Position numbers and translations under genes: made by a program | Notes under the pieces: model-generated | Told to the model about the DNA's origin: nothing | Seen by the model: only the letters and a program-made list of their open reading frames with translations | Databases searched by the model: none | Assembly: GCA_963823335.1 (NCBI GenBank) | Contig: CAWGLD010000001.1 | Coordinates: forward strand, 1,472,001 to 1,536,000 | Direction: 5' to 3' | Origin: an uncultured delta proteobacterium | Lineage (GTDB): Bacteria; Desulfobacterota; Desulfobacteria; Desulfobacterales; B30-G6 | Length of the DNA stretch: 64,000 bases | In this document: positions 1-64,000 of the stretch, in pieces | Layout: each line of letters starts with the position of its first letter | Numbering within the stretch: the first letter of the stretch is position 1

Positions 1-13
1 GAGATAGTTTTAA

Positions 14-238
14 ATGAATACTAAACTCGTTATCGCAATTGCTGTCCTGTTCGTTTTTGCCGTGTTCATTGTTCAGAATGCACAGGTTGTAACGGTCAGC
101 TTTCTTTTCTGGAAAATCGAAGCGTCCAGGGCCATTGTCCTGATGGTGACATTTGTGCTGGGATTGTTTACCGGATGGATAGTGACCCAGCTTTTTAAGA
201 AATCAAATAAGGATCTGAAGCGTAACAGCGAAAGCTAA
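14..238 (+). CDS. LapA/DUF1049-family small membrane protein
   Basis: 74 aa, two hydrophobic helices, motif FIVQNAQVVTVSFLFW typical of LapA-domain proteins. Confidence 0.8.
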   Translation: MNTKLVIAIAVLFVFAVFIVQNAQVVTVSFLFWKIEASRAIVLMVTFVLGLFTGWIVTQLFKKSNKDLKRNSES

Positions 239-389
239 CCCCATACAGTGCCGCGGCGTTAGCGGACGAATCCGACACAGTCAGAAGTCCTTAACAAGTA
301 TTGATCTTTTGGCATTCGTTTTTCCAGAGATAGTAATATATGAATCCCCGTCCCCAATGGTTTGTATAATTATAAATGGCGGTGAGCGG

Positions 390-2684
390 CTATTTCAATC
401 CGCTTTTTAACAGCGCCTCTGCCAGAGAGCCCTGGGGGGATGGTTTTTTTTCAGGTTTGCGGGCTTTTTGCGGTTTTGGTCCGTTTGGACGCGTTCTTTT
501 AATTTCGGGTTTTGGCGTGCTTTTTTCCATGGGGTCGACGGCCTTTTTCATGGAAAGGGAGATACGGTTTCTATCCATATCGATGTCGAGTACGGATACG
601 GTGACCTTTTGCTGTACCTTGACGATATCGGCCGGGTTTTTCACGAAGCGATCCGCCATCTGGCTGATGTGAACGAGGCCGTCCTGATGGACTCCGATGT
701 CTATGAATGCGCCAAAGGCCGTTATGTTCGTCACGATACCGGGAAGCTGCATGCCTTTACGCAGATCGGCGATTTTTTCGATACCGTCGGTAAATGAAAA
801 AGCCTCGAATGTTTTTCTTGGGTCGCGACCGGGTTTGACCAGTTCATCCAGGATGTCATTCAGTGTGGGGATGCCGATGGTGGTCGTTACATAGCGGGGT
901 AGATCGATCTGACGCCGCAGATCAGGCTGTTTCATCATGTCGGTTACTGACAGACCCAGGTCTCTGGCTATGGCATCCACGATGTCATAGCTTTCGGGAT
1001 GTACTGCACTGGCATCGAGGGGGTTCTCGCCGTCCATGACGCGCAGAAAACCTGCAGATTGCTCAAAGGCCTTGGGCCCCAGTCGAGGTACTTTCAGGAG
1101 TTGTTTGCGGTTCCGGAAGGGGCCCTGGGTGTCACGATGGAGGACCATGTTTTTGGCGATGCCGGCATTTAAGCCCGACACATAGGTCAAAAGCTGAGCA
1201 CTGGCCCTGTTCAGGTCGACACCGACACTGTTGACGCAGCTCATCACGACATCGTCGAGGGTCTGCTTGAGAGATGTCTGGTCCACATCGTGCTGGTACT
1301 GGCCCACACCGATGGCTTTGGGGTCTATTTTCACGAGTTCGGCCAGGGGATCCATCAGGCGCCGTCCGATGGAAACCGCTCCACGGACGGTCAGGTCGTG
1401 ATCCGGAAATTCTTCACGGGCCACTTCCGAAGCAGAATAAACCGAGGCACCGCTTTCATTGACCATGAGTACCTGTGTTATTTCCGATGACAGAGCCGTC
1501 TTGACAAAAGCTTCGGTTTCCCTGCCAGCGGTGCCGTTTCCCACTGCAATGGCTTCGATTTTAAACTGTTTGCACAGGGCTTGTAATCTGGTGCTATCTT
1601 CGCGTGCTTTATTCTGGGACATGTGCGGAAAAATCGTATCGTGATGCAGAAGTGTTCCCTGGCGGTCCAGGCAGGCAACCTTGCACCCTGTTCTGAATCC
1701 CGGATCGATCCCCATTACACGTTTTGCTCCCAGCGGTGGCGACAAAAGCAGCTGGCGCAGGTTTTCTGCAAAAACCTTTATGGCTTCGTTGTCGGCACGT
1801 GTTTTGGTATACATACGGGCTTCTGTTTCCATGGAATTGGACAGGAGCCGCTTGTAAGCGTCGATGACAGCCAGTTTCACCTGGGCTGAATCTTGCCCCT
1901 CACCCGTTACAAACAAGGCGTCGATCATGGCGACGGCGTCTTCTTCCACAGGCGAAATGTCCAGGATCAGCACGTTTTCCTTTTCTCCGCGCCGCATGGC
2001 CAGCATCCGGTGAGACGGTACTTTGGCAATCGGTTCCTCCCATTCGAAATAATCCTGGAACTTGGTACCGGTTTCCTCCATGCCGATGACCACCCGACTC
2101 TTTATCCTGGCCGTGGTAAGAAACAGGTTGCGCAGCCGGGAGCGGATTTCGTCGTTTTCATTGATGACTTCGGCTATAATATCCCGGGCACCGGCAAGGG
2201 CGTCCTCTATCGTGTCAACCTTTTTCTCAGGATCGATATAAAGGGCTGCTTCCTGAAATGGATCGATGTTTTTCTGTTCCAGGATCGAATGCGCCAGGGG
2301 TTCGAGGCCTTTTTCTTTTGCTATGACGGCTTTGGTGCGCCGTTTCGGTTTAAAGGGCAGATATATATCTTCAAGCACTACCATGGTCTGCGCCTCGAGG
2401 ACCTTTTGTTGGAGCTCATCTGTCAGGTGCCCGTGTTTTTCAAGAGATTTCAGGATGGCAGCCTGTCTTTCGCCTAGATCCCGCAACTGGTTTAGTCTGT
2501 CCCGTATGGTTGTCACGGCGACCTCATCCAGGCTTCCGGTAACCTCTTTTCGATAGCGCGCGATAAATGGAATGGTAGATCCATCCGCAAGCAGCGCAGC
2601 TACGGCACCTACGTATTGGTTCGTGATGCCAAGTTCCTTTGCTATGGTGATGATGGAGGTGTCTGTGTGCATGATCATACTCAC
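390..2684 (-). CDS. tex: Tex RNA-binding transcriptional accessory protein
   Basis: TIPFIARYRKEVTGSLDE N-terminus, YqgF-like GIDPGFRTGCK, HhH region, C-terminal S1 (FGAFIDIGVHQDGLVHIS); start may be ATG 2678 or 2672. Confidence 0.95.
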   Translation of the reverse strand: MSMIMHTDTSIITIAKELGITNQYVGAVAALLADGSTIPFIARYRKEVTGSLDEVAVTTIRDRLNQLRDLGERQAAILKSLEKHGHLTDELQQKVLEAQTMVVLEDIYLPFKPKRRTKAVIAKEKGLEPLAHSILEQKNIDPFQEAALYIDPEKKVDTIEDALAGARDIIAEVINENDEIRSRLRNLFLTTARIKSRVVIGMEETGTKFQDYFEWEEPIAKVPSHRMLAMRRGEKENVLILDISPVEEDAVAMIDALFVTGEGQDSAQVKLAVIDAYKRLLSNSMETEARMYTKTRADNEAIKVFAENLRQLLLSPPLGAKRVMGIDPGFRTGCKVACLDRQGTLLHHDTIFPHMSQNKAREDSTRLQALCKQFKIEAIAVGNGTAGRETEAFVKTALSSEITQVLMVNESGASVYSASEVAREEFPDHDLTVRGAVSIGRRLMDPLAELVKIDPKAIGVGQYQHDVDQTSLKQTLDDVVMSCVNSVGVDLNRASAQLLTYVSGLNAGIAKNMVLHRDTQGPFRNRKQLLKVPRLGPKAFEQSAGFLRVMDGENPLDASAVHPESYDIVDAIARDLGLSVTDMMKQPDLRRQIDLPRYVTTTIGIPTLNDILDELVKPGRDPRKTFEAFSFTDGIEKIADLRKGMQLPGIVTNITAFGAFIDIGVHQDGLVHISQMADRFVKNPADIVKVQQKVTVSVLDIDMDRNRISLSMKKAVDPMEKSTPKPEIKRTRPNGPKPQKARKPEKKPSPQGSLAEALLKSGLK

Positions 2685-4516
2685 TTGTATTTGGCCGCGT
2701 TTGCGGTATGACGTTTTGAGGCGGAAAGAATGGTTTTACGCATACGCAATGAGCGGGGGGTTACTTCTAACTGTTCATCTTCACGAATAAAGCTGATGGC
2801 AAATTCGAGGGTAAGCGGCTTGATGGGTGAGAGGATAACCGCTTCATCCTTGCCGGAGGCACGCATGTTGGTGAGCTTTTTTTCCTTGCAGGGGTTTACA
2901 TTGATGTCCTGGCCCCGGTTGTGCTCACCGATGATCATCCCCGCATAGGTTCGGTCCCCCGGTTCAATGAAGAGCCGCCCCCGGGGTTCGAGATTGAACA
3001 GCGCATAGGCTACCGCGGTCCCGGTTCGATCCGCAACCAGGGACCCGGTGAAGCGGCTGGAACAGTCTCCTCTGTAGTCACCGTATCCGTCAAAAATAGA
3101 ATTCAGGATACCGGTGCCGCGGGTGTCGGTGAGGAACTCATCCCGGTAGCCGATCAGGGCCCTGGCGGGGACCGAAAATTCAAAGCGCACCCGACCGCTG
3201 CCGTTGTTGACCAGGTTGATCATTTTTCCTTTGCGGAGGGAGAGTTTTTCCACCACGATGCCCAGGAAGGACTCTTCACAATCCACGAAAAGCTTTTCAA
3301 TGGGCTCCAGCCGTTTTCCCTTCTCGTGCCGGAAGATGACCTCCGGCTGTCCCACGCAGAACTCAAAGCCTTCGCGTCGCATGGTTTCAATCAAGATAGC
3401 CAGCTGAAATTCCCCTCTGCCCTTGATCAGAAAGCTGTCACGCTCATCGGTCTCAGCCAGCTGCACGGCGACGTTCTGGAGCGTTTCCTTTAGCAGTCGT
3501 TCACGCAGACGGCTCGACTGGACATATTTGCCTTCCTGGCCACCGAATGGTGACGTGTTGACCGAAAATTTCATGGAAACCGTGGGTTCGTCGACACGGA
3601 TCCTGGGGAGCGCTCTGGGGTGTTCGTGGTGGCAGATGGTATCACCGATCTTGACATTTTCGATACCGGCGATGACCACAATGTCGCCGGCTTGGACATC
3701 ATCCACACCGGTGAGGGTCATGCCTTCATAGATCTGCAGTTTGGAGACTTTCAAGGGGATCTGCTTCCCATTTTCCCCGATACAGACCAGGCTGTCGCGT
3801 GCGCGTGCGCTGCCGTTGAATATTTTGCCCACCGCGAGCCTCCCCAGGTAATCGGAATAACTGAGATCGGAGACACGCAGTTGAAACGGAGCTCCGGGAT
3901 CGTAAGAAGGGCCGGGTATTTCCTGAATAATGGTGTCGAACAACAGGTCCAGATTGTGGCCCTCTTCATCCGGCTTTTTGATAGCGATACCATCACGACC
4001 GATGGCATAGACAAGGGGGAAGTCGATCTGTTCATCCGTGGCCTCCAGATCGATGAGAAGATCATAGATTTCGTCGAGAACCGCATGGACGCGGGCATCC
4101 TGACGATCGATCTTGTTGATGACAACCACGATCTTGAGACCTGCCGCCAGGGCCTTTTTAAGGACAAAGCGGGTCTGGGGCAAAGGCCCTTCGGATGCGT
4201 CGACCAGCAGAATGGCGCCGTCTGCCATGGAAAGGGCACGTTCGACTTCACCGCCGAAATCGGCATGACCGGGAGTGTCTATGATGTTGATCCGCACTCC
4301 CTTCCACACAACCGAACAGTTTTTGGCTGCGATGGTGATGCCGCGTTCGCGCTCGAGGTCCATGGTATCCATGAGCCTGTCGTCCATAACCTGGCTGTCT
4401 CTGAAAAGGCCGCTCTGGCGAAACATGGCGTCTACCAGCGTTGTTTTGCCATGATCGACATGGGCAATTATGGCAATGTTTCTCAACTGGTTGTTTTGTT
4501 GGGGTATTACCGGCAT
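2681..4516 (-). CDS. typA: Translational GTPase TypA/BipA
   Basis: RNIAIIAHVDHGKTTLVD, DTPGHADFGGEVER, NKID, C-terminal KKLTNMRASGKDE; start trimmed to ATG 4516. Confidence 0.97.
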   Translation of the reverse strand: MPVIPQQNNQLRNIAIIAHVDHGKTTLVDAMFRQSGLFRDSQVMDDRLMDTMDLERERGITIAAKNCSVVWKGVRINIIDTPGHADFGGEVERALSMADGAILLVDASEGPLPQTRFVLKKALAAGLKIVVVINKIDRQDARVHAVLDEIYDLLIDLEATDEQIDFPLVYAIGRDGIAIKKPDEEGHNLDLLFDTIIQEIPGPSYDPGAPFQLRVSDLSYSDYLGRLAVGKIFNGSARARDSLVCIGENGKQIPLKVSKLQIYEGMTLTGVDDVQAGDIVVIAGIENVKIGDTICHHEHPRALPRIRVDEPTVSMKFSVNTSPFGGQEGKYVQSSRLRERLLKETLQNVAVQLAETDERDSFLIKGRGEFQLAILIETMRREGFEFCVGQPEVIFRHEKGKRLEPIEKLFVDCEESFLGIVVEKLSLRKGKMINLVNNGSGRVRFEFSVPARALIGYRDEFLTDTRGTGILNSIFDGYGDYRGDCSSRFTGSLVADRTGTAVAYALFNLEPRGRLFIEPGDRTYAGMIIGEHNRGQDINVNPCKEKKLTNMRASGKDEAVILSPIKPLTLEFAISFIREDEQLEVTPRSLRMRKTILSASKRHTANAAKYK

Positions 4517-4726
4517 TTCTTGTATCCTTGTCTTCTGTTCTAAAAACAAATTAAAAAGCATCAGCGCGGTACCGATGGTTGCCCGCTAATGCTATAGTAT
4601 GATGTCACGCTGAATACCTGGTTCAATGGATATGAAGGTAAGACGTTTCCTTGTGATTGCAAGAGGCTGGAAAGAAATAGAACAGTTACCTAAAACAGGT
4701 GACGACATCGCCTTGGATAAAAGGTA

Positions 4727-5953
4727 TTACCCGATTTTATTTGGAACCCCTTTTATGGCAGCGACGATGCGCCCAAGGGCCTCCATGAGAAGGGTCCGCG
4801 GACAGGCAATGTTGATGCGCTGGAATCCATCTCCTTCGGGTCCGAACAGGCTTCCTTCATCCAGAAAGACACGAGCCTGGTTCAGGAAGAGGTTTCTAAA
4901 CTGATGTTTGTCCAGGCCGAGGGAGCGACAGTCGAACCAGACAAGATACGTCCCCTGGGGCTGAATGACTTTGATTTCCGGGAGATCGCTCTTAAAAAGA
5001 CGCGTCAGCTCATTCAGATTTTTATTGAGATAGTGCAGAAGATCTTCAAGCCATGGTTCTCCCTGTTCATATGCGACACGGCACGCTGTTGCGCCGAAGG
5101 GATTGATTCCGAACAAACCGTTGGCAAGAAGACTTTCTTTGAATTGTTGACGGGTTTTTCTGTCCGGGATAAAGATGTTGGAAGTTTGAAGGCCTGCCAG
5201 GTTGAAGGTTTTACTCGGTGCGGTGCAGACGATACTGTTTTCTTGAAAGGCGCTGTCTGCCATGGAAAAGGGGCAGAACATCACACCTGGATAAACCAGG
5301 TCCCCGTGAATCTCATCTGAAATGACCTGCACGTGGTTGCGTTGACAGATGTGGCCAAAACGCTGGAGTTCTTCACGTGTCCAGACGCGGCCAACAGGAT
5401 TATGAGGACTGCATAAAATGGCCAGCTTGACATCCGGGTCGGCTGCTTTGCTTTCCAGGTCATCGTAATCCATGTGATATTGACCCTCAGTCAATACAAG
5501 GGCGTTGGATACGATCTGACAACCATTATTTTCTATGGCGCTGAAAAAGGGATAGTAGACGGGTTGCTGAATCAGAATCTTGTCTCCAGGTCGGGTAAGG
5601 GCCCGCACCAGCAGGTGCAGTGCCGGAACCACTCCCTGGGTAGTCACGATCCACGATTCTTCCACCGGCCATCCATGTCGCTTTTTCATCCAGCCGGTCA
5701 CGGCTTCCAAATAGGCCTGGTCGGGTTGCGTATAACCGAAAATGCCGTGTCGGGCGCGTTCCTGCAAGGCCTTGACAACCGGTTCAGGACTTGAAAAATC
5801 CATATCCGCCACCCACATGGGCAGAATCCGGTTTTCGCCGAAACAGGCATCGGTTCTCTTCTTTTTGGACGGGTCTTCCGAATCTAGAACAAATTCCCAT
5901 TTGACGGAACCGGTATGGCGGCGATCTATCTCGATGTCGAAGTTTGTCGGCAT
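4727..5953 (-). CDS. MalY/PatB-family PLP-dependent C-S lyase (cystathionine beta-lyase-like)
   Basis: LPMWVADMDF, LCSPHNPVGRVW, SDEIH, PLP-lysine motif APSKTFNLAGL. Confidence 0.92.
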   Translation of the reverse strand: MPTNFDIEIDRRHTGSVKWEFVLDSEDPSKKKRTDACFGENRILPMWVADMDFSSPEPVVKALQERARHGIFGYTQPDQAYLEAVTGWMKKRHGWPVEESWIVTTQGVVPALHLLVRALTRPGDKILIQQPVYYPFFSAIENNGCQIVSNALVLTEGQYHMDYDDLESKAADPDVKLAILCSPHNPVGRVWTREELQRFGHICQRNHVQVISDEIHGDLVYPGVMFCPFSMADSAFQENSIVCTAPSKTFNLAGLQTSNIFIPDRKTRQQFKESLLANGLFGINPFGATACRVAYEQGEPWLEDLLHYLNKNLNELTRLFKSDLPEIKVIQPQGTYLVWFDCRSLGLDKHQFRNLFLNQARVFLDEGSLFGPEGDGFQRINIACPRTLLMEALGRIVAAIKGVPNKIG

Positions 5954-6039
5954 GGTTTACTTCCCTTTTTTATATTGCCATGGTTATGGCATGCGGGTCG
6001 GGTGAAATCAAGCGGACTTTTAGCCTTAAGCGACAACTC

Positions 6040-6181
6040 AACTTTCGGGGTTCAGCGAACACGAAATGAATAATCCCCTGGCACTTTGCGAACTCGCCGT
6101 AAGGAACCCTAAACGCCTCAAACAGCGCAAATCGCCATTGGATCACCCATTTCGCTCTATCGATGGTGAAAACCAAAAGTT
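6040..6181. repeat. Imperfect palindromic intergenic element (MITE-like)
   Basis: AACTTTCGGGGTTCA...CGAAATGAATAATCC pairs with GGATCACCCATTTCG...TGAAAACCAAAAGTT; inner IR GGCACTTTGCG/CGCAAATCGCC. Confidence 0.5.
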
Positions 6182-6236
6182 AAGCTAAAAGCAATAAGCA
6201 TTTAGCGGCTCAAGGCTTACAGCTTATAGCTTAAGC
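6181..6236. repeat. Heptamer-repeat hairpin (TAAGCTA/GCTTACA type)
   Basis: TAAGCTA-AAAGCAA-TAAGC ... GCTTACA-GCTTATA-GCTTA; related to copies at 21539 and 49855. Confidence 0.6.
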
Positions 6237-6361
6237 CTCAAATAAGAAAATTGCAGAAATCTACTTCCCGTGATAATGTGCGCTGAATTGTATCTTACAC
6301 AACCTATCTGGAACCCTTGATCTTTGATCTTGGCCGAAATTATTTATTGAAAGGTTGCTAA

Positions 6362-8203
6362 ATGAAATTACCATTTCAGTGTCTCAAGCGATATATCACC
6401 TGGATGATAGCGGGGGCTATCGCTTTATCGTACACACCCTCTCTTTACGCCGCGGAATCAGAAATGCAATCCATTTCATGGTTTTTTCTCTGTGTCAGTA
6501 TGCTGGGCGGGTTGGCGTTGTTCCTTTACGGCATGGAAAAAATGAGTACCGGTCTGAAACGAACCGCCGGTAACAAGATGCGCGCTATACTTGCGGCACT
6601 GACCAGGAACCGCGTCATCGCGATGTTTGTAGGGGCCTTCGTTACGATGGTTATCCAGTCGAGCAGCGCCACGACGGTGATGCTGGTCAGTTTTGTCCAG
6701 GCGGGTCTGATGACATTTGTGCAGTCCATGGGGGTCATCCTGGGGGCCGATATCGGGACCACCGTCACGGCGCAGCTGATCGCCTTCAAGCTGACGGACT
6801 ATGCTCTGCTGATGGTCGCCATCGGGTTTTCGCTGCATATGTTCGGGAAGAAGGACATGACCAAAAACATCGGCGATGTAATTCTGGGGTTCGGCATTCT
6901 TTTTTTCGGCATGAAGCTCATGAGCGACGCCATGCAACCCCTGAGAACCTATGACGTGTTCATCGACACCATGAGGGAGATGGAGAATCCTTTGCTGGGA
7001 ATTTTGATCGGGGCTCTGTTTACGTCTCTGGTCCAGAGCAGCAGTGCTACTACCGGTGTCGTTATTGTTCTGGCTCAGCAGGGGCTTTTGACCCTCGAAG
7101 CAGGTATACCGCTGGTGTTCGGTGCCAACATCGGTACCTGTATCACGGCAGGGCTGGCTTCCATCGGCACTTCGCGTGAAGCCAAGCGGGTGGCCCTGGC
7201 GCATGTCCTTTTTAAAATTGCAGGTGTGCTCCTTTTTGTTTTCTGGATTCCGGGATTTGCGGAATTCATCCGCATGCTTGCTGAAAGGTTCGACTCCGGA
7301 ACAGCGCGCCAGATAGCCAATGCCCACACCATTTTCAACGTTGCTCTGGCCCTGATATTCCTGCCATTCACCGAACACTTTTCGCATCTCATTTTAAAGA
7401 TCCTTCCCATGGAAGAAAAGCCAAAAGATGTCATTATGACCACCAAGTACCTGGACGAGGAGAGCATCTCCACCCCGGCCGTGGCCCTGGACCTGGCCCG
7501 GGCGGAGGTTGCCAGGATGGCCAAGCTGGTCTGGCGGATGCTGGCCTCCATTATCATTCCCTTCATGTCGGATGAGAAGCTGATTGCAAAAGAAATATCA
7601 GACCCGGAGGAAAAGGATTTTCTCCTGCGGGAAATTCCTACAAAAGATGCCTGGCGGACGGACCTGACGCTTCTCCAGGGAATCGACATGCGGGAAGAAA
7701 AAATCGATTTCATCGAAGAAAAAATCCGGGAATATCTCTTCAAAATAACGGCCCGTGGTGTAGCCCCGGAACAGGCCAACGAAGCATTCGGCATGATTTC
7801 CATCGCAAGTGACATAGAGAGTGTGGCCGATCTCATTCACCGCAATATGGTGCCCCTGATCGCCAAGAAAAAAGATCTCATGATCGATTTTTCCGAAGAA
7901 GGAAAAGAGGAAATTCTGATATATCACCAGAAAGTCTGCCGGCGGATTGAACTCCTCAAAGAGTCATTTATGCAAATGGATCTCAATGCAGCCCGGGAGA
8001 TCATGTCCAGCGAACGCACGTATCTGGATCTGGAAGAGCAGTACCGCGCCAGGCATCTCGAACGTATTCGCCAGAAAAAGGCGGCGTCCGCCAAAACCCA
8101 CGAAATCCATATGGAATTGATGGACTTGCTGAAACAGATCGTGGTCTATTCGAGCAACATTGCCAAAACATTTCTCACAAAATGCCAGACCGAGAAGGAT
8201 TAG
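6362..8203 (+). CDS. Na+/phosphate cotransporter family protein with PhoU-like C-terminus
   Basis: Two QSSSATT repeats, GADIGTT and GANIGT motifs, IANAHTIFN, helical C-terminal region. Confidence 0.92.
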   Translation: MKLPFQCLKRYITWMIAGAIALSYTPSLYAAESEMQSISWFFLCVSMLGGLALFLYGMEKMSTGLKRTAGNKMRAILAALTRNRVIAMFVGAFVTMVIQSSSATTVMLVSFVQAGLMTFVQSMGVILGADIGTTVTAQLIAFKLTDYALLMVAIGFSLHMFGKKDMTKNIGDVILGFGILFFGMKLMSDAMQPLRTYDVFIDTMREMENPLLGILIGALFTSLVQSSSATTGVVIVLAQQGLLTLEAGIPLVFGANIGTCITAGLASIGTSREAKRVALAHVLFKIAGVLLFVFWIPGFAEFIRMLAERFDSGTARQIANAHTIFNVALALIFLPFTEHFSHLILKILPMEEKPKDVIMTTKYLDEESISTPAVALDLARAEVARMAKLVWRMLASIIIPFMSDEKLIAKEISDPEEKDFLLREIPTKDAWRTDLTLLQGIDMREEKIDFIEEKIREYLFKITARGVAPEQANEAFGMISIASDIESVADLIHRNMVPLIAKKKDLMIDFSEEGKEEILIYHQKVCRRIELLKESFMQMDLNAAREIMSSERTYLDLEEQYRARHLERIRQKKAASAKTHEIHMELMDLLKQIVVYSSNIAKTFLTKCQTEKD

Positions 8204-8295
8204 AAGGGTTGAAGACAAATTATCATGTCCTGACGCGCATAACGAAACATGAAACAACGACAACATATCATTAACTGTTCACACAGGAGAGAAAC

Positions 8296-8886
8296 ATGAT
8301 AGCACTCATAGTCATCGGCGGCATGATACTGCTGCTGATAGTCATCGGCGCAGGAATCTACAACGGAATGGTTACAGCACGGAATCAGTTCAAAAATGCC
8401 TATTCTCAGATCGATGTTCAATTGAAACGGCGTTACGATTTAATTCCCAACCTGGTAGAAACAGCCAAGGGGTACATGAAACATGAACGGGAGACCCTGG
8501 AGGCGGTCATAACGGCACGCAACCGTGCCATGAACGCCAACCAGCAGGCCTCCGGAAACCCGGGTGATCCAACCGCCATGAAAACGCTTGCCGGTGCGGA
8601 AGCATCGCTGACTGGAACCCTGGGGCGTCTTTTTGCCCTGGCGGAGAACTATCCGGATCTCAAGGCCAATGAGAACATGATCCAGCTTCAGGAAGAACTG
8701 ACCTCCACGGAAAACCGCGTCGCTTTTTCCCGGCAGGCATTCAACGATGCCGTCACCGAATTCAATACGCGTTGTGAAAAATTTCCTGCCAACCTCATCG
8801 CCGGATCCTTTGGTTTTCATCCGGCCGAACTTCTGGAATCAACCGAATCTCCAGAAGAACGAAAACCGGTCAAGGTATCTTTCTAA
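8296..8886 (+). CDS. lemA: LemA family protein
   Basis: N-terminal TM helix, IDVQLKRRYDLIPNLVETAKGY, ENYPDLKAN. Confidence 0.95.
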   Translation: MIALIVIGGMILLLIVIGAGIYNGMVTARNQFKNAYSQIDVQLKRRYDLIPNLVETAKGYMKHERETLEAVITARNRAMNANQQASGNPGDPTAMKTLAGAEASLTGTLGRLFALAENYPDLKANENMIQLQEELTSTENRVAFSRQAFNDAVTEFNTRCEKFPANLIAGSFGFHPAELLESTESPEERKPVKVSF

Positions 8887-8887
8887 G

Positions 8888-10771
8888 ATGGATTTTTTTG
8901 CCCGACAGAATCAATCACGGAAGCAGTCTCTATACCTGACCTTCCTGTTTGTTCTGGCAGTCATCTTTGTGGCCGTGGCTGTTTTTTTTGCTGTGAAGCT
9001 GGCCTTCTATGTATCCATGGACACGCTGAGTCTTTCAATGAATGGATTCAAATGGTTTGACCTTCAGTTGTTCCTGCTGGTGACAGTCGTGACCCTGGGC
9101 GTGATTATCCTGGGAAGTCTATTCAAGATGCTGCAGTTGAAAAAAGGGGGCAGCTATGTAGCGGAACACCTGGGTGGAAGACGGGTAACCCGTTTGTCCG
9201 CCGACAAGGACGAAAAAAGACTGCTCAATGTAGTGGAGGAAATGGCCATTGCCTCCGGTGTGCCGGTACCCCAGGTGTATCTCATGGCGGAGGAGACCGG
9301 CATCAATGCATTTGCGGCCGGCTACACCCCGGGGGACGCCGCCATTGCCGTCACGCGCGGCTGTCTTTCGACCTTGAACCGCGAGCAGTTGCAGGGGGTG
9401 ATCGCCCATGAGTTCAGCCATATCCTGAATGGTGACATGCGCTTGAACATACGCCTGATCGGGTTCTTATACGGCATCATGGTGATCGCGATCATAGGGC
9501 GGGGTCTCCTGCGGGGCAGTGGAAGGACGCGAAATAAAAAGGGGGGTGGCCAGACCATCCTGCTGGCCCTGGCCTTGATGGTGATCGGCTATATCGGCCA
9601 GCTTTTTGGCCGGATTATCCAGAGTGCGGTCTCACGCCAGAGAGAATTCCTTGCAGATGCATCTGCTGTTCAGTTTACGCGAAACCCAGGAGGTATCGCC
9701 GGAGCCTTGAAAATTATCGAAGGGTTCACCAACGGATCCAGGATTGCGTCTCCCAACGCACATGAAGCCAGCCATTTGTTTTTTTGCATGGCGATTCGTA
9801 GCTTGTTTGCAACACATCCTCCTTTGAATGAAAGGATCCGCAGGCTTGATCCCGGGTATTCCAGCCAGGTGAATGAATCCGGTTCAGTCCCCGGGGCGGT
9901 TTCCGGAGAACGATTCGATGCGTCGGTTTCCATGATGGCCGCCGATTCAGGCGAAGCCAGACAACACATCGGCCAAATAACACCCCGTCACGTAGACTAC
10001 AGCTCCAGACTTCTGGCCGCGCTTCCGGGAAAGATACGGGATGAACTGGATGATCCGCTGGGGGCCACGGCAATTGTCTGCGGCCTCTTGCTGGACAGGG
10101 ATCCAAAGGAAAGGGAGCACCAACTCAAGGTGATGGGCAATATGGCACCGCTTGAAGTGGTCCGCCAGACGTTGATGCTCGAAAAGGAGATACGAAGCCT
10201 GAAACCTGTTTTTTATCTTCCTGTTTTGGAACTGGCCATCCCTACTCTTAGGTGTCTGTCGGCAGCACAGTTTGCAGGGATGAAACGCTATGTTCAGGCC
10301 CTGGTAGAGGCGGACGGCAAGCTGACCCTGTTCGAGTTCGTATTACAGAAGATAGTGACACACCAGCTTGGTACGGGTCGCTTTCACTCCAGAACGCAGG
10401 ATATGGTTAAACAAATAGACCCCCTGCTGCCACAGATGGTCAACCTGCTGTCCATGCTTGCAAAATCGGGAAACACGGATATTCAGATGGCTGGAAAAGC
10501 GTTTAAGTCAGGATTTGAACAGCTGAGATCGGCGGGTGTCACAGGCAAGGAATCCCTGCTGGAAAGCGTATCTTTCAACGAGCTCGATATTGCTCTCGAT
10601 CGATTGGCACTGGCTGCTCCGAGCATCAAACGCGTAATTTTCGATGCCTGTTGCGGGTGTGTTTTATTTGACAAGAAAATCTCGCTTCCGGAAGCGGAAC
10701 TATTGCGGGCCACGGCTTCGGTCCTGGACATCCCCGTGCCGCCCTTTTTGTTTCACCCAATAAAATCGTAG
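8888..10771 (+). CDS. M48 family (HtpX-like) zinc metalloprotease with C-terminal extension
   Basis: NVVEEMAIASG, INAFAAG, HEFSH zinc motif, REFLADASAVQFTRNP, THPP; ATG 8888 lies just after the lemA stop. Confidence 0.92.
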   Translation: MDFFARQNQSRKQSLYLTFLFVLAVIFVAVAVFFAVKLAFYVSMDTLSLSMNGFKWFDLQLFLLVTVVTLGVIILGSLFKMLQLKKGGSYVAEHLGGRRVTRLSADKDEKRLLNVVEEMAIASGVPVPQVYLMAEETGINAFAAGYTPGDAAIAVTRGCLSTLNREQLQGVIAHEFSHILNGDMRLNIRLIGFLYGIMVIAIIGRGLLRGSGRTRNKKGGGQTILLALALMVIGYIGQLFGRIIQSAVSRQREFLADASAVQFTRNPGGIAGALKIIEGFTNGSRIASPNAHEASHLFFCMAIRSLFATHPPLNERIRRLDPGYSSQVNESGSVPGAVSGERFDASVSMMAADSGEARQHIGQITPRHVDYSSRLLAALPGKIRDELDDPLGATAIVCGLLLDRDPKEREHQLKVMGNMAPLEVVRQTLMLEKEIRSLKPVFYLPVLELAIPTLRCLSAAQFAGMKRYVQALVEADGKLTLFEFVLQKIVTHQLGTGRFHSRTQDMVKQIDPLLPQMVNLLSMLAKSGNTDIQMAGKAFKSGFEQLRSAGVTGKESLLESVSFNELDIALDRLALAAPSIKRVIFDACCGCVLFDKKISLPEAELLRATASVLDIPVPPFLFHPIKS

Positions 10772-10823
10772 ATACGATTTTATATGACGCGACGCTATCG
10801 CTTTTTTTTAAAAGGAATGAACC

Positions 10824-12029
10824 ATGCCAAAACCAACCGGCAATCCAGATTCACGGTTTCCGATTCATTTTGAGGATACGTCCATTGCGTTTAAACATAA
10901 ATCCGACCGGGATCTGCTGCTGTCGTACCTGATCTTTCTTCTGACCAAACACCCCTTTCTGGTAAAATTTCTTTCGAGAGCCGCCAAACTGTCCCTGGTC
11001 ATGGGACTTCCCGTCAAACCGCTCATCAAGGCCACTGTTTTCAGGCAATTCTGTGGTGGTGAAACCCGTCGGGAATATCAGAACGTGGTGGAACAACTGG
11101 GCAAATCGGGTATCGGTGCCATTCTGGACTATTCCGTGGAAGGGGGAGAGGACGAAGCCGGTTTTGAAGAAACAAAGAATGCGATCCTGCAGACCATCCA
11201 ACAGGCGGAATCGGATAAGAACATTCCCTTTGCCTGTATGAAAATGACCGGTATTGTCGCTGAATCCCTGCTTGAAAAGATGACAGCCGGGGGTGTTTTG
11301 TCAAGGGAGGATGAACCGGCCTGGGAACGCTTGAAGGAACGCCTGTCTGACATCTGCGAACAGGCCGGGAAAAGCGGCACACCCATTTTCATCGATGCGG
11401 AAGAGAGCTGGATCCAGGGTGTCATCGATGATCTGGCCGAAGAAATGATGCTGACCTTCAACCGGAAAAGGGCCGTTGTTTTCACGACCCTGCAGATGTA
11501 CCGCACAGACCGGGTCGGCTATTTTAAACGATTGATTGAAAATGCCCGGCGCAACGATTTTCTGCTGGGCGTTAAAATCGTTCGGGGTGCCTATATGGAA
11601 CAGGAAAGAGATCGGGCCAGGCACCTGGGGTATCCATCACCCATCCATCCGGACAAGCCGGCAACCGACCGGGCTTTCGACGAAACATTGCGTTTGTTCA
11701 TGGACCATATGGATGCGGTGGAGATATGTGTGGGAACCCACAATGAAGCCAGCTGCAAGCTGCTGGCGGGCTTGATGGCGGAGAAGGGTATTCCCAATGA
11801 CCATCCACACATCTGTTTTTCACAGCTATACGGTATGAGCGATCACATCAGCTACAACCTGGCCCATGCCGGATACAATGTGACCAAGTACCTGCCCTAT
11901 GGCCCGGTGGCATCGACGCTGCCGTACCTGGCCAGACGGGCCGAGGAAAATACGGCCATTGCCGGTCAGATGGGCAAAGAGCTCGAAATCATAGTCAGGG
12001 AGCGGCGTCGGCGGCGGACTGCCGTTTAA
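10824..12029 (+). CDS. Monofunctional proline dehydrogenase
   Basis: ILDYSVEG, IDAEESWIQ, KIVRGAYME, GTHN, QLYGMSD, KYLPYGP..LPYLARRAEEN. Confidence 0.9.
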   Translation: MPKPTGNPDSRFPIHFEDTSIAFKHKSDRDLLLSYLIFLLTKHPFLVKFLSRAAKLSLVMGLPVKPLIKATVFRQFCGGETRREYQNVVEQLGKSGIGAILDYSVEGGEDEAGFEETKNAILQTIQQAESDKNIPFACMKMTGIVAESLLEKMTAGGVLSREDEPAWERLKERLSDICEQAGKSGTPIFIDAEESWIQGVIDDLAEEMMLTFNRKRAVVFTTLQMYRTDRVGYFKRLIENARRNDFLLGVKIVRGAYMEQERDRARHLGYPSPIHPDKPATDRAFDETLRLFMDHMDAVEICVGTHNEASCKLLAGLMAEKGIPNDHPHICFSQLYGMSDHISYNLAHAGYNVTKYLPYGPVASTLPYLARRAEENTAIAGQMGKELEIIVRERRRRRTAV

Positions 12030-12223
12030 ACCTTATTTTTTAACTCCGCGAGTGGCATTCACGCCCTTCGACTTGATATGATGACTGGTTTTCCGTTATA
12101 TTATGGATAGTTGTGACTTCACAACATCCGAGTGGACAAGACAGAATGGAGGTAGTTGCCCTTTCAAGACAATAGGTAGGATTCGATTTCATCAAACGGC
12201 ATGTGCTGGGTGATGTCTGCGTG

Positions 12224-13387
12224 TCATCTTTTCTCCCGCAGCCTGGGTGGCTGTACATAGACCCTGCGGTGTCCTTCTTTGAGTGAAATGGCGTTATCCG
12301 GGCAGAATCTGGCGCAGACACCACACCCGATGCAGGCATTTTCATCCCGCTCTGCCAATCCGTCATCATCCAGCACAATCGCATCCGTTGGGCACCAGTC
12401 AACACAGGTGCCACAGCCGGTGCAGTGGTCTTGGTCGATCATGGCAAGATGATAGGTGGAGTTGATCAACGGCAGGGTCCCGTTGCGCCAGAGACCGAAG
12501 GTGTCGCAACAGTCCTTGCAGCAGTTACAGATGCTCGTCTCCGGGCTGGTTTCCCTGGCTCCGGGGTGAAAGGCCTTGTGGACAAGGCCGGCCTCTTCGG
12601 CCTCTTTCATGATCTGCAGGGCTTCGGCCCGGGTAATCTTTTTGGCAAACCCCTGGGCAACCGTGTGCCGGGCGGATTTTCCGAAGGTAAAGCAATTCAA
12701 CATGGGGGCGCTGGTGGCGCAGTCATCCCCCAGAAGACTCCGCCGCTGCCTGCAGAAACAATATCCTACGGCAATTTCGTCAAACTTGTTGATGATGTCT
12801 TCGATTGTCTGGCTGGGGAGGACAACGTCTTCCGGCATGTCAACGCTTTGGTCGACCGTTATCTTTTGAATTGTTTTGCCGTCGTCGGTCTGGCCTGTGG
12901 GGACGGTGCGATCAACGGCCGGCGCGACTTCAAACAGGGGTTTGAGGGCATCGTAATTATTCTGAATCTCGTCTTTCAACTCTGCCAGAAGGGTTTCGAA
13001 CAGTTCAGCCAACTCCCGCTCCTCATCGCTGCCGGTCAGCGGGGTCATGAATTTGTATTCCATAAGACCGATCATCACCAGCGGAAGCAGGCGATAAATC
13101 ATCATGCCCTTCGAACTGGGCTGGTTGAAGAGCAAACCCGCTTTAGCAAGACTGCTGGTGAGTTTTTCGATGGTCTCCTCGGAAAAGCCGCTGGTCTGCT
13201 TGAGCTGTTCCATGGTTTGTGAGGAGGCATCGTTGAATGCGCAGATCAGATCGAGTTCCTGTTCTTCTTTCACCACGCGACGGATGATGGTAATGGCTGT
13301 TTCACTCAAAGGGAAAGGAAACATGCCCTGTTTGCAGATAACACCCGTAGCCTTCTTAAGTTTGTCCTCTCGTATCAGATCTGTCAT
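12224..13387 (-). CDS. 4Fe-4S dicluster domain protein
   Basis: CFC...C...C, ICNCCKDCC cluster, two C-terminal CxxCxxCxxxCP motifs; ATG 13387 follows a GGAGA RBS. Confidence 0.85.
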   Translation of the reverse strand: MTDLIREDKLKKATGVICKQGMFPFPLSETAITIIRRVVKEEQELDLICAFNDASSQTMEQLKQTSGFSEETIEKLTSSLAKAGLLFNQPSSKGMMIYRLLPLVMIGLMEYKFMTPLTGSDEERELAELFETLLAELKDEIQNNYDALKPLFEVAPAVDRTVPTGQTDDGKTIQKITVDQSVDMPEDVVLPSQTIEDIINKFDEIAVGYCFCRQRRSLLGDDCATSAPMLNCFTFGKSARHTVAQGFAKKITRAEALQIMKEAEEAGLVHKAFHPGARETSPETSICNCCKDCCDTFGLWRNGTLPLINSTYHLAMIDQDHCTGCGTCVDWCPTDAIVLDDDGLAERDENACIGCGVCARFCPDNAISLKEGHRRVYVQPPRLREKR

Positions 13388-13527
13388 CGTGTTTTCTCCA
13401 TTACGGTGAAAAAGGGTGGTTGTCCATACCAGATAGCGCATTTATGTTGCTGATTGGCAGCCAATGTTTTATTGGGGACATACCATACTATTGGCGTATT
13501 TGACAGATTGTTGTAAAAAAATAAGGA

Positions 13528-13694
13528 TTGAAGAACCTCGCAGCAAGCTACGAGGAATGTTCTGTCGTGCGACAGTGCTTCGCAGCGACCGTAAGGAATT
13601 CTGTCTAATCTAGATTCGCTCGCTAACCCCGCAGCATGCGAAGCACTGCCGAACGGCAGAACCTACGGGGAATGCGCTCGCTTTTTCGGTTCAA
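13528..13694 (+). repeat. MITE-like repeat family 1, long (167 bp) copy
   Basis: TTGAAGAACCTCGCAGC...CGCTCGCTTTTTCGGTTCAA; shares its ends and GCAGCATGCGAAGCACTGCCGAACGGCAGAACCT with the copy at 44824. Confidence 0.85.
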
Positions 13695-13705
13695 GGAGTC
13701 TTCAG

Positions 13706-14128
13706 ATGGTCGATGCAGTATTTGAAAAGGTCACGACATCGGATAAACTGCTCTACGGTCCCCGGAAATTTTTGCTGTGCGGGTTTTCATCTGCAGCCCA
13801 GCCCAAATTCGAAACCGTTCTTGAGATGGTCGCGTTAGGGGAAGTCCCAAAGATCTGGGTATCGGATGATAAGGGCGATATGGTATTGTCGGCACTTTTG
13901 CAGCTTCCAGACAACAGCGGTGCGTCTGTTACATCGGGTTTTCCCCGGGCGATCGTTGTTTCGGGAATTTCACAAAATGAGCTCATCAACCTCATGGCGG
14001 TGTGCAAGAAAGCTGGTATGATGAATGCTTTGTGGGCGACGCTGACACCTGTGTCGGAGAACTGGACCATCCAGCAGCTGCTTGCGGAGCTCGCAGCAGA
14101 GCGGAAAGCCATGACAAAGAATCCATAA
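13706..14128 (+). CDS. DUF3783-like conserved hypothetical protein
   Basis: C-terminal LWATLTPVSENWTIQQLLAELAAER motif; TAATG overlap with the next gene. Confidence 0.7.
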   Translation: MVDAVFEKVTTSDKLLYGPRKFLLCGFSSAAQPKFETVLEMVALGEVPKIWVSDDKGDMVLSALLQLPDNSGASVTSGFPRAIVVSGISQNELINLMAVCKKAGMMNALWATLTPVSENWTIQQLLAELAAERKAMTKNP

Positions 14129-16605
14129 TGCCTAACTTGAGAGATACAATAGAAAAGCGGTTCGAATGGTTGGGCACATGGTTGTATGACAACCCCATCA
14201 AGGTACTGCTGGTCACATGTCTGCTGGTGGGATTTTTTGTGTTTCAGATACCCTCTATCTCCATCGATACCTCTTCAGAGGCCCTTCTCAGGAAAGAAGA
14301 CCCCAGTCTTTTGGAATACAACCGCTTCCGGGACCAGTTCGGACGGGCGGAATTAGTTGTCATCGCCATTCAATCCCCGGAAATATTCAGCAGTGTTTTT
14401 TTCTCAAGACTTCAATCCTTTCACCAGGACCTTGAAGAAGAGATTCCCTATCTCCGCGATGTCACCAGCCTCATCAACGCCCGAAGTACCAGGGGCGACA
14501 AGGATAGTCTCATCGTAAAGGATCTCCTGGAGGACTTGCCCGAGACTCCGGTGAATCTGGCACGATTGAGAACAGAAGTCATGTCCAATCCTTTCTATCT
14601 CAATTACCTCATATCCGAGGATGCCCAGATAACCGCTATCATTGTCGAGACGGAAGCGGCGGTGACAGAAGATGCTTCCCGGGCGGAGGATTTGCTGGAT
14701 GCGTTTGATGAGCAACTCCCTGAAACGCCACTGCCGGAAAAAAAACCGCACTATTTTTCGGAGAAAGAGAATAAAGAAGTGGTCACGGCCATCAACCAGG
14801 TGGTGACGCGTCACAGCAGGGACGACTTTCCAATCACGGTCTCCGGCGGTCCGGTAGTGGTGGATGCCTTCAACCGTGCCACCATGAGTGATATCCGTAG
14901 ATGTATTGTGCTGTCGCTGGTGTCTGTGGCATTGTTTCTGGGGGTTCTTTTTCGAAGGAGTTCGGGCGTGGTCCTGCCCATGATCATCATCAATTCAGCC
15001 CTTTTTTCCACCATCGGTCTCATGTCTGTTACCGGGGTTCCCATCAAGATTACCACCACCGTTATTCCGGCATTCCTTCTGTCTGTCGGTGTTTGCGATT
15101 CGGTACATGTGCTGGCCATTTTCTACCGGCAGCTTGATCGGGGACAGAGCAAAAGAGCTGCTATTGCACATGCCCTGGGACACTCGGGGATTCCCATCGT
15201 CATGACAAGTCTGACAACCACCGCCGGGGTCCTCTCTTTTCTCTTTGCCGATTTGAGAGCCATCGCGGAAATTGGCATCTTTGCCGCAGCCGGTGTGGTG
15301 CTGGCGCTGCTGTTCACGGTCGTTCTGCTACCCCCGATGGTGGCCTTGATGCGGATTACGGCAAAACGTTATATGCCCGTCCGCAAAGGGGCCATGGACC
15401 GATTTCTCGAAGCGGTTGCCGTTATATCTACTTCCCACCGAAAAAGAATCATCCTGGCCGGCGGTATAATCTTTATGGTGTTTTTTCCGGCGGTATTTCT
15501 GCTCAATTTTTCTCACAATATCGTCGAGTATTTTCCGGTCGACTCCCCTTACAGACAGGATCTCGGTTTTATCGACACCCGTCTGAAGGGCAGTATTACC
15601 CTGGAGATCGTGATGGACACCCATCGTGAAAACGGGTTGCATGAGCCTGAAATCTTAAACCGGATCGAGGCCTTTGGCAGACAGACAGAAATGTTCCACC
15701 AGGACGGTATCGCGGTGGGGAAGGTCTTTTCCATCACAGATATTTTGAAGGAAATCCATCAGGCCTTGAATGAGAACAATCCGTCCTATTACCGTGTTCC
15801 ACAGGACCGGAGTGTTGTGGCACAGGAATTTCTGCTGTTTGAAAACAGCGGGTCGGACGACCTGGAACGCATCGTGGACAACCAGTTCAGCCAGACGCGG
15901 ATCACCATCAAAACACCCTGGGTGGATGCCGTAGTCTGCAAGAAATTCATCGATAATATACAGCAACGGCTGTCAGATCAATTCCAGGATTCCACCTCGG
16001 TTCATGCTACGGGTCTGATGGCCCTTTTGGCCAGAGCTATCAGCGCCGCCATTTACAGCATGACAAAAAGTTATATTGTGGCTTTCGTCGCCATCACCAT
16101 TCTGATGATCGTCCTGATCGGGAAATGGAAACTCGGTCTGGTGAGTATGATTCCAAACTTTCTACCGATTCTCACGACCATGGGAATTATGGGGCTGCTA
16201 AATATCCCCCTGGACATCAACAGTCTGATGATCGGAAGCATCGCCATCGGTATCGTGGTGGATGACACGGTGCACTTCATCTACAACTTCCAGAAATATT
16301 ATGAGCGGACCTCGAATCCGTATGAAGCCGTGCGTGAAACGCTGCTGGGGACCGGACGGGCGCTCTTGATAACGTCACTGGTTCTCTGCACCGGGTTTTT
16401 TATCCTCATGTTCGCATCCCTGAACCACCTGGTAAACTTTGGCTTTTTTACCGGGATCACCATCTTGATCGCCCTGGCAGCGGATTTTTTCCTGCTGCCG
16501 GCGATTTTGGTGATGATGAACCTCCCCCGAAGAAACGCTCAACTCAGGGTCATGGATTCAGCCATAGCGTCGTCCGGGCATGGGCCTGGATCGCTTGATC
16601 GCTGA
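14128..16605 (+). CDS. MMPL/RND-family transporter
   Basis: Duplicated TM plus periplasmic architecture; GVCDSVH and GIVVDDTVH motifs; start trimmed to ATG 14128. Confidence 0.9.
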   Translation: MPNLRDTIEKRFEWLGTWLYDNPIKVLLVTCLLVGFFVFQIPSISIDTSSEALLRKEDPSLLEYNRFRDQFGRAELVVIAIQSPEIFSSVFFSRLQSFHQDLEEEIPYLRDVTSLINARSTRGDKDSLIVKDLLEDLPETPVNLARLRTEVMSNPFYLNYLISEDAQITAIIVETEAAVTEDASRAEDLLDAFDEQLPETPLPEKKPHYFSEKENKEVVTAINQVVTRHSRDDFPITVSGGPVVVDAFNRATMSDIRRCIVLSLVSVALFLGVLFRRSSGVVLPMIIINSALFSTIGLMSVTGVPIKITTTVIPAFLLSVGVCDSVHVLAIFYRQLDRGQSKRAAIAHALGHSGIPIVMTSLTTTAGVLSFLFADLRAIAEIGIFAAAGVVLALLFTVVLLPPMVALMRITAKRYMPVRKGAMDRFLEAVAVISTSHRKRIILAGGIIFMVFFPAVFLLNFSHNIVEYFPVDSPYRQDLGFIDTRLKGSITLEIVMDTHRENGLHEPEILNRIEAFGRQTEMFHQDGIAVGKVFSITDILKEIHQALNENNPSYYRVPQDRSVVAQEFLLFENSGSDDLERIVDNQFSQTRITIKTPWVDAVVCKKFIDNIQQRLSDQFQDSTSVHATGLMALLARAISAAIYSMTKSYIVAFVAITILMIVLIGKWKLGLVSMIPNFLPILTTMGIMGLLNIPLDINSLMIGSIAIGIVVDDTVHFIYNFQKYYERTSNPYEAVRETLLGTGRALLITSLVLCTGFFILMFASLNHLVNFGFFTGITILIALAADFFLLPAILVMMNLPRRNAQLRVMDSAIASSGHGPGSLDR

Positions 16606-18955
16606 ACCACCAGTAAACTTTTTCACCGCTGATAAAAGGTTTGATCTGATCTTTGGTGTGTGGATGAAACAAGCGTCCGCTCACACCCCCCGGCAGCACC
16701 GCCAGGACCTTGTCCGGGTCGCCCAGGTCGGCGACCATGCGCATGGAATCAGAGACGGTGACATCGAAGGGTTTGTTGAAGTCATAGTAATTGCGCAACA
16801 GCGTCTCGGAAGAACCGCTCACCGGAATTCTGCCACTCCCCAGCAATCCTTTGGCGAAGCCTTCCCGCCGGATGGGGCTGACATGTTCGATGGCGTGTAT
16901 TTTTCCCCAGGCCCACTTGTCAGTTGAGGCACCCATGTCAGCTTTTAGCTGGAGCGCGGCCTCACGGCCTGCCCGCAGGAAAAGATCGTCCCGGGACTCT
17001 TTTTTGTGTTCCGTGGAAATGTCATCGAACCAGGGGGAATCATTTTCTTGCACCATTTCAAGCAGTTTTTCCTGCCAGAAATACCAGTTGTCCAGCAGCG
17101 CCCCGCTAAGGTCCTCACCCAGTTCGTCCTGAAGGGTCATCAGTGCAAACAATCGGTAGGTGGACTGGAAAATGGCCGGGCCGGCCTGGTCGGCATCGTC
17201 ATGAAAATTCCATTCAGAAAGGATGCGGGCCATCTCGGTGGTTTCCTGGTGGCCCTCCAGGGCGCGGGCCATGATGGGCGCGATGGTCTGTGCCATAAGA
17301 TTCAGGGTGTCCCGCTGATATTGCCAGTGATCTTCAGGCGTTTTCGGACCCGGCTGTTCCAGAAGCTGTTTCAGACGCCGGTATCGAAAGGAAGACGCTG
17401 CGTGAGAAGAATAGTAATAAGGATAGTCACTCGGGGGGGTGTAATGATTGCAGGTCCCAATCCAGCCCTTATCCGGGTTGACAGCCTGGGGCATCTCTTC
17501 GAAGGGGATCCATCCCTTCCAGTTGTCGCTGCTCCCTGAAACCACGTAAGGAAGGGTACCGTCTCTCTGTTCCCGGATTGGCAGTTTCCCGGAGGTCTGC
17601 CAACCGATGTTGCCATCCACGTCTGCAAAAACGTAGTTGAGCATGACGATGTTGAGATCTTTGAGGGAGGAGCGGATTTCGTCAGCAGACCGGGCATACA
17701 ACAGGCTGGCCAGACCGATATTTGGTTGGATGGTCTCGAAAGGTGCCCACCGAAGAGAAAGGATCTTGTCGGTCTTGAGCTTGGGAAAGATATCGGACAC
17801 CACCGGTCCCCGGTGGGTCATGCGAATTTGAATGGTTTCCTGACGAATGCCGTCGGGGGCCTTTTTATCCTTGATGGAGAGATTTTCTTCAAGAACACTG
17901 AAGGGAATCGAGAGCTGTCCCTCCAGGTAATGATCCGGGTTTTGAGGGTCCACGGTCTCCACATACAGATCCTGGGCATCGCCGTAGGAATTGGTAACAC
18001 CCACGGCGACATGCGTGTTACGAAAGACGATCATGCCGCCTAAACCCGGGAAGCCGGTTCCCACAACACGAAGATCAGGCGTTATCAGTGCACAGGGGTA
18101 CCACGGGCCGGGTAAAATCCGGGCATCCAGGTGGGGGTCGTTGGCCAGTATGGGTTTACCACCTGAGGAAAACCGGGAGGAGATTACCCAGTTGTTGCTG
18201 CCGATTTTAAGGGGACCGTCGGAGAGAAAATGCTTTATCTGCGAATCCGAGGCCAGGCCGAGAGACTTTTGCAGCACATTCAGAGCATATTCGTTCCGGA
18301 GATTTTCAGACGGATCATCCGGGTTGATATTGAGGGGGAAAAGGCTCGTGGCTTTTTCAGGACCCATGGCATCCACCAGCATCTGGGCGATGATTTCCGT
18401 CTTGAGATTGGCTGCGGAATTCCAGCTCAAGAGATAAGCCAGGGACAGGGAATCCTGGACGGTCCATTTTGTAGGCGCGATACCGGCTAGGCTGAACTCG
18501 AGGTGGTGGGTGTCCTGGCGGGTTTCGATGTAGGCGTTGACACCGTCGACGTAGCGCTGAAGCAGGCGTCGGGGTTCCGGTGCCAGGATGGCGGCCTGTT
18601 GTTTTGCATGTCGAAAAAACCCAAGGGTACGCATGCGGATATCTAATGCCCGGGCTTTTTCCCCGGCGAGTTCGCAGATCCTTCCCTGGGCAAAACGCCG
18701 GGTGACCTCCATCTGGAACAACCGGTCCTGGGCGGTGACAAAACCGTGGGCCATCATGGCGTCATCTCTGTTCTGGGCGTAGATATAGGCCATGCCTTTT
18801 TCGTCCCGCAAGACCTTTACGGGCGCATTCAGGCCGGCCAGATTCAGTTCGCCGCTGTCCTGATAATCGTTCAGAAAAGAACAGCCCCAGAGAAATGTGC
18901 AACTGACGACGAGCAGTACGACAACCTGGGTCCTGATTTGATTTTTGATTCGCAT
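16550..18955 (-). CDS. Penicillin acylase family (S45) Ntn-hydrolase, probable lipoprotein
   Basis: Lipobox-like LWGC, AQDRLFQME, catalytic GSNNW, ILANDPHL. Confidence 0.92.
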   Translation of the reverse strand: MRIKNQIRTQVVVLLVVSCTFLWGCSFLNDYQDSGELNLAGLNAPVKVLRDEKGMAYIYAQNRDDAMMAHGFVTAQDRLFQMEVTRRFAQGRICELAGEKARALDIRMRTLGFFRHAKQQAAILAPEPRRLLQRYVDGVNAYIETRQDTHHLEFSLAGIAPTKWTVQDSLSLAYLLSWNSAANLKTEIIAQMLVDAMGPEKATSLFPLNINPDDPSENLRNEYALNVLQKSLGLASDSQIKHFLSDGPLKIGSNNWVISSRFSSGGKPILANDPHLDARILPGPWYPCALITPDLRVVGTGFPGLGGMIVFRNTHVAVGVTNSYGDAQDLYVETVDPQNPDHYLEGQLSIPFSVLEENLSIKDKKAPDGIRQETIQIRMTHRGPVVSDIFPKLKTDKILSLRWAPFETIQPNIGLASLLYARSADEIRSSLKDLNIVMLNYVFADVDGNIGWQTSGKLPIREQRDGTLPYVVSGSSDNWKGWIPFEEMPQAVNPDKGWIGTCNHYTPPSDYPYYYSSHAASSFRYRRLKQLLEQPGPKTPEDHWQYQRDTLNLMAQTIAPIMARALEGHQETTEMARILSEWNFHDDADQAGPAIFQSTYRLFALMTLQDELGEDLSGALLDNWYFWQEKLLEMVQENDSPWFDDISTEHKKESRDDLFLRAGREAALQLKADMGASTDKWAWGKIHAIEHVSPIRREGFAKGLLGSGRIPVSGSSETLLRNYYDFNKPFDVTVSDSMRMVADLGDPDKVLAVLPGGVSGRLFHPHTKDQIKPFISGEKVYWWFSDQAIQAHARTTLWLNP

Positions 18956-19093
18956 GTCTGAATAGCTCTCTTATGGCTTCGGTGTGAATAACGTTCCGAA
19001 ACTGCTTCGGCAAAGAATGTCTAACGGAACGTATTTATGTAAACTACTATAGAAATGTCCACAAGAAAATCTTCAAAAAAACGTCCCACGATT

Positions 19094-19942
19094 TCAGGCC
19101 GAAATCAAAAGGAGAGCCACCAGCGCCACCACAACGCCGCACCACTGATTGCGATTGAGTTTTTCCTTGAGAAAAAGCCAGGCCAGCGTGACGGTGGCCG
19201 CTGGAAAGAGGGAGGAGAGCATAGCGGATATATCAAGACGGCCCATGCTGGTTGCCAGGGCAAAGAACATATTGCCCAGAACATCGCAAATGCCTGCTGC
19301 CGAAACAAAGGGGAGTTGACTTCTTTGTGGGACCCGCGCATTTGAACTGGCCATGAAAAGAATTGACATCATCAGGAGCGATACGCAGCGTGTTCCCACC
19401 AGGGGCCAGAGAACGGATGTGTGACTGGCCGCGTCGATGAGAATAAAGAAAAGGCCAAAGCAGATTCCAGACAGCAGAGGTAGCGTAAACTCGGTAAAAC
19501 GATGCTTTTTCTGTACGCCTTTTGAAAAAGAGAGCAGCCAGACTGAAGAAAGCGCCAGTCCCAGTCCCAGGATCTGTGGGACCCTCGGTAAGCCCTCCTG
19601 AAAAAAGGCAAAACCGATGGGGATCAGGGCCGTAACGATGGCGGACATGGGTGCAACGATACCCATGCGGCCCCGGGAGAGACCCTCGTAGAGGGCCATG
19701 AGACCCAATACACCAAAAATACCAGCCAGTCCTCCAAAGACCATATCCCGCAGTGGCGGGAATGACCTGGAGAAAATCATTGCCAGCAGAAAGAGAAATG
19801 TGGCACCGATGAGTTGTGAAAAAAGAATCACACTGACAACACCGCTTTTCCGCGAGGCAAAGCCGGCGCTGAAATCCCCGGCCCCCCAGGCGATGGCGGA
19901 GCTGAGACCATAGGTGATAGCCAATGTTTCCGGGCCGATCAA
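19094..19942 (-). CDS. DMT/EamA family transporter
   Basis: About 10 TM helices, WGAGDFSAG, C-terminal LAWLFLKEKL. Confidence 0.88.
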   Translation of the reverse strand: MIGPETLAITYGLSSAIAWGAGDFSAGFASRKSGVVSVILFSQLIGATFLFLLAMIFSRSFPPLRDMVFGGLAGIFGVLGLMALYEGLSRGRMGIVAPMSAIVTALIPIGFAFFQEGLPRVPQILGLGLALSSVWLLSFSKGVQKKHRFTEFTLPLLSGICFGLFFILIDAASHTSVLWPLVGTRCVSLLMMSILFMASSNARVPQRSQLPFVSAAGICDVLGNMFFALATSMGRLDISAMLSSLFPAATVTLAWLFLKEKLNRNQWCGVVVALVALLLISA

Positions 19943-21339
19943 CGAATTTCTCCTTCCTTGCTAGAAGATCCCAGTTTGTATTTGGCAAAGACCAGAAAAA
20001 TGGACAATCCGATGACAAATGTCCAGGGGAACCATTGAAAAGATTGCATAAAGACCAGATTTTCCAGGAGTTCGGGTACGAGATGGGGGTACTTTTCTGA
20101 AATACCGGGTCTCAGCATGGTAATCAGGAACGCGTAGAGTAACCCGATCATACCGTAAAAGAGATTCATGAAAAGTCCTTTGAAACTTAAAACCGTGGCG
20201 CGCTGATGCGATTCCGTAATGTGATTCAGGTAGTGACTTACAAAGAATCCGATCATGTAGCCGCCACTGTAGAGGATAACGATTGGAATCAACCCGTAGT
20301 GCGGTTTGAAAACAGTCATGCCGTAAAGACCGACAATGGTGGTGGTGCTGACCACCAGCAGATTGAACCGGGGCGTGTGTTGCTCGACCATTTTCATGGC
20401 TATGCGCGGTATGATGATACCTATCAGGGCCATGCCGGAACCGATGATGCCGAACAGGGCTTCGGGGATCTCGATCAGCCGGTAATATTGGCTGGCGAGC
20501 GTGCCTGCCATACGGATGATGCTGTCAAAAAGGAACCCTGCGGCGATGATGACCATGGCAAAGGGGGTCTGCAGTATCCATTTCCCGGCGCCCACTGTCT
20601 GCAAGACAATTTCTCTGACAGTGAGTCTGCAGGTTTCCAGGTCACTGCATTCGTCGCTCAATAGAGACGATTGTGGGTCTGCCATGCATAGGGTCGAATA
20701 TAAGGTCAAGAAGGCCATGATAAGGGTCAGGTATATGGGGAATCGGAGGGTGACATCCTGGGTCAGGGAGACCTGCCATCCGATCCAGCCCATCAGACGC
20801 TGCATAAACACCGGATCATAGACAGCCGCTCCCACAGCCATGGCGAAAATGCGTCCAATAGCGCGCATACGCATTTGCGTAGCCAGGACCTTGCTCCATT
20901 CTCCCGTCAGCCCGGCCTCCTTCAGTGAATCGAAGGCAATGGCCTCGTCAGCGCCGCTGGCGGCTGCTTCGGCGGTACCGCTCAGCACACGGTTGACCAG
21001 AAAGATGGCAAACAACAGGGTCGGGTTTCCCAGGGGGACGATGCAAAGAAGCAGCAACTCAACAATCATCAGCAGACTGGAAAAGATGAGCATGTTGCGG
21101 CGCCCCCAGATGTCCGCCAGGGCTCCGGACGGAACTTCCATCAAAACGATGGCGCCGGCCCAGACGGCATTCAGGATGGCAAACTGGGAAAGGGTGAGAC
21201 CAAAGTCGAGAAACAGAATCGTGAACACCGGGTAGTAGAACCGGGCGTTGAAAAAGACCCGGAAGGCAATGAACATGCGGATATTGTTCAAGGCAAATGG
21301 CGATGAAGGGGGTTGTGTATCATTCATGTGTCTGCTCAT
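19939..21339 (-). CDS. MFS transporter
   Basis: Motif A-like EVPSGALADIWGRR, SGADEAIAFDSL, many TM helices. Confidence 0.88.
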   Translation of the reverse strand: MSRHMNDTQPPSSPFALNNIRMFIAFRVFFNARFYYPVFTILFLDFGLTLSQFAILNAVWAGAIVLMEVPSGALADIWGRRNMLIFSSLLMIVELLLLCIVPLGNPTLLFAIFLVNRVLSGTAEAAASGADEAIAFDSLKEAGLTGEWSKVLATQMRMRAIGRIFAMAVGAAVYDPVFMQRLMGWIGWQVSLTQDVTLRFPIYLTLIMAFLTLYSTLCMADPQSSLLSDECSDLETCRLTVREIVLQTVGAGKWILQTPFAMVIIAAGFLFDSIIRMAGTLASQYYRLIEIPEALFGIIGSGMALIGIIIPRIAMKMVEQHTPRFNLLVVSTTTIVGLYGMTVFKPHYGLIPIVILYSGGYMIGFFVSHYLNHITESHQRATVLSFKGLFMNLFYGMIGLLYAFLITMLRPGISEKYPHLVPELLENLVFMQSFQWFPWTFVIGLSIFLVFAKYKLGSSSKEGEIR

Positions 21340-21538
21340 TAATCATGGCTACGCTGGTGTAGCGCTAAGGTTCTTTTGTCCGGTGCAGAAAAAAACAACC
21401 TCCAACATAGGCATTCATCGAAGATTTGCAATATATATGTTGAACCGTAGCGCCGTGTGCCGAACGGGTGACTTGCTGCCAAGAATCTTCAAAAATGGGC
21501 CTTGTACTCAGATGTCAGTTGTCATACTGTTTATGGGT

Positions 21539-21600
21539 GCAATAAGCTGTAAGCGGTATGCTTTAGCTGGCTTATGGCTAATAGCTTAAGGCTTACAGCT
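21539..21600. repeat. Heptamer-repeat hairpin
   Basis: GCAATAAGCTGTAAGC is identical to 49855-49870; complementary arm GCTTACAGCT. Confidence 0.6.
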
Positions 21601-21639
21601 GTATTCCAACAAGCGGTTCCAGCACAGGGGGGCGACACG

Positions 21640-23301
21640 ATGACGAAGTTGAACGTTTTTAGACTCAAGAATGCCTTGCTTTTTGCAAATTGTATTTCAA
21701 ACGCCTTCGGTATTATAGTGATTGTTTTCATTCTCAGGGGCTTGGGTGACCTGATTACACCTGAGGTCCGGATGCTGGCCAATCGTATCCATATATTTTT
21801 TCTGCCCCTGTCCTTAATTGTTCCTATTGCCATCGCCGTGGCTTATGAAAAGCCCATCCGGCGCTACTTGGACAGGCAGTATCGAAATGAACCCGTTTCG
21901 GAAGAGTCCACGCTTCTGGTACGTCGGCGGCTTCTTAACGAACCGATTTTCTTGATTGTGCTGAATTTCATTGTCTGGCTAATCGCTGGGTGTGTCTATT
22001 CAGGGGTATTCTGGCTAAATGGTGCCGACCGGGAGTCCGTCTGGGAGGCCTTCTTTCAAAATATTTTTACCGGGATCATCACCGTAACCATCGCCTTTTT
22101 TGTGTTAGAATTCATTTTTCAGCGATGGGTGGTGAAATATTTTTTTCCGGAAGGCGGTCTGTCCGCCACGGCCAAAACCTTTCATATACGTATAAAGACG
22201 CGTTTGATGGCCCTGCTCCTGGCCATCAATATCGTACCGCTGATGGCGATCTATGGCGATGTGTCCAAAATATACACGCCCGGGACAGGTATTCATCCGT
22301 ATATCTACCAACTGGAAGAGGCTATCAAGTTTGAAGTTTTGATGTTTGTCTGTGTCGGTATCTGGGTTGTCTTTCTGGTGAGCAGCAACCTGACCAAACC
22401 GTTCAAGAACATCATCCAGGTGCTGCACAACATAAAAAAGGGAAATTTTTCCAGCCGGGTTCAGGTGACATCCAACGATGAAATCGGGTACACCGGTGAC
22501 ACCATCAATGAAATGACCCAGGGGTTGCTGGAGCGGGACAGAATTCAACAGTCTCTGTCCCTGGCCATGGAGATCCAGCAGAATCTTGTTCCAAGAAAGA
22601 ATGTAAAGACCAATGGGCTGGATATGGCCGGGCGTAGTGTCTACTGTGATGAAACCGGTGGTGATTACTATGATTTCATTCCCATGGCCGGCAATGAAAC
22701 TCCAAAAACAGGTGTTGCCATCGGCGATGTGTCCGGCCACGGTATATCGTCGGCACTGCTCATGGCAACGGTACGGGCATCCTTGCGGCAACGAACATCC
22801 TTGCCGGGGGGGCTCGCGGAAATGATATCGGATGTCAATTTTCAACTCGCCAAAGACGTTGAGTACTCCGGAGACTTTATGACCTTGTTCTTCCTGGTGA
22901 TAGACACCCTGAAGGGGCAGCTCGAATGGGTGCGCGCGGGCCACGATCCGGCTGTCATATATACACCGGAAACCGATTCATTTCAGGAACTGGAGGGCGC
23001 CGGCATGGCGCTGGGTGTGCAGGCTGACGCGTGTTATGAAGAGGTTCAGCTGCAGGGTCTGTCCAGGGGCCAGATCATTCTGCTTGGAACGGATGGCATC
23101 TGGGAGGCCCAGAACCGGAAAGGTGTGCGTATGGGCAAGGATCCCGTCTATCGGGTTATCCGTGAGCATGCTGCCGAAAGCGCACCGGAAATTCTCCAGG
23201 CTGTTTTTGACAGCCTCAAGGCGTTTCAACAGGGCGCAAAGAGAGAGGACGACATCACGGCGGTTGTCGTTAAAGCTGAAACATCGATTGGGGGTGGGTA
23301 A
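21640..23301 (+). CDS. Membrane-bound SpoIIE/PP2C-type phosphatase with HAMP domain
   Basis: TM region, HAMP (SNDEIGYTGDTINEM), GGDYYDF, GDVSGHG, RAGHDP, GTDGIWEA, DDIT. Confidence 0.92.
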   Translation: MTKLNVFRLKNALLFANCISNAFGIIVIVFILRGLGDLITPEVRMLANRIHIFFLPLSLIVPIAIAVAYEKPIRRYLDRQYRNEPVSEESTLLVRRRLLNEPIFLIVLNFIVWLIAGCVYSGVFWLNGADRESVWEAFFQNIFTGIITVTIAFFVLEFIFQRWVVKYFFPEGGLSATAKTFHIRIKTRLMALLLAINIVPLMAIYGDVSKIYTPGTGIHPYIYQLEEAIKFEVLMFVCVGIWVVFLVSSNLTKPFKNIIQVLHNIKKGNFSSRVQVTSNDEIGYTGDTINEMTQGLLERDRIQQSLSLAMEIQQNLVPRKNVKTNGLDMAGRSVYCDETGGDYYDFIPMAGNETPKTGVAIGDVSGHGISSALLMATVRASLRQRTSLPGGLAEMISDVNFQLAKDVEYSGDFMTLFFLVIDTLKGQLEWVRAGHDPAVIYTPETDSFQELEGAGMALGVQADACYEEVQLQGLSRGQIILLGTDGIWEAQNRKGVRMGKDPVYRVIREHAAESAPEILQAVFDSLKAFQQGAKREDDITAVVVKAETSIGGG

Positions 23302-23365
23302 ACGGGAAACCACACGCTTGGCAACGACTGTAGGCGGCAGACAAGGGTACTGGTTTACACTCGCA

Positions 23366-24190
23366 TCATCGCCAGCTCACCCTTGGGGAATTCCTCAACG
23401 GCAAGCGCTGATATCTGAGTTGGGGGTATCCCACCATCACCGCCCCGAAGGCCCGGTGCCGGGCCGGCAGTTCCAGGGCCTTAAAAAGAGGCGGGTAGGC
23501 ATTGACCGCCGAATAAAAATAGCCCCCCCAGCAGGATCCCAGACCTATCGTGGGGGCAAACAGTTCAAAGTAACTTAACGCCAGGGCGGAATCCTCGGCG
23601 CCAAACCCGTAGGTTTTGTCGCCATGGACCACAACCATGTGCGGTGCCCCCCGGCAGATTCGTTCTTGTCCGCCATCCCAGGCATTCACGACTCTGGGCA
23701 GACCCCTGAGCTGGGCCTGTTCCGGATACTGCTCGATGACCGTGCGCATCCAGTCAACCACCATTTCCGCGTATCGCCTGACATCGGCCGGGTCTTCCAC
23801 CACGGTCCAATACCAGGGCTGGTTGTTTTTTGCCGAAGGTGCATAGCAGGCAATTTCAATCAGTTTCTGCAGCTTATGGCGTTCGACCGGCCGGCGCCTG
23901 AAATTACGGATGGATCGGCGAGAGCGTATAAACTGCTCAGCCTGTTCTGCAGTGAGAACAAGATCCTTATTGAGGGGTGGCCAGGTTTCAGGGCCGAGCC
24001 GTTCCATTTGAAAGGCCCCTGTTGGGCAAACCGCCACACAGTGGCCGCAGTTCAGACAGTGGTCTTCATAATCCAATGTCCGGACGGGATGTTTTCCCAA
24101 TGCATCCAGCTGAATTACGCCGGTGGGACAGGCTTTGATGCAAATTCCGTCTTTGTCGCATTTCTCCAGATCAATCGTGAAAGATGGCAT
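23366..24190 (-). CDS. Nitroreductase family protein with N-terminal 4Fe-4S dicluster
   Basis: CDKDGICIKACP and CLNCGHCVAVCP, RRSIRNF, APSAKNNQPW, GLGSCWGG. Confidence 0.92.
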   Translation of the reverse strand: MPSFTIDLEKCDKDGICIKACPTGVIQLDALGKHPVRTLDYEDHCLNCGHCVAVCPTGAFQMERLGPETWPPLNKDLVLTAEQAEQFIRSRRSIRNFRRRPVERHKLQKLIEIACYAPSAKNNQPWYWTVVEDPADVRRYAEMVVDWMRTVIEQYPEQAQLRGLPRVVNAWDGGQERICRGAPHMVVVHGDKTYGFGAEDSALALSYFELFAPTIGLGSCWGGYFYSAVNAYPPLFKALELPARHRAFGAVMVGYPQLRYQRLPLRNSPRVSWR

Positions 24191-24446
24191 ATAGCTGACT
24201 CCTGCTTTTATCACGCAACATTAAAATTCACCCTGACGGGTACCTGATTCTTCATAAAACAGAAATAGACCATATCTATAAAAAGCCCAATTGTAAAGAT
24301 AGCGGGGACGGGTATTATTGTATTACTTAATCCCCATCCGACAACAAAATAAGCTGCAGACGGTTTGTTCTTGACCCGTCTTTCGCTAAGACGTATAAAC
24401 AAGGCCCCTAATTTTTGGGGAAAAAATAAAACTGGAGGTAATAGAA

Positions 24447-24719
24447 ATGAATAAAGGCGAATTGATCAATGCAGTGGCTAACGTCGTATCTTCAAAAAAG
24501 GAAGCCCAGGCTGCGGTGGATTGTGTTTTGTCAGAGATTGTGGGTGCACTGGAGAAAAATGAAGCGGTTCAGCTTGTAGGATTTGGAACGTTTAAGGTCA
24601 ACAAGAGAAGTGCAAGGGAAGGTAGAAATCCGCAAACGGGAGAGACCATGCACATTGAAGAGAAAATGGTTCCGAAGTTCGTGCCGGGAAAAGCCCTGAA
24701 GGATGCTGTAAACAAATAG
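24447..24719 (+). CDS. hup: HU family DNA-binding protein
   Basis: MNKGELI, LVGFGTF, AREGRNPQTGE, PKFVPGKALKDAV; GGAGG RBS. Confidence 0.95.
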   Translation: MNKGELINAVANVVSSKKEAQAAVDCVLSEIVGALEKNEAVQLVGFGTFKVNKRSAREGRNPQTGETMHIEEKMVPKFVPGKALKDAVNK

Positions 24720-24762
24720 CTGCTCAGTGATAACGGTATGCTGATATATGTATTTGTACCTG

Positions 24763-24801
24763 AAAACCCGATTTCCGGAAACGGATTTCGGGTTTTATTT
24801 T
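24763..24801 (+). terminator. Rho-independent terminator after hup (probably bidirectional)
   Basis: AAAACCCGA...TCGGGTTTT stem followed by a T-run. Confidence 0.7.
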
Positions 24802-24900
24802 GATAGATGGGAAAAATGGTTTACTTTTTTTGCTTGAGTTGGGTATTGTCCAACACCGTTCCTATGTTTCAATTTACCTGGAATTGAACATTTTGACTGT

Positions 24901-25707
24901 TCACAGTCTGTAGAAAGGGCGTTCACCTTTCTGCTCGTAATAGGGCATCATTTTGGGCACAAAAGTCGCAAGCTTTTTTTCTCGGTTTTCTGGAGAAGGA
25001 TGGGTACTGAGAAATTGGGGAGGACCCTTACCACCGACTTTAGCCATCTTCTGCCAGAGGGCGATCGATGCCCGGGGGTCATAACCAGCCTTTGCGGCCA
25101 GTTCAATCCCGATTTCGTCCGCTTCGGACTCTGCTGCACGACTGTTAGGTTTCTGGATCACCAGGGCAGCAGCGAGAGCCGCTCCAGTCAACGCCAGGGC
25201 CTTATTGTCGGCTGCGACAGCAACCGCAGCCACCCCAATCGAACTTGCCATGTACACCGACATTTTCTCAGCTGAATGCTTGGCCAAGGCATGGGCAATT
25301 TCATGACCAAGAACTTGTGCTAGCTCATCATCTGTTGCTTTGAGTTTTTCCACGAGACCGGTGTAAAGGGCCATTTTGCCACCTGCCATCGCCCATGCAT
25401 TGACCGTTTCCGGGTCATCAATAATTTTGATGCTCCAGCTCCAATCTTTGGTTTCGGGCCGCATTTTAATTGCCTGTGCGATTAGGCGTCCAGTAATCCG
25501 GTAAACACGATCCCTCAATGCCGGATTGTTGTCAATTTTCCCCTGCTTTTCATAGGGTTTGAGCATCTCTGTATACGCCTGCTTTGAAGCGGCAATGGCT
25601 GAGTCTTCCGAGACAATCATAAGCTGATGTCTTCCGGTAGGGCTTGTGGCGCAGGACACTATTAGAATTGTAAACAGTAGAAAGATAGCATAACGTATTT
25701 TTTTCAT
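24901..25707 (-). CDS. M48 family metallopeptidase lipoprotein
   Basis: Lipobox IVSC, VNAWAMAGGK, HEIAH, ESEADEIG, FLSTHP. Confidence 0.92.
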   Translation of the reverse strand: MKKIRYAIFLLFTILIVSCATSPTGRHQLMIVSEDSAIAASKQAYTEMLKPYEKQGKIDNNPALRDRVYRITGRLIAQAIKMRPETKDWSWSIKIIDDPETVNAWAMAGGKMALYTGLVEKLKATDDELAQVLGHEIAHALAKHSAEKMSVYMASSIGVAAVAVAADNKALALTGAALAAALVIQKPNSRAAESEADEIGIELAAKAGYDPRASIALWQKMAKVGGKGPPQFLSTHPSPENREKKLATFVPKMMPYYEQKGERPFYRL

Positions 25708-25874
25708 ATCGACAATCCGAATTGACATTATTATGAATTCTTTGATCTATATTATTTTATTTACATTAACATTCATTAGCTCACGATAGCACCACAGCGG
25801 CTAATTGCCAATAAGATACAGTTTATCTTGGCGTAAGACAGAGAAACCTATAGACATTCTTCTCTATTAGAAGT

Positions 25875-26171
25875 CTACCAGAGACCTATATCATAAAAAT
25901 TGTATTCCGCCTTGCTTACAAGTTGTTTTTCGATGTTGTTAACCAGTTCGATCCGACGCTTGTTCCTATGAAATTTCTGCCAATACTCCAAAGATGTCCA
26001 TCTACCAATAACCACGCATTCTTCAGTGCGATCTAAGTTAAAAAATGTTTCGCCTGAAATGTATCCCGGCTGTCTGACTGCGAGAGACCTTAACTCTATT
26101 ATAAGAGGCATAAGCTCCTTTGCATCAACACCAGGCTTTGTTACACGTTTTATTAGAACTCCAATCGCCAT
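25875..26171 (-). CDS. Antibiotic biosynthesis monooxygenase (ABM) domain protein
   Basis: ELRSLAVRQPGYISGET...W.SLEYW pattern; GAGGTG RBS. Confidence 0.75.
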   Translation of the reverse strand: MAIGVLIKRVTKPGVDAKELMPLIIELRSLAVRQPGYISGETFFNLDRTEECVVIGRWTSLEYWQKFHRNKRRIELVNNIEKQLVSKAEYNFYDIGLW

Positions 26172-26337
26172 ATTTTTCACCTCTATTAAATAGATAGCCG
26201 ATATTTTCAGCGTTGTTGGAAGGCTGCAAATTTACACCAATTTCAAATATCATCGATATCACTACTTTTTTAATCCTTATAAAGTTTGAACGTGTTGGGA
26301 GTTTGTCATATGCACACGTCACATTAAAATTAGCAAT

Positions 26338-26766
26338 TTATTGTCTTTGACGAACACACCGAACATAAAGTTCAAATGCCTTCTCGTCGCTGACTAACAT
26401 ACCATTGCTGAAATCAATAGCATACGCAGCACCATCCCTTCCCTCGTATGTAGTTGCAGACCAGTAGTGTGAGGGCTTGGTTAGTGGAAACACAACCAGG
26501 TCAATCGTCATCCCGGAACTTGTTATAACTACAATCGTTTCTAGTGCCCTGATACTCGGTAAATGCCAGTCCTGCTGGTTGGCATAATCTAACTCTTCGC
26601 AGTAGGCTATTGCGGATCCCCAGTCCTTTTTAGTATCTGTTGTCTGCCAGATTAGTCCTGTGGCAGGGTCCGCAAATACCTTATCCTCACTACCTATGAA
26701 CTTTTCTGTACAACCACTCACAAAGAAAACAGATAAGATCAGTACAATAAAATTGACATTTTTCAT
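26338..26766 (-). CDS. DUF1566 (Lcl C-terminal) domain lipoprotein
   Basis: Lipobox VSGC, DPATGLIWQ, W..AIAYC, DWHLPSIRAL, YWSATT, C-terminal YVRCVR. Confidence 0.85.
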   Translation of the reverse strand: MKNVNFIVLILSVFFVSGCTEKFIGSEDKVFADPATGLIWQTTDTKKDWGSAIAYCEELDYANQQDWHLPSIRALETIVVITSSGMTIDLVVFPLTKPSHYWSATTYEGRDGAAYAIDFSNGMLVSDEKAFELYVRCVRQRQ

Positions 26767-26864
26767 TTGCGATCCTCCTTTCTCATTTTTATGAAAGAGC
26801 ACAGAAATTTCTATTCTACTGTATAAGATTAAGGGCTAATGCAAGATTTTACGTTTTTGAAAGG

Positions 26865-26979
26865 TAAGAACAGACCGAGGATAGGCCAACTCAAATATAG
26901 ATTTGGAAATGAGTATCAGATCAGGTGTGATTCAGATGCGTTATAAGTTGCATACATTATTTGGATAGCGGAGTCAAGA
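26865..26979 (-). promoter_or_regulatory. Island repeat A, copy 1 (promoter-like)
   Basis: Minus strand TTGACT-N17-TATGCA; alignable to 38896-39000 and 40440-40565. Confidence 0.55.
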
Positions 26980-27021
26980 AATGGGTTTCTCAGCGGTACG
27001 GATACATCTTTTTACATTAAG

Positions 27022-27270
27022 TTACATTTTTATCTTTTTCTCTTCTAATTCACTGATGAGTTGCTTTAGATGAAAATCCCTGGCTTCGACTTTAATCATC
27101 ATCATACTGAATGACTCGGCCATTTCTGAAAAAATATGCGGATATCTGCCGGTCTTCGATAGCTCCAATAACCTTTCGACATCTTTTTTGTCGTATTTGC
27201 CTGAAGCGATCTTTTTGAATGAAGAATTCATCATATCCAGGAGATCTAAATAGTAGCGTTCATAATCCAT
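27022..27270 (-). CDS. Small HAMP/coiled-coil-like hypothetical protein
   Basis: GGAGGA RBS; KKIASGKY...EMAESFSMMMIKVEARDFHLKQLISEL resembles a stand-alone HAMP plus signalling helix. Confidence 0.55.
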   Translation of the reverse strand: MDYERYYLDLLDMMNSSFKKIASGKYDKKDVERLLELSKTGRYPHIFSEMAESFSMMMIKVEARDFHLKQLISELEEKKIKM

Positions 27271-27491
27271 GTCTAATTCCTCCAACTATAAATTATGTAT
27301 AAATAACAGACAGCTATAATGCTCAAAGAAAGAGAACTCATATATCAGTTTCTGCTAACTTCAGATTTATTCGATATCACAACTTATTTAGCCAGATAAA
27401 TTTTACAACGCAACTGGAGGTAGCGCAAGTTTTATATATGAAAGCTCTTTAATTCGCATTTTGACTATTCTGTTCTTTTGTATCCGGGTTT

Positions 27492-28463
27492 TCATTTTCC
27501 TGACGGCATTATCGACTTCGACTGCAATGACGCGGCCAACGCCTGGGCGATGTTTTCGGCCAGTTTCTGGCCAGACGCTTCGTGCACACCGGCGAAATAT
27601 GGACCCACGGAAAACATGAGATCAAAGCTTCCCATGATTTCTATCATTCGGGCACCCAGGAGGGCGATTCCCGGTTTCACATCTCTGCCGCCGTAGTTCT
27701 TAAAGTATGTATGAAGATCATCCACCAGCTCCCTGGCATCTTGATCTGTTTTGCGTATTGAAAAGTAGGCCGTTGCCCGGTCTTCACCGGCCTGGTATTC
27801 GGCTGTGAAGACATTATCAAGGGAATTTAAACCAAAGACATCCCTGGAAATCATGGATGCGCTGCCCCTAACGAGGTTTTCCAATGGAAAGCGTGCCAGT
27901 TGAGGAAGTTCTTGCTCTTTCACGGGTGTCTCCCGGACAAATTGTTCAGCCAGGGATTTCAGAAGGGTTATGTCACCGTCCAGGGGTTGGATCCAAAGTA
28001 TTTCCACATAATAAGGACCATGCACCAGGTAAACGGTGTTTTCAGTTTGATATGCAAACGCGGTCACGTCCATAACTTGCGCATTGTCACGTCGTTGCAG
28101 GCTGAAAACAGAAAACGCATTCAACAGGCTTCCCATGTGAAAGATATTGACCTCTATCATGGAATCGACATGTTCAATAGCTTCATACAACTGGCTGGTG
28201 AGGGAGACAAAGCCTGCTGAAAGATAAAATTCCGCCTGTCCGTTAATTTTTTCCCAGAGGGTGTCCGGGCTGAATACCTCCGCAGCACCAGACACGTTGA
28301 GACCAGGGAGATGGGCTATGGAAGGCGCCAGCTTTTCGGATTGTCCCGCCACAGCGGCTTCAAAGACCAACAGCAGACCGAACAGGATGACTGCGAGGCC
28401 AGATATGATCAAGCTCCGACAAGGGATACTGCCAAGGTCTGCTGGTTCACTCTTTGTGATCAT
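27492..28463 (-). CDS. Exported hypothetical protein (DUF6599-like)
   Basis: N-terminal TM or signal segment; motif TLWEKINGQAEFYL..GF; follows the aldo/keto reductase. Confidence 0.65.
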   Translation of the reverse strand: MITKSEPADLGSIPCRSLIISGLAVILFGLLLVFEAAVAGQSEKLAPSIAHLPGLNVSGAAEVFSPDTLWEKINGQAEFYLSAGFVSLTSQLYEAIEHVDSMIEVNIFHMGSLLNAFSVFSLQRRDNAQVMDVTAFAYQTENTVYLVHGPYYVEILWIQPLDGDITLLKSLAEQFVRETPVKEQELPQLARFPLENLVRGSASMISRDVFGLNSLDNVFTAEYQAGEDRATAYFSIRKTDQDARELVDDLHTYFKNYGGRDVKPGIALLGARMIEIMGSFDLMFSVGPYFAGVHEASGQKLAENIAQALAASLQSKSIMPSGK

Positions 28464-28480
28464 GAGGTGCAATGTCCGGG

Positions 28481-29725
28481 CTATGCGAATTTTTCTGACG
28501 CTTTCCGCATGAGTTTTGTTATGGGCATGTTCTGGGGGCATCGACGCTCGGCCTTTGAAAAATCCGTCACAAGGAGCTGCCTGCCCACGGCCGGCGCAAT
28601 TTTTTTCAAGTATCCAACGGACATCTCCGGCTTTCCATAGGCATTTTCGTACATGAGATTGCGCATGATATCGCTGATGGGGACATCTGCACCCACGCAG
28701 GATTCACAGATATCTGCACAGCCGGCGCAGTAACCAGGAGCCGTCCGCCGGGCATAAATTTCCAGACGCTGTTTGTCACCAGCGGACAGATTTTTCTTAT
28801 TCAACGCCGCAGCCACATTGGCCTGCAGGATTGTCATGTTCGGCATGGCCGAGCAGATGCTGGCAATATGCGGGTTTTCCCACACAGCCCTGAGCTTGGC
28901 CTGTTCGGCCGTATACCCTTTTTCCAACAGCCTATCGGTCATTTTCTGCGCTTCATCTGTTTCAGACCCTATGGATGAATAAAAATTTGCGGAGAAAGAG
29001 GCCTGAGTTTTCATGGCAGTCAATCCTATTCCGGCCTTGACACAGGCATCCACCGCTCTTTTCATTTCGCTTTTTACCATGAGCCTGTAATTATAACTCA
29101 CCATGATACCATCGATCCATCCAAGTTCAGCTGCGGCAAGCATGTTGTTTTCCATGTTTGTATGGGCGCTGAATCCAAACAAACGAATCTTTCCCTGGGC
29201 TTTGGTCTTTTCAGCCCAGATCTTGACGCCATCTGTCAGCCGGTCTTTAACATTACCCACATGGTGAATAAAATACAAATCGATGTAGGATGTATGCATT
29301 CTTTGAAGGGATTCGTTTAATTTGTCCGTCAATGTTTCAGGATCTGAAGAGCCTGCTTTGGTTACAAGGAACACTTTTTGGCGGTCGTCTGGAAACCTGG
29401 AAAAATATTTGCCGATGGCCTTTTCGTTTTTCCCCCAACCATATGAATCTGCCGTGTCCCAATAGGTGACACCCATTTTAATCGCTTGACTGAACATGAG
29501 CTGGTCTGACATGCCCAATACACCACCGAGGGAAAGAATCGATACCTCGACGCCGGTTTTTCCAAAGGGCCGTGTGGGCACGAGCATGGGTTCGGAATTC
29601 ACTGCTGCTGTGCTTCCAGATGTCTGTGCCAAAGCGTTAAAGGGTAAAAGTGATGATCCTAAACCGATGGCTCCGGCGGTCTTGATAAAATCTCTCCTCG
29701 ATAACTTGCCGGTTTTTTTGGACAT
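28481..29725 (-). CDS. Tat-exported aldo/keto reductase with C-terminal Fe-S motif
   Basis: LSRRDFIK twin-arginine signal, WDTADSYG, YIDLYFIH, YCAGCADICESC...CP. Confidence 0.88.
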   Translation of the reverse strand: MSKKTGKLSRRDFIKTAGAIGLGSSLLPFNALAQTSGSTAAVNSEPMLVPTRPFGKTGVEVSILSLGGVLGMSDQLMFSQAIKMGVTYWDTADSYGWGKNEKAIGKYFSRFPDDRQKVFLVTKAGSSDPETLTDKLNESLQRMHTSYIDLYFIHHVGNVKDRLTDGVKIWAEKTKAQGKIRLFGFSAHTNMENNMLAAAELGWIDGIMVSYNYRLMVKSEMKRAVDACVKAGIGLTAMKTQASFSANFYSSIGSETDEAQKMTDRLLEKGYTAEQAKLRAVWENPHIASICSAMPNMTILQANVAAALNKKNLSAGDKQRLEIYARRTAPGYCAGCADICESCVGADVPISDIMRNLMYENAYGKPEMSVGYLKKIAPAVGRQLLVTDFSKAERRCPQNMPITKLMRKASEKFA

Positions 29726-29813
29726 GCTTCATTTCTCCCGTTAATGTATGATTAAGCAATACAGAAACTAGTATTTAATGCTATGGCCGTGCAGCGTCCC
29801 AACGCAATGGTTT

Positions 29814-30935
29814 CTAACGGCGGGGTGTTAACTTTAACAAACGACCACCGGAACCGTCTTCAAGCACGTACAAAGCCCCTTCGGGCCCCTGTTCGATCTC
29901 GCGTATACGCTCACCCCATTTAAATCGTTCGGCTTCTTCGGCAGTGTCTCCTTTCAAATCGACACGAATAAGGGCTCTTGATACAAGTCCACCGATAATC
30001 GCACTGCCTTTCCAATCGGCAAACATGTTACCGTCATAAATAACAAGACCGGACGGTGCAATGGAGGGCACCCAAAAAGTCCGAGGGGCTTCGAATTCAG
30101 GACGGGTGTCATGATCGGGGATCGGCATACCCGAGTAGTGGTCGCCGTTCGATACGATCGGCCAGCCATAATTTTTTCCAGCAATGATCAGATTCAACTC
30201 ATCGCCGTGGCGCGGACCCATCTCATGGACCCACAAACGTCCGTCGGCATCAAAAGCGATGCCCAGCATGTTGCGGTGACCGACGGTCCAGAATTGCTTG
30301 GCAATCTCACCACGATTCTGCCACGGATTGTCATTGGGCACTGTTCCATCGTCGTTTAAGCGCAGCACCTTGCCAAGATGGCCGTCAAAATTTTGGGCCG
30401 GGGTAAGTTTCTGACGGTCTCCGGAGGTGATAAACATTTTACCATCTGGGCCGAACCCGATGCGATGGCTGTAATGTCCTTTTCCGGTAACTTTTGGCTT
30501 CTGAGCCCACAGTTTCTCCACTGACGCGAGCTTGAGCGGGCTGTTTTTAAGATCGAGTTTTGCACGGACCACCACCGCACCGAATGTGGCGTTATCCTCC
30601 CCGCGTTCGGCGTAAGACAAGTAGACCCAGGAATTGCGTTCAAAATCAGGATGCAGCACCACATCACCCAAGCCACCTTGACCGCCATAAGCGACCTTCC
30701 ACAAGCCCAGCACTTCTGCTTTCGATCCGTCTTTGGGAACATGCCACAGCATCCCTTTCTTCTCGGTCACCAAAAGAGTGCCATCGGGCAGGAAAGCCAT
30801 GGCCCAGGGCTCATCGAAAGTAGCGACCCGCGTGGCCGTAAGTTCGGTGCCCTTCGTGCCCTCAATTGGAAAGTCTCCGGCTGCAACCGGTACAGTCATT
30901 GTAATGATAATCAGCAAGGAGATAATCAAGCGCAT
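29814..30935 (-). CDS. PQQ-dependent sugar (glucose/sorbosone) dehydrogenase family protein
   Basis: Signal peptide from M30935; [54 protein letters not shown]. Confidence 0.9.
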
Positions 30936-30947
30936 AGATGTGAGTCC

Positions 30948-31127
30948 TTTTCCTGTTTTTTGATATTCATTCCACAGCAAGACTGCAAAGAAGCCATCAA
31001 CGAAATCATTAAGGTTCTGCCCATGGGCATAGGTTTGTATGTTTGCTCCATCATAAAGAGCGATTGTTGTAATGTCGCCATAATCCCGTTCCATCCCAAT
31101 GGTTTCAATGTCCAGATAGGCAGTCAA
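30948..31127 (-). pseudogene. Internally deleted remnant of a YprB/RNase H-like exonuclease
   Basis: [24 protein letters not shown] is joined directly to [13 protein letters not shown], two segments that are normally well separated in this family. Confidence 0.6.
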
Positions 31128-31306
31128 TTCTCTGGATATTTATAAACGTTTAAACCAATAACGGCATTGGTCCCCTCGATCTTCTGGTTGCCCTTTGTAC
31201 TGGCGATGGTTATCGTTTTCCCGGATTTCGAGAGCCCGCTTTCTAATGATAAATCAACTTCGATAATCAGTTTGTTGTCTTTGACTTCCCATTTCACATT
31301 TTCCAT
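31124..31306 (-). CDS. Conserved small hypothetical protein
   Basis: 60 aa; VDLS...[22 protein letters not shown] resembles a recurrent small-protein family. Confidence 0.7.
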
Positions 31307-31405
31307 GAGGCCCCCTATTATTCATATTTGATTCGTATCAACTTCGCCTCCACAATAAATCTTTTTATACCATCGATGGGCAACATGCTCAACAAGCTAT
31401 ATAAT

Positions 31406-31456
31406 CCACAGGGATCAGTTATCTCTCCTGTACTTGCCAATATGACCCTGGATGGA
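31406..31456 (+). pseudogene. 17-codon fragment of a group II intron-type reverse transcriptase
   Basis: PQGSVISPVLANMTLDG matches the RT block-4 motif PQGxxxSPxLANxxL. Confidence 0.6.
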
Positions 31457-31609
31457 CGGGATTCGGCCTCAAAATTGAAGATAGCTCCCCTACACCTCAA
31501 CGGTAAAAGGAGCTTCTGAAAATCTGATAACATACTATTAAGTGATGTCTTGGCTTGAATGTCGGTCTTGTCAATTCAAGTATAGGTCAGGGCAGCTTGA
31601 CCCCCAATT

Positions 31610-32512
31610 TTATCTTTTTAAGAATTTGACAACCAGTTCTGCAAATTCTTCCCCGCAATCTTCCTGAAGAAAATGGCCACCACCCTTGATCGTTGTATGT
31701 GTCTGTCCTTTTGCACCGAGTACTGATTTTTGAAATTTGCGTTCCCCGCCACCGGTAATCGGATCCCCATCGCTGAAGGCTGTCAGGAATGGCCGATTAA
31801 AACCCTTCAGCACATCCCAAGCCTTTCTATTTGCAGGAGAGGCTGGATCATTGGATGTAATGGGAACTAAAGATGGAAGAATCCTTGCCCCCTCTTTGAA
31901 AGTATCATCAGGAAAGGGAGCGTTGTAGGCGGCAGCTACTTCATCAGGCACCCCTTTTTTGCAACCCATAGCCACTATGCTTCCAACGTCAAAATTCTCG
32001 ATTTCTAATGAAAACTTGCGCCAGTTCAAAAATGCGTCAGGTATAGGATCATCACCGGTCGGTAATCCTGTATTGGCTATGATGGCACTTTGAAAACGGT
32101 CAGGAGCATTCGCCAACAATCGCAATCCGATCAGCCCTCCCCAATCCTGACAAACAAGGTTAATCTTATTAATACCGACTTTTTCACGCCACTCTTGCAT
32201 CCAGCTTACATGACGTTCGTATGTGTAATCAGATCTTTTGGATGGCTTATCTGATTTGCCAAAACCGACTAAATCAGGTGCAATAACCCGAAAACCCGCT
32301 TTGGTTACTATCGGGATCATTTTCCGATACAAATAAGACCAAGTTGGCTCACCGTGCATCATCAACACCGGTTCAGCAGCTTTTGGTCCTTCATCAATAT
32401 AATGAATCCTCAATACACCGTCTTCACTATCTGATACCTCAATGTAATTTGGCTCAAATGGATATCCAACAAGATTTGAGAACCGGTCGTCAGGGGTTCT
32501 GAGAATCTGCAT
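31610..32512 (-). CDS. Haloalkane dehalogenase
   Basis: LRTPDDRF N-terminus, HGEPTWSYLYRKMI, nucleophile QDWGG, FSDGDPIT, GHFLQED. Confidence 0.92.
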   Translation of the reverse strand: MQILRTPDDRFSNLVGYPFEPNYIEVSDSEDGVLRIHYIDEGPKAAEPVLMMHGEPTWSYLYRKMIPIVTKAGFRVIAPDLVGFGKSDKPSKRSDYTYERHVSWMQEWREKVGINKINLVCQDWGGLIGLRLLANAPDRFQSAIIANTGLPTGDDPIPDAFLNWRKFSLEIENFDVGSIVAMGCKKGVPDEVAAAYNAPFPDDTFKEGARILPSLVPITSNDPASPANRKAWDVLKGFNRPFLTAFSDGDPITGGGERKFQKSVLGAKGQTHTTIKGGGHFLQEDCGEEFAELVVKFLKR

Positions 32513-32593
32513 AATACAATCTCCTCTTATTAAACGGTTACAATCTATCAATTGCACTATATTCCATTTAAACCGGGAACAAAACTTCTTCCA

Positions 32594-32755
32594 TCACTTC
32601 AACTGATTCATGGCATCTTCCGTTTTATTTATCATGCTTTCCTTACCTCCAAAATAGTCTGGAATTTCAAAGAAAGGGATATCGATTATTCCAAAATATT
32701 CAACGGCGAATAGAACTATCAATATCAATATCGCGTAACCAACATATTTTCCCAT
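32594..32755 (-). CDS. Small membrane protein (53 aa, absent from the ORF track)
   Basis: MGKYVGYAILILIVLFAVEYFGIIDIPFFEIPDYFGGKESMINKTEDAMNQLK; GAGGGA RBS; co-oriented with neighbours. Confidence 0.65.
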   Translation of the reverse strand: MGKYVGYAILILIVLFAVEYFGIIDIPFFEIPDYFGGKESMINKTEDAMNQLK

Positions 32756-32959
32756 TGTCTAAATCCCTCATAATTGGTCATCAACGCATTGAACTGCACC
32801 GCACAACGCCACACCAAAATACCCGCATTTTATCATATTCCTCACTCTGCACCAGACCAAAGATGGGGCAACCCGTACTATTGGCCTTCGGCAAGATATG
32901 CCCAGCCGCACAGAATGGACATTTGATATGCTGCCGGTTAGAGTGTTGCATCGTATATA

Positions 32960-33640
32960 TTATGGTTGATAGGTTGCGGTTACTTTCTCGATGAGCTTTA
33001 AAGATGTGGTTAGGGTTGCTAATTCTGGATCTATCTGACCGTTTTCACCACTGGCATGGCCGTGTCCAATTAATTTTGCTTCGCTTTCATCCGATTTATC
33101 ACCAACCAAAATACTGCCTTGCCACACAACAGACGGCTGCCCTCGATACCAGCTATAATCGTGATGTTCGTTTTCATCAAAACTCTTATTGACCTCTACA
33201 TAGTAAAAATACCTACCATGTTTCAGTACATCTTTTGACTCCCAGTTCCAGATAAATTCACCCGCTTTAGGTGTTGCAGATGATATTGTATCAGGTAGGG
33301 GCTTATCCTTGGGAGGATAGAAATTACCGTTTCCATAGTCAATACCACGGCTATGGGCCCAAACAGGCAATGTGCTTAATCTGGAACCTCCCATTTTGTC
33401 ATCTAATGAACCACCTCGGTTTCCAAGACCCTTTTTTCCAATTTTACGTGTGATATAGACTGTCTCTACAAAGGCACCGTGTTCATCCATTATCCATATG
33501 GCAATCTGGCATTTCTTCTGGGACAGTTGAAGTTTAAATGAGAACCTCTGGGGTGTTTCCGCTCCGGAAGAAAAACCTGTAGTGGGTAGAAACAGCATTA
33601 CAACAAAAACAAATAACCGGAATAAAAAAGGACGTATCAT
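32960..33640 (-). CDS. Exported DUF2271-like protein
   Basis: Signal peptide, QIAIWI.DE.G.FVETVYIT, LPVW, PDTISSATP; AAGGAG RBS. Confidence 0.6.
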   Translation of the reverse strand: MIRPFLFRLFVFVVMLFLPTTGFSSGAETPQRFSFKLQLSQKKCQIAIWIMDEHGAFVETVYITRKIGKKGLGNRGGSLDDKMGGSRLSTLPVWAHSRGIDYGNGNFYPPKDKPLPDTISSATPKAGEFIWNWESKDVLKHGRYFYYVEVNKSFDENEHHDYSWYRGQPSVVWQGSILVGDKSDESEAKLIGHGHASGENGQIDPELATLTTSLKLIEKVTATYQP

Positions 33641-33837
33641 TATATCTCCTTTTTGCAACGTCTTTAATGCATATCAAGATTCAGGTTATGCCGGACAGTG
33701 TAAGCCAGATTCTCATCAAGGTCGGTGCCGGACAACCATTCCAGATAGTTCTTTGACACCTCTGCCATCTTCAATCCCTTGCACTTGCAGGCGATGCTTT
33801 CAAAGAAGCGTTTTTTTAAAGCATCCATACAAATATT

Positions 33838-34161
33838 TCATGGCAGGTAATCTTCACGCACCGGTGAGAAAACCTCAATAATCACCGAATCCTCCAGTGC
33901 CTCTGCTGAATGCTCAATATTGCCATGCAGACACCAACAGTCCCCGGTTTCGACATCGGTAACCTCTCCGTCCACTATGAAACGTAATTTACCGAAAACC
34001 ATAAACCCAGTCTGTTCGTGAGGGTGTGAGTGATTAGGAATTATAGATCCTTTGGCTATTTTGAATTGACCCATCAGTGTCTTTTCACCGTGAACAAGAG
34101 TCGTTAAATCAACGCCTTCCAATAGTTGTCGTGATTCACCTGTATCATTTTTACGAAACAT
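33838..34161 (-). CDS. Cupin domain protein
   Basis: HSHPHEQTG...H; C-terminal VFSPVREDYL. Confidence 0.9.
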   Translation of the reverse strand: MFRKNDTGESRQLLEGVDLTTLVHGEKTLMGQFKIAKGSIIPNHSHPHEQTGFMVFGKLRFIVDGEVTDVETGDCWCLHGNIEHSAEALEDSVIIEVFSPVREDYLP

Positions 34162-34221
34162 ACTTTCTATCCTTTCGATTTATAATGATCCTTTTTCCAT
34201 TTCATAACGGCTTAGAGCAGA

Positions 34222-34286
34222 CTGCGGGTTGAAGTTCGGGCCCGTCTTGAACTTGAGCCAAAACCCTTTTTTTGAGATGGCTTCTA
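34222..34286 (+). repeat. MITE-like repeat family 2, right-half fragment
   Basis: CTGCGGG.TGAA...TTTTTGAGATGGCTTCTA matches the right part of 55229-55399. Confidence 0.7.
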
Positions 34287-34362
34287 GTAACCTGCTGAAC
34301 AGCCATTCTACCACGTCAAAGTTCCTTCCTGAGTTTGACGCAAAATCTTGGTTTGAAGGCGT

Positions 34363-34923
34363 TTAGAATGAAAATGAGAACGTAATTTCCGGATAAATAT
34401 CATCACATGAGCTGTAAATCGTATCATCACAGTTCAAATACGATTCGTAAACCACACCTACCCCCAAGAACCATCGTTCTTCCTGTATGAAGTAAACACC
34501 CCCACGACCGCCAATGGTATTTAAATCATCGTAGTGGTCGATAAATAAATGGTTGTAGAATACACCAGCGTATGGTCGTAATCTCGATTGTGTTGGCAGG
34601 ACATATTTTGCTTGAGGGCTTAGTTTATAAATGTCTGGGTCACCACCCAGCCAAGCTTCACCGTCAAGTCCGAGTTCAAGACCGTTTAGCACATAATACC
34701 CTGCACCAAGTCCGAAAATTATATAGTCGTTAGAAAAATTCTGTCCGGAACCTACTACGATAGACACCCGGCGACTTCCCTTTTGAAAGGGATCGGCTTG
34801 AATATCAGGCACAGATGCGGGTAAGTTTGCAATCAATAGAAAGGCAAACATAATGATTACTCTTATAGACCTGACGGAAACCACTTTCAAGATATCCCTT
34901 TTTCTTATACTGTCATGATCCAT
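34363..34923 (-). CDS. Putative outer-membrane beta-barrel protein
   Basis: Alternating aromatic beta-strand pattern and C-terminal F (ITFSFSF); start uncertain. Confidence 0.6.
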   Translation of the reverse strand: MDHDSIRKRDILKVVSVRSIRVIIMFAFLLIANLPASVPDIQADPFQKGSRRVSIVVGSGQNFSNDYIIFGLGAGYYVLNGLELGLDGEAWLGGDPDIYKLSPQAKYVLPTQSRLRPYAGVFYNHLFIDHYDDLNTIGGRGGVYFIQEERWFLGVGVVYESYLNCDDTIYSSCDDIYPEITFSFSF

Positions 34924-35029
34924 TGACCCTCTCCCTCAGCTTACCAGAACATTTAAACGTCACAACCTTCCTGGGAGTCAGCATCATATCATCGCCGGTG
35001 GCAGGGTTCCTGCCTTTCCGTTCAGCTTT
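34913..35029 (-). pseudogene. C-terminal fragment of an integration host factor subunit
   Basis: KAERKGRNPATGDDMMLTPRKVVTFKCSGKLRERVN; N-terminal helices absent. Confidence 0.85.
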
Positions 35030-35590
35030 TGTCAGTGTCATGCGTGCTCCTTGTGAAGATAACGAGCAGGGTAGGCTGAAATTAGAATGCCAAATATCGC
35101 AGATAAGGTCAACTGGAGACAAGCTGGTATTTTCCCAATTATTGATGTCCTTGTGGGGTATAGTGTGGGGAACGGCTATTTTCAGAAATAAAACAGGGAC
35201 TCAGTATCCGTTTCCAAGGTATGTTGCCAAATCACTCATTTTTTCCAAGGAAAATTGCCAATTCCATCACGAGGGGGCCTCGAAATACACTATCTTGGAG
35301 ATACAAAACATATCGAGGGCCGATGCCGGAAAATTATAGCCGTTCTGAATAAATCCTGTTATGTCATCTGTTGAAAATAATCTGCGTCTATATGGGGAAA
35401 ATGTACCATTTGATATTTGCAAAAATAGTTTTGGTAGGTTTACATCAAGGTGTTGCTTGAGGGATTCCACACTAATAGCCGAAGTCTTGAGCTTTGCAAA
35501 TGAGGAATTTCCAGATACCAAACCGGTATCACAGTTTGAAAAAACCTTGCCAACGGCCTTGATGAGTTGGCACCACCTGGCACTAAAGAC

Positions 35591-35965
35591 TTATGCCAGT
35601 AATCTTGAAAATTCCACAAAAGCTTTCCTGTTCGTTTCCAAAGCTTTTCGGTACTCCTCGCGTGAAGCGTTTACGCGAGGGTCATTCTCAGCATACTGAA
35701 TCATAAGCGGTGCTTGAATTTTGGCAACATCATCAGTTGCCGGAGCGCGACCATAAAACGGAACACCGGCATTCAGGTTTTTTCCCATTTTCACTGCAAG
35801 ATTATTGACAACACCGCCACCATAGCAAAAGCCTGTTGCTCCCAGCTTGCCATTGCACAACTCATGGGCTTTTAAGAATCGGGCACTGTTCAACATGTCC
35901 GTGAAGAGCTTATCTCCATTCAAAGACTTTTGCATGACCTTCCCATCGTCATCGTTTCCGGGGTA
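35591..35965 (-). pseudogene. Internal fragment of a dienelactone hydrolase (YghX-like)
   Basis: YPGNDDDG, nucleophile GFCYGGG, GVPFYG, AENDPRVN; N-terminus and catalytic-His region missing. Confidence 0.8.
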
Positions 35966-35966
35966 T

Positions 35967-37268
35967 TTACATCGGCATCTCGAATCCTCTCTCACCATGA
36001 ATTGCCTGATCGAGCCCCCCAATTTCACTATCTTTATCTACGCGAAGTCCACCCGTTACGATACGTGTAATGGCGATGACAACAATTGTGCCGACAGCGG
36101 AATAGGCCGCTGTTCCAATAATAGAAATCAACTGAATCCAGAGCTGTTTCGCATTTCCATATAAAAGTCCTTTGGCCCCTTCCGTAACAGCAGGATTGGC
36201 AAATATACCAGTGGCCAGTGCTCCCCAGATACCACAAATACCATGGATGCCAAATGCATCCAGCGAATCATCATAACCGATTTTACTTTTTACAACGGCC
36301 ACACTGAAAAATCCAAGTATGCCCGCTATCAATCCAATGACCAATGAAGCCTGAAGATTGACAAAGCCCGCCGCTGGCGTAATGGCAACCAGCCCTGCTA
36401 CGACGCCGGATGCAATACCCAGCACAGTCGGCTTTCGATTAACGATCCATTCCGTAAACATCCATGAAAGTGCCGCTATGGATGCTGATGTGTTGGTAAC
36501 CAAAAATGCAGATCCGGCAACACCATCTGCGGCTAACTCACTACCGGCATTGAAACCGAACCAACCAAACCAGAGGAGCGCCGCACCCAGGCTCGTAAGC
36601 ACGATGCTGGAAGGGAACATGGTTTCTTTACCGTAACCAATTCGTTTTCCTACCACCAAAGACAGGACGAGACCAGCAATGCCCGCGTTGATATGAACGA
36701 CCGTTCCCCCAGCAAAATCAAGTGCTCCCATGCTGCCCATCCACCCCCCTCCCCAGGCCCAATGGGCAATGGGAGAGTAAACAACTGTCAACCACAAGAT
36801 AGTAAAAACAATCCAGGCGCTGAACTTCATCCGATCGACAATGGATCCCAGTACAAGGGCGACTGTGATACCAGCGAAGGTCATTTGAAAGAGCACAAAA
36901 ACAAACGTCGGGATAGTACCCGAAACGGAATTGACGCCGATCCCCGATAGAAAAAAGTGATTCAGGCCACCGATCATGCCGGCTTTGGAAGTTCCAAAAG
37001 CCAGGGTGTAACCCCACATCATCCAAATTACACTTGCCAGGCAGTAGGATACAAACGTCATTGCCAGCGTGTTCAACAGATTCTTGTAACGAGACATGCC
37101 ACCGTAAAACAATGCCAGCCCAGCCGGTGTCATCATCATGACGAGCGCCGTGGAAACGATTAGCCAGGCTGTGTCGCCGCTATCGATCGTGCCTTCTCCT
37201 GCCAGAGCTGAAACAGTCATGCAGAAAAACAACCCCAGTGTACCGAATATCATTCTCATCTTCATCAA
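35967..37268 (-). CDS. amtB: Ammonium transporter AmtB
   Basis: DSGDTAW, FQMTFA, DFAGGTVVHINAG, WFGWFGFNAGS, DDSLDAFGIHG, GLD..IHGE. Confidence 0.97.
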   Translation of the reverse strand: MMKMRMIFGTLGLFFCMTVSALAGEGTIDSGDTAWLIVSTALVMMMTPAGLALFYGGMSRYKNLLNTLAMTFVSYCLASVIWMMWGYTLAFGTSKAGMIGGLNHFFLSGIGVNSVSGTIPTFVFVLFQMTFAGITVALVLGSIVDRMKFSAWIVFTILWLTVVYSPIAHWAWGGGWMGSMGALDFAGGTVVHINAGIAGLVLSLVVGKRIGYGKETMFPSSIVLTSLGAALLWFGWFGFNAGSELAADGVAGSAFLVTNTSASIAALSWMFTEWIVNRKPTVLGIASGVVAGLVAITPAAGFVNLQASLVIGLIAGILGFFSVAVVKSKIGYDDSLDAFGIHGICGIWGALATGIFANPAVTEGAKGLLYGNAKQLWIQLISIIGTAAYSAVGTIVVIAITRIVTGGLRVDKDSEIGGLDQAIHGERGFEMPM

Positions 37269-37320
37269 ACGCTACCTCCTCAAACTAAATTGGAATAGTT
37301 GCAAATTTCAACTGGAGATG

Positions 37321-37336
37321 AGCAATTCATGTGCCA
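37321..37336 (-). promoter_or_regulatory. Sigma-54 promoter (-24/-12) of amtB
   Basis: Minus strand TGGCAC-ATGAA-TTGCT about 50 nt upstream of amtB. Confidence 0.8.
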
Positions 37337-37543
37337 TGTTTTTCACAAAACCGAACGATCGCTTTATCGCATTGATTTATTTGAAATAGTTTTGAAGTGA
37401 GGGCGGAGGGGTAAGCTTTTCAGGAGACTTTACTTGGAATAATAATATTACAATATTGTTATTTATAAGCTTTAATTTAACAATTATGTTAGTTTGTTTC
37501 ATGATTTTATTTTCAAAATTAATCAGCTTCGGGTCACAATACA

Positions 37544-37640
37544 GATAGATGGAACCACCTGCCATATAAAATTATTGATACCATGATCCGTGACTTTCAG
37601 ACCATGAAAACTTCACAACCACAAGATATGGGATTGGAGA
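37544..37640. repeat. Island repeat B, degenerate short copy
   Basis: GATAGATGGAACCACCTGCCAT resembles the start of the 40630 copy; contains GATACCAT and ends TTGGAGA. Confidence 0.45.
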
Positions 37641-37694
37641 ATATCTGGCAAAACCGTTGATTACGCTAATAAATATTGATGTCCGTAAAGTTGT

Positions 37695-37864
37695 GATTAA
37701 TGGAGACAAATCCAGTTATCAAGTTCAACGGCAATATTACCGATACCATTCGGTCATCCCCACGGTACCATGAGAACCACTATTAATTCAAGATTCGGTC
37801 GGTTGTGATTATTTTCGCACACCGGTAATTTTTTAGGGCCTGATATCTAAATTTTCGTAGGAGA
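37695..37864. repeat. Island repeat B, full copy 1 (170 bp)
   Basis: About 80% identical, ungapped, to 42653-42822 (hand count); invariant core GTTGTGATTATTTTCGCACACCGG at 37802-37825. Confidence 0.9.
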
Positions 37865-37894
37865 TGGACGACCTGACTATTTTGGAGCACTTAT

Positions 37895-38842
37895 TCATTG
37901 ACTATCTGTGGCTTGACACTTTGCTATAGTAACACAATTTTTTCCAGCCTCCTTAGCAGCAAAGAGGCATTTATCAGCCGCTGTCATAAAATCATTTAAA
38001 TCGCCTCCATAATTAGCAACACCACAGCTTACTGTAATTCCATCTAAAGATTGTCCATCAGAACTTGTGAATTGAGTTTCAGAAATCTTTGTTACAAATA
38101 TTTTTGCTATTTCCTCTGCCTTAATAATATTACATCCGGGAACCAAAACTGCAAATTCATCTCCACCATATCGGAAAACCATATCTGATCTGCGGAGGGT
38201 GTTTTTTATTATTGCAGACACTTCTTTTAGCAGTATGTCTCCTGTTTGATGCCCATACGAATCATTGTAGTGTTTGAAGTTGTCAAAATCGATCATCATA
38301 AGAGACAGTTCTTGTTTTTCCCTGTCTGCTTTACTTGCTTCTTCGATCAATTTCAAATCAAAATAGCGTCTATTATACAAAGAGGTCAGCGAATCCACCG
38401 TTGCCATCGCTTCGAGTTTGATGTTTAACTCAAGCAATTGCTTTGTCACTTCATCAAGCTTGCCCATCTTGTCCTCAAGATCGCCATGGATTTCATTAAA
38501 TACTTCATGGATATCTGCCAACTCGTTCTGATCCTTTTTTAAAGGATGCTGTTTTCCTTTTACCCATGCTGATTTAGATCTAATCTCCTTTGATAGTTTT
38601 TCGATTGATCCTATCCAGTTATACCCCAATGCGATACTGAGTAATGAGGGTATAAGCATGGCTATCACACCATATGTAAAGACGGGATTAAGAGCATGCA
38701 GTTGGGTTTCGCCAAGCATTGGTGTCACATATCGATAGACGACAAAAACCATTATCAGAAGCGGCAGGGCTGATGATAAAAGGTAAAATACCGTAAAATT
38801 TCTCCTAAAGTTTGCTTGAAATATTGAAGATAGAAACGTCAT
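37895..38842 (-). CDS. Membrane-anchored diguanylate cyclase (GGDEF)
   Basis: Two TM helices, coiled coil, DSLTSLYNRR, DFDNFK..ND.YGH, RRSD I-site, RYGGDEF. Confidence 0.93.
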   Translation of the reverse strand: MTFLSSIFQANFRRNFTVFYLLSSALPLLIMVFVVYRYVTPMLGETQLHALNPVFTYGVIAMLIPSLLSIALGYNWIGSIEKLSKEIRSKSAWVKGKQHPLKKDQNELADIHEVFNEIHGDLEDKMGKLDEVTKQLLELNIKLEAMATVDSLTSLYNRRYFDLKLIEEASKADREKQELSLMMIDFDNFKHYNDSYGHQTGDILLKEVSAIIKNTLRRSDMVFRYGGDEFAVLVPGCNIIKAEEIAKIFVTKISETQFTSSDGQSLDGITVSCGVANYGGDLNDFMTAADKCLFAAKEAGKNCVTIAKCQATDSQ

Positions 38843-38895
38843 TATAGCCTCCTGATAATTATGAACGGCCTGTAGCTACCGATATTTGGAACTGA

Positions 38896-39040
38896 TAAGA
38901 ACAAGTTGAGGATCAGACCAGCTTTGATAATGATACTCAGTTTCAGATCAGGTATGAATTGGATACAAGGTACATACATGGTTTGGTGAGGTGGATCAAG
39001 TTTTGACAGTCTCCGCATTACAGATACATGGAGACAAGTG
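38896..39040 (-). repeat. Island repeat A copy 2 plus the start of repeat B
   Basis: TCAGATCAGGT shared with copy 1; minus strand TTGATC-N17-TATGTA; GATACATGGAGACAAG at 39023. Confidence 0.65.
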
Positions 39041-39284
39041 CAAGTTTAGCAGGCCCGTAAAAACCTGCGATAACATTGTATTCCACTCTCCATTTGGCTA
39101 TTCTTACCCTTGCAGATATCATTTATCTTACAATTTTGCAAAAAAGGGAAAATCGCCGAAACGATTCTCCCTCATGATAACATAAAAATGCAGGTTGCCT
39201 AAAAATGGCTACGGTGGTGATATGCTAAAAAACCTGTAAACATTGCGAACTGGGCATAAGTTGGTGGTATTGCCATTCAAAAAT

Positions 39285-39317
39285 AAAAAAAGGCAGGGCC
39301 GAATGACCTTGCCTTTT
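39285..39317 (-). terminator. Rho-independent terminator
   Basis: AAAAAAAGGCAGGG...CCTTGCCTTTT downstream of the 39348-39644 gene. Confidence 0.7.
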
Positions 39318-39347
39318 CTGTGAACCCTAACTGGCAACTTATTGTTT

Positions 39348-39644
39348 TCACCCCAATACCTTTAGGGAATCTGGAACAGTCATCAATGGTTCAAGTTTCC
39401 ACGATGTTCCTTCTATTTGCGTTAATGGAAACATCGTCTTCGCTATCTCCAATAGCGCTTCGTCCTCTTTCCCCTTCTCTGTAAATATTAGGTTGTAACC
39501 CTTGTACCCACATTCATAAGAACACGAAAATGTCTGCCACTTCTTTATGCCTGCCGTGGGTGGGTTCGCTGCTAAATCTAAAATGCATTTTTTCCACTCT
39601 TCGGTTTTATCCATCGGCATTGTATAGGTCCCCATAAATATCAT
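39348..39644 (-). CDS. Hypothetical protein
   Basis: 98 aa, GGAGGT RBS, downstream terminator. Confidence 0.7.
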   Translation of the reverse strand: MIFMGTYTMPMDKTEEWKKCILDLAANPPTAGIKKWQTFSCSYECGYKGYNLIFTEKGKEDEALLEIAKTMFPLTQIEGTSWKLEPLMTVPDSLKVLG

Positions 39645-39748
39645 ATTTTATTACCTCCTTTTCAAACGTTGGTTTCCAATAATGTTTCCAATTTAGGGCA
39701 TATTGATATCATCCTGCCCTTTCTTAACTTTTAATCCGAATAAAAATT

Positions 39749-40249
39749 CTATGGCGTTTCCATTTCACCTTCCACTTCAACATAACTTTGTTGTGGAGCT
39801 ATCATGTAACTAGTCCAATTTCCCCCTCCAGTTGCTCCTTCAAATTTTCCGGTACCGCCTGTCACTGTATACACACCTTTCCATTGACTCTTTGAAATCG
39901 GTTTTCCTTTAAATGATCTGTTTGATTTATCGCCATCTTTGTCGGTATGTACTCCATAACCCGTCAAATACATTTCTTCAGGCTTGCTTGGGTTCACATT
40001 CATGAAACCGACACTTCTATCGGCAAATTTTTCTCCGCTTATTTCATTAGCAAAGATTGAGTGTTGTTCATAAATTATAATTATATGCCCTTCAGCATCT
40101 CCAACTTCAATTTGATGCATTTTAGTCGTATAGCCCACGCCATGTGACTTAATCTCAAGTTTTTCTCCTGCTATTGCAAAGTCAAGTGCAATAAACCCAA
40201 ATACAAAAACAACCACAGTTGTGAGAATAACTAATTTTGATTTAAACAT
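39749..40249 (-). CDS. Exported hypothetical beta-rich protein
   Basis: Signal peptide, GGAGG RBS, motif GGTGKFEGATGGG. Confidence 0.7.
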   Translation of the reverse strand: MFKSKLVILTTVVVFVFGFIALDFAIAGEKLEIKSHGVGYTTKMHQIEVGDAEGHIIIIYEQHSIFANEISGEKFADRSVGFMNVNPSKPEEMYLTGYGVHTDKDGDKSNRSFKGKPISKSQWKGVYTVTGGTGKFEGATGGGNWTSYMIAPQQSYVEVEGEMETP

Positions 40250-40439
40250 TGTTGCGCCTCCTTTCCCAAAAGCGTAAGACCGTTAGCCAACATGCGGTTA
40301 AGAATGTGATTATCTCTTGCCATCATTATGACATAAATGCCTCCACAGTATGCACGAATCCTCTGGAGGCTTCATATTGGCAACTTCAGATGTCCTATTA
40401 TCACATAGAGTATCATTTTGTTTTTGTGGTTTATTTGAT

Positions 40440-40565
40440 GGTGAATTGTGTGGGCAGATTGAGAGTCTGGTCAGACAAGTTACAGCTGCGAAGATTCAGC
40501 TTCAAACTAGATGTGATTTAGATATAATGTTAAATACCTATATGATTTAATTGGTTGTGTCAAGA
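40440..40565 (-). promoter_or_regulatory. Island repeat A, copy 3
   Basis: Ungapped similarity to about 26916-26979; minus strand TTGACA-N17-TAGGTA. Confidence 0.5.
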
Positions 40566-40629
40566 AATGAATATTTTAGACGTTTTAGAGGGTGTGTTTT
40601 GCAGGAAATCCTGCCATACTAGCACCGTT

Positions 40630-40801
40630 GATACATGGAGAACACCTGACATTTTGAAATATCAGGCAATATTACCGATACCATATGGTCATCGCCAAGG
40701 TATCACGGTAGGGCCTATCAATGCAAGATTCCGTCTGTTGTGATTATTTTCGCACACCGGCAATATTTTTAGGGGTCTGATAGCTACAATATTGTTGGAG
40801 A
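40630..40801. repeat. Island repeat B, full copy 2 (172 bp)
   Basis: GATACATGGAGA start, GGCAATATTACCGATACCAT, invariant core at 40737-40760, TTGGAGA end. Confidence 0.9.
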
Positions 40802-40944
40802 CATCATGCTATTTTTATCAGTTCGATATGTTTTCAGTTTTTGTCCATATTTTCCGCAATGGAAAACTTTCACACACGTTTGGGTGTGCGTTAGAGATAC
40901 CTTGAAAATGACCGTTATAGCCATAGGCATTAGTTGGATTTCCC

Positions 40945-41142
40945 TCAACTCATTTGGTACGAATCACATTGGGAACATCGGTCATTCAATTCCTGTGCCC
41001 TCTGGTCGTCTAATGCAAAGTTTGATGGATCGTTGAACAGGGACAGGATCATTTCCGGGTTTTTACTGTACAGACACTGACCTGCATTTAGATTGTCGCA
41101 TTTGGTGAACAGTAGTGTTTTATCCGATCCTTGGTTGGGCAT
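40945..41142 (-). CDS. Small cysteine-containing hypothetical protein
   Basis: 65 aa with four Cys (C..C..CSQC); AAAGGT upstream. Confidence 0.45.
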   Translation of the reverse strand: MPNQGSDKTLLFTKCDNLNAGQCLYSKNPEMILSLFNDPSNFALDDQRAQELNDRCSQCDSYQMS

Positions 41143-41378
41143 GGTAAAACCTTTTTTGAAGAGGTTATAGGTAAAGCGTCAATAAGCCAATGTGAAAAAG
41201 CCCCCAAGATGGAGAAAGCACTGGCAAATGAATTATCTTCTCAGGGGCTTTTTACAGGGCCGGAGGTGCCGCTGGGTGGGCAAACCCAGAGCGCATCCCT
41301 GTAATTATTTTCTAATTCAAATTGACAAGACAATCAAGACTACTTAATAACCCATATAATACCTATACAATATGGGTG

Positions 41379-42362
41379 TTATGCGAGGGATGTCAGGTGG
41401 GACTGTAGATTGACTTTTGTATTTTTTATTCCGAGCTTATTTCTTATATTTTCCCTATGGCGTGCTACTGTTTTATGTGAAAGATTTCGGATCGTTGCTA
41501 TTTCTTTTGTCCCCTTGCCCTGTCTTATAAGAGAAGCCACTTTTATTTCGGCAGGCGTTAATCCGAAAGAATTAGAGGACAGTTGGAGGGAAAATGGTGA
41601 AACAATTTCGTGCAGACTTGATTCTATAACATCAAGCAAGGCAATTTGTGTTTCGGTGAGTTTGCCTTTTTTTAATTTTTCGACATAGGGGAGCGCCAAT
41701 CTTTTTACATTGGACAGTACCTGTTCTTGCAAGAGTATTTTATCTTCTTCTCTTTTTTCTAACAGGACGTTCAGGGCGACATTTATCTCTTCAAGCTTAT
41801 TTGTCTTTGATTCTAATTCTTTGGTTCGATCTTTTACCATGTATTCCAGATTTTCTGAATATGCTTTTATCTTTTCCTCTGCTTGTTTGCGCTCGGTGAC
41901 ATCACGGGTGATGCCTATGACACCGGTAGGCAAACCGGCTTTATCTCGCAGAAAAGAAACTTTAACCTCAATTGGAAGGACGCTGCCGTCTTTGCGTATT
42001 GTATCCAGTTCCAAAACAATTGACCGGTCCGGCAAGACCCCTGGATCGCCGTCACATCCAATCTCCTCTGAAAAGGTTTGTATCACTTTTTGATAAGACT
42101 TAGGTGTGAATGCTTGTTCCAAATCAATTTGCATAAGCTCCTCAGGTTTATATCCCTGCAGCTTCTTAACCGATGGGCTAATATAGGTAAACTTGAGGTC
42201 CATACCTAATATCCAGATGACATCGGTTACGTTGCTTTCTAGCAATTGATACTTGTGTACGTTTTCTCTCAATGCTTCTTCCGTACGCTTACATTCCGAT
42301 TCAATTTTCTCTAATTCAAGAATCCGCTTTTCTAATTCAGCGTAGGTTGGCTTTTCAGACAT
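41379..42362 (-). CDS. PAS-domain LuxR-family transcriptional regulator
   Basis: KPTYAELEKRI coiled coil, PAS/PAC (FTYISPSV, RKDGS, ITRDVTERK), C-terminal HTH LTPAEIKVA...HRENIRNKLG. Confidence 0.92.
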   Translation of the reverse strand: MSEKPTYAELEKRILELEKIESECKRTEEALRENVHKYQLLESNVTDVIWILGMDLKFTYISPSVKKLQGYKPEELMQIDLEQAFTPKSYQKVIQTFSEEIGCDGDPGVLPDRSIVLELDTIRKDGSVLPIEVKVSFLRDKAGLPTGVIGITRDVTERKQAEEKIKAYSENLEYMVKDRTKELESKTNKLEEINVALNVLLEKREEDKILLQEQVLSNVKRLALPYVEKLKKGKLTETQIALLDVIESSLHEIVSPFSLQLSSNSFGLTPAEIKVASLIRQGKGTKEIATIRNLSHKTVARHRENIRNKLGIKNTKVNLQSHLTSLA

Positions 42363-42652
42363 GAAATACACCTATATTTTTCAAATATTATGAATTGTAG
42401 ATACTTGCATTATTGTTAGGTTACACCTAACTCAAGTATGGTTGAAGCTATTGTGAAACGTGTGAACGAAAGACTGAACCGGGTGTATTGTGGTGCGGTG
42501 TGTTAGAAGGTTAGGTCAAATTCTCGCCTGATTCAGATTAAAGCGCACAATATCAATAAACTATGAAAACCACAATGGGTCTTTCAAGTACTTTGAATGG
42601 GTTGTGATGTGTTCTGAAAAACCTTCTGAAAACCAAATATTGGGCAAGTAAC

Positions 42653-42822
42653 GATAGATGGAGACAAGTACAGTTATCAAGTTTGATGCAAATATTGCCG
42701 ATACCATCTGGTCATGCCCACAGTACCACGTGAGCCACTATGAATACAAGATTCAGTCGGTTGTGATTATTTTCGCACACCGGCAATTTTTAGGCACTTG
42801 ATATCTACCGAATCGTTGGAGA
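42653..42822. repeat. Island repeat B, full copy 3 (170 bp)
   Basis: Invariant core at 42760-42783; about 80% identical to copy 1. Confidence 0.9.
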
Positions 42823-42849
42823 AAGTCCCATCCTCTTACCAAAAAGATG

Positions 42850-43092
42850 TTACCCGTTTTCTTTCTCCCGCCATTTGCCAAACGCTCCTCGTGATGACTC
42901 CTCGTATTTTGGGAGATCATCTGTAATTTCATAGTAATCACCAGCCTGCGAAAGCCAAACGTGTCCCATTGTTCTTAGCCCTGTCGGCAGATTAAGTGTC
43001 CCAGCAGAAATCCATATTTTGTCTCTGGTTTCCCTCGGATCCCAGAACAGGCTGGAACCGCATTCTTTACAAAAACCACGGTAAATGCCTGG
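42850..43092 (-). pseudogene. C-terminal half of a GFA/CENP-V family protein truncated by IS21
   Basis: Manual translation PGIYRGFCKECGSSLFWDP...ISAGTL..PTGL....HVWLSQAGDYYEITDDLPKY; starts at the IS end. Confidence 0.85.
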
Positions 43093-43189
43093 TTGTCAAT
43101 CGGCTTCCAAAAATGACCCACTACCGGCGTGCAAAATTGACCCACCCCAGCACATAAAAAGTTAATGTAAATAACATCAGATCCCTCCG

Positions 43190-43921
43190 CTAAGAGACTC
43201 TGTCTTTCATCCTCCAGCTTTCATTTCCGGTTTCAATGATTTCACAATGGTGCGTAAGACGGTCCAACATGGCCGTGGTCATCTTTTTGTCACCAAAGAC
43301 CTGCGGCCATTCCCCAAACCCCAGGTTGGTGGTAACGATAACAGATGTCTGCTCGTAGAGTTTTGAGATCAGATGGAACAACAATTGGCTGCCATTTTTT
43401 GAGAACGGCAGATAGCCCAGTTCATCAAGCACGACCAGATCAAACCGAACGAGTTGGGATGCCAACTTGCCGCCATCACCTGCCAGCTTTTCTTGTTCCA
43501 GTTCATTAGCCAGGTCCACCAAGTTGTAGAACTTTGCACGTGAGCCGTCTCTGATGGTTTGGGCAGTTATGGCAATGGCAAGATGAGTTTTTCCTGTACC
43601 CGTACCTCCGACCAAAATGAGATTGGAGTGACCTTCCAAAAAATCGCCTTGATACAGGGATCTAATCTGCAGTTCATCCACTCCGGCTTCTTCGAAGTTA
43701 AAGGTGTCAAGAGCCTTCATCGCCGGGAAGCGGGCCTGCCCCATGCGGTACCTGATGCTACGCAAATGCCGCTCGGCAGCTTCAGCTTCCAGAAGTTCAA
43801 GAAGGATCTTTTCGGGAGTTGATCGCTGCTTTCGTCCGCTGGTGAGAACCTCATCATAGACAGCATGCATCCCTCTCAGCTTGAGCGTTTCCATGGTTTG
43901 CAAAATATTATTTCGCAGCAT
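43190..43921 (-). CDS. istB: IS21-family helper ATPase IstB
   Basis: Walker [47 protein letters not shown]. Confidence 0.97.
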
Positions 43922-44095
43922 GCTGCCTCCGATCGATTAACATCTCATAGCGATGACAATCGGCAATAGGTTCATTTATCAGCATCAGTTGCTCAGGCAG
44001 ATCAATCACCGTTGTTTGTTCTTTATCCTGGCTGCGGTGCAAAATGTTCAAGACCACTTCCTTGCTGACGACCGGCATTTTCAACGCCTGTCGAC
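43908..44095 (-). pseudogene. istA: IstA transposase C-terminal fragment
   Basis: SKEVVLNILHR...L..EPIADCHRYEML, overlapping the istB start. Confidence 0.8.
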
Positions 44096-44096
44096 A

Positions 44097-44633
44097 CAAT
44101 GGGATGATATTAATTTTGAGGAACGATATATTCATATTCAAAGGGGATTGGCACGGGGAAAAATATCATACCCGAAATCAGGTAAAGACCGAAAAGTCGA
44201 TATGAGTCCACAACTGGCAGAAACCCTGAAATGCTTAAAAGGTACCTTCAGGCTGAAGATTGTGGCCGACAACCCTGAACCTGAATATGTCTTTAAGAAC
44301 AGTAGCGGCGAATTGGTTAATTTGAACAATTGGAGAAAGCGGATTTATTTCAAGGTGATTGAAAAGGCAGAAATCCGAAAGATAAGGATTCACGATCTGA
44401 GGCATACATATGCCACCCTTAGGATCAATAAGGGTGACAACATAGCCGATGTGTCAAATCAGCTTGGACACCATTCAGTCAAGTTGACATTGGACGTTTA
44501 TCACCATTGGATGCCAGGTGATAAGAAAGCTGAAGTTGACGCCCTGGATGATCTTTCCCCGATGCACCCAAATACACCCCATATGCACCCTGCCACTTCA
44601 GAAAGTAAAAAAGGGGCAGCCAGTGTTGGCTAA
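44097..44633 (+). pseudogene. Tyrosine integrase, C-terminal catalytic fragment
   Basis: QWDDINF, PKSGKDRKV, IHDLRHTYAT, VSNQLGHHSVKLTLDVYHH; N-terminus and first catalytic Arg box missing. Confidence 0.9.
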
Positions 44634-44647
44634 CCCCTTGAATGTTA

Positions 44648-44722
44648 TGGTGATCCCACCGGGATTCGAACCCGGGTTACCGGCGTGAGAGGCCGGCGTC
44701 CTAACCACTAGACGATGGGACC
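44648..44722 (-). tRNA. tRNA-Glu (anticodon CTC)
   Basis: GGTCCCATCGTCTAGTGGTTAGGACGCCGGCCTCTCACGCCGGTAACCCGGGTTCGAATCCCGGTGGGATCACCA. Confidence 0.97.
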
Positions 44723-44823
44723 ATAATTTTTCTTTGAAAATTTATCAAGTACGGTTTCGTCGCTTCTTGACTGAAACTGATCTAATATTAGAATTTCTAA
44801 TTAATTGTCAAACAAATTATTAT

Positions 44824-44899
44824 TTGAAGAACCTCGCAGCATGCGAAGCACTGCCGAACGGCAGAACCTGCGGGGTTAGCGCTCGCTGTTGCGGTTCAA
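44824..44899 (+). repeat. MITE-like repeat family 1, 76-bp copy
   Basis: TTGAAGAACCTCGCAGCATGCGAAGCACTGCCGAACGGCAG...GCGGTTCAA. Confidence 0.9.
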
Positions 44900-45120
44900 A
44901 AAAGATTTTGAAGATTCTTCTTTCTGCCTTTTCTATATCCGAAGATGAAATATATGGGCGAGCCCACAAACGGGATCGCGGCGATCAAACCCCAGAGGGC
45001 TTTTTTCCCGATGGTGCCGAAATCTTTCTGAAGGCAGTCGACGATGGCCCAGACTGTCAGAAAGAAAAAGGGTACGGTCAAAAGAACTACGACACCCACT
45101 GTTTTTAATTCTTGTATCAT
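44896..45120 (-). CDS. Small membrane protein (PLDc_N-like)
   Basis: WAIVDC...KALWGLIAAIPFVGSPIYFIFG pattern. Confidence 0.75.
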   Translation of the reverse strand: MIQELKTVGVVVLLTVPFFFLTVWAIVDCLQKDFGTIGKKALWGLIAAIPFVGSPIYFIFGYRKGRKKNLQNLF

Positions 45121-45132
45121 GAATCGCTCAAC

Positions 45133-46011
45133 TTAGGACAATAGATCTGCTATCTTTAGTATGGTATTTACGTAATAGTCGCTGTGATTGTAGCGATGAA
45201 TAATCCTTTTGGCTTTTTCCGTATCGATTCCCGGTTTCCACCCAAAGCGTTTCAGGAAGCTGGCGATACTGGCCATGGCATCGGCGTGGGTGAACAGATC
45301 GATAACGCCGTCCTGATTTCCGTCGCGTGCGTAGGCCAGAAGGGTGGTGGGCATGAACTGGGCGATACCCAGGGCACCGGCATAGGATCCTTGAATAAGC
45401 ACCGGATCGAAATTTTCATTCTGCGTATACTGCAGGAAAGCTTTCAATTCCTTATAGGCCCAAGCAGATTTGCGGATGGCCCTTTTCTGGAAATCTGTTT
45501 TGCTGATCTCATCCTTACGTTTGAAATTTCTCCAAAAATCATCCCGAACCACAGGGTCGTCAAAAGCGGATAGAGACGATAAGGTATTCAAAACGGAACG
45601 ATTGCCCAGGGTGGTACCCAGCCCGGTTTCAACCAGAATAATAGCTGTGATGACCTGCTTGTCCACCCCGTAGGCTTGTTCTGTTTTCTCCAGTTGGTCA
45701 CGGTGTTTCTGCATGTATTTTCTTGCTTGACCGATGGACCAGTCATTGGTGAACTGATCGTAGTTCAACTTGCCCTCACTGTGCACAAAAAAGAGAGAGA
45801 CAGTCTGCCTTTCAAACGATACCCGGGGATTTTGATAAAATTTCAGGATGTTATCTGGTTGAAAGCCGTCCTGGATTAACTTTTCCTGCAGGGCCTTGAA
45901 TTGCCAGATTCCGTTAGGTGTGTCCGCCGCTGCATCCCCAGGCCATAAAACGGGAACAGCAAGAACGATGATGGATAACAGCAACATTCTGAGCGATAAA
46001 TTTAATTTCAT
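45133..46011 (-). CDS. Lytic murein transglycosylase (MltB/SLT_2 family)
   Basis: Catalytic ILVET, GSYAGALGIAQFMPT, DGNQDGVIDL, YNHSDYY. Confidence 0.92.
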   Translation of the reverse strand: MKLNLSLRMLLLSIIVLAVPVLWPGDAAADTPNGIWQFKALQEKLIQDGFQPDNILKFYQNPRVSFERQTVSLFFVHSEGKLNYDQFTNDWSIGQARKYMQKHRDQLEKTEQAYGVDKQVITAIILVETGLGTTLGNRSVLNTLSSLSAFDDPVVRDDFWRNFKRKDEISKTDFQKRAIRKSAWAYKELKAFLQYTQNENFDPVLIQGSYAGALGIAQFMPTTLLAYARDGNQDGVIDLFTHADAMASIASFLKRFGWKPGIDTEKAKRIIHRYNHSDYYVNTILKIADLLS

Positions 46012-46121
46012 GGGTTTGGTTCCGTTTCTCTACCTTTATCATTTATTGAGATCGTGTTATATTTCAACGATTCTGCGAAAAGCAGCGAAACGTATAGCAC
46101 ATTTAACAAAGATTGGATAGC

Positions 46122-47489
46122 GTGAATAAGAATATTAAAACGATATATGCCTGCCAGACATGCGGGTATGAAACACCTAAGTGGATGGGGAAGTGCCCGG
46201 ATTGCGGGGAATGGCATACCTTTGTCGAGGAAACAAAAACATCCAAACGCGCTCCCGGATTTGCCGGCAAGGGCTCGGTCGCGAGTGCGGAGGTCATTGC
46301 CGTGTCCGACATTGACGGCCAGGATGAAACCAGGATTCAGACCGGTATAGCAGAACTGGACCGCGTTTTGGGGGGTGGGCTGGTACCGGGGACCCTGATT
46401 TTGATCGGTGGTGATCCCGGTATCGGAAAGTCGACCTTGATGCTTCAGGCCCTTCATGGGCTTTCCCAGGATGGGCAGAAGGTGCTCTATATATCCGGCG
46501 AAGAATCCGTCCGGCAACTCGGTCTGCGAAGCAAGCGGCTTGCGACCCTGTCGGCCGATATCCTGGCTGTTTCCGAAATCGAGATCGATGCTATCCTGGC
46601 GATTGTCGAAAAAATCCGACCGGGAGTGATCGTTATCGACTCTATACAGACCATGTACAGCGCGGACCTAACCTCGGCACCCGGGAGTGTGAGCCAGGTC
46701 AGGGAGTCTGCCATGCGGCTGATGCTCATGGCAAAGCAGAAAGGCATTCCGACATTTCTGGTGGGGCACGTGACCAAGGAAGGCGCCATTGCCGGGCCAC
46801 GGTTGCTGGAGCACATGGTAGACACGGTGCTTTACTTCGAGGGTGACAGGAATCATGTTTTCCGGATTCTGCGGGCCGTAAAGAACCGCTTCGGATCGAC
46901 AAACGAAATCGGTGTTTTCGAGATGAAGGAAAATGGCTTGAACGAGGTGGACAACCCCTCTGCCATTTTCCTGTCCGAGCGACCGGAATCATCTCCGGGA
47001 TCGGTTGTAACATCGAGCATGGAAGGGACCCGCCCTATTCTTGTGGAGTTGCAGGCGCTTGCCAGCAGCACCAATTTAGGTACCCCCCGCAGGACGATAC
47101 TGGGTCTGGATCAGAATCGTGTGGCGCTTCTAGTGGCTGTCATGGAGAAAAAGCTGGGCATGCATCTTCTGGGTCATGATATTTTCATGAACGTCGCCGG
47201 GGGGCTCAGAATCGATGAGCCGGGGGTGGATCTGGGTATTGTATCGGCCATTGCATCCAGTTTTCTGGATCAGCCGGTCACGGGTGGCACGGCCGTGGTC
47301 GGCGAGGTGGGTCTGACAGGTGAAGTAAGGGCGGTGGGTCAGATCGAGACCCGGGCAGGTGAAATGAAAAAGATGGGATTCACTCGCTGCCTTGTGCCCC
47401 GAAACAACCTGGAACGCATGGCGATTGTGAAAGGGCTCGACCTGATCGGTGTTAAGAATATTGCGGAGGCCATGGAAGCGTTGTTCTAA
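46122..47489 (+). CDS. radA: DNA repair protein RadA/Sms
   Basis: CQTCG..KWMGKCPDCGEW zinc finger, GDPGIGKST, KNRFG. Confidence 0.97.
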   Translation: MNKNIKTIYACQTCGYETPKWMGKCPDCGEWHTFVEETKTSKRAPGFAGKGSVASAEVIAVSDIDGQDETRIQTGIAELDRVLGGGLVPGTLILIGGDPGIGKSTLMLQALHGLSQDGQKVLYISGEESVRQLGLRSKRLATLSADILAVSEIEIDAILAIVEKIRPGVIVIDSIQTMYSADLTSAPGSVSQVRESAMRLMLMAKQKGIPTFLVGHVTKEGAIAGPRLLEHMVDTVLYFEGDRNHVFRILRAVKNRFGSTNEIGVFEMKENGLNEVDNPSAIFLSERPESSPGSVVTSSMEGTRPILVELQALASSTNLGTPRRTILGLDQNRVALLVAVMEKKLGMHLLGHDIFMNVAGGLRIDEPGVDLGIVSAIASSFLDQPVTGGTAVVGEVGLTGEVRAVGQIETRAGEMKKMGFTRCLVPRNNLERMAIVKGLDLIGVKNIAEAMEALF

Positions 47490-47512
47490 ATTATTTATGG
47501 AGATGATCATAT

Positions 47513-48298
47513 ATGCCGACACCTGTATTAAAAATTGAAAAAGAAGATCGAATTGCTTTGATTACGCTGAATCGACCAGAGTCTATGAATGCACTTTCAA
47601 CCGAATTACGGAATGCGATTTCAGATGCATTTTCCGAGCTGAAGAATGACCCCCAAATACGGGTTGCCATTTTAACCGGCGCCGGGAAGGCTTTCTGTGC
47701 GGGGCTTGATTTGAAAGAGCTCGCCCAAGGAAAAGGTATGATTGACGACCTATCCGAGAAAAGGAGAGCAAAGATAAACCTGACAACACCATTAAAGGAA
47801 TTCGGGAAGCCGGTGATCGGTGCCATCAACGGACCGGCCATTACGGGGGGTTTTGAACTGGCCCTGGGATGTGACATTCTCATCGCATCTACAGGGGCGC
47901 GTTTTGCGGACACTCATGCCAGGGTCGGTATTATTCCGGGGTCGGAGCTAAGTCAGAAATTGTCACGGCTGCTTGGAATATATCGCGCCAAAGAGATCTC
48001 TCTCACCGGGAATTTTATTGATGCACAGCGGGCCCTGGAATGGGGGCTCGTTAATCGTGTGGTATCACCGGAGGACTTGCTGCCTACCTGCCGCGGCATT
48101 GCCGAGGATATTGTATCGTGTCCACAGGATATGATTCTGAAATATAAGAAGCTTATCGATGACGGTTATTATCTAACCTTTGGCGACGGCCTCGAGCTTG
48201 AAAGAAAAACAAATTACGAGCATTTCCAAACTGTCCAGGCGGAAACAATTGCTCAGCGAAGGGCGGATATTTTGGAGAGGGGCCGAAAACAGACCTAA
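47513..48298 (+). CDS. Enoyl-CoA hydratase/isomerase family protein
   Basis: LNRPESMNAL, AFCAGLDL, KPVIGAING.AITGGFELAL, FADTHARVG. Confidence 0.92.
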   Translation: MPTPVLKIEKEDRIALITLNRPESMNALSTELRNAISDAFSELKNDPQIRVAILTGAGKAFCAGLDLKELAQGKGMIDDLSEKRRAKINLTTPLKEFGKPVIGAINGPAITGGFELALGCDILIASTGARFADTHARVGIIPGSELSQKLSRLLGIYRAKEISLTGNFIDAQRALEWGLVNRVVSPEDLLPTCRGIAEDIVSCPQDMILKYKKLIDDGYYLTFGDGLELERKTNYEHFQTVQAETIAQRRADILERGRKQT

Positions 48299-48370
48299 AG
48301 TATTGGGATCATCTCCCAAAGAGTTGATCCCAATATATCCTCATACTTGACTTAACAATGCCGTAACTAT

Positions 48371-48979
48371 ATGAAACGAAAAACATCCAAAGGGAATACC
48401 TGGCAGGACCATTATTCCCGCAAGGCACAAAAGGAAAAATACCCGGCGAGGTCCGTTTACAAACTACAGGAGATCCAGAAAAAATACCGTCTCATACGCA
48501 AGGGTGACAGGGTGTTGGATCTAGGGTGTTCTCCGGGGTCGTGGCTGGCCTATGCGGCAGAGCTGACCGGTGAAGGCGGCCGGGTTGTCGGTGTCGATCT
48601 CAAACCGGTTTCGATTCAACTGCCGGCGCATGTAACGGTCTATAAAGGGGATTTGCTGACCCCTGGAAAGGCGCTGATGGAGAAACTGGGGCAACGGTTT
48701 CATGCCGTCATCAGCGATATGGCGCCGAACACCACCGGGAACAAGGATGTGGACGCCGCCAGATCCTTTGATCTTTGTGAGGCGGCGCTTACGCTTTCCC
48801 AGAAGGTTCTGGTTCCGAATGGCGTGTTTATATGCAAGATTTTCCAGGGAGAGCTGTTCACGGTGTATTCAGACAGGGTCAAGGCGTGTTTTAATCGGCA
48901 GCACATATTCAAACCCCAGAGCAGCCGGAAGGCCAGCAAGGAAATATATATCATCGGCATGGGAAAGATTGGTTCATAA
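48371..48979 (+). CDS. rlmE: 23S rRNA Um2552 methyltransferase RlmE
   Basis: ARSVYKL, DLGCSPGSW, SDMAPNTTG, KP.SSRK.S.EIY. Confidence 0.95.
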   Translation: MKRKTSKGNTWQDHYSRKAQKEKYPARSVYKLQEIQKKYRLIRKGDRVLDLGCSPGSWLAYAAELTGEGGRVVGVDLKPVSIQLPAHVTVYKGDLLTPGKALMEKLGQRFHAVISDMAPNTTGNKDVDAARSFDLCEAALTLSQKVLVPNGVFICKIFQGELFTVYSDRVKACFNRQHIFKPQSSRKASKEIYIIGMGKIGS

Positions 48980-48981
48980 TT

Positions 48982-49096
48982 GTGTTTAGTGTTTGGTATT
49001 TGGTGTTTAGCGGTTGGACTGTTTTATCGTCAGCGAGGCGTTAGCCCCTTCTGTACAGCAACAAAATACAAAACACAAAATGCAAAACACAAATAT
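48982..49096. repeat. Heptamer-repeat hairpin (TGTTTAG/CAAAACA type)
   Basis: TGTTTAG-TGTTTGG-TATTTGG-TGTTTAG ... CAAAATA-CAAAACA-CAAAATG-CAAAACA. Confidence 0.7.
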
Positions 49097-49107
49097 TTTA
49101 GGAGGTA

Positions 49108-49848
49108 ATGATGTCAGGACACAGCAAATGGTCTTCCATAAAGCATAAAAAAGGGGCCGCAGATGCCAAGCGTGGGAAGATATTCACAAAGCTGATCAAG
49201 GAAATAACTGTTGCAGCCCGGATGGGCGGCAGTGGAGACCCGGATGCCAACCCAAGACTCAGAACAGCCATATTGGCGGCTAAGGCTGAGAATATGCCCA
49301 AAGACAACATCGAGCGGGGAATTAAGAAAGGCACAGGGGAACTGGAAGGCGTTGACTACGAAGAAAACACCTATGAAGGGTATGGTCCCGGTGGTGCGGC
49401 GGTTTTTCTGGAATCTCTGACCGACAATAAAAACAGGGCCGTTGCGGATATCCGCCACATTTTTGCTAAATGCGGTGGAAATCTGGGTGAAAACGGCTGT
49501 GTTGCCTGGATGTTCGACAAAAAGGGCTATATCGTTGTGGAACGCTCCGCCATTGATGAGGAATCTCTGATGGAGACGGCTCTCGATGCCGGTGCAGAAG
49601 ATGTCCGGGAGGACGACAGCAATTTTGAAATCATTACGGCACCCGAGGACTTCGAAGCCGTCAAGGCCGCCATCGATGAAAAAGAGATCCCCTATCTGGA
49701 TGCCGAGGTGACCATGCTGCCCCAGACAGCCACCAGTCTTCAGGGGAAAGAAGCTGATCAGATGATCCGGCTGATGGACATGCTGGACGATTGTGAGGAT
49801 GTTCAGAAAGTATATACCAATGCGGATATACCGGATGAGCTGGTATAA
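49108..49848 (+). CDS. yebC: YebC/PmpR family protein
   Basis: [35 protein letters not shown]. Confidence 0.96.
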
Positions 49849-49854
49849 CTTGGA

Positions 49855-49907
49855 GCAATAAGCTGTAAGCCATAAGCTTTAAGCAGAAAGCAGCTTATGG
49901 CTTTTAC
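49855..49907. repeat. Heptamer-repeat hairpin
   Basis: TAAGCTG-TAAGCCA-TAAGCTT-TAAGC...GCTTATGGCTT, between convergent genes. Confidence 0.65.
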
Positions 49908-49923
49908 AATCCCGTAAACGATG

Positions 49924-50820
49924 TTACCGGGATAGCGCAATCATCCTTTCCACCGCCCGAAGCGCGGGTACGCGAACGTCTTCGGGAACTTTCACTTCAC
50001 CTTCCATCTTTTCGAGACTGTTCAGGATGTCCTGCAGGGTAATTTTCTTCATGTTTTTACAGGTCATTTTTTCCGAAGCCGGAAAAAACTGTTTGTCTGG
50101 ATTGGCTTTCCGAAGCGGATGAAGCAGCCCTGTCTCGGTACCGACTATAAAAGATTTGGCGTCCGATTTACTGGCATGACGAATCATGCCTGATGTGGAG
50201 GTGACAATATCGGCCATTTCAAGAATTTCCGGTCGGCACTCGGGGTGTGCCATGAATACCGCTTGGGGGTGCGCATCGCGGGCGATTTGTACGTCTTTGG
50301 GTTTCAGGATTTCATGGGTAGGACAGTAACCTTCCCAGACATGAATCTTCTTGGTAGTCTGTGAGGCCGCATACATGGCCAGATTGCGGTCGGGCGTCAT
50401 AAGTATTTCTTTCGCGTCCAGGCTGTTGGCCACGGCCACGACATTTGCAGAGGTACAGCAGATAGTGGACAAGGCCTTCACATCTGCAGTGGAATTTACA
50501 TAGGTTACCACAGGCATGGGGGGCAAGGACGCAATTTTGGCGGTCAGGCCTTCGGCGGTTATCATGTCTGCCATAAGACACCCGGCATCATGACGGGGCA
50601 GCAAAACGGTTTTGTGAGGCGACAAAATCGAAGCCGTTTCCGCCATGAAGTGTACACCGCAGAACAGGATCACGTCGGCCTCTGTACTGGCCGCACGGAT
50701 ACTCAACTCAAGGGAATCTCCACAAAGATCCGCGATGTCCTGAATTTCAGGGGGCTGGTAGTTGTGTGCCAGCATGATGGCATTACGCTGCTTCAGTAGC
50801 TTTCTTATTTTTTCTTTCAT
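49924..50820 (-). CDS. nadA: Quinolinate synthase
   Basis: LAHNYQ, GDSLEL, FCGVHFMAE, YVNS, CCTSAN, AHPEC, GTE.G. Confidence 0.96.
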   Translation of the reverse strand: MKEKIRKLLKQRNAIMLAHNYQPPEIQDIADLCGDSLELSIRAASTEADVILFCGVHFMAETASILSPHKTVLLPRHDAGCLMADMITAEGLTAKIASLPPMPVVTYVNSTADVKALSTICCTSANVVAVANSLDAKEILMTPDRNLAMYAASQTTKKIHVWEGYCPTHEILKPKDVQIARDAHPQAVFMAHPECRPEILEMADIVTSTSGMIRHASKSDAKSFIVGTETGLLHPLRKANPDKQFFPASEKMTCKNMKKITLQDILNSLEKMEGEVKVPEDVRVPALRAVERMIALSR

Positions 50821-50891
50821 TATAATCTCCCAACCCGGATAAACCGGAAAAACATCTTCTATCACGAAAGTAGTATCGTTATGAAATACGG

Positions 50892-51566
50892 TTATTCGGG
50901 CGCATCATCCAACCGTAATATGTCGACACCCTGGGGTATCGTAAAAGTAAAGAAAGCGTCCTCAAACGATTCATTGAACTGCGGGTCCACCAGCTCTATG
51001 CGGGTGACGTCCTCATAGGCATTGTAGGTGAAAACCTGAGCGATGTGAAATGTGGTTCTGGAAACCAGCAGGTGTACATAGGCAATGTCCCAGTTTGTTT
51101 CCAGAGGCACCAGTTTCAGGTTGTAATAATCGCCGAACCGGATATCTTCCAGGGTTATGTCGAAATCCTTTCTGAGCAGACGGATGTCGGAAAGAAATCC
51201 CGCACCCTTGCCCTCACTGAAAAAAGTGGATGCCTGTCCCAGCATGACCTGGTTGTCCTCGGGTCGGTACATCCACAGCTGAATGCCATCGGTTACGATG
51301 AGTTGTGATTCCGGCTTCATGTATTCCCATCTCATCTTTCCGGGGTACTGGACATAAAGTTTTCCTGAGGCCGAATCTGTTATTTCCATGGCTTTGATGG
51401 TTGATGCCTGAATAAAGGCGGCTGAAAAATTGGAGGCTGTATAGATTTTTTCCACGCGTTCCAGGATCTCGTCAATGGACATGGCGGGTAGTGCCGCCTC
51501 TTCCGAAAGGGCGGAAAAAGGGAGCACTATCGTCAAGATGATTAGAATAAGGTGTCTTAAGCTCAT
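50892..51566 (-). CDS. lolA: Outer-membrane lipoprotein carrier LolA
   Basis: Signal peptide, F.A.F.Q, PGKMRWEY..P..QLIVTDG..LW.Y, F.FTIP.GVD. Confidence 0.88.
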   Translation of the reverse strand: MSLRHLILIILTIVLPFSALSEEAALPAMSIDEILERVEKIYTASNFSAAFIQASTIKAMEITDSASGKLYVQYPGKMRWEYMKPESQLIVTDGIQLWMYRPEDNQVMLGQASTFFSEGKGAGFLSDIRLLRKDFDITLEDIRFGDYYNLKLVPLETNWDIAYVHLLVSRTTFHIAQVFTYNAYEDVTRIELVDPQFNESFEDAFFTFTIPQGVDILRLDDAPE

Positions 51567-51660
51567 ACGTAATTCTCCTAATAAAATCGTTACACGATTT
51601 TATCTGACGCGGCTTCGCCGCATATGATACATATCCAGCCCTTTCGGGGCGGATATCTAT

Positions 51661-52491
51661 TTACATGCTCCTGCCGAATAAGGCAAGACAGATATCATCC
51701 ACAAAGGCCACCTGAAGAAGGAGGACCTGTTTGTCCATGTGTGGTATTCGGATGCCATGTGCCATAAGCGTTTCGATCGTATGCTCGCGACGATAGGTCT
51801 CAAAGCGGTCATTTTGCTGGAGGTGTCTCAGGCATCTTTGCTTGTGCTGTGTGAGCGAGTGAAACAGATCGGCATCCTTTTGGGATTCTTCCAGGAATCG
51901 CAGTAAAAAAAAGATATATTCGTCGAATCTGCCGCTGCGGGGTTCCATCTTCAGAAAGAGATCCTTTATAAATAAAATGTCACGCTCATGGAGATCCATA
52001 ACCATGTTGCGAAGCCATACCTTGTATTTTCGGCCTTGTTTTTTCCCGGTGGTACGGTCGATCACCCTTATGAGCTCAGGATCCAGATGTCTGGTGATAT
52101 TGAGTCGCGCCAGAAACGCCCGGGCACCGCTTTCCAGTGTTTGTACGGTCAGAACAGATTGCAGACCTTCGAAACGAATAAGAGTTTTTCCCCGGCAGGA
52201 CAATAAGTGCTCCAGAATGGTCTGTTGGTCCTTTTCCTGAAAGACTTCCGATTCGAGTCGCTCTTCCAGTTTCAACTGGATGGATTCGTCCGGAAAATAT
52301 ATCAGTTCGATGAGAGAATCGCATTCGCAATTAGACGGATCGGTCAGGAGAGTTTCCAGTTCATGGATGTCGGAAATGAAAAACGTCGAAAGGATGAAGT
52401 GCTGACTTTTCTGGCTGACATGCAGCCCTTCCTGGAAAATAGACTGGATGGACAAAGCGAATTTTTGGCATTTTGAACTGGCATCAGGCAT
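51661..52491 (-). CDS. Hypothetical protein
   Basis: Long ORF overlapping the lgt stop, operon-like arrangement; no motif recognised. Confidence 0.7.
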   Translation of the reverse strand: MPDASSKCQKFALSIQSIFQEGLHVSQKSQHFILSTFFISDIHELETLLTDPSNCECDSLIELIYFPDESIQLKLEERLESEVFQEKDQQTILEHLLSCRGKTLIRFEGLQSVLTVQTLESGARAFLARLNITRHLDPELIRVIDRTTGKKQGRKYKVWLRNMVMDLHERDILFIKDLFLKMEPRSGRFDEYIFFLLRFLEESQKDADLFHSLTQHKQRCLRHLQQNDRFETYRREHTIETLMAHGIRIPHMDKQVLLLQVAFVDDICLALFGRSM

Positions 52492-53317
52492 GCTTGGCCC
52501 GATAAAGAAAAAGCAGCGCACCACAAAAAATCATGGCAGCGCAAAGTAACTGTCCCATGGTAAGCGACAGGAAGACAAGACCTATATGTGCGTCTGGTTC
52601 GCGGAAAAACTCGATGAAAAACCGCACAATACCGTAACCGGCCAGATATATGGCAAACAGGCCTCCCACAGGCAATTTTATTTTCCTGATGGACCACAAG
52701 AAGATAAAGAGAAAGACACCTTCAAAAAAAGCCTCGTAAAGCTGGGTCGGATGACGCAAGGCCACACCCGGAGCACCGGGAAAAAACATGCCGATGGCTC
52801 TTTGGGTGGTTCTACCGTAAAGTTCGGTGTTGATGAAATTTCCCAGTCGTCCAAAGGTATAGCCCAGAGGGATGACGGGGATGAAAAGATCCGAGATCTC
52901 CCAGAAACCCAAACGGGCTTTTCTGCAGTACCACGTGGTAGCCAGGATGACACCGATGAGTCCGCCATGATAGCTCATGCCGGCGATGCCCACGAACCGG
53001 ATTCCATTGGAAAAATCAAAAGGCAGCAGGATTTCAAGTGGGTGCGACAGGTAGTAGGACAGATTGTAAAACAGCACGTACCCGAGCCGAGCACCGAGAA
53101 TCAGGCCGACAATCATGGCGGTCATGAGATCGTTGAGCTGCTGTCCGGAAACCTGAAAACGATCTTCTGTGCGAAGACGATAGCGGACCATGAAATAGAC
53201 GATGGTAAATGCCACCACATACATCATACCGTAATAGCGCAATGATATGGGCCCGATTTCAAAAATAACCGGGGATATATTTTCGGGAAGATGTTGCCAC
53301 CAGTGTTTAAAAGCCAT
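52484..53317 (-). CDS. lgt: Prolipoprotein diacylglyceryl transferase
   Basis: RYYGMMY, GARLGYVLFY, GMSYHGG, GRLGNFIN.ELYGR, RHPTQLYE, EFFREPD. Confidence 0.97.
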   Translation of the reverse strand: MAFKHWWQHLPENISPVIFEIGPISLRYYGMMYVVAFTIVYFMVRYRLRTEDRFQVSGQQLNDLMTAMIVGLILGARLGYVLFYNLSYYLSHPLEILLPFDFSNGIRFVGIAGMSYHGGLIGVILATTWYCRKARLGFWEISDLFIPVIPLGYTFGRLGNFINTELYGRTTQRAIGMFFPGAPGVALRHPTQLYEAFFEGVFLFIFLWSIRKIKLPVGGLFAIYLAGYGIVRFFIEFFREPDAHIGLVFLSLTMGQLLCAAMIFCGALLFLYRAKHA

Positions 53318-53352
53318 GATAATGTATTATCGTAATTCAATTGAGAATAAAA

Positions 53353-53394
53353 GCAGTAAAAAAGGTGGCAGGTTTCTGCCACCTTTTTTACTGC
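53353..53394. terminator. Bidirectional Rho-independent terminator
   Basis: Perfect 19-bp IR GCAGTAAAAAAGGTGGCAG-GTTT-CTGCCACCTTTTTTACTGC. Confidence 0.85.
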
Positions 53395-53440
53395 GACAAC
53401 GTCGCGATTTGCAGCGTCGTATAACGAATGTATTGGTTTT

Positions 53441-53516
53441 GGGAACCGTAACAGCGAGCGTATTTCCTGCAGGTTCTGCCGTGCGGCAGTGCTTCGCATG
53501 CTGCGAGCTTCTTCAA
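53441..53516 (-). repeat. MITE-like repeat family 1, 76-bp copy (inverted)
   Basis: Reverse complement of 44824-44899 with few mismatches. Confidence 0.9.
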
Positions 53517-53983
53517 TTTCCCTGTTTCATTGCGCCTTTTCGCTGCTGCTGCATGGATTGCCGATAGGTCCTGATCTTCTGAAATCGCTCGGGTCCCAGT
53601 ACCTTTCTTATCTGGATATAATACTGGAACCTTTCCCGGGAAAGATCTGCTCTGACTGATTCGAGTTTGTTGAACTGGGCCATGAGAGCGGGTTCGTCCA
53701 GCGTCCTGCCTTCCATTATGCTATTTAATTCAAACTGTTCCAGCTCGATGGCGTGCTTCAACTCCATGAACTTTCGGGCCCGGGTGTTGAACGCCGTATC
53801 CAGTGTGTCGATCTCTTCCTGGGTGAGGTTCAGATCTCTGACACCGGCAGGGTTCTGCCACCATTTTCCCAAGGGTATTCTGTCATGATTTTTGGGCCCT
53901 CCGGCCATCCCTTGGGCAGCCACTGCCAAGGATGTAAAGACCAGCAGCACGACAGTCATTACCACGGAAATGTGCTTCAACAT
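53513..53983 (-). CDS. Periplasmic Spy/CpxP/heavy-metal-sensor-like protein
   Basis: Signal peptide, KWW....LNLTQEE, IRKVLGPERFQK (LTxxQ-type). Confidence 0.75.
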   Translation of the reverse strand: MLKHISVVMTVVLLVFTSLAVAAQGMAGGPKNHDRIPLGKWWQNPAGVRDLNLTQEEIDTLDTAFNTRARKFMELKHAIELEQFELNSIMEGRTLDEPALMAQFNKLESVRADLSRERFQYYIQIRKVLGPERFQKIRTYRQSMQQQRKGAMKQGN

Positions 53984-54537
53984 AAAATTTCTCCTTTCTT
54001 CCCCGCTATGTTGGACAGGGGATCGTTTTCAGTTGTCGGTACGATGTACTCCATAAAATCTTCATCAGGGTCGATCTCGGCAATCGAGATCATGGTTTGA
54101 AATTCTTGTGGTAAGGGGTTTTCAATCAGCCTGTCGATGTCGGACAGGAGTTGTTCGGGGTCGATCATTTGTTCCTGCACAAGGGTCACATGCCTGTCCT
54201 GATCAGGTTTTAGAACAAGGGCGGCCGTGGCGACGATCAGGACCAGCAGCGCAGGAACCGCTATCCGCACCAGGGGTCTGACTCCCAGAAACCATCCCGG
54301 CCGTAAACCCGGTCGGCTGTCCGGCAAAACAGGGCGGCTCATCACGGCGGGCGCTGATGTCCTGGCCATATTTCCTAACTGAAGAAGCATTTTTTCCAGG
54401 CGGCTTTTTTCAGCCATACATGCACCACAGGATGCCAGATGTGCTTGCTGAGCATGCGATAGCTCGGAGAGGTCCACAATGGCCCGCAGGATCTGCGCTT
54501 CTGCCAGATGTTTTTTGGATGTGGCGGTCAAATTCAT
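53977..54537 (-). CDS. Putative anti-sigma factor
   Basis: HLASCGAC (ZAS HxxxCxxC), single TM helix, directly downstream of the ECF sigma. Confidence 0.75.
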   Translation of the reverse strand: MNLTATSKKHLAEAQILRAIVDLSELSHAQQAHLASCGACMAEKSRLEKMLLQLGNMARTSAPAVMSRPVLPDSRPGLRPGWFLGVRPLVRIAVPALLVLIVATAALVLKPDQDRHVTLVQEQMIDPEQLLSDIDRLIENPLPQEFQTMISIAEIDPDEDFMEYIVPTTENDPLSNIAGKKGEILC

Positions 54538-55151
54538 TCTCCTTTTAGAAAGTCTTGAAAAGCCCGGTCTTTTTTAAATTTGGACAGAGCCCGATACAGA
54601 TGTGTCTTGACGGTGCTTTCACCTTTATTCAAGGCCCTTGCAATTTCATTGAGTTGCAGCTGATCCATGAACCGCAGCATGAAAACCTGCTTTTCCATTC
54701 TAGAGAGTCTGGAAAGAAACATTTCGGATTCCTGAAGAAATCGTTTGCGGATCAAAACGTCGAGGGGGTCTGATGCGGTGGCCGTCTGAGTGTCGACATG
54801 GGCATCCGCCTCATCATTGGGCATACTCTTGAACAGGTGCAAAAACTTCTTTCGTCGATGATAGTCGTTTACACGATTGACAGCGATCCGAAAGAGCCAG
54901 CCTTTGAAGTGAGCTTCGTCTGTCAAGCGTCCCAAGCCTTTGTAGGCTTTCAGAAAGACTTCCTGGGTCAGGTCCTCGGCATCCATGCGACGCTGGGTTC
55001 GGTAATAGATCATGCGAAAAATATCTCCGTAATACAGGCCTGCCAGCTGTTCAAAAGCCTGCCTGCTGCCTTTTTTTGCCATTTTTACCCAGGTCATCTC
55101 CTGTTGGGTTTCCGGTGAGACCGAGCTGATTTCTATTTCTGCTTTTTGCAT
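54534..55151 (-). CDS. ECF RNA polymerase sigma factor
   Basis: DAEDLTQEVFLKAY, FKGWLFRIAVN, EIARALNKGESTVKTHLYRA; start trimmed to ATG 55151. Confidence 0.93.
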   Translation of the reverse strand: MQKAEIEISSVSPETQQEMTWVKMAKKGSRQAFEQLAGLYYGDIFRMIYYRTQRRMDAEDLTQEVFLKAYKGLGRLTDEAHFKGWLFRIAVNRVNDYHRRKKFLHLFKSMPNDEADAHVDTQTATASDPLDVLIRKRFLQESEMFLSRLSRMEKQVFMLRFMDQLQLNEIARALNKGESTVKTHLYRALSKFKKDRAFQDFLKGE

Positions 55152-55228
55152 CAAATTTATATTCCAGGAGAGACTGAACAAGCCCTTTGATGTGTTAGGA
55201 CGTGTTGGTGGAAAAAAAAGTCTACAAA

Positions 55229-55399
55229 TAGAACCTATCTCAAAAATGTCTTTTGTCCCAATCTCTGTGTTGCTCTCTCGTTTCAACTCCTCAAAATACA
55301 AAAGTATTCCTGCGGGCTGAAACTTGAGATCGCCTTGATTTGACGAAGATCCCGCTCTTTTTGCGGGGGAACAAAATCCTATTTTTGAGATGGCTTCTA
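55229..55399. mobile_element. MITE-like repeat family 2 (171 bp, 18-bp TIRs)
   Basis: TAGAACCTATCTCAAAAA ... TTTTTGAGATGGCTTCTA terminal inverted repeats; partial copy at 34222. Confidence 0.8.
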
Positions 55400-55479
55400 T
55401 ATTATATGGGCTTCAGGATTGACGAAACTTTCAATTGTGAATATATCTGAACCTTATAAATACAGACAGGAATTGCCAA

Positions 55480-56559
55480 GTGAAAACCATTCATACCACC
55501 ATTGTCGGTGATGCCGGTGATATGACAGACGTCCCTTCCGAGTCCGTCGATCTGGTGGTGACATCGCCTCCATATCCCATGATTCGTATGTGGGACGATC
55601 TCTTCTGCCGTCAGAACTCCTCCATTCGCAGGCACCTGGACGCTTCAGAGGGAATGGCCGCCTTTGAATTGATGCACCGGGAACTGGACAGGGTCTGGGA
55701 CGAGGTCTTCAGGGTATTGAAAACCAGTGGATTTGCCTGCATCAACATGGGTGATGCCACTCGCAAACTGGGGCATGATTTCTGTCTCTATCCCAATCAC
55801 GCCCGTGTTCTCCAAAGACTGACAAACATGGGTTTGCAGGTGCTGCCGGATATCCTGTGGCGCAAACAGAGCAATGCCCCCAACAAGTTCATGGGCTCCG
55901 GAATGCTGCCGGCCGGTGCCTACGTGACACTGGAGCACGAATACATCCTCGTGATACGCAAAGGTTCGAAAAGATGTTTCGATACCAGCGAAGAAAAGGA
56001 GCGTCGTCGGGAGAGCGCCATTTTCTGGGAAGAACGGAATCAGTTCTTTTCGGATATCTGGATGGACCTGAAAGGGGCGGGGCAGGCATTGAAACAGGGG
56101 GAATCCCGCGCCAGAAGCGCGGCCTTTCCCTTTGAACTGGCCTATCGGCTCATCTGTATGTATTCCATCCAACAGGATGTCATCCTGGACCCTTTTTTAG
56201 GCACCGGCACCACCCAGGCTGCGGCCGCCGCTGCCTGCCGCAGCAGCATCGGTATCGAGATGGATGCCTCGCTGTTAGCGGCTATTGGAAAATGGCCGCA
56301 CGATATTGTCGTCTTTGCCAATCAATATCACGACCGACGGCTTGCCAGACACATGGATTTTGTCAATGACCGCATTGCCGGGAATAAATCACTGAAATAT
56401 CGGAATCGGTTTTATGGTTTTCCCGTGATGACCTCCCAGGAGACCGATCTTCATATCCACAAACTTGAAAAAACCATCGATTTGGATGAAAACAGGATTG
56501 AGGTGCACTACGCCGGGAAACCCCATCTTAAAGACGAACGTCCAACATCGAACACGTAA
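55480..56559 (+). CDS. Site-specific DNA methyltransferase, beta class (probably N4-cytosine), orphan
   Basis: Motif IV VVTSPPY precedes motif I LDPFLGTGTT. Confidence 0.9.
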   Translation: MKTIHTTIVGDAGDMTDVPSESVDLVVTSPPYPMIRMWDDLFCRQNSSIRRHLDASEGMAAFELMHRELDRVWDEVFRVLKTSGFACINMGDATRKLGHDFCLYPNHARVLQRLTNMGLQVLPDILWRKQSNAPNKFMGSGMLPAGAYVTLEHEYILVIRKGSKRCFDTSEEKERRRESAIFWEERNQFFSDIWMDLKGAGQALKQGESRARSAAFPFELAYRLICMYSIQQDVILDPFLGTGTTQAAAAAACRSSIGIEMDASLLAAIGKWPHDIVVFANQYHDRRLARHMDFVNDRIAGNKSLKYRNRFYGFPVMTSQETDLHIHKLEKTIDLDENRIEVHYAGKPHLKDERPTSNT

Positions 56560-56616
56560 CATCGAACATCGAATGAAAAAGATCATATGTAATGCTGGGC
56601 GTTCGATGTTCATTCG
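56537..56616. repeat. Heptamer-repeat hairpin (AACATCG type)
   Basis: AACGTCC-AACATCG-AACACGT-AACATCG-AACATCG ... CGTTCGATGTTC. Confidence 0.7.
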
Positions 56617-56664
56617 TTTCTTTGTACCCCGTTATTGCAGGGGAACAAGAGATTCTGATTTATC

Positions 56665-57801
56665 CTATTCAGTTTTTTGGGATAGATAAGCTTCCAGACG
56701 TTTGCCTGTTGCCAGGCCGATGTCCATGGCGGCTTCGATCACGGCGTTTTGGGCTGCCACCTCTTTCGAACTTGCAAATGCCTTGGAATCATTGCCTCCG
56801 CCGGTAATGGTGTTGGAAGTCCACAGATCTTCAATGCCGTATGTGTAAGAGGCAATGTACTGAAATTGATCCCAGATTTTCTTTCCTTGATACAGCACGA
56901 TCGTTGCTGTAAGTCTGAACCGGGTTGCGTCGATGGCTGGGTTCAATTCGAAATCATGACCTGATATGGTTTTGGCAAAGGCGCCATTAAAGGCTGCTAC
57001 GTAAGGGATATCGCCATTCAGATTGATCGTTCGTGATCGTTTATCCAGAACCTGTCGCTTCAGGCTGACTGCCGCCGAGAGGGTCTGGGTATCCTGGATG
57101 TCTGGGTGGTTTAACCCAACATCGTCGGAAATTCCGGATAGAAGGGTTTGGGCCCGGCTGATATTTTCAAATGCCGCCATGGGCTGGTTCCGGTCGAGTT
57201 GTACCAGCGCATTCTGGTACAGTGCCAGCGCAAGGGTGCCATCTCTTTGCGCAGTTTCCGTCTGGCGCTCCTTTTCTTTCCGGGCAGAGGCCTTGGGGAA
57301 TCGGCACAACACATAAACGGCATATGTTTCTTCATAAAAATTACCTGCTGTGCGGCTTGTCTTGACATAATATTCATCCGTAACCTCCAGGAAGGAGATA
57401 CTGGCGTCGGTGGATGATCGGGTCTGCTCATTTACAAATGTGCTGGATTGTGCGGTGCTGTCTTGGATAAAGGTGTCGGTACTGATCCGGATACCGATAT
57501 AGGAAGATGCCTGGTTGGCTGCATCCTGCCGAGCCTGGTCCCGGCCTTCTTTCAAGGATTTGGCGCGGTCGGTGAGACCCACAAAATAGAGGTATTCGGG
57601 ATGGGTGACCGCCTGGGACATCCATGCCGGTGGACCGGAATTCCTCGATTCTTCCTTCACAATGAGCTGTTTTGGACCGCCGCATCCAACGGCGACAAGC
57701 ACGATCAAGGTAAAAAGGGTCCTAAGATGTCGGGATGTTTTGATTTCAGGGGCCCTATAGCTGTTCCCTGAGTTTTTTCTTTTCTGATTTAAGCTTTTCA
57801 A
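56665..57801 (-). CDS. LPP20-like lipoprotein
   Basis: Lipobox AVGC, PPAW...YLYFVG...GRDQARQDA pattern; start uncertain. Confidence 0.6.
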   Translation of the reverse strand: MKSLNQKRKNSGNSYRAPEIKTSRHLRTLFTLIVLVAVGCGGPKQLIVKEESRNSGPPAWMSQAVTHPEYLYFVGLTDRAKSLKEGRDQARQDAANQASSYIGIRISTDTFIQDSTAQSSTFVNEQTRSSTDASISFLEVTDEYYVKTSRTAGNFYEETYAVYVLCRFPKASARKEKERQTETAQRDGTLALALYQNALVQLDRNQPMAAFENISRAQTLLSGISDDVGLNHPDIQDTQTLSAAVSLKRQVLDKRSRTINLNGDIPYVAAFNGAFAKTISGHDFELNPAIDATRFRLTATIVLYQGKKIWDQFQYIASYTYGIEDLWTSNTITGGGNDSKAFASSKEVAAQNAVIEAAMDIGLATGKRLEAYLSQKTE

Positions 57802-58756
57802 TATTCTTCAACTCCTGCAGGTAGTCTGCATCGGATGACAAGGCAAATGCTTTCTTGATGCACATCTCGGCATCCTCGAATTGCGCGGTGTATTCGTATG
57901 CCAGTCCCAGGTTCCAGTAAGCCAGTGCAGCCACTTTGGGAGATATGTCCGGGTTGGTGTCTGCCATTTCAACGGCCGACTTGAACTGCAACAGGGCATC
58001 ATTCCAAAGACCTGCCTGAGCGTAACTGATCCCGGTCTCCATCATGGGCAGGTCTCCATCTTTCTTGAAATTGGCGGTGACAACATCTTTCCAGGGAGCG
58101 ATTGCCCGTATGAGATCTGTGGCCACTTCCTTCACACAGATATCCAGCAGCAAATTGCTGTCAATTCTTGCGGGTTGTTCATTCATGGCACTGGTTCCCT
58201 TGCCATGTTTGCTTTCAAGGGCTTTGGAGCGGAGGGTCTCGCCGGTTTCGATGTCGACAATGTCAAAAGATGCTCGCACAACAGCCATACCTTTTCGGTA
58301 GTATTGGGTACATTTGTATTTATATTCTTTCTTTTTGACCGTTTTGGTACACTCACGGATTTCCCTGCTCAGATTTTCCGTGTAGTTGTAATCAAGTATG
58401 TTGCCCATGATCAGGACGGACCCGGTCATGAGCTTTCCCAGTTTTTTTCTGCTGTCGTTATCGACGAGATCGGATGTGGACAATTTGAGCTCGGACATGA
58501 CCCTGTTCAGGTGTTTGCGGTCGATAACCTTGAAGTAACCGCTGTCCACCGCCTTTTGTTTGACGTAGGCACTCATTTTATCGGCCGCTGGTCCGGATAT
58601 CTGTCCCACTACCAGCTCATTTTTACCTTTGAGGTTGATTTCGGCCGGTCGCATCAAGGGCACCTTTACGCCCACGGTTGAACAGCCAAAAAGAAACAAA
58701 CAGGTGAGGGACAGCACAAGGGCAGGATTCAGGCTGAGTTGCAGGCTACGAGACAT
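57755..58756 (-). CDS. CsgG/HfaB-like lipoprotein with C-terminal TPR
   Basis: Lipobox LFGC, F.VIDRKHLNRVMSEL..S.LVD....KLGKL, IVDIETGE, AYWNLGLAYE. Confidence 0.7.
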   Translation of the reverse strand: MSRSLQLSLNPALVLSLTCLFLFGCSTVGVKVPLMRPAEINLKGKNELVVGQISGPAADKMSAYVKQKAVDSGYFKVIDRKHLNRVMSELKLSTSDLVDNDSRKKLGKLMTGSVLIMGNILDYNYTENLSREIRECTKTVKKKEYKYKCTQYYRKGMAVVRASFDIVDIETGETLRSKALESKHGKGTSAMNEQPARIDSNLLLDICVKEVATDLIRAIAPWKDVVTANFKKDGDLPMMETGISYAQAGLWNDALLQFKSAVEMADTNPDISPKVAALAYWNLGLAYEYTAQFEDAEMCIKKAFALSSDADYLQELKNIEKLKSEKKKLREQL

Positions 58757-58918
58757 GCGGATCCCCCTTTGTGTGATACATGAAGACTGCGAAAAGAACG
58801 GATATGGGAAATGTTCCGAAAAGGTGTTTGGTGCAGGCCTGCGCACCGTAGATGACCTTCCTGGTGCTTTGAGCGATTGGCCATTGAGTATCCTGCAGCA
58901 GGAACCTGCCGGAAAACA

Positions 58919-58941
58919 GGGATTGTCGATGCGACAATCCC
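58919..58941 (-). terminator. Hairpin downstream of tRNA-Ala
   Basis: GGGATTGTCG-ATG-CGACAATCCC followed on the minus strand by TGTTTT. Confidence 0.7.
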
Positions 58942-58951
58942 ATTGAGTTCC

Positions 58952-59027
58952 TGGTGGAGCTGAGGGGGCTCGAACCCCTGACCTCATGACTGCCAGTCAT
59001 GCGCTCTCCCAGCTGAGCTACAGCCCC
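58952..59027 (-). tRNA. tRNA-Ala (anticodon GGC)
   Basis: GGGGCTGTAGCTCAGCTGGGAGAGCGCATGACTGGCAGTCATGAGGTCAGGGGTTCGAGCCCCCTCAGCTCCACCA. Confidence 0.97.
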
Positions 59028-59280
59028 AATTGCATATGGCCACCTAACAAAAAGAAAAGGGCGTGTCAATAAAAACCGCGCGAGCGGACCCACCTTTTCA
59101 ATATAAATGCTTGGACATGGCATCAATTATTCGGGGTATGTAGTTGACAAATAGGAAATCAGAAAATAAACTAGTACATTTCAGATTCTATGCCTGTTAT
59201 TTATGAAATCGTGTCGCGGTTTTATGACAGTTAATTGAACGGCTCAAGTATCAATCGTATCAAATTATATAGGGAGCCCG

Positions 59281-59529
59281 ATGGGACAAAACATTTACGG
59301 CAAGTACAGGGGCGGTGGAGGCACGCGGTCGTCCCAACCCAAAATGTTCGAGGATCTGGATGCAACGGAGCTCTATTGTGCTCGGTGCAAAATGGCTGTT
59401 CCGGTTCGAAAGCGGCTTCTGATCGTTCTCCCCGAAGGGGACAAATACGAGTATTTCTGTCCGTACTGTGCTGAAACGGTGGGCTTCAAGATCGATCGAA
59501 ACCAGCAGCAGACATCACTAATTGTTTAA
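59281..59529 (+). CDS. Small zinc-ribbon protein
   Basis: CARC...CPYC, RKRLLIVLPEGDKYEY; GGGAG RBS. Confidence 0.75.
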   Translation: MGQNIYGKYRGGGGTRSSQPKMFEDLDATELYCARCKMAVPVRKRLLIVLPEGDKYEYFCPYCAETVGFKIDRNQQQTSLIV

Positions 59530-59543
59530 AGAGGTAAACGAGA

Positions 59544-61436
59544 ATGCTTAGATTAATGCGGGATTACGCCACGAGCTGGTTGATAAAAATCATCCTCGGG
59601 GCTATTGTGGTTGTTTTTGTTTTCTGGGGGGTTGGGAGTTTTCGAGACCGAAAAGCCACTGTTGTTGCGAGCGTCAATGGTGACGCCGTCACGCTTGACG
59701 AATACCGGTCCACATACAACAATCTGCTGGAACAGATGCGGCAAAGATTTGGCAACAACCTGAATGAAGAGGTGTTGCAGATGCTTCAGTTGGACCAGCA
59801 GGCACTGGATCAGTTGATCCAGCAACGACTCCTGATGCAGGAAGTGGCAAGACTCAATTTCAGGGTAACGGATGAAGAAGTTGTCAGGGCTATCCAAAAT
59901 ATCAGTTCATTTCAAACCAATGGCGTGTTTGACAACCGTCTCTACACAGCTGTTTTGAACTACAACCGGATGACGCCCGAAGGTTTTGAAGCGGCCCAAA
60001 AAGAAAGCCTGCTCATCGAAAAGCTGCGCACCTACCTTTTCAGCAATTTCCAGGTATCTGAAAACGAGGTGCGAGAATATTATAACTGGAAAAATGTAAC
60101 CGTGTCCATCGATTACGCGCTTTTCGATCCAGAGACATATCAGGATATCGAACTGACAGACGCAGGCTTGGAAACCTATTTCAACGACCATAAAGAAACC
60201 TACAAGACCGATCCCCTGCTCAAGGTTCAGTATCTTCATTTTGATCCGCAGGATTACATGGCCGAGGTTCAAATTTCCGCGGAAGAGATAGAATTCTATT
60301 ACCTTGACAATCAAGAACAATTCGCGACACCCAAAACGGTTGAAGCCAGACACATTCTCTTCAAAGTGGATGCCGAAGCACCCCAGGAAGTCATTGATGC
60401 AACGAAAGCCAAGGCCGAAGATGTCCTCGAACTGGTTCGAAAAGGAGAAGATTTTGCATCCATGGCCAAACAATATTCCGAAGGGCCATCCAAGGAAAAT
60501 GGTGGTCAATTAGGTGCATTCAAGAAAGAAGATATGGTGGCCCCGTTTGCAGAAAAGGCGTTTTCCATGAAACAGGGCGAGGTGAGCGAACCGGTGCGAA
60601 CCCAATTCGGGTGGCACCTGATAAAAGTGGAAAAGGTTAATGAGGCGTCGGCCCGGTCTCTGGAAGATGCTGAAAAGACCATTCGGGACATTCTTAGCAA
60701 AGACAAGACAAAAACCCTGGCCTATGACAGGGCAGAAGCGTTTTACGAAACGACCCTGGAGGGGGATCTTCTTGCCGAGGTCGGAAAAGAAATGGGCCTG
60801 GAGGTCAAAACCACGGCGCTTTTTTCCATGTCGGGACCTGAAAAATCTGTCAGGAATCCGAAGGTATTCGCCGATGCAGCCTTTACTCTTTCCTTGAATC
60901 AGATCAGTGATATACAGGATTTTGAAGATGGCTTTTACATTCTTCAGGTCATCGAATCTATCCCCGGGAAGATACCAGAATTGGGGGCTGTAAAGGATGC
61001 GGTTGCCAGGGACATGATGAAAGAAAAGCAGGTTGCCATGGCCGGGGAAAAGGCAAGGGCATTTCTGACGATGTTGAAAAGCGGCACAACCACTGACAGT
61101 GCCGGATCCGAAACTGACGTTGTCTTTAAGTCCACTGAGTATTTCAAGCGCAACGACCAGATCAAAGATATCGGTTGGGAAAACGAGATTTCCCAGATGG
61201 CATTTACGCTTTCATCGGCTCAACCGCTTCCGGAAGATGTTGTAAAAGGGGAAAAAGGGTTCTATGTCATCCGTCTCAAGGATCGAAGATTGCCAGATTT
61301 GCAAGAATTTGATAAAGAAAAGAAACAGCTTCAGGAGACTCTGAGCAGGCAAAAGGAATTCAAAGCCTTTAATTTGTGGTTGTCAGAGACGCGCAAAAAA
61401 AGTGAAATTACGGTTCAAGAGGGGTTTGGAAACTAA
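59544..61436 (+). CDS. ppiD: PpiD/SurA-family peptidyl-prolyl isomerase chaperone
   Basis: N-terminal TM helix (FVFWGVG), SurA_N, parvulin ARHILF...YSEGPS..NGG.LG...RTQFGWHLIK. Confidence 0.9.
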   Translation: MLRLMRDYATSWLIKIILGAIVVVFVFWGVGSFRDRKATVVASVNGDAVTLDEYRSTYNNLLEQMRQRFGNNLNEEVLQMLQLDQQALDQLIQQRLLMQEVARLNFRVTDEEVVRAIQNISSFQTNGVFDNRLYTAVLNYNRMTPEGFEAAQKESLLIEKLRTYLFSNFQVSENEVREYYNWKNVTVSIDYALFDPETYQDIELTDAGLETYFNDHKETYKTDPLLKVQYLHFDPQDYMAEVQISAEEIEFYYLDNQEQFATPKTVEARHILFKVDAEAPQEVIDATKAKAEDVLELVRKGEDFASMAKQYSEGPSKENGGQLGAFKKEDMVAPFAEKAFSMKQGEVSEPVRTQFGWHLIKVEKVNEASARSLEDAEKTIRDILSKDKTKTLAYDRAEAFYETTLEGDLLAEVGKEMGLEVKTTALFSMSGPEKSVRNPKVFADAAFTLSLNQISDIQDFEDGFYILQVIESIPGKIPELGAVKDAVARDMMKEKQVAMAGEKARAFLTMLKSGTTTDSAGSETDVVFKSTEYFKRNDQIKDIGWENEISQMAFTLSSAQPLPEDVVKGEKGFYVIRLKDRRLPDLQEFDKEKKQLQETLSRQKEFKAFNLWLSETRKKSEITVQEGFGN

Positions 61437-61441
61437 ATTCG

Positions 61442-61517
61442 TTGAACCGCAACAGCGAGTGCATTTTCCGTAGGTTCTGCCGTGCGGCAGTGCATCGCAT
61501 GCTGCGAGGTTCTTAAA
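61442..61517 (-). repeat. MITE-like repeat family 1, 76-bp copy (inverted)
   Basis: TTGAACCGCAACAGCGAG...GCATGCTGCGAGGTTCTT, 5 nt after the ppiD stop. Confidence 0.9.
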
Positions 61518-61635
61518 TGGTTCTATCGAACCGGGCAATGTCGCTTCGAAAAACAGCGGGAAGGAATGTTTGGATCGGCTCAGACCCGCGCCAGTTGAAA
61601 AATGATTTCAGGTTACTGCTTGTAGCGATTGAGGG

Positions 61636-61890
61636 ATGGGTGACGATATGGCGAAATCAAAACGCGACATAAGTGCAGAACAATCACATATCATCAAAAA
61701 ATGCCCCGAGTGTTTTACCTATATCCCCCTGGATGCCTTAAAATGCCCATCGTGTAAGGCAAGGGTCGGTAGGGTCGACAGGCATGGTATGGCTACCAGA
61801 AGTGTCAACTGGGGCAGCTACTTCATCTGTATTTTTGCCTGGCTGGCATTTGCGGTTTACGTGTGGTTCGCTTTTTTTCGATCTGAATGA
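61636..61890 (+). CDS. Zinc-ribbon membrane protein
   Basis: KKCPEC...KCPSC plus C-terminal TM helix; ATGA overlap with the next gene. Confidence 0.7.
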   Translation: MGDDMAKSKRDISAEQSHIIKKCPECFTYIPLDALKCPSCKARVGRVDRHGMATRSVNWGSYFICIFAWLAFAVYVWFAFFRSE

Positions 61891-62453
61891 TGGTAATTCT
61901 CACCGAAAAAGATAAAGCCTTTCTGGTGCGACTGGCCAGATCCGTCATCGAGGCGGCGCTGGACGTGGGTCAAAAAGAATGCATGCCGGATGATGTTTCG
62001 CCGGCGGTTCTGAAAAAAGGTGGCTGTTTTGTGACCTTGCACAAGAAAGGTGCCTTGAGAGGCTGTATCGGGACCATCGAACCGGTGCAATCCCTGCTAA
62101 AAGGTGTGGAAGAGAATGCCATCAATGCCGCCTTCAAGGATCCGCGGTTTTCGTCCCTGGATGTCGAAGAGCTTCCAGACATCGATCTGGAAGTCAGTGT
62201 CCTTACGGTTCCCCAAAAACTGACCTATAAAGATCCCGAAGATCTCAAGCGCCAACTGAAATCCGGTGTTTACGGGGTAATCCTGTCCAATGGATGGCGG
62301 CGATCCACATTTTTGCCCCAGGTCTGGGATCAGCTTCCCGATCCGGAACTTTTTTTAAGGCATTTGTGCGAAAAAGCCGGTTTGCACGGAGACTGCTGGC
62401 GGGATCCGGAAACGGTGGTAGAAGTATACGAAGCCACTTATTTTTCAGAATGA
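61887..62453 (+). CDS. AMMECR1-domain protein (AmmeMemoRadiSam system protein A)
   Basis: GCFVTL, LRGCIGT, AAFKDPRF, EVSVLT, TFLPQVW, LCEKAG. Confidence 0.93.
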   Translation: MMVILTEKDKAFLVRLARSVIEAALDVGQKECMPDDVSPAVLKKGGCFVTLHKKGALRGCIGTIEPVQSLLKGVEENAINAAFKDPRFSSLDVEELPDIDLEVSVLTVPQKLTYKDPEDLKRQLKSGVYGVILSNGWRRSTFLPQVWDQLPDPELFLRHLCEKAGLHGDCWRDPETVVEVYEATYFSE

Positions 62454-62484
62454 GGCATGTCTGTTCGCCATAAATCGTAAGCCA

Positions 62485-62642
62485 ATGTCGTTAACTTTAG
62501 CGCTTTTGTCATATTAAAAGAAAATAACGAATATTGAACAATAAATTTCGTACCGCAGAAGTCAAAGAAAACACTTCGAAATTCGATATTCCTTGTTCGA
62601 TATCCTGCAGTTTGTTTAAAAAAATCCTTAAGTTAATGCCAT
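62485..62642. repeat. MITE-like element with 16-bp imperfect TIRs and an internal heptamer hairpin
   Basis: ATGTCGTTAACTTTAG ... CTTAAGTTAATGCCAT; internal GAATATTGAAC / TTCGATATTC. Confidence 0.6.
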
Positions 62643-62691
62643 CCGCCACCCTCGAACGCTTGTATCCCCCTTGAACTCTCGAACCTTCCGA

Positions 62692-64000
62692 TCAGTACAC
62701 TGTCTCTCTCGCCAGAACATCCAGTGAAATTTGATCGAGAAATCTTGACGGACGATTCAGGAATGAACCTGATATCCGGTCAAAGAGCTGGCCCGGGTAG
62801 GTGATGAACAGGTTCTTTTTTGCCCGCGTTGCCGCCACGTACATCAATCTCAATTCTTCTTCCAGCTCTTCAGGTTTGTTGATGGCATGGGCGGAGGGAA
62901 ACCTGCCGTCCAGGGCCCAGATGATAAAAACCGTATGCCATTCAAGTCCTTTGGCCGAATGGATGGTGGACAGGGTGAGGCGCTGATCTTCCGGGATTGT
63001 CATGGAAAAGGTTTCGTCCACGGCGGTGGTCGGCGGTTCGATGGCCATATCTGTCAGAAACGATTCCAGGCTTTGATAGCGTTCCATGATGGCCAGCAGT
63101 TGCTCGAGATCTCTGGCCCTTTTGGGGTGGTCGTCGTATTTTTTTTTGAGGATCGGCAGATAGTAGGATAAGACAGCTTCTCCCATTGCGGATACAGACA
63201 TCTGGTCGGGATCCATTGCGGTAAGGAGTTTTGAGAGCGCTGCAACCTGCTTTGAAATCCGGTCCTTCGTTGCTGCGGTCTCAAGGCCCTTGACGCCGTT
63301 TTGTTGTTCATGGACGGCCTTAAAAATATCTTTGGCGCCTTTGGGCCCGACGCCTTCAAGAAGCAGGAGGTTCCGGTACCAGCTGATGGTGTCCTCGGCA
63401 TTGTACACCACCTTTAAATGGGCCAGGACATCCTTGATATGGGCCGAATCCATAAATTTGAAACCGCCCACCTTGATGAATGGAAAGGCTTCCCTGCTCA
63501 GTTCGATTTCAAGATCAAATGAGTGAAAGCCGGCCCTGAAAAGGATAGCGATTTCATTCAATCGAACACCCTGCAGAGACAGGTCCTTTATTTTGTCGAT
63601 GACAAATCTGGATTGGCTGTTTTCACTGCCGGTCCGGACCAGAACCGGCGGGCCGTCTCCTTCTATGGTGGAAAAGAGCGTTTTGGTGTACTTGTTGGAG
63701 GCCCTGTCGATGATGGTGTTGGTAAGGGTTAATACCGGTTGGACACTTCTGTAGTTTTCCTCCAGACGAATGATGGTTGTATCCGGGTATCTATTTGGAA
63801 ATGAAAGAATATTTTCTACAGCGGCGCCTCTGAAAGCGTAAATGCTCTGGGAATCATCACCCACGACCATGATGTTATGATGCTGCTGGGTCAACAGGTA
63901 CAGAATTTCGGCTTGAACCTGGTTGGTGTCCTGGTATTCGTCTACCATCAGGTATTGATATGTGGATGCCAGGCGATTCCGGATGTCCGCATCTTCGTTC
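62692..64000 (-). CDS. UvrD/PcrA/Rep-family ATP-dependent helicase (5' part lies outside the window)
   Basis: VDEYQDTN, VGDDSQSIYAFRGA, LEENYRS, STIHSAKGLEW, EEELRLMYVAATRA. Confidence 0.95.
   Translation of the reverse strand, partial: NEDADIRNRLASTYQYLMVDEYQDTNQVQAEILYLLTQQHHNIMVVGDDSQSIYAFRGAAVENILSFPNRYPDTTIIRLEENYRSVQPVLTLTNTIIDRASNKYTKTLFSTIEGDGPPVLVRTGSENSQSRFVIDKIKDLSLQGVRLNEIAILFRAGFHSFDLEIELSREAFPFIKVGGFKFMDSAHIKDVLAHLKVVYNAEDTISWYRNLLLLEGVGPKGAKDIFKAVHEQQNGVKGLETAATKDRISKQVAALSKLLTAMDPDQMSVSAMGEAVLSYYLPILKKKYDDHPKRARDLEQLLAIMERYQSLESFLTDMAIEPPTTAVDETFSMTIPEDQRLTLSTIHSAKGLEWHTVFIIWALDGRFPSAHAINKPEELEEELRLMYVAATRAKKNLFITYPGQLFDRISGSFLNRPSRFLDQISLDVLARETVY

Follow-up and report, generated by a model that had tools for sequence, protein, structure and literature searches.

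A short repeat between gene blocks of a desulfobacterial tRNA-Glu island is the short form of a small tyrosine recombinase element and may help neighbouring genes to move

A small array of repeats beside tRNA-Glu

What is a conserved repeat of approximately 165 nt doing between unrelated genes of a bacterial island? The question is raised by the window analysed here, a 64,000-nt stretch of the genome of an uncultured delta proteobacterium of sulfate-reducer type, for which the first-pass annotation had reported three co-oriented full copies sharing an invariant 24-mer. Both reports hold: the copies lie at 37688-37864, 40623-40799, and 42646-42822, the 24-mer is common to all of them, and together they make up a small array within the variable island that borders on tRNA-Glu. 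The repeat does, as proposed, lie between unrelated gene modules in co-oriented arrays. An nhmmer model built from 55 copies matches the three window copies at E = 2.5e-55 to 3.7e-53. The features of the region are:

37695..37868, + strand: short element copy 1 (nhmmer 37684-37872, E = 2.7e-55); left core ATGGAGA 37700-37706 and right core GTAGGAG 37857-37863, the limits of the element proper
37802..37825, + strand (also 40737-40760 and 42760-42783): invariant 24-mer, in the right half of the element
37895..38842, - strand: GGDEF diguanylate cyclase gene, inter-element block
39012..39076, + strand: left-half element remnant (model positions 5-70, E = 4.7e-4)
39348..40249, - strand: two ORFs of 98 and 166 aa without Pfam family, inter-element block
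40630..40805, + strand: short element copy 2 (nhmmer 40621-40814, E = 3.7e-53); left core 40635-40641, right core GTTGGAG 40794-40800
41166..42619, - strand: PAS-LuxR regulator gene (41379-42371) with flanks, inter-element block
42653..42826, + strand: short element copy 3 (nhmmer 42643-42834, E = 2.5e-55); left core 42658-42664, right core 42815-42821
43190..43921, - strand: IstB-like IS21 helper ATPase gene, context only and outside the element system
43953..44633, + strand: truncated phage-type integrase gene (226 aa), adjoining tRNA-Glu
44648..44722, - strand: tRNA-Glu (CTC), the border of the variable island against conserved core genes

Ungapped identity to copy 1 is 80% for copy 3 and 65% for copy 2, a member of a subfamily with a divergent left part. 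The 24-mer occurs three times in the window and never in 100 shuffles, even with 3 mismatches allowed. The distance between copy 1 and the stop codon of the GGDEF gene, given earlier as approximately 27-30 nt, is 30 nt. Among the truncated left-end motifs listed before, the one at 39023 is a genuine left-half remnant, located approximately 180 nt upstream of the start of the GGDEF gene; the one at 37544 is not significant (E = 1.3), and the one at 27001 could not be reproduced with the motif given. A 10-mer noted at 35114 is at chance level, being present also at window position 5579 and as a variant at 35909.

A family of co-oriented repeats that neither folds nor codes

Searching the genome with nhmmer gives 85 matches, 55 of them full-length, in about ten co-oriented arrays. 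Co-oriented clusters are present on contigs C1, C4, C5, C7, and C9, with single partial matches on C10 and C11; the C7 array has 19 copies in 36 kb between unrelated genes. The element is carried by 12 of 40 related genomes, i.e., by 11 of 14 from the same family and 1 of 26 from other families. Flanking genes are antisense to the element in 181 of 198 flanks, a strong bias that the model proposed below does not explain.

Several features would suit a structured non-coding RNA, or a regulatory module (be it a terminator, promoter, or leader) that is shared and incidentally repeated: the primary sequence is strongly conserved, with near-invariant blocks, its orientation relative to genes is fixed, and in one of the three window copies a weak promoter-like sequence points towards the next gene. 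However, promoter or terminator signals are inconsistent among the three window copies, and Rfam returns no match at gathering thresholds nor at E <= 1. RNAalifold finds no consensus structure (-0.09 and 0.0 kcal/mol for the two strands), and a strand-asymmetric hairpin site is not supported; nor are the two stems suggested earlier, since compensatory changes are essentially lacking in the 9 candidate helices. Given also that identical copies occur in unrelated flanks and that a recombinase-bearing long form exists (see below), we consider an RNA or regulatory origin improbable.

A decayed small protein gene is more improbable still. The consensus has an open frame of 42-46 codons from ATG to TAA, with its ATG retained by 53 of 55 copies, but this sole consensus-open frame has in-frame stops in 30 of the 55 genomic copies, in agreement with the earlier remark that the repeat is not consistently coding. 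Moreover, divergence by codon position across the 55 copies (0.188/0.168/0.207) lacks a third-position excess, and the ATG belongs to the core ATGGAGA; the long form conserves this core as well, and its recombinase does not start there.

The repeat is the short form of a recombinase-encoding element

The repeat is the approximately 165-nt short form of a small IS-like integrative element with its own tyrosine recombinase. In the long form, of approximately 1.13 kb, a single recombinase gene is enclosed by the left 65-80 nt and the right 75 nt (both approximate) of the short form. The 24-mer is retained (2 differences in G000), and the 45 nt in the middle of the short form have no relation to the long form. 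Element halves lie on both sides of the recombinase gene in G000, G001, and G015, and in an alignment of the platform from 4 genomes, conservation begins at the left core. The termini of the long form are constant and the outer flanks unrelated (about 28 left and 21 right ends). The ends of the repeat are thus shared with an IS-like element, of which we found no description in the literature. The long form is present on many long metagenomic contigs without a nearby array and has short copies on either side, and there is therefore no fixed integron-like platform.

The encoded protein is a 278-aa "simple" tyrosine recombinase with core-binding and catalytic domains, Xer-like, and its closest solved structures are Xer proteins. 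It scores 64.6 bits against PF00589; the nearest profile is XerA (87.7 bits, below its cut-off of 220), and XerC/D models give 36-37 bits (cut-offs 330-335). Simple tyrosine recombinases are described as having no arm-binding domain (PMC8138268), so that conservation over approximately 150 nt counts against the model proposed below.

The first-pass annotation had linked the repeat to the tyrosine recombinase gene in the window (43953-44630). A link to such an enzyme stands, but the gene in question resides inside the long form elsewhere in the genome: the window gene is a truncated integrase distinct from the element-borne recombinase, which as a query against this genome gave no match to the tRNA-Glu integrase at E <= 1e-10. 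The window array would depend on the recombinase encoded at C1:163.8-164.9k.

We surveyed 84 recombinase loci (80 metagenomic and 4 genomic). In 50, an out-of-frame SD-ATG is combined with an A8-A10 run (A9 in 44); another 11 have the 278-codon ORF in frame, 8 lie at the end of a contig, and 15 are left unclassified. At least one element half is adjacent to 29 of the 50 frameshifted genes versus 1 of the 11 in-frame genes. The leader ORF corresponds to the N-terminus of uninterrupted 278-aa homologues, and the frame split at the A-run is kept across 64-98% protein identity. Since one A fewer in the A9 run would join the two frames, expression of the recombinase probably needs slippage on this run. 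G000 has one full recombinase gene, which is frameshifted, and one truncated copy.

Classical integron attC sites, or integrase-less CALIN arrays, would also produce co-oriented rows of mostly single, unrelated genes with a conserved repeat behind each, the sites being recombined by IntI as folded single strands. The data speak clearly against this: the best TIGR02249 match in the genome (88.5 bits versus a cut-off of 265) is in Xer-like genes, the element's own recombinase scores 28 bits, and no IntI was found with TIGR02249 in the assembled genome (approximately 6% of the genome is unassembled). In addition, the ends of the repeat are direct rather than inverse, without an R''/R' pair, neither a consensus hairpin nor covariation is present, and a copy of the site contains the recombinase gene. 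An attC identity is thus extremely unlikely. The earlier proposal of an undescribed recombination system survives in that the repeat is recombination-related and unlike attC or dif, without the folded site; the alternative of a structured RNA is not supported either, there being no Rfam match, consensus fold, or covariation.

The short element moves by itself

A short direct repeat, (A/T)TGGAG, marks the two ends of either form and lies within an inverted GATAn...nTATC context; we infer that it serves as the crossover core in sites of attL and attR type. Among 13 pairs of bodies at least 93% identical, 11 lack flank homology and 2 share the R-side flank only. The body of copy 1 shares 95-96% identity with those of copies at C1:100.2k, C4:150.0k, and G007:C20, and the flanks are unrelated in every case. 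Between near-identical short copies (bodies 93-100%), identity spans exactly ATGGAGA...GTTGGAG and the flanks are unrelated; the element itself is therefore mobile, and these comparisons of sequence show it to have been copied into unrelated places.

For none of three isolated copies tested do conserved neighbours reveal a clean filled-versus-empty site. Two of them sit where unrelated blocks meet; the other is a right-half fragment inside a 3.9-kb block that, fragment included, is 97% shared with G004. A solitary copy lies exactly at the joint of two blocks that G007 carries on separate contigs. Core sites that are uninterrupted ("empty") are few and occur at chance level.

Gene blocks break at element edges

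Inter-element blocks are 95-100% identical between species or arrays, compared with 76-90% for core genes. In the window, the GGDEF block is 90% identical to a counterpart on G007:C15, near which no element match is listed; the 98-aa ORF is 85% identical to G007:C20:130742-131088, and the 41166..42619 block is 92-95% identical to C20:131142-132785, within another array of G007. Except for 2, the ends of the blocks fall into two clusters, at model positions 16-49 and 175-184, and synteny and homology break at fixed nucleotides at the element edges, as the first-pass annotation had suggested checking. In the C7 array, a duplicated segment equals one array period exactly, and its two junctions fall in the 12-16-nt left-end core. 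A 2.5-kb duplicate in G004, 100% identical, ends at the core in both copies and has different partners beyond. Finally, a cassette in the G000 C4 array is 99.2% identical to one beside the recombinase in G001, and neither flanking body was co-inherited, the bodies being only generically similar. Judged from these alignments, gene blocks have moved between arrays and species with breakpoints at element edges.

No recombination product was observed. The contigs are short unitigs, and other copies of the family account for their joints; contigs stemming from other copies map as mosaics of several elements. A search of 5.37 Mb gave no head-to-tail junction. Gene conversion overwriting bodies among the about 85 copies would also give breakpoints at element edges.

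We favour, with some reservation, the reading that the repeat is a non-autonomous mini integrative element with cores that let "gene + element" units move, a movement that would be due to recombination by the element's recombinase on the cores. The enzyme would act in trans: like cores of neighbouring, directly oriented elements would recombine to release a circle of one element plus the adjacent gene(s), and the circle could re-insert at any other copy, at its core, so that co-oriented element-gene-element arrays would grow. The logic would be that of integron cassettes or IS26 translocatable units, with another enzyme and a double-stranded, non-hairpin site. Points against this reading, besides the lack of a recombination product, are the antisense bias of flanking genes, the unrelated 45-nt middle of the short form, the single full and frameshifted recombinase gene of G000, the long forms without arrays, and the rarity of empty core sites.

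A less probable, though still tenable, alternative is a purely selfish miniature element, mobilised by the recombinase of the long form and inserting preferentially behind genes in variable islands, without a cassette-capturing role; blocks would then move otherwise, via island turnover, homologous recombination, or gene conversion. The sharp termini and near-identical bodies in unrelated flanks (11 of 13 pairs) speak for this, and the generic similarity of the bodies beside the 99.2% cassette, the long forms without arrays, and the mosaic contigs agree with it. By contrast, homologous recombination should prefer the longer invariant 24-mer, so that the C7 junctions in the left core count against this alternative, as do the ends of the G004 duplicate at the core in both copies, the lack of a clean filled-versus-empty site for the three isolated copies, and the extreme clustering and co-orientation (19 of 19 copies in the C7 array).

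Comparison with known systems

The frame split of the proposed mini element's recombinase gene recalls IS1 and IS3 transposase genes, in which programmed frameshifting, or slippage of transcription on A-runs, joins a short leader ORF at a conserved homopolymer to a main ORF in a different frame. Here, the split is in a tyrosine recombinase gene, for which (or for an integrase) we found no such report in the literature, and slippage is predicted from the sequence. We know of no ISfinder family defined by a tyrosine recombinase.

MITEs are non-autonomous derivatives of insertion sequences, and like them, the short form is high-copy and non-coding, shares both ends with a longer enzyme-encoding element, and has near-identical copies in unrelated flanks. 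Unlike MITEs, it has a parent element with a tyrosine recombinase, lacks long terminal inverted repeats and variable target-site duplications, and ends in a conserved direct repeat of the kind usual in site-specific integration; its arraying and its bias towards one orientation are also extreme.

CIMEs (streptococcal ICESt-type) and tycheposon satellites are likewise enzyme-less, with att-type bounds and mobilisation by a related integrase, and build islands via repeated site-specific events. They span kilobases, however, and have a single integration site at the end of a conserved gene or tRNA, with R-then-L tandem junctions, whereas the 165-nt repeat is arranged L-then-R between genes in more than 80 places. 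The pdif modules of Acinetobacter plasmids also combine discrete gene modules, short recombination sites, a Xer-type tyrosine recombinase, and varied contexts, but their 28-bp sites are inverted around the module and served by host XerC/D; the sites described here are directly oriented, far longer, and have a dedicated mobile recombinase.

IS26 has a DDE transposase and terminal inverted repeats, and forms translocatable units and pseudo-compound transposons. Both systems interleave directly oriented copies of one small element with passenger genes, and in both, as proposed here, a unit of one element plus adjacent DNA would target an existing copy conservatively; the differences are the tyrosine recombinase and the predominance of enzyme-less 165-nt derivatives. 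Integron gene cassettes, in which IntI acts on attC, a folded single-strand site, in co-oriented arrays, share the co-oriented, unrelated, mostly single accessory genes with a conserved repeat in between, a simple, Xer-like tyrosine recombinase, and, in one duplication here, a unit of gene plus downstream repeat with its junction at the far end of the repeat. The element differs from integrons in having no IntI, folded single-strand site, or fixed attI/Pc platform, and its cores are direct rather than inverse, in a site whose primary sequence is conserved over approximately 165 bp; the recombinase gene is inside a mobile copy of the site, and the repeat also moves alone.

The window repeat belongs to a large genomic family

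Three co-oriented full copies of the repeat, as reported in the first-pass annotation, are present in the window, together with one left-half remnant:

37688-37864: full copy 1
39012-39076: left-half remnant (E = 4.7e-4)
40623-40799: full copy 2
42646-42822: full copy 3

With a profile made from 55 copies of the genome, the full copies score E = 2.5e-55 to 3.7e-53. Copies 1 and 3 are 80% identical without gaps, in agreement with the earlier estimate, and copy 2 is 65% identical to copy 1. The 24-mer in the right half, previously noted as invariant, occurs exactly 3 times in the window, and none of 100 shuffles contains a match even at three mismatches. Among the truncated left ends proposed earlier, only the remnant listed here was recovered; the one at 37544 scored E = 1.3, and that at 27001 was not reproduced. 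A 10-mer at 35114, also taken for a trace of the element, recurs elsewhere in the window and is therefore at chance level.

The window corresponds to C1:1472001-1536000 of the genome under study (4.37 Mb in 11 contigs). An nhmmer search of this genome, seeded with the three window copies, gave 85 matches, of which 55 are full-length. They are grouped in about ten clusters, most of them with a single orientation.

Clusters of the repeat in the genome under study
C7:199.8-235.9k: 19 copies, 19/19 in one orientation
C1:86-117k: cluster
C1:141-165k: cluster of two opposed runs
C4:145-181k: cluster with one copy reversed
C4:537-547k: cluster
C5:1-10k: cluster
C5:91-98k: cluster
C9:11-47k: cluster
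Remaining copies: the window's three, plus a few isolated ones

Beyond this genome, the element is found at E <= 1e-5 in 12 of 40 related genomes (11 of the 14 from the same family, 1 of the 26 from other families of the order). The exact 24-mer occurs in 25 stretches, which belong to metagenome-assembled genomes titled "uncultured delta proteobacterium", Thermodesulfobacteriota or Desulfobacterales, with the exception of one 2.6-kb contig binned as Zixiibacteriota. The repeat family is real and far larger than the window alone indicates.

Two other short repeats (approximately 65 to 90 nt) lie in the window at 34222-34297 and, beside tRNA-Glu, at 44815-44909; copies 89-97% identical to them are found on many contigs of the related genomes G001, G004, G005, and G007. 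A different repeat of approximately 155 nt (C1:766207-766361; L219:707-861) recurs at dozens of sites, with 83-96% identity, in G001, G002, G004, G005, and G007, and the orthologous site on contig C14 of G007 is contiguous without it, so that it looks like a clean MITE-type insertion. A family of approximately 133 nt, located between the genes for the CCA-adding enzyme and adenylate kinase (C7:195578-195711; L031:1578-1711), has 89-98% identical copies at many sites in G001, G004, G005, and G007, and one of 83% identity at a single site in G010.

The short element has sharp ends and no conserved fold

We compared 111 near-full copies of the approximately 165-nt repeat (the short form) from five genomes, which have a median pairwise body identity of 79.6%. 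In 13 pairs, the bodies are 93-100% identical; 11 of these pairs lack flank homology, and 2 share only the flank on the right-end side. When near-identical pairs are aligned, identity spans precisely the interval from the left core ATGGAGA to the right core GTTGGAG and collapses outside it. Over 100 copies, the bases outside the left core are G88 A83 T90 A64 c42, and those outside the right core are a53 t52 A73 T70 C60, placing the TGGAG direct repeat in an inverted GATAn...nTATC context. This 4-5-nt context is the only inverted sequence at the element ends, and the flanking repeat is constant rather than a variable duplication. The arrangement suggests that the TGGAG repeat may be the crossover core inside attL- and attR-type sites. 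Three variants (C1:110101-110342, C1:161588-161830, and C4:176397-177047) have normal halves but a replaced middle, with approximately 110 nt (twice) or approximately 500 nt of other sequence in place of the usual 45 nt or so; the middle of the element seems to serve as a slot for variable cargo.

The proposal of an undescribed site for gene accretion or recombination holds in modified form, but the readings of the repeat as an attC-like hairpin or a structured non-coding RNA are wrong. For the strand-asymmetric hairpin, the RNAalifold consensus energy is -0.09 kcal/mol on one strand and 0.0 kcal/mol on the other, and nine candidate helices (at least 80% pairing) from a column-pair scan show practically zero compensatory change. 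A search of Rfam, bearing on the RNA alternative, came back empty both at gathering thresholds and at E <= 1. Nor is the repeat a small protein gene: although the consensus frame is open from ATG to TAA, 30 of 55 copies contain in-frame stops, and divergence is flat over the codon positions (0.188, 0.168, and 0.207). The three window copies have no promoter or terminator signals that are consistent among them, the scan giving 23 promoter-like sites against 16.9 expected and 4 terminator-like sites against 3.6.

Known site families were rejected as well. The ends of the repeat are direct, not inverse R''/R' as in attC, and there is no hairpin consensus or covariation. The best match to the IntI profile TIGR02249 in the genome falls within Xer-like genes and scores 88.5 bits against a cut-off of 265, arguing against an integron; we found no IntI in this genome, which is 93.9% complete, so that absence of the gene is not fully certain. 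For a XerC/XerD-dif or pdif system, the element-borne recombinase described below scores 36.6 bits against 335 (TIGR02224) and 35.6 bits against 330 (TIGR02225), and by inspection no dif-like 11-6-11 palindrome (approximately 28 bp) was seen in the element.

A longer form of the element carries a tyrosine recombinase

Elsewhere in the genome, the two halves of the element enclose a recombinase gene, of which there is also a truncated copy:

C1:163771-164867: split element (long form), left approximately 70 nt and right approximately 80 nt around a tyrosine-recombinase gene in the same orientation as the element
C9:36.2-36.8k: second, truncated copy of the recombinase

The short and long forms have their ends in common, namely the left 59-60 nt (85-86% identical) and the right 61-62 nt (85-89%), and the approximately 45-nt middle of the short form is conserved and unrelated to the long form. 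Element halves surround the recombinase gene in three genomes, i.e., the one under study, G001, and G015, the last belonging to another family; the long form can be aligned across four genomes, with conservation beginning at the left core. In 80 metagenomic loci fetched by protein, element halves again adjoin the recombinase gene, and the termini are constant, and the outer flanks unrelated, at approximately 28 left ends and 21 right ends. These comparisons show the element to be linked to a dedicated recombinase, and the short form is very probably a derivative of the element that bears it.

A model in which each array is headed by a fixed platform would fit C1 and C9 of the genome under study as well as G001, but is contradicted by G015 and by the metagenomic contigs, in which short copies are found to either side of the long form or are absent. 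Many long contigs of the latter kind carry the long form without an array nearby, which makes it a discrete mobile unit of approximately 1.13 kb. The distribution of the short and long forms argues strongly that both are self-mobile. Beside the C1 platform, there is a gene for a trimethylamine methyltransferase (MttB; C1:162034-163521; L037:4034-5518, minus strand) that a lone in-frame TAG (L037:4540-4538) divides into two ORFs; the frame continues past the TAG, which could be a pyrrolysine codon or mark a pseudogene.

The catalytic domain of the recombinase matches PF00589 at 64.6 bits (cut-off 27.1), and uninterrupted 278-aa homologues also match the SAM-like core-binding families PF14659 and PF13495. 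Its nearest NCBIfam profile is archaeal XerA (87.7 bits against a cut-off of 220), the closest solved structures are Xer proteins (best 46 bits), and its score against TIGR02249 is 28.3 bits. The R..K..HxxR..H..Y residues were seen by eye in the translation, with no formal alignment behind them. At 278 aa, the protein is too short to include an arm-binding domain, and the predicted element-borne enzyme is a simple, Xer-like tyrosine recombinase. In PMC8138268, simple tyrosine recombinases are described as lacking an arm-binding domain, whereas the Desulfovibrio-specific IntDes group has one, so that, on that description, the element-borne recombinase does not fit IntDes. Approximately 150 nt are conserved in the element although its enzyme lacks the arm-binding domain.

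At 50 of 84 recombinase loci, a Shine-Dalgarno-preceded ATG is out of frame with the main ORF, and a run of A8 to A10 (A9 in 44 of them) lies 54 nt downstream; the other 34 comprise 11 with an uninterrupted 278-codon ORF, 8 at a contig end, and 15 unassigned. As far as the A-run, the 23-codon leader corresponds to the start of the uninterrupted homologues, so reading one A fewer would restore the full protein. A homopolymer sequencing artefact in the metagenome-assembled genomes is unlikely to account for the run, given that most A9 loci come from metagenome contigs whose assembly was independent of those genomes. Element halves lie beside 29 of the 50 frameshifted genes versus only 1 of the 11 in-frame ones. 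By analogy, the split frame resembles the programmed slippage that limits IS transposases.

The recombinase family is represented in metagenomes by 4,195 proteins at E <= 1e-10, many on contigs of approximately 1 kb. A search of a plasmid collection gave no match, and a phage collection gave only integrases of <30% identity. Distant homologues (49-67% identity, 6 loci) have no flanking element, with only scattered short repeats nearby. One of these (49% identical; L106, on contig C30 of G018) is accompanied by a 71-nt direct repeat (91.5%) at 10444-10513 and 15481-15550, just past the stop and 5 kb away, consistent with the bounds of an ordinary 5-kb integrative element.

Elements are interleaved with unrelated genes

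Genes between the co-oriented copies of the C7 array belong to unrelated Pfam families. Array genes include URO-D, SUI1, GDSL lipase, pentapeptide, MFS, DnaJ, and Ni-SOD families, along with YceI, acyltransferase, Lcl_C, beta-lactamase-fold proteins, hydrolases, GNATs, cytochrome c', SulP, PAS-LuxR, cyclase-TPR paralogues, and HU-like proteins. Of 198 flanks, 181 have their longer ORF antisense to the element. Read in gene orientation, 92 of 100 elements have an ORF of at least 80 aa that stops a median of 64 nt ahead of the right end, and in 97 of 100 the next ORF begins a median of 166 nt past the left end. Between genes, the left half of the element precedes the right half, which is the opposite of a tandem junction and excludes tandem accretion of cargo-bearing integrative elements. 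The C7 array begins directly after folC, where synteny with four congeners stops; in the related genome G005, elements also occur a few kb downstream of folC, with different cassettes.

Other mobile elements were found inside arrays (C7:217467-218663, C7:231300-232805, C7:233110-234432, C1:96998-98443, and C1:101690-102901), comprising an IS110-family transposase, a DDE transposase, two group II intron reverse transcriptases, and a Mutator-family transposase; the arrays seem to act as landing zones for mobile elements in general. Genes for HU/IHF-like proteins, which are common cofactors of tyrosine recombinases, lie within or at the edge of arrays at C1:91124-91510, C1:119154-119438, and C9:37479-37775, one of them being the first cassette beside the truncated C9 recombinase. 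In the window, an IstB-like IS21 helper gene without IstA and a 226-aa truncated integrase (43190-44633) lie between the array and tRNA-Glu and look like leftovers of older insertions at the tRNA.

Gene blocks have breakpoints at element edges

Core genes of congeners are 76-90% identical, and blocks between elements are 95-100% identical across species and arrays. With two exceptions, block ends cluster at model positions 16-49 and 175-184. Within the C7 array, C7:226983-228095 and C7:213574-214686 are 99.6% identical over exactly one period (gap, gene, and whole downstream element), with both junctions within the 12-nt left-end motif, and a second duplicate of this type is present in G007. 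Between species, a cassette of the C4 array and the one that lies first beside the G001 recombinase share 99.2% identity; the breakpoints are the right core and the left end, and the flanking bodies are just generically similar. A DnaJ-domain gene that is flanked by elements in the genome under study is 99.5% identical to a G007 gene without elements, the identity ending in the middle of the right core. The latter could be a snapshot of a gene becoming a cassette, a step that, to our knowledge, is still unexplained for integrons.

In G004, the two copies of a duplicated 2.5-kb sequence are 100% identical and both stop at the core, beyond which one continues into an element body and the other into other DNA; this resembles an empty site, but the downstream sequences fail to match, so it is not a clean one. 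The isolated copy at C1:768k lies exactly where two blocks meet that have their G007 homologues on separate contigs, and within a 3.4-kb segment absent from G001 and G005. The PAS-LuxR block of the window has a 92-95% identical counterpart within a different G007 array. These alignments strongly support the exchange of gene blocks with breakpoints at element edges.

The arrays may be built as follows. The recombinase would act in trans on the TGGAG cores, so that like cores of neighbouring, directly oriented copies recombine and release circles of one element plus gene; re-insertion of such circles at any other copy would yield co-oriented arrays. We lean slightly towards this site-specific recombination at element cores as what builds the arrays. 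The principal alternative combines a purely selfish miniature element with gene conversion among the approximately 85 copies, which would likewise put block ends at element edges. However, the junctions of the C7 one-period duplication and of the G004 duplicate are inside the short core and not in the longer invariant 24-mer, which argues against this alternative, though not decisively.

Searches for intermediates of core recombination gave the following. The 16-nt joined-core motif, expected at an empty site, has two matches in the window, both at element left ends (0.79 expected), and 24 in the genome at <= 2 mismatches, mostly at element left ends, with two to three candidate solo cores, so that empty sites do not exceed chance. 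There are no head-to-tail element junctions in 5,368,047 nt. The assembled runs X1, X2, X3, and X8 yielded short unitigs on the C7 array, too short for excision to appear; every unitig joint listed connects element to element, its two sides measuring 21-60 nt, a pattern that other copies of the family would produce.

Relation to known cassette-array systems

The textbook cassette-array system is the integron, and the other widely studied case is the IS26 array; whether other enzymes have reached the same solution is a standing question. The element is a candidate for a third solution, with a non-folding site, a recombinase carried inside that site, and a putative IS-style frameshift throttle. 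We tentatively propose, at somewhat less than even confidence, that it represents an integron-independent second route by which bacteria build and trade gene-cassette arrays, using portable, enzyme-less sites. The recombinase gene would reside inside its own double-stranded site, forming a self-mobile, slippage-throttled element of approximately 1.1 kb; scores of enzyme-less 165-nt copies would serve as portable sites that make neighbouring genes translocatable units; and the system would drive hypervariable islands and cross-species exchange in uncultured marine and sediment Desulfobacterales-like bacteria. Should the system prove active, it would supply the toolbox with a compact recombinase-site pair. 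Given the abundance of the recombinase family, whose approximately 1-kb contigs probably break at the repeats, the element may also partly explain poor assembly and island differences between species. The minimal reading is a high-copy MITE-like element moved by a tyrosine recombinase; in the literature, consulted mostly at abstract level, we found no description of such a bacterial repeat or element.

Like an integron, the C7 array is a co-oriented array of unrelated cassettes, each an ORF followed by the site, but there is no IntI, and the site is a non-folding element of approximately 165 bp with direct-repeat cores. In the manner of a MITE, the short element has both termini in common with a longer, enzyme-encoding form and exists in several near-identical copies with unrelated flanks and sharp ends at the two cores; however, it has no terminal inverted repeats or target-site duplication of the DDE type, and the parent enzyme is a PF00589 tyrosine recombinase. 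The directly oriented copies interleaved with passenger genes, and the duplication of units consisting of one element plus adjacent DNA, recall IS26, which instead uses an IS6-family DDE transposase. Integron cassettes and IS26 translocatable units follow the same array logic with parts that differ from those of the element, which we classify as an IS-like element with a tyrosine recombinase, its MITE-like derivative organising cassette arrays.
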